DNA of 18,452 bases. It comes from a bacterium. Its GTDB lineage: Bacteria > SAR324 > NAC60-12. Under the pieces are notes generated by a model, which saw only the letters and a program-made list of their open reading frames with translations, was not told where the DNA came from and did not search any database. The DNA lies in NCBI GenBank assembly GCA_965233585.1, contig CBDDTI010000666.1:1-18452 (forward strand), written 5' to 3'. A program made the translations under genes and the position numbers. This document shows positions 1 to 18,452 of the stretch, piece after piece. Positions within the stretch are counted from its first letter, which is position 1; each line of letters opens with the position of its first letter.

Positions 1-350
1 AAAACTTGCACAAAGAAAGCTTTTACACACAGCAAGTTCTTTCGCAGAGAAGCTTTTACCCACAGCAAGCTTTTTAAACAGAGAAGCTTTTACACACAGA
101 AGCTTTTACACACAACAAGCTTTTACACAGAGAAGCTTTTACACTTTACACACAGCAAGCTTTTACACACAGCAAGCGTTTACACACAGAACACTTTTAC
201 ATAGAGGGATTTTGCACATGGCAAGCGTTTACACACTCAGAAGCTTTTACACGCAGAGAAGCTTTTACACAGAGAAGCTTTTACACACAAAATCTTTTAC
301 ACACAGCAAGCTTTTTCAGAAACAAGTTTTTGCACAGAGAAGCTTTCTTG
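1..350. repeat. Tandem array of ~16-17 bp units (AG(C)AAGCTTTTACACAC), truncated by the window start
   Basis: More than ten degenerate copies of aagcttttacacaca/g between 15 and 350. Confidence 0.9.
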
Positions 351-659
351 TACATAATAACAATAGGAATTGCAGCTCCAAAACCGGTTGGATCTCGGCG
401 CCAAAGCAAAATTAAAGGACCGGATAACCCCACATGTCAACTTCTTCCAACAAGCAGCAAAAGAAAGGTAAAGATGGCATGGGGGAAGCAGGAAAGAGAA
501 AAGAGATGGTGAAGGATTGGGGTGGAGTAAGTTGTGTGTGGAAGAGTAAGTTGTGTGTGGTGTTAAGTTGTGTGTGAGGTGTGTGTGTGCGTGCAGGAGT
601 TGTGTCAGGGAAGGAAGGAAAAACAAAGGCGGTGGTGAAAAGGATCGAGAAGTAAAACA

Positions 660-1170
660 ATTGTGTGGATAAAGTTGTATCTACGTGACAAGTTGTGTGT
701 GTGGACAAGTTGTGTGTGGACAAGTTGTTAACAAGTTGTGTGATGACAAGTTGTGTGTGACCAGTTGTGTGTGGACCGAGTTGTAGCTGTGTGTGGACAA
801 GCTGTGTGTGGACAAGTTGTGTGTGGACAAGTTGTGTGTGAACAAGCTGTGTGTGGACAAGTGGTGTGTGGACAAGTTGTGTGTGTGTGTGAACAAGTTG
901 TGCGGTGGGAGGTTTGTGTGTGTGTGGACAAGTTGTATGTGGACAAGTTGTGTGTGGACAATTTGTGTGTGGACAAGTTGTGTGATGACAAGTTGATGAC
1001 AACTTGTGTGTGGACAAGTTGTGTGTTTCAGCAAGTTGTGTGATGGGAGGTTTGTGTGTGGACAAGTTGTGTGTGACAAGTTGTGTGTGTGGACAAGTTG
1101 TGTGATGACAAGTTGTGTGTTTGTGTGTGGACAAGTTTTGTGTGTGAGCAAGTTGTGTGATGGGAGGTTG
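660..1170. repeat. Minisatellite, ~15 bp unit TGTGTGGACAAGTTG (left block)
   Basis: Dozens of copies, with variants tgtgatgacaag, gtttcagcaag and gatgggaggtt. Confidence 0.95.
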
Positions 1171-1900
1171 CCGGGCCTGCCACGCAAAAGTGAAATTCGA
1201 TGCCACCGAGTGCCACGCATGCCACATGGAACCAAGGTGCATGTCGCCAAATGCCACGCCTGCCACGCCAACAGCCGCAGCGGCCCCGCGGCCCAGTCCG
1301 GCCCAAGCGCGCCATCGCAGCCAGCCCAGTGCCATACGTGCCACGCCTGCCACGCAAAAGTGGAAGTCGATGTCACCAAGTACCACGCCTGCCACGTGAA
1401 GCGAAGGTAGATGTCGATGTCACCGAGTGCCACGCCTGCCACATGGAACGAAGGTGCATGTCGCCAAATGCCACGCCTGCCACGCCAACAGCCGCAGCGG
1501 CCCCGCGTCCCAGTCCGGCCCAAGCGCGCCATCGCAGCCAGCCCAGTGCCATACGTGCCACGCCTGCCACGCAAAAGTGGAAGCCGATGTCACCAAGCAC
1601 CACGCCTGCCACATGAAGCGAAGGTAGATGTCGATGTCACCGACTGCCACGCCTGCCACGTGGAACCAAGGTGCATGTCGCCAAATGCCACGCCTGCCAC
1701 ACCAACAGCCGCAGCAGCCCCGCGTCCCAGTCCGGCCCAAGCGCGCCATCGCAGCCAGCCCAGTGCCATACGTGCCACGCCTGCCACGCAAAAGTGGAAG
1801 TCGATGTCACCAAGCACCACACCTGCCACATGAAGCGAAGGTAGATGTCGATGTCACCGACTGCCACGCCTGCCACGCAAAAGTGGAAGTCGATGTCACC
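1171..1900. repeat. GC-rich tandem repeat, 217 bp period, ~3.3 copies, built from ~40-45 bp subunits anchored on TGCCACGCCTGCCAC
   Basis: Near-identical ORFs are offset by 217 (1411 vs 1628; 1373 vs 1590), and the anchor motif recurs several times per unit. Confidence 0.95.
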
Positions 1901-2693
1901 AAGTTGTGTGTGGACAGGTTGTGTGCGGACAAGTTGTGTGATGACAAGATGTGTGTGGACAAGTTGTGTGTGGACAAGTTGTGTGTGGACAAGTTGTTAA
2001 CAAGTTGTGTGATGACAAGTTGTGTGTGACCAGTTGTGTGTGGACCGAGTTGTAGCTGTGTGTGGACTAGCTGTGTGTGGACAAGTTGTGTGTGGACAAG
2101 TTGTGTGTGAACAAGTTGTGTGATGACAAGGTGTGTGTAGACAAGTTGTGTGTGTGTGAACAAGTTGTGTGATGGGAGGTTTGTGTGTGGACAAGTTGTA
2201 TGTGGACAAGTTGTGTGTGTGTGGACAGCTGTGTGTGGACAAGTTGTGTGATGACAAGTTGGTGACAAGTTGTGTGTGGACAAATTGTGTGTGAACAAGT
2301 TGTGTGATGACAAGTTGTATGTGGACAATTTGTGTGTGGACAAGTTGTATGTGGACAAGTTGTGTGTGTGTGTGGACAGCTGTGTGTGGACAAGTTGTGT
2401 GTTTCAGCAAGTTGTGTGATGGAAGGTTTGTGTGTGGACAAGTTGTGTGTGGACAAGTTGTGTGTGGACAAGGTGTGTGTGTGAACAAGTTGTGTGATGA
2501 CAAGTTGTATGTGGACAATTTGTGTGTGGACAAGTTGTTAACAAGTTGTGTGTTTCAGCAAGTTGTGTGATGGGAGGTTTGTGTGTGGACAAGTTGTATG
2601 TGGACAAGTTGTGTGTGGACAAGGTGTGTGTGGACAAGTTGTGTGATGACAAGTTGTGTGTGGACAAGTTGTGTGTGTGTGTGATGGGAGGTT
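1901..2693. repeat. Minisatellite, ~15 bp unit TGTGTGGACAAGTTG (right block)
   Basis: Same unit and variants as 660-1170. Confidence 0.95.
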
Positions 2694-2764
2694 GGCGGCG
2701 GGAGGCGGCGGAGGCGGCGGGATACAGAACCAAAAACAAGAACCCCACACAAAGATGCAGGGAA

Positions 2765-3280
2765 AAAACACGATTTTGAAGCGGTTTTTAAAAGGGCTTT
2801 TAAAAGGAAAATTACCAGCGCCAAAATTGAGAAAATCCGCTGACAAATCACTGTCGCAGCCTTGATGCAGCCACTCCAATACTATTTACGGTGTCCAGCT
2901 GCAAAAGACAATAGTATTACGCATGCAGCCGCGGCATCAAGCAACTTTGACGCAGCCACTACAATGCGATCTGAAGAGACTGAGTTGCAAAACACAAGAG
3001 AACTACGCGCAACGGCGTCGGAAATTGCAGCTCCAAAACCGGATCTCGACGCCAACAAGAAAAAAAGAACGATTTTGAAGCACTTTGTAAAAAGAATTCA
3101 AAAGGAAAAATACTAGTGCCAAAATTGAGAAAATCTGCTGACAAATCAGTATCGGCTGCCTTGATGCAGCCGCTCCACTACGATTTACGATGCCCAGCTG
3201 CAAAAGAGAACAGTATTACGCATGCAGCCGCGGCGCCAAGCAACCTTGACGCAGCCATTACAATGCGTTTCGCAGCATCA
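2765..3280. repeat. Tandem duplication, ~298 bp period (~1.7 copies)
   Basis: acgattttgaagc at 2770 and 3069; ccaaaattgagaaaatc at 2821 and 3119; agtattacgcatgcagccgcggc in both copies. A further partial motif (gcagccatcacaatgcgtttcgcagcat) lies near 3566. Confidence 0.9.
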
Positions 3281-3710
3281 CGTCGCAAACCTGCACGTAT
3301 CTACGCACATAGCAACAGAGCATGACAACAATCATGGCGCCATTCCAATGCGATCTCCATCCGCAGATTCAAGAAACGCATAGAACTACGCACACAGGAA
3401 CAACCACTCGTTGCAGAACACAGAGGAGGAACCAAAACGACCCCAGCCGCACCCGCCGCACACACGAGGTACCTTTCATCGCCGGCCGCAGCCACTTTTC
3501 ACGGAAAAACACAAGCTTTCGTGCTCCGGCTTCCTCCCCAAAACAAAGCCCATGCAACATCCATGCAGCCATCACAATGCGTTTCGCAGCATTCCCTTCA
3601 TTACCATGCGCCTTACTGACCACGTCCCTTTGTCACCACTTCCCAAAGTCACCACTTCCCTTCGTCACCACCCTGTGTCATAACCTATTATTTTTTTGTG
3701 ATGTATTATT

Positions 3711-3802
3711 ATGTGATGTCAAGTCTCACACCGCCCTTCAGCAATGTCAAGTCTCACAATGTGATGTCAAGTCTCACACCGTCCTTCATCAATGTCAAGT
3801 CT
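3711..3802. repeat. Short tandem repeat of ATGTCAAGTCTCACA
   Basis: Four copies of atgtcaagtct within ~90 bp. Confidence 0.8.
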
Positions 3803-4337
3803 TGTCCGTAACACGGAAGTATTGCTTCCCAAGTTCCGTTGATGATAAACCATGCATTTATACTTGCATAAGTTGAAACATAAATATTTCAGGTGTCATG
3901 TTGGGTCATTTTGGGCATTGGCACATAGAATTCTGCTTCGAGCCCGGGCAACTTATAATCGTGCTGGCAAAGGTTGCTACGCAACATGCACAGTTTTGCG
4001 TGGCTAGCACGAAGGTAGAAATGCTGCGCAGAAGTCGCGGCAGAAAATGCATGCCTGCAGGCTTATGGCACAAGCAAGCAAAAGAATAGGTGCGAGGGTC
4101 AGCAGCCGCATTCGTTAACACTGTCCCCAGCCAAGGCCGCGAAGGCAGAGCCTTGGGCAGCTTTTGTAGCCTGCTACACATGCTCTTACCGCATGTTCCT
4201 CATTCCACCTATTCGTGAGAGGTTTTTGCTCGACCTGCGCCTTTCCCGACATAGATACAATGCTTTTCCCGACCGCTCCTGCGAAGGGGCTTTCCACAAG
4301 AACTGCGGCCAATTTCAATTTGAATATTTTTTATTTC

Positions 4338-4540
4338 GTCTACAGCCCCTACACCACCCCCATCACTTTCATCACCTACATCCCTTGCATCATCTACAAC
4401 ATCCATATCTTATCACCTACAGCATCCACATCATCTATATACATCATTTACAACATCCACATCCCCTACATTATCTCCTAGCTGTACAACATTAACATCG
4501 GTTACATCATCTACATCAACCACACCAACTACATCTACAG
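4338..4540. repeat. Degenerate 9 bp microsatellite (CATCTACAT/CACCTACAT-like)
   Basis: Repeated catctaca/cacctaca/catccaca. The His-rich ORF 4193-4495 is a by-product. Confidence 0.8.
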
Positions 4541-4849
4541 GTGATCAACTTCTGTGACCTCCTACAAAACATAACCTACAACGTCATTTGCACAGGAACT
4601 CGCTCATAGGTGATCAAACTCTTTGAGATCTCTCAGAACTCCTATAAAGCGGCCATAGTCTCTATCTTTTTTTGTCCCTCATGGCGGCGGGCAGCCAGGC
4701 CATATCTATCGAAAGGCAACCCTCTGCGGAGATGATGACCAGGCATGCGGTAAAGCGCGAAGTTGTCTGGGTCGCGCGCAACCCTCTGCAGAGCGTGGCA
4801 CCTTGCAACTCCAATGCGCAATTCTATATTCACATATTGAGATATGAGC

Positions 4850-5030
4850 GATGAAAGGATGATAATATTGATGCTGCGGAAGATGAGGCGGAGGCTATTG
4901 ATGTTCAGGATGGTGAGGTCAAGGGGGAGGAAGATAAGGATATTGAAATAATGATTTTAAGGCGGAGGAATACAAAGGAAAATAATTAGTGATGAGGATG
5001 ATGCTAATGAGGAGGAGGGTTGATCCGAAG
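4850..5030. repeat. Purine-rich degenerate GAT/GAG low-complexity repeat
   Basis: gatgaggcggagg, gggggaggaagataaggat and gatgaggatgatgctaatgaggaggagg. Confidence 0.55.
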
Positions 5031-5463
5031 ATTGAAATTGATCTTTTTATGGACTTATGGTATCAAAAAATATTCGGATAGTGTTTGATAGAATTTAAAC
5101 GATAAATAATAAATAATTTTTAATTCAAGAATATAATTTAGATTTTATTTGCATTTGACGAATCGAGATAGATTTGAATTTATATATGAAATTTTCTAAT
5201 TAAGATATGTATAGGAAAAATATATTGGATTAAAATTAATATATATATATAATATATTGAATGGATTTGACGGCTTAATTGAAATATATTAATTTATAGT
5301 TTATATATTTTATTGTGTATTTTTTAAATATATTTAAACAATTTGAAATATATTTTAATATATTAAGTAGAAATTAATAAAATTATTTATGATAATTAAG
5401 AATATAATAGAAAATAACTATATTTATTTTTATATTATAAATAAATAAGATTTATGTTATTAT

Positions 5464-5648
5464 TTTAAATACTTAGAAATATGTTTGGTACATAGTATAT
5501 ATTTGCACCTTGTTTTCTAATTTAGTTTGAGTAGTATTTTTAATTTGCTGTAATTTTCTAGTGACTCCGGCTATACGCGCGGTTAAAAGCGAAGTTGTAA
5601 TGCACTGATTCTTGGAGGTGCAGAATTTGAAGGTGAAATTCGATGGGT
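5464..5648 (+). repeat. 5' LTR (eroded)
   Basis: Aligns to 13528-13745 at ~76% identity by hand with one ~33 bp indel. Shared blocks include ggtacatag, gtgactcc.gc.atacgcgcgg..aaaagcgaag and tgattcttggaggtgcagaa.ttgaag. Confidence 0.85.
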
Positions 5649-5659
5649 AAATTTTCTAG

Positions 5660-7700
5660 ATGAGCCTAATGCTCTGAGGAAGGCCAACGCTTTGAGAAAG
5701 CCCAGCACAACCAACGCTCTTAGGAAGCTCAACGGTGGTTTGAAACGTTGAAAAGTAGCCCTTTGGCATATTCACTAAAAGAAGGGTCACAGAAGCCGAA
5801 TTTCGACAAAATAAAAAACGAAATGAAGGAGGCGTAACAATGCTTAGAAGTTGAGCTTGCAAGTGGAATTGAGCCGCAGTTAAAAGATGGGAAAAAACCT
5901 GAGGCAGTAGAAGTCTATGAGTTACTTAGGGCTCCAAAAAGGGATGAACCGCTGGGAATTGAGGATGGGCCAAAAAATCCTGTTCCTGACCCGTCAGATC
6001 AGGGATTAGCTGCAAGGTCTTCAGACAAGCATACAAGGTCACCCGTCCGTCCTAAGTCGGAACCGAAAACACCAAGGAAAATTGAGGAAATACCATCAAA
6101 GCATTCTGAGGGAAATCTGCCAATGCAAACTCCTCAGATTGCTGGTGAATTTTCGAAATCGCTAGTGGTTGCTGTAACTGACGCTTCGGCCGTGAAGTCG
6201 GAAGCGAATATGCAGGGTGCTTTAAATGGATCTCAAAGTGCAGGAAACGTTTTTAAACGAACGCAACACGTTAATCAGACCGTGATTTCATCAATTCAAC
6301 CTTTGTTTGACGAGCAACAGCTGAGGCAGTTCTAGGAGATGTTCAATCAAGCTCCTTGACTGTATCCTGGTGCACAACAATTGATGATGCCATAATTAAC
6401 TATGCCCCCTCCAATTGCCAGATCACTATTCTTGGGACAAGATGAATGTAGGGTTCAAGGGTTTTTGCAAGTTGGGGAAATACCACAATTCGTTTTTCCT
6501 TATGGACAAAGGGAAGTCCAAAATCCTAGACTTCAAGAAATCCCTTTTCAATCTAGACTTAATTTAGAAATACTGATGGAAAGAAAATAGGGAACTTCGA
6601 GAACGCACTGATTCTTGGAAATTGGCTGCTATTAGCAGAACCGATCATAGCAGATCTTTCATTGATCGCCGTTGGATGGTGGAAAGATGTGGTCTGCGCT
6701 GCCGACACATGTCTCTCAGTTCATTGGATCGTATTATACATCCTGCGGAAGCGCCTCCGGCGTTGTGTCTGGAAAAATGGCAACAAGTGGAACGTCGAGT
6801 AGCATCTATGATCCTGCAGTTATTTTCTTTAGAGGTGAGAGACGAATTGGTACCTTTAAAACGATTATTAATTTTTGGAATCTTGACCTATTTGCTAGTT
6901 ACATACAGTCTAGGTGGAGTATTTGAGAGGCAGAATTTGTTGTGCAACCTAGAAGATCCCCCGGAGATCCAGAATGTCTTGGACGGCCCAATTGCCTTGA
7001 GACGGTGGCTCCTGTGGAGGACAAGAACGAAAGAAATTGGTGTAATTGCCCCTGACACAGCACTACAATTGAAAGGGTTGCTGAAGATGACCAAAAAAAA
7101 CCTTGGAAAGCCATCGAGAGTTGCAATTCTGGGTATCTTTGATAAGATTAGGATTGCAAGTGGACATAACACCAAGTGAAATCAATGCGGAGCAGTTTGC
7201 ATGCCACTTGCCGGCCGAGTTGGAACAACTTACCCTTACAAAAAAACGTCTTGGAATTCGAAATGATCCACAAAAGCCGAAATTTCAAGAAGCCGAGAAG
7301 CCGAAGATTTCTAAATTGATGAAATTAGAAGAAGAAGAAAAAGAAGAAGAAATAAAATCCCCTCCGAGAAAAAAGGAATTTAGGGAAGAGAAATCCAAAT
7401 GCAAGTTCTATTTGAGCGAATAAGGTTGCCGACGTGGAAAGCCTGCAACTGGTCGCGTGATCAAAAGTATGAATGCCGATGGTGTTGGAAGTGCGGAAGC
7501 CTTGAGCACATGGCTCCAGCTTGCACTCGTCTAAAAGAACGAGGTGATGCATCTCCAACGAATCCCGAAATTCGGAAGATTGAGCGGGAGGATTTATTAT
7601 TTACAAGCTCAAAGATAGAAGAAAACGAAGGTCAATCGAAGGCCCGTCTATGAAAGAATTGTTGGAGAAAACCAACACGTTGCTGAAATCTTTGACTACG
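5660..7700 (+). pseudogene. gag: gag-like region of the Copia polyprotein with CCCH zinc finger and CCHC zinc knuckle
   Basis: Helical gag-like fragment 6622-7179 (KWQQVERRVASMIL...ALRRWLLWRTR). CKFYLSE*GCRRGK/ACNWSR fits C-x8-C-x5-C-x3-H with H>R, a stop and a frameshift (~7400-7458). CWKCGSLEHMAPAC is a C-x2-C-x4-H-x4-C knuckle (~7483-7524). The start boundary is approximate. Confidence 0.75.
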
Positions 7701-7789
7701 ACCGCCGTATCCTCAAAGGCGACTGGGAGCACCACTGACTCCAGAAAACGTAGTGGAACGACTCCAGGGCCAATTGGATCAGCTGAAAT

Positions 7790-8110
7790 TCAAAATCTTT
7801 AAGATCAACCAAATTACCCATGTGAGTCTTCAGGGACTTGTAGGCTCTGGTGTAACATGCCCTCTACGACCCCGACGTCTTGGAAAAGGTAATGAAACCT
7901 ATAAGCGTGGTTCTATTATGCTAGCCAATTAAGAGACGATTTCATTGCAAGTGACCCCTGGCGGCATTATGGTGATTGAAAGAGCCGATGTCGAATCAAT
8001 ACTCCCTATGCGAAATTTGCTGGAAGAATGGTAATTTGAAAATCCTTTGTTTACACCGATGTCTATTACCAGTGCAAAACCATAAAGGATGTCTTTAATT
8101 ACCACGAGCT
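7790..8110 (+). pseudogene. Retropepsin-type aspartic protease remnant
   Basis: 7831-7869 translates QGLVGSGVTCPLR, matching the Copia LxDSGATH motif with D>G. It sits right after the zinc knuckle, as expected. Confidence 0.7.
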
Positions 8111-8326
8111 CGATCCTTGGACTTGAGCGAGGAAATGGAGGTGGTGGGAAGTCAAAGAATTATGAGAAGTGTGACGTTTGAGAAAGAGCAGAAGTGGATG
8201 GAGGAGTTGATCCAAAGCCACCCTGTTCCCCGTGAATTTCCACAACGAATTAAAGACCTACTTTTGGTCGATGTGGGCGATCGGAAAAATTTGCCACTCA
8301 ATCGACGCCAAAGAAAACGTCTTTAG

Positions 8327-9008
8327 CGTGATGGCTGCTTGGTATATCTATATGCTGGAGAAGATGATGGGTTTATCTTGTTAAGAGCTTTGAAGTAGCA
8401 AGGGGGAGATACCAATCACTTTTTCGAGATTGGCTTGAAACGTGGTAAGTCCTACAATATGCTAAACGATGTTGGAACATATTTTGGTCTCCTTTGCGCT
8501 GTTATGCATGGCAAGGTGGATGCCTTCATTGCCGGACCCAATTGCAGGACGAGATCGGTCCTCCGGCATTATCCAAAAGAAAATGCTCCGCGACCAATCC
8601 GAGCGTGGCATGGAGCTGAACATGGTCTTTCTGACCTAACACCTGTGGAACAACGATAATTGGATGAAGATCATGTCTTGATATGGCAATTCATCTTTCT
8701 ATAGATGGTTGCAACATATCTACGACAAGCACGAGAAATTCAAAAGCCTGTGAGGTTCCTGCTGGAACAATCTGCGTCGACTCGGCACTATGTGCCGGAA
8801 TATATATCCTTTTGGGATAAAAAGATGGAAGAAACTTAAGGAGGAGTTCAATTTTGAAGAAACTACCTTCTTACAAGATTGATACGGAGGTACTGTAACA
8901 AAGCCAACGACTATGGCTGACAACTTGATCCTCAACGTCGAAAGCCATCGAATACCTCGATGCAATGTCAATGAGATCAAATCATTATTTGAACTCTCAA
9001 AATGGGTA
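8327..9008 (+). pseudogene. C5 DNA cytosine-methyltransferase-like domain within the polyprotein (disrupted)
   Basis: Read-through translation gives ordered motifs: VYLYAG (motif I-like, 8342-8359), FEIGL (II-like, E at 8426), AFIAGPNCRTRS (IV, catalytic Cys, GPNC 8534-8545), FLLEQ (VI-like, LLEQ 8759-8770), and Q..YGG..TKPTT (VIII region, KPTT 8901-8912). It has four internal stops and one frameshift. Confidence 0.7.
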
Positions 9009-10223
9009 CTCCTAGTTGTGGAAGTCAAAGCGTTTCAATGAAATGTGCGTCCTAGGTGGGGGAGAAATTTCTGGAAGTCGGTGCGATGTTGCGTCCAGTT
9101 GGTGTTTAGCATGTGTGTGTTTTTTCCAATTGATGGTTTATCGTGAGTTTTTCATGGATACCATGCAGATAATTGTAGCTATTCCCTTGTGTTTTGGGAG
9201 TTTTAGCTTTGTAATAATGGAATTTGTACATCACTGAATGGTGTCCTGTTGTCCCGAATAATCAGATCACTAGACTTTCTTTCCCGAATTTGATGGCAGC
9301 TTTGGATGCTTGGGAAGTAAAATATTCAAAAAATGGGAAAGAATTGCGCTTGCGCATGAAGTTAGATGAGGCCATTGTTGAATATCAATCGCAAAAGGCT
9401 GCAAAGAAGCAAAAGGATCAGAAGGATGATGCAGTGGCGTCTATTCCCAGTCTTTGTTTGGCAATGAGACATGTTTTATTTCATTGCCTCCGGCAAGCCC
9501 GCCGGCCATAAAGAGGTGGCCCCAAGGGAGTTTGATGTGCATTCTAGGTGGAAGCCCGCGAGAGCGCAGAAGAGAAAAGGAGAAGAAGAAGAAAGGAAGA
9601 CGAAGACAAAGCCATAAAACGGAAGCGGCTCAAACAACCAGGAGTAGAGGAGTAGAGGAGTAGGCGTCAAGTAAGAGCAAAGAGAACAAAGGAATAAGTA
9701 CAATCCAAGAACCGAAACAAGAACAACACCTTCCAACAGGGGCTGCTGTTTGAGACATTTTGAACCTCGTTTGGACCTCGTTTGCACCTCGTCCGGACCT
9801 CGTTCGGAATCGCCCAACATTTGCCCGTACTAACTGTACATTCACTTAGCAACATTCGAATCCCGAAGTCTTCCACTCCTTATCAAATTCCTTCAGGAAA
9901 GCCACCAGAAACATTCCTTCAGATTATTATTCAGACATATTTGAGATTCATGTGTGGAGACGCGTCCTGATGGGGATTTAGAAAATTTGGCATATATTTT
10001 TAAGATTATGGGACATAATTGTGCACACGCGTCCTGATGGGGATTTGGAAAATTTGGCAATAGAAAAGTGCACTGCCAGGGATCTAAAAGTAACACTTCT
10101 ACATAGTGCGTCCCATGCAGTTTTAGACCTGGTTGCATTGACCTGTTTGACTTCCTGAATGCGCGGCGTCCCATGCAGTTTTTACCTTGGTTCCACATAT
10201 GCACTGACTTTCACGTCCCAGTG
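9009..10223. mobile_element. 1215 bp non-autonomous DNA-transposon-like insertion with TA (or GTAC) target duplication
   Basis: Flanks are tggGTAc (9003-9009) and gtGTACctgga (10221-10231). Excision restores the in-frame ELSKW-V-PGTMNMV. Degenerate TIRs are in register: ctcctagttGTGgAAGTCA vs reverse-complement cactgggacGTGaAAGTCA. Subterminal gcgtcc repeats are present. Confidence 0.8.
9763..9808. repeat. 11 bp tandem repeat (ACCTCGTTTGG) x4
   Basis: acctcgtttgg acctcgtttgc acctcgtccgg acctcgttcgg. Confidence 0.85.
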
Positions 10224-10225
10224 TA

Positions 10226-11300
10226 CCTGGAACTATGAATATGGTTACTGAAACCTTCCTCACCCAGATTGTTCTTTGCCAACCAAAGCTCGCGCCGCTG
10301 AGCTGGCAAAAACATCTATAATATGGTTATGTGCCTTTTCGTCGCGATTGTTTGGTATGCCAACAAAATTTTCAATAACAGCCACCCCATCGAAAAGTCA
10401 AACATCCTCTTGGTGGAGTCCTTTCAGTTGATATTGGTGGACCATTTGTCCGAGCCCATGATACTGGAGGCTAGAAAACCGCCTATATCCTTGTGGGAAC
10501 TTTCACGTGGATAGTCCCGAAGGGTTCACCTTTGAAGGAGGATGAAGTGGAGGATCCGGAAGAAGAAGCACCTAATTTTACAAATCGAAGATGAACTAGT
10601 TGAACACGAGCTAGTTTAAGGCGTTTTCGATGATCCTGAAGATGAAAATGAAAAATCTGAAGTTCAAAAGGTCCCAGAAGGCGAAATTGAAAGGAAAGAA
10701 GAAAAATCATTAAAGGAAAGGAAAGAAGGTGAGGAAGAAGAAAAGCCTGCAGAATTTGAGACTGGGGTTTTTCGACATGCCTCTTAGATGTGCTCTAAAA
10801 AGGCCAAGGAAGTGATAAGGGTGATCATGGATATGCTTCTTCGATTACGAGCGGATGGATTTCTTATAGGCCTTATATACAGTGACCAAGGGCATGAATT
10901 CCAAGGCCAGTTTAAAGTCTGGGGTCGTGAATGTGGAATTCACCTCACTAGAACCCCTGGTGATGACCCTCGATCGAATGTTCGTGCTGAATGTGCCGTG
11001 AAAACAATCAAATTATATTATACAGATCCGAGTTCTTTTGCAAGCTGAAACTCCTGGATCTTGGCGGCCCTGGGCAACAAGGTTTGTTAAGGGGTTCAAC
11101 CGCGCGGTTCGAATTGGAAAAAGGCCCGACTGGCCACCATTCCTCTCTACTACCATGGTCCGAAAACGGAAGCGGAATGGTGCCGTGGTGTTTTTGAAAT
11201 TTTTACGGAGGATGTTAAGTACCTTTGCCCGTCACCTGAAGACCATGGTCATTGGATCCTACCTGAAGATGAATGTCCTCGTATCACTAACCTCATCATG
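10226..11300 (+). pseudogene. Integrase remnant (HHCC finger + DDE core)
   Basis: WQKHL*YGYVPFRRDCLVCQ (10304-10363, second His decayed to Tyr), GVLSVDIGGPF (first D at 10430), IYSDQGHEF (second D at 10884), and TPGDDPRSNVRAE (E at 10989), giving D-x34-E. Confidence 0.9.
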
Positions 11301-11569
11301 AAATCTGCACAATTTCCAGGTGCTGAGGAAGGTTGGATTGCCTTGGAAAGAGAAGCAGCTGATGCAGTCATGGTGAGGCGAAGATTGCGCGGAAAGTCTA
11401 CGATCCGAAAGATGGAGGAGAAAGATCAGGTTGAGGATGAAGAGGAGGAAGAAAAGAAAAGAAGAATAAAGATTTTGAGAGTGATTGAAAAAGAGATGAG
11501 AAGAATGGTGGAGAATGATGTGGGGTTGGCCCTGGAAGAAGTGCGCGGTCATGCCAAACGAGGAGGAGG

Positions 11570-12520
11570 AAGTTTTGCAGACTAAAATCCTATCTTCCCG
11601 AGAAATAGCTGAAAATTGGGAGGAATGCCTTCCTGCCGCAACGAAGTTGAGTTCCTGCTGAACAAGAAAGAAGCTTTTCGTGAAATGTTCCCAGAAGAAT
11701 TTCGAAAATTTAAAGAAGATGCAGAAAAGAAAGGAAAGGAGATCGAATATATACCGTCCAAGCTAGTATTCACCAGAAAATCTTGCCTTGATGGAGGCAA
11801 AAAGAAAATACGGTGGGTTGCACGTGAAAATTTAGAACCCCGCCGTGAAGAAGACGATAATTTCAGTAGTGGAGCTGATGCTTCAGCTCTCTATATCTTG
11901 GTCTGGATAGCTGCCCGTGGCCAATGGTTCGCAATAACTCTTGATGGGAAAATAGCCTTTCTTAATGCCAAAATGGTCCAGTTAGAGGACGAAGATTTGC
12001 TGTTGGTGAAGCTTCCATACCTCATCATTGAAAAGAAATTTCTGCGAAAAGACGTCCTTTACAAGCCTGAGAAAGTCATCTACGGCTTCCGTCGATCTCC
12101 AAAATTTGGGGGTTTTGATTAGAGATGAAACTATCAATGGCTTTAACATTGAGGGGGAACATGAAGGGAGATCCATGAATTTTGTCCTCGAGCTTTTTTA
12201 ATCTGAACCAAATCTATGGAGTTTTCAAGATGCTGATGATGAAGATGACCTGACGGTCCCTGGGCTCTTGATAATTTATGTGGACGCATTCTTGGTTGCA
12301 GTGCCAAAACCTCTCGTGTTGGCCGTCCAGAACCAAATTCAATCAATTTGAATTTCAACAATTCCTGAACCAGTATCCAGTACTCTGGTACATTTCCTTG
12401 GGATGGAAATCTCCAAACTCTGCGACGCAGAGACCAAAAGAGATGTATGGATGCTGATATAACAAAGCTATACGCTTGACTTGGTCCAGAAGGAAAACGA
12501 AAATGCAAAGTTAAAGAAGG
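11570..12520 (+). pseudogene. Reverse transcriptase remnant, Copia/RVT_2 type, truncated at the 3' end
   Basis: IPSKLVFTRK, KKIRWVAREN, LDGKIAFLNA, KVIYGFRRSPK, SEPNLW (~12202), GLLIIYVDAFLV (YVDD>YVDA at 12277-12288), FLGMEI (~12395) and QSYTLDL. Confidence 0.92.
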
Positions 12521-12540
12521 ACGACCGGTTGGTTAACAAA

Positions 12541-13423
12541 AAGTTGAAAAAAAATGCGCAAATAACGCATGTGTTGTAGCTTATTACTTTAATTGTAATT
12601 CTTTCTCTTTCAAAAGCGGAAAAAGGAGAAATAATTGATGCGGATACATCATTTTCTTTTCAGATTATCGTGATTTATACCCTATTGGTTATCTTTCTTA
12701 TTCTGGTGGCACAGCATTTATTGGATGTTGCAATACGGGGAGCCGAATTTGTCATACGACAGTATGTTTTTCGGGCTCATCCTGGAAATTACGCCGAAGA
12801 TGCTGTGGAGGAAAATGAGCCATCTCGACGAGATTGACTTGAATTTTCGATGGAAGAAAATCCCACTGCCACGTGAGGTGAAGATTCAGAACATGTCAAT
12901 TCGTAATTAATTCAATATGATGCACCGAGATCAAATCGGAATATTCCGCAACCAGATCCAGAACCAGAAAAACCAACAAGTTCACAATCTACTGACCTCA
13001 CAAATGTATTGGCTGCTTTGCGAGTATATGATACATCGATGCCAGATTATGAAGCCGGATGGAAAGAAATCGACCAGGAAGAGGACTTGGTGCGAGAGGA
13101 GCTCACTTTAAGCTCTTCCAGGCAATCCTCGTCTGGGACCTCTTTAATATCAAACTCTGCAATGCAGAGCTCCTACACCTGCATTACCAGAACTTCCACT
13201 TAAGGTGATCATTACGCGCTATGGAACGGTATATTATACGCGATATAACTGCCATTTTCTGATTGCGCCAACAACTGGACCAACAACGTGTTATGGATGG
13301 TACTATCAGTGCCATGATGAATTAGCACAGGCTGGAAGAATTCCTGGGCCTGGCACTATAATATTTTTGGCGGATCTACATTTATATGCCCATATCGATG
13401 TGGCTTGCAGCAGTGCTGATTGA
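12541..13423 (+). pseudogene. C-terminal extension of the polyprotein: hydrophobic segments, acidic linker, putative Cys/His finger
   Basis: VL*LITLIVILSLSKA, then FQIIVIYTLLVIFLILVAQHLL (12658-12723), an acidic/Pro-rich stretch, and VIITRYGTVYYTRYNCHFL...C...CH...H...C (13205-13423). Confidence 0.5.
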
Positions 13424-13517
13424 GCCCGTAATTTTTCAATTTATACATCATGCTTAGATGGTACATAGGGTAGCTTGAGCTGGAATTATAAAGATTGAAG
13501 CTCCTTTCGAAAGCTTT

Positions 13518-13527
13518 AAAGGGGGAA
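13518..13527 (+). promoter_or_regulatory. Polypurine tract (plus-strand primer site)
   Basis: aaagggggaa lies immediately before the TG (13528) where homology to the 5' LTR begins. Confidence 0.75.
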
Positions 13528-13745
13528 TGCAAGTATCCAGATATATTGCTGGTACATAGCATGTATTGAAACCCTGCTTTCCAATTTAGATGGAGTAAGA
13601 TTCTCAATCTGCTGCGATTCTGTAATTATTTTTTTTGTTTCAAGACTCAACCTGGCTGTGACTCCAGCCATACGCGCGGCCAAAAGCGAAGCTGCCCTGC
13701 GTTGATTCTTGGAGGTGCAGAACTTGAAGATAAAGATCGGTGGGT
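13528..13745 (+). repeat. 3' LTR
   Basis: Starts with TG after the PPT and is homologous to 5464-5648. No clear terminal CA, so the right boundary is approximate. Confidence 0.85.
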
Positions 13746-13959
13746 GGTAGACGTAACCTAGGGCTAACCTTTTTTATTACCATTATTCGAAAATTATACC
13801 AAAAGAATAATAATATTAATATAATAATAAACATTAAAAATTCATTTTAAAATTAATTCGCGATGAATAATAAAAAAAAATAATAATAAATCGATATTCC
13901 GAAACCCGAAGAGAAAAATAAAATTATAATAAAAAAGTACCATTATGAACCCCTCCTAT

Positions 13960-14140
13960 ATTACTACCGCTACCAAGAATAACAACGCTGACGACATTAA
14001 CAACTAACAACAAAAATATCAATAATAACAATAACAATAATAAAAGAAAACAACACATACAAAAACAACGGCAAAAACTATATTCAAAACAACCGCAACA
14101 ACAAACAACAAATAAAAAAGCAATAACACCACCACTACCA
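13960..14140. repeat. Degenerate (AAC/AAT)n microsatellite
   Basis: aacaactaacaacaaaa, aataacaataacaataat and aacaacggcaaaaac. Confidence 0.7.
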
Positions 14141-14684
14141 TTATTTTTCCGATTGACAACACCAAGGATGACGGCATTGATTTGATTTCGGATTCAAAAA
14201 ATCTTTGAAAAAATGATGTTAATTTTTCATATTTAACATAAATATTGAAGTTTTAATGAGATTTTAATTTAGTAGTTTTTTATTTTTTATTTAATAAGTA
14301 AGTTATGAAACATAGATAAATTTTGATATCTTTAATAATTTTGCTTTATGTTTTTTAGATAAATTGCATGTTGCAAATCTAGGGAGATTTTAGTATTGAA
14401 ATTCAATCTTTGTAAATAAGATTTGGAAGATCCGGATTTGAGCTTTCTATTTAGATTAGGTAGATTTTAGCATTAAATTTCAAGGCTTCTGAACAGGATT
14501 TGGCCAATCAGGAATTATATTTTTTCCGCTTATTAATATTCAATTCAAATTTAATATATGTTCTATTTATTAAAGGGTTTAGGCTTTTAGGGTTCGACAA
14601 CGCAGGTTGTTTTCTTGGGCAAAACCCTGGATTAACAGTACTTCTTATATATGTTTTTTCCATACCGGGCCTTTCCCCTTAGGG

Positions 14685-15745
14685 CACAAGGTTTGCAAAG
14701 ACGCAAAAGTTGCGCCCTAAGCGAAAGCCCTAGAAAACCAGCGTTTTTGACTATTTTTGCCCTTGCGCCTTGAGCGGAAGCCTTAAAAAACAAGCGTTTT
14801 TGGCTATTTTTGCCCCTGCGCCTTAAATGAATTGGGCCAAAACCGGCATATTTTGCTTCTTTTCTTTCCTTCTGCGTGTATTTCCCTGCAAGAACACAAT
14901 GAATTTGCTATTGTTCGTCCTTTGCATGCATTTTCTTCAGAAAACACTATATTGTTATTATTTTTCTTGCTTTGTATGCATTTTTCCTGCAAAACAGAGT
15001 ATGGTTTTGCATCCTTTTGTAAGCGAAAAGAAAATATATTTGCTATTTTCCGCGCTTTATTTCTTTTTAAATCTAAAAATTCAATATTGATCTTACTTCT
15101 TCTCCCTTTTGCATGCATTTTCTTGCAAAAACACAGTGTGTTTGCTATTTTTCTGACTTTGTATGTATTTTTCATGCAAAAATAGACTCGCTGTGCTATT
15201 TTTCTTTCCTTGGCCATGCACCCTGACACCAACACACAGTTTGTTTGCCGCTTCTTCTTCTTCCTTTCGCATGCATTTCTCCGCAAAAACCTGAATTTTT
15301 GGCGGGGTTGTTTTCTTTGCGCAGGGTAGAGAAACACTGTGTTTACGCTGGGTTTGGGAGCCCCCACATGACCATGTTACTTACATTTTCGACCTGTTGA
15401 TCCCTGCGATTTGCGATGCACGTGCGCGTAAAGGTGTGCGTATGTAAAACGCAGGATGCATTTTGTAAGAACATATGAGCCACCGCAAAATCCCCGGCAA
15501 TACTAAATATGTATTGGACGGACATTGGTTGATGGAAATCGATGGAAATTGTTAAAAACACATTTTTCTTTTCTGCAAATGTTTCCTGCAAAAGCACGTT
15601 ATTTTTTTTGTTTCTTACAGCTCCAATCAGCATTTTCTTTTCAAATTCCTAAATTGTCTTGCTTTTGCCTTTTATTTTGCTGCTTATGCATGTATTTTTG
15701 CTGTAAAAGCCGATATTTTTGCTATCTTTTGCTGTTTTTTCGGAA
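14685..15745. repeat. Degenerate T-rich tandem repeat, ~50-55 bp period
   Basis: agcgtttttg.ctatttttgccc.tgcgcctt occurs twice 53 bp apart (~14740, ~14793). Many copies of (g)catgcattt..ctgcaaaa(a)cac...tttgctatttt lie at 14850-15340 and 15560-15745. Confidence 0.75.
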
Positions 15746-16980
15746 TTTCTCCCACAACCAAGCACGCGTCCTTCAAATACGCGCGGCTTTTGGTACCTTC
15801 TTTGTCTTGCCGCTTTTTGCACATTCTGCCAAAGCCGGCATTCGCCAAAGCCTAAAACCGCCAAACCCAAACGAAACCAAATCATAAAAGCCAGCAAACC
15901 CCTAAACACGCACGACGCGATCCTAAAGCCGCCAAAAAGCCAAAAAGCTCCAAGCTTGAAAATCGCAAAACTCGAGAAACGCATAGTCATGCAAGGCCGG
16001 CAAGCGGCGCCAAAAAAAAAAGCACCAAACCCCACAAATCACTGTGACGCGGCTTACCCGTTGAGATCTGCCGGCGCTGTATAGGCAGGCTACCTGGATT
16101 GAGCTCCTTGCGCAAACCGCGGAAGCACCTCAGCCATGCATTGAGGATCTAACGGCTTAACTGCCACAAGCACCTAAAACCACCAAATCCAAATCGATCG
16201 CAAATCGATCGTAAACCAAACGTAAAATATACACTAAAGAATGTAATAGCATGTGTGCATTTTGATGTCGTTTTCAGTGGGCAATCTCCTTTGATTGGTA
16301 TTACTTTTGGTTTCTCTGGAAAATTCAAACTCTTGCAGAACAATTATTTAGTTCAAGTGTTCTTTGCCTGGCGGTTTCGTTTTTTTTGGCAAGGCCAGGG
16401 TTTCAAGTGTCAAGTGTGGATTTTGCCTTGATACCATTTTGATGTATTTTTATGATTGGCTTGATTGATATCAATTTGATGGAGGTTTGAACTTAGGATA
16501 TCGCAGCTCCAAAACCCATAAAAAATATCCAAACCACCAACAGAAACGAACCCTAAGTGTGTATCTTGAATTCTTTGATCGTCAAACCATATGAACTGGC
16601 AAGCGTCGTTTTCTGCAAGCCTCATGCTCTGATCGATGTCGTATTGATGGCGTTTTGTGGCCTTAATATTCTTTTCTAGGCCGATGTCAAATCGATCGTA
16701 AAACCCTCGCAAAATGATCGCAAAACATCGCCGAAACCTGAGCCTGCCTCTGCAGCCACGTCAGGCGGAAGAACGTAAAAACGAGGAAGTCCCACCCATT
16801 TGTGCTAATCTCTATCTAATTATATAATCCAATTAAGTCGATCTATCTATTAAAAAAAATATCTCTATGAATCTATTGCCCACTGAAAGCGACATCAAAA
16901 TGCACACATGCTATTACACTTTTTGGATCGATTTGCAAGCGATTTGACATCCATTTGCATCACTACCTTTTGAACATTTT

Positions 16981-17378
16981 TGATGCAGTTTTGATGGAGG
17001 TTCCATGGAGGATACATGGAGGTTTGATGTAGGTTTTATGGAGATTTTGAAGGCCCCTGTATCTACACTCGCTGGTTCTCTCATGCAGTCTGACTGGTGC
17101 AGGTTTGATGGAGGTTCCATGGATGATACATGGAGGTTTGATGTAGGTTTCATGGGGGTTTTGAAGGCCCCTGTATCTACACTTGCTGGTTCTCTCATGT
17201 AGTGTAATTGATGGAGTTTTGACGGAGGATACATGGAGGATTGATGTGGGTTTCATTGAGGTTTTGAAGGCCCCTGTATCTACACTTGCTGGTTCTCTCA
17301 TGCAGTCTAACTGATGGAATTTTGATGGAGGTTCCATGGAGGATACATGGAGGTTTGATGTAGGTTTCATGGATGTTT
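16981..17378. repeat. Tandem repeat, ~114 bp unit, ~3.5 copies
   Basis: aggcccctgtatctacact at 17051, 17165 and 17268 (periods 114 and 103), with gatggaggttccatgga.gatacatggaggtttgatgtaggttt repeated. Confidence 0.92.
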
Positions 17379-17394
17379 CAGATTTAGAGATAAT

Positions 17395-17745
17395 TATATA
17401 GATAGACAGACAGACAGATAGATAGATAGACAGACAGATAGATAGATAGATAGATGGATAGAATAGATAAGATAAGATTAGATTAGGTTAGATAGATAGA
17501 TAGATAGATGGATCGATAGATCGATAGATAGAAAGAAAGAACAAAGAAAGAAAGAAACAAAGAAACAAAGAAAGAAAAGAAAGAAGGATAGATTGATAGA
17601 TTGATAGGTAGATGAATATAGATGAATATAGATGACAATAGATGAAAATAGATGAAAATAGAAAATAGATGAACATAGATGAACATAGGTGAAAACAAAT
17701 GAAAAATATTAAAATAGATGAAATAATCAGAAAAAATAGAAATAA
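17395..17745. repeat. Compound microsatellite (GATA/GACA)n, (GAAA)n, (AGATGAAAAT)n
   Basis: Directly visible successive simple-repeat blocks. Confidence 0.92.
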
Positions 17746-17929
17746 GATCCAACAAATTAAAATAAATAGATATTTAATATTACAAAACAGAACGCAAACA
17801 ATAATTCATATTTTATAGTGTATATTGCATAAAACTCTGATTTCCCAGACTTCCAAACCACCAACCCAAACCACCATATAAGCGTAACCTGATAAAAATA
17901 TCTAGAAAAAAATAAGATTATTAATATTA

Positions 17930-18452
17930 AAAACCCAATATGAAAATATTAACATAAATATATTTTGTTATTTTATGTTCTTTTTTTAATTATTATTATT
18001 TTTTATTATTATTTATTATTCAAATAATTAATATTAAGAATAAAAATGATAATAATATTTTATATTAATAAGAAAATTTAAAATAATGATAATTTATTAT
18101 TAATATTTATTGTTATATTATTTTTTTATATATTTTTTTGTTCTTGAATTAGTATGTATATTGATTTTAAGATTCAATATCCGTCGGGAATTCGAAAAAT
18201 GAATTTAAATTTGTGTATTTTGAAAAGTTATATATATATATATTGGAAATTATATTTTTGTGGATATATAATATGAGCTTTAAACATTTTAATTCTAAAT
18301 ATAATTATTGTAAAGAATTATATAAGAAATTTGATGTTTTTTAATTTAATTTAATATAAGATATTATAATTATTTGATATTTTAAGTTGAATATTTTATA
18401 TATTTGTTCTTATTTTGTTAATTGTTCTTTAAATTAAAAATAAATTAAAGAT
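17930..18452. other. Extremely AT-rich low-complexity tract
   Basis: Only ~14 C in ~510 bp by hand count, and no ORFs. Confidence 0.85.

Follow-up and report, generated by a model that had tools for sequence, protein, structure and literature searches.

Members of a dinoflagellate Ty1/Copia retrotransposon family carry an extra unit in the Pol polyprotein, between protease and integrase. With a length of about 330 residues, it consists of roughly 80-110 residues of helices followed by a core of about 250 residues. Structural models predict that this core shares the fold of the C5 cytosine methyltransferases (C5-MTases). The window analysed here, an 18,452-nucleotide contig (CBDDTI010000666.1, assembly GCA_965233585.1), contains a long-dead, insert-disrupted copy of the family. 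For the family as a whole, we put at about even odds (roughly 0.5) the reading that the C5-MTase-fold core is a working SAM-dependent enzyme, probably one that modifies cDNA near integration.

The decayed element spans about 5486-13745 and is broken by in-frame stops, a single frameshift, and an insert of 1217 bp (Table 1). An earlier note, made from the letters of the sequence, had called it Copia; that assignment is upheld by the RVT_2 match and by the order protease, integrase, reverse transcriptase (RT) in the tblastn map. The RVT_2 region of the window scores 31.1 bits, just short of the Pfam cut-off of 31.6, which relatives exceed. A Gag zinc knuckle (a weak match) lies upstream of Pol, and LTR-like repeats flank the whole. 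The relatives show Pfam CCCH and CCHC matches at the position equivalent to the knuckle; a DSGATH-type protease site, visible in their sequences; and weak Pfam rve matches at the place equivalent to the integrase core. The assembly is labelled bacterial and contains eukaryotic contigs.

Table 1. Parts of the decayed Copia element in the window, with the evidence for each.
Feature	Position	Strand	Evidence
5' LTR-like remnant	5486..5648	+	direct repeat with 13550-13745, 77-82% identical
Gag-like region, degraded, across three frames	5814..7441	+	tblastn, P0005 residues 56-732
CCHC zinc knuckle	7483..7527	+	Pfam zf-CCHC E 0.0019, under family cut-off
Aspartic protease region, degraded	7510..8028	+	tblastn, P0003 residues 1-178, P0005 residues 732-927
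Helical N-terminal part of inserted unit, conserved; last part basic, NRRQRKRL (8300-8323)	8009..8323	+	helical in both models
C5-methyltransferase-fold domain core (predicted), with in-frame stops, frameshift near 8820, TGA	8327..9008	+	tblastn, motif positions, models
Nested insert, about 1.2 kb, GTAC on each side	9010..10222	.	break in tblastn collinearity, junction bases
C-terminal helix of domain (VPGTMNMV...) and linker to integrase	10223..10318	+	tblastn, motif positions
Integrase N-terminal zinc-finger region	10322..10579	+	tblastn, P0005 residues 1266-1383; CxxC motif located
Integrase core region	10581..11414	+	tblastn, P0005 residues 1397-1674
Copia-type reverse transcriptase, frameshifted	11613..12489	+	Pfam RVT_2 E 2.3e-7; tblastn, P0008
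3' LTR-like remnant	13550..13745	+	direct repeat with 5486..5648

The earlier note had read six motif strings through the stops as remnants of a cytosine methyltransferase, and all six lie where it placed them. One frame holds LYAG (8348-8359), EIGL (8426-8437), AGPNCRTRS (8531-8557), and LLEQ (8759-8770); the next holds KPTT (8901-8912) and LSKW (8994-9005). This split over two adjacent frames therefore places a single frameshift near 8820. Four stops (TAG, TAG, TAA, and TAG) interrupt the first frame between 8099 and 8836, and a TGA interrupts the second. Aligned with the intact relative P0005 (tblastn), the window matches as far as residue 1265, at 9008, and the next residue, 1266, falls at 10226; the junction bases are ...AAA TGG GTA C (9000-9009) and GTA CCT GGA (10223-10231). 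Given the gap and its GTAC-flanked junctions, excising 1217 bases restores K-W-V-P-G in frame, and the restored frame reaches the integrase zinc finger YGYVPFRRDCLVCQQ at 10322-10366. Thus tblastn collinearity and junction bases agree with the proposal that the domain runs into the integrase once the nested insert, whose interior offers short repeats only, is removed. The boundaries fared less well: the interval 8327-9008 is indeed the domain core, but the conserved unit starts earlier, at about 8009 or 8099, and ends beyond the insert at about 10318. The copy retains 30 of the 38 residues invariant in alignment A1, the losses being I13S, H86Y, D115G, D195H, R200Q, P231T, S300L, and R305K. The copy is dead, as proposed, and its domain is non-functional.

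Could the motif strings be a chance pattern in decayed non-coding DNA that merely separates protease from integrase? The window copy is riddled with stops, and a Pfam search of its 25 stop-free fragments finds only RVT_2 and a weak zinc knuckle, with nothing matched by the domain. Its relatives, intact ORFs at other loci among them, tell a different story. With the read-through peptide as query, 25 database proteins match (E 6.7e-108 to 2.9e-23), and a profile of the domain matches 2730 clusters at E<=1e-3, 289 of them at E<=1e-30. Many of these clusters are polyproteins of 2000-2900 residues bearing a Copia RT; RVT_2 is present in all 12 long representatives (one scoring under the Pfam cut-off) and in all three intact metagenomic ORFs. 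The named members come from Cladocopium, Fugacium, and Symbiodinium. Among 49 metagenomic loci, 25 have the match inside one open frame, 21 of these over its full length, and the longest ORF is 2601 residues. A homologue of the domain occurs also in LINE-like elements. Intact relatives, for which the earlier note had advised a search, thus exist both as Copia polyproteins and as metagenomic ORFs.

Selection on these relatives was gauged from 14 pairs at 60-99.5% identity. Five have unsaturated dS and give dN/dS of 0.088-0.184, near-identical copies being common to two of the five; in the remaining nine dS is saturated and dN is 0.20-0.35. Counted per 100-residue window, dN in the domain is similar to that in the integrase and RT windows. 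Purifying selection acts on the domain core at a strength similar to that seen for integrase and RT. The protein matches (E 7e-108), the 2730 clusters, and dN/dS of 0.09-0.18 together refute the chance pattern, to which we give practically no credence.

What, then, is the conserved domain? Two template-free AlphaFold2 models were made, each from a separate alignment of natural relatives: model 1 from 20 sequences (pLDDT 83.9, pTM 0.85), and model 2 from 13 sequences of a different subgroup (pLDDT 86.9, pTM 0.83). When the PDB is searched with Foldseek, all matches listed within ranks 1-50 are C5-MTases for both models (best E 5.6e-4 and 1.3e-4, respectively), at TM-scores of only 0.30-0.39 and rmsd of 5.6-12 Å. 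A second search independent of Foldseek, VIA-align against 48,161 representatives, finds DNMT3B at Z 11.3 (rmsd 3.5, 195 residues aligned, model residues 80-328) and DNMT3A at Z 10.8, the second model being aligned over residues 112-361. Ranks 1-15 and 1-19 for the two models all belong to the C5-MTase family; generic Rossmann proteins start at Z 7.8 and 7.2, a margin of about 3 below the C5-MTases. In BFVD, the named structure matches are nearly all cytosine methyltransferases. The Rossmann C5-MTase fold, on which the earlier proposal was made to depend, is thus the top match for two models by two methods.

The layout of the models is that of the C5-MTase motifs. In the DSSP assignments, LYAG follows strand 1; ExD ends strand 2; GPNC follows strand 4; and LEQP ends strand 5. 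This is the strand and motif-loop order of M.HhaI, DNMT1, DIM-2, MET1, and Dnmt2, which likewise have the Cys after strand 4, the Glu ending strand 5, and a C-terminal helix packed back on the Rossmann core. The predicted models display a class I SAM-methyltransferase fold arranged as in C5-MTases, in which the motif IX-X helix returns to the core. As modelled, the domain most resembles the catalytic domain of DNMT3A and DNMT3B, with about 195 residues aligned across the core.

Sequence comparison says much less. The earlier note had suggested a search with PF00145, and that search is negative: even at lenient E values, Pfam finds PF00145 in none of 16, 20, 12, and 3 proteins in four sets of relatives, that is, in no member tried. 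Joined to the fold match, this uniformly negative outcome makes the unit a predicted C5-MTase-fold domain, and not a recognisable PF00145 member. One of 20 relatives gives Methyltransf_23 at E 0.089, which we treat as noise. The A1 profile against PDB sequences brings up annexins at E 0.03 or higher, judged to be chance; the A3 profile brings up 11 matches at E 0.46-1.2, none significant, of which seven are DNMT1- or ZMET2-type chains aligned at or just before motif IV. Profile-profile alignment (hhalign) sets GGPPC..S on the PC..FS of bacterial Dcm enzymes (26 columns, E 6.2e-5, probability 65%), a match that is unstable across runs (probability 0.7%; P 0.0043; E 6.2e-5). An enlarged Dcm alignment of 58 sequences brings no gain (P 0.0041, 0.037, and 0.4), a forced global alignment to bacterial Dcm yields nothing, and hhalign matches never extend beyond motif IV or motifs I-II. 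The nearest clusters in the ESM Atlas are unnamed.

Such searches would also suit a real conserved domain unrelated to methyltransferases, either a generic Rossmann-like nucleotide-binding unit or an AlphaFold mis-assignment, with the motif likeness a coincidence. No sequence match to any methyltransferase family is significant; short-chain dehydrogenases come close behind the C5-MTases, at those same Z values of 7.8 and 7.2; best Z values of 7-8 are common for unmatched models in searches of the VIA-align type; and the alignments behind the models, at 20 and 13 sequences, are shallow. Nonetheless, 15 and 19 consecutive C5-MTase chains stand first for the two models, and Foldseek agrees independently in both PDB and BFVD. 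The match spans the entire core and takes in the C-terminal helix that packs back on it (model residues 80-328). The sole local profile match sits on the catalytic PC motif, GGPPC itself occurs in 19 of 61 members, and among ESM Atlas clusters the first to bear a Pfam name is PF00145, albeit with a weak score of 0.83. We therefore consider an unrelated domain improbable.

The case for an enzyme comes from its conserved residues (numbered by the first sequence of alignment A1). Among 61 representatives, the Cys of GP(N/P)C, the Ser at +4, the Asp after strand 2, Gln263, and Lys272 are each kept in all 61; Glu226 of LEQP is kept in 59, and Gly90 in 59 of 60. The earlier note had staked its proposal on conservation of GPNC and LEQ among relatives, and Cys (61/61) and Glu (59/61) bear it out. 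Within the whole unit, conservation is highest in the Cys loop. For motif II, which the note placed at EIGL, the acidic residue is probably the invariant Asp two positions past the Glu. In the window copy that Asp is Gly.

The domain also departs from C5-MTases. Where these otherwise universally have Pro-Cys, Asn precedes the Cys in 40 of the 61 representatives and in the window copy; Pro does so in 19, which gives canonical GGPPC. The Glu at the motif VI position is followed by Gln in 49 and His in nine, and then by Pro in 60, so that EQP stands for ENV and the Asn-Val is not seen. The glycine loop is (Y/F)(A/S)G...G, not FxGxG; its second glycine comes four residues further on and is absent from the LINE-type relatives. 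No representative among the 61 has the RxR of the motif VIII QxRxR, and Gln263 and Lys272-Pro-Thr are invariant instead. Both models lack a target-recognition domain, and in its place have a loop of some 20-30 residues modelled with lower confidence; DNMT3 also has a small target-recognition region, and that of the Copia domain is almost absent. Unlike C5-MTases at large, the domain has no PF00145 match, has an extra N-terminal helical part, and is embedded in a Copia polyprotein. In a midpoint-rooted tree of 81 domains, drawn with no outgroup, a deep clade is all-Pro before the Cys, and a large Asn clade encloses a Pro subclade.

These residues suggest how the domain might work. The invariant Cys, at the motif IV position, would attack the pyrimidine C6, helped by a Glu at the motif VI position, in LE(Q/H)P, and a Lys at the motif VIII position, in KPT. 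About 20 residues separate the domain from the zinc finger downstream, so it probably stays joined to integrase, or at least in the same particle. The enzyme would modify fresh cDNA before or during integration, and modified new copies would then resemble the heavily CG-methylated host genome. Both the catalysis and the self-methylation of cDNA are what we infer from motifs, predicted fold, and position.

The same departures could instead mark a C5-MTase fold that does not methylate DNA. One form of this idea is a DNMT3L-like pseudo-enzyme or adaptor, an N-terminal extension of integrase that anchors pre-integration complexes on chromatin or on host DNMTs; a location immediately before the integrase zinc finger would suit it. 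The other is an enzyme with a different substrate or chemistry, acting on RNA or the tRNA primer or transferring a group other than methyl. Dnmt2 acts on tRNA, and Dnmt2, DNMT3L, and a C5-carboxymethyltransferase appear among the structural matches (Z 7.8-8.6). Asn-Cys in place of Pro-Cys in most representatives, the loss of ENV and RxR, and the near-absence of a target-recognition region in the models all lean this way. A published precedent exists as well: SymbioLINE-Dnmt, when tested in yeast, did not methylate DNA, and the study proposed RNA as its substrate (PMC5890265). Against a pseudo-enzyme, lineages with identity down to about 35% show little or no variation at the Cys, Glu, Lys, Gln, and strand-2 Asp, LINE-type relatives too retain PPC, EHP, and KPT, and the Cys loop is the unit's most conserved stretch. 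Pseudo-enzymes such as DNMT3L have lost catalytic residues. A fold devoted to something other than DNA methylation is a real possibility, if not the one we favour; our preference stays with a working enzyme that modifies cDNA.

Retrotransposons have been seen to capture DNA methyltransferases only recently and rarely. De Mendoza et al. (2018, PMC5890265) describe, in the text available, SymbioLINE-Dnmt, SymbioDIRS-Dnmt3, and KnitGypsy-Dnmt3, found through PF00145 and residing in LINE ORF1, DIRS Pol, or Gypsy Pol. That account reports that retrotransposon DNMTs methylate CG de novo, already proposes methylation of cDNA, and states that Symbiodinium Copia, the most abundant retrotransposons there, 'lacks any DNMT domain'. 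The Copia domain shares with the elements it describes a Symbiodiniaceae host, a C5-MTase-type domain within coding sequence, purifying selection, and possible cDNA methylation (PMC5890265). It differs from them in being invisible to PF00145, in its protease-integrase position, and in its altered catalytic motifs (PMC5890265).

Our results indicate that the Copia elements of Symbiodinium, and a LINE-like group, carry a large and selected C5-methyltransferase-fold family of 2730 clusters. Surveys based on PF00145 are blind to it, and both the number and the range of dinoflagellate transposon-borne methyltransferase-like genes would change. As a module fused beside integrase, the domain is a candidate means by which an LTR element could methylate its own cDNA, and the family offers a natural set of C5-MTase-fold active-site variants. 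A bolder proposal is that the Copia and LINE-like elements of Symbiodiniaceae encode an active, Pfam-invisible clade of this fold, which modifies its own cDNA or the target site and contributes substantially to the near-complete CG methylation of the host. We regard that proposal as doubtful. If it is true, the altered active site (Asn-Cys, Glu-Gln-Pro, Lys-Pro-Thr, and a near-absent target-recognition domain) could mean new specificity or chemistry.

A literature search found no published description of a methyltransferase-fold domain between Copia protease and integrase. One described element is SmTCL, a Ty1-copia element of Symbiodiniaceae for which Chen et al. (2017, PMC5776459) report RT, integrase, RNase H, and LTRs. 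It too has LTRs, a Copia-group RT, and an integrase that precedes RT and RNase H; the extra domain sets our family apart by description only, none being mentioned for SmTCL in the available part of that report (PMC5776459). Arthropod Copia elements have captured a methyl-CpG-binding domain, another instance of a Copia family acquiring a host-type DNA-methylation module, according to the accessible portion of that study (PMC6673714). Their module is a reader (MBD) and has no methyltransferase fold, and their hosts belong to a different group (PMC6673714).

Short viral C5-MTase-like proteins in BFVD, of about 210-218 residues, are close in size to a C5-MTase core minus its target-recognition domain, much as in the Copia domain. 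The viral proteins stand alone, unlike the Copia domain, and share 15-19% sequence identity with it. The best viral structural matches are an unnamed protein, A0A0A0RJX0 (E 1e-5, TM-score by target 0.72), and a putative cytosine DNA methyltransferase of Tetraselmis virus 1, A0A2P0VN45 (E 3.6e-4, TM-score by target 0.57).

The window carries a decayed LTR retrotransposon, whose parts were mapped by tblastn with intact relatives (see the table). Its assignment to Copia in the earlier note is borne out by Pfam matches to the Copia-type reverse transcriptase RVT_2, both in the window (E 2.3e-7) and in 12 of 12 long representatives scanned, one of them below the cut-off. The low identity of the LTR-like repeats indicates that the insertion is old. 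Between protease and integrase, some 20 residues before the integrase zinc finger, Pol contains an extra unit in which the earlier note had read methyltransferase motifs through stops. All the motif strings quoted there occur at their positions, and the lesions in this copy are real: four stops, a frameshift near 8820, and TGA. The domain is present at 8327-9008 as proposed, but the conserved unit is somewhat larger. Collinearity then breaks at an insert with GTAC at both junctions, in which only short internal repeats and no recognisable coding content were found. Its excision joins ...LSKW-V in frame to PGTMNMV..., followed by the integrase CxxC motif; the junction bases thus confirm the claimed continuation into the zinc finger.

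Features of the Copia element and its surroundings (window positions)
Feature	Position	Basis or remark
Whole element	~5486-13745	
LTR-like direct repeats	5486-5648 and 13550-13745	77-82% identical
Gag	5814-7441	tblastn
Protease region	up to ~8028	tblastn
Extra unit (domain)	8009-9008	tblastn
Conserved segment ahead of core	8099-8323	predicted helical
Break in collinearity	9009 to 10225	tblastn
Insert of 1217 bases	~9010-10222	junction bases read directly
End of extra unit and integrase zinc finger	10226-10579	tblastn
Integrase core	10581-11414	tblastn
Reverse transcriptase	11613-12489	tblastn
Remnant of post-RNase H tail	13148-13420	directly before 3' LTR
Dense tandem repeats flanking the element	9-346, 696-1159, 1197-1876, 1900-2677, 16984-17378	

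Past RNase H, family polyproteins continue at their C-termini (P0008, P0009, and P0016) with a hydrophobic stretch as well as a tail rich in Cys and His (Y-H...C...C..C pattern), and what is left of this is also present in the window. The extension seems to be another extra module, the second in the family.

The domain is real and under selection. The read-through peptide, with stops as X, matches 25 proteins with E from 6.7e-108 to 2.9e-23, and many of these are polyproteins of more than 1400 aa. Twenty natural domain sequences were aligned (alignment A1), and their profile was run on 1.84 billion representatives. It retrieved 2730 clusters at E<=1e-3, with 1107 passing <=1e-10 and 289 passing <=1e-30; where the match is full-length, it occupies roughly residues 800-1300 in a protein of 2400-2900 aa. 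Named members belong to Cladocopium goreaui, Fugacium kawagutii, and Symbiodinium natans. Metagenome contigs yielded 49 loci, 25 with the match in one open frame and 21 of those full-length, in ORFs reaching 2601 aa. Substitution rates (Nei-Gojobori) were computed over the ~250-aa core for all pairs of these 21 full-length copies at 60-99.5% identity, other pairs being dropped. Five of these 14 pairs have unsaturated dS, and their dN/dS values are 0.088, 0.088, 0.138, 0.150, and 0.184, two of the five sharing near-identical copies; in the remaining nine, dS is saturated and dN is 0.20-0.35. Four pairs of long ORFs were also compared in windows of 100 aa, and there the dN of the core falls within the range of integrase and reverse transcriptase.

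The domain, with its predicted C5-methyltransferase fold, is conserved like an enzyme. Sixty-one of the 150 best representatives cover the core, and all 61 retain the Cys of GP(N/P)C, the Ser four residues after it, the Asp directly after strand 2, and Gln263, Lys272, and Trp306 (numbered by the first sequence of A1). The Glu of LEQP is present in 59 of 61, and the Gly of (Y/F)(A/S)G in 59 of 60; the lack of GPNC and LEQ conservation that the earlier note named as refuting it is therefore not observed. The residue preceding Cys is Asn in 40 of 61 and Pro in 19; GGPPC, which is the canonical motif IV of eukaryotic DNMTs, is thus found in one third of the family. The window copy has lost eight of 38 family-invariant residues, including the strand-2 Asp. 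Conservation extends to the 80-110 residues ahead of the core, whose last part is a basic motif of NRRQRKRL type; in the structure search, this predicted helical part aligns partly with regions before the catalytic domains of DNMT1, DIM-2, and MET1.

Pfam's C5 methyltransferase family, PF00145, which the earlier note had suggested searching for, was reported in none of the relatives scanned (0/16, 0/20, 0/12, and 0/3), and domain profiles gave no significant match among all PDB sequences. A reference alignment was made of nine bacterial Dcm genes that PF00145 had picked out in related genomes; against it, hhalign gave only local matches. A1 reached 0.7% probability, with LYAG/FsGxG, ExD, and Cys in register; an 81-sequence profile gave P 0.0043 at motif IV; and for alignment A3, of the GGPPC subgroup, 26 columns at motif IV matched with E 6.2e-5 (65% probability). 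An enlarged Dcm alignment yielded 0.0041, 0.037, 0.15, and 0.4. The signal to methyltransferases at the level of sequence is therefore weak and limited to the catalytic loop.

Predicted structure gives a clearer answer. Two template-free AlphaFold2 models were built from different alignments: Model 1 from the Asn-Cys lineage nearest the window (pLDDT 83.9, pTM 0.85), and Model 2 from a distant Pro-Pro-Cys lineage (pLDDT 86.9, pTM 0.83). Both match C5 DNA methyltransferases first. These enzymes fill Foldseek ranks 1-50 against PDB for each model (best E 5.6e-4 and 1.3e-4), at modest TM-scores of 0.30-0.39. VIA-align, which is independent of Foldseek, compared each model with 48,161 PDB representatives. 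For Model 1 the top match is DNMT3B (Z 11.3, rmsd 3.5, 195 aligned, model 80-328), with DNMT3A at 11.2, DIM-2 at 10.4, M.HhaI at 9.3, and MET1 at 9.1; for Model 2 it is DNMT3A (Z 10.8). The C5 family occupies ranks 1-15 and 1-19 consecutively, the first other match in each case being a short-chain dehydrogenase (Z 7.8 and 7.2). By secondary-structure order, the conserved motifs sit at C5-methyltransferase positions in both models, and Cys lies ~72 residues into the aligned range, close to the ~78 of DNMT3A/B. We put the probability of a C5-methyltransferase fold at about 0.85; the earlier observation and its main interpretation hold.

Among viral predicted structures (BFVD), named matches are nearly all cytosine methyltransferases, and the best are short (~210-218 aa). 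First among them is A0A0A0RJX0, a 210-aa protein without a name (TM by target 0.72, E 1e-5); Tetraselmis virus 1 contributes another close match, a putative cytosine methyltransferase of 218 aa. These hints suggest that the nearest relatives could be short algal-virus methyltransferases without a target-recognition domain.

What the domain does is less certain. The (Y/F)xG loop, together with the strand-2 Asp, would hold SAM; the invariant Cys would serve as nucleophile, assisted by Glu and Lys; and the substrate would be the element's own cDNA, within the particle or pre-integration complex. Such modification would be in keeping with a host whose CGs, according to PMC5890265, are nearly all methylated. 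Several features run contrary to a standard DNA methylase: Asn-Cys replaces Pro-Cys and EQP replaces ENV, RxR is missing, and the target-recognition domain is nearly absent. For an active enzyme working on the element's nucleic acid, the odds are roughly even; less likely, though a serious alternative, is that the domain serves as an adaptor or that its substrate is a different one.

The domain family also occurs outside Copia. In the assembly to which the window belongs, A1 gave a weak match (E 3.4e-9) on contig C466, where a 774-aa open frame (1030-3354) encodes a C2H2 zinc finger and, at its C-terminus, a domain with the motifs LHMFSG, TGPPCETWT, MEHPAIP, and KPTIL. This domain has 111 relatives. 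The 26 scanned were those with names or precomputed domains plus the weakest matches; they contain RVT_1, the LINE-type reverse transcriptase, in nine, Exo_endo_phos in one, RNase H in three, and PF00145 in none. Profile-profile comparison by hhalign joins the C466 and Copia domains at 99.9% probability (E 5.5e-34 and 1.6e-36, ~230 columns), which together with RVT_1 places the family in LINE-like elements as well. There the domain lies downstream of the reverse transcriptase in single ORFs, a layout that differs from SymbioLINE-Dnmt as described in the published text available.

In the accessible text of de Mendoza et al. 2018 (PMC5890265), DNMTs were located via PF00145 in SymbioLINE, SymbioDIRS, and Klebsormidium Gypsy elements, and Symbiodinium Copia 'lacks any DNMT domain'. 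Chen et al. 2017 (PMC5776459), to the same extent, list only RT, integrase, RNase H, and LTRs for Symbiodinium Copia elements. According to a 2025 paper (PMC12344493), which cites the 2018 work for it, 'LTR Copia and DIRS' elements contain DNMT3, whereas the 2018 paper, in its available text, has Gypsy and DIRS, and Copia without DNMT; the DNMT3s meant are of the PF00145 type, unlike the domain here. No description of the domain was found in the main text of open-access papers searched in full text, or in a 2024 review. It is a newly recognised retrotransposon-borne C5-methyltransferase-type domain, of the same kind as the published ones but highly divergent, seen here as a dead copy on a eukaryotic contig in a bacterial bin.

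The window is a complete contig of an assembly filed as prokaryote (12.0 Mb, 747 contigs). Its long tandem repeats and few long open frames do not look bacterial. Both it and C466 look like dinoflagellate DNA; the bin therefore probably includes several Mb of eukaryotic contigs, unseen by marker-based contamination estimates. Stated contamination is 2.09%, and the 40 related genomes listed span 1.6-9.7 Mb. One of the tandem repeats around the element has a 217-bp unit in 3.1 copies (96% matches) and is set within a 15-bp TGTGTGTGGACAAGT-type array; another has a unit of 114 bp in 3.6 copies.
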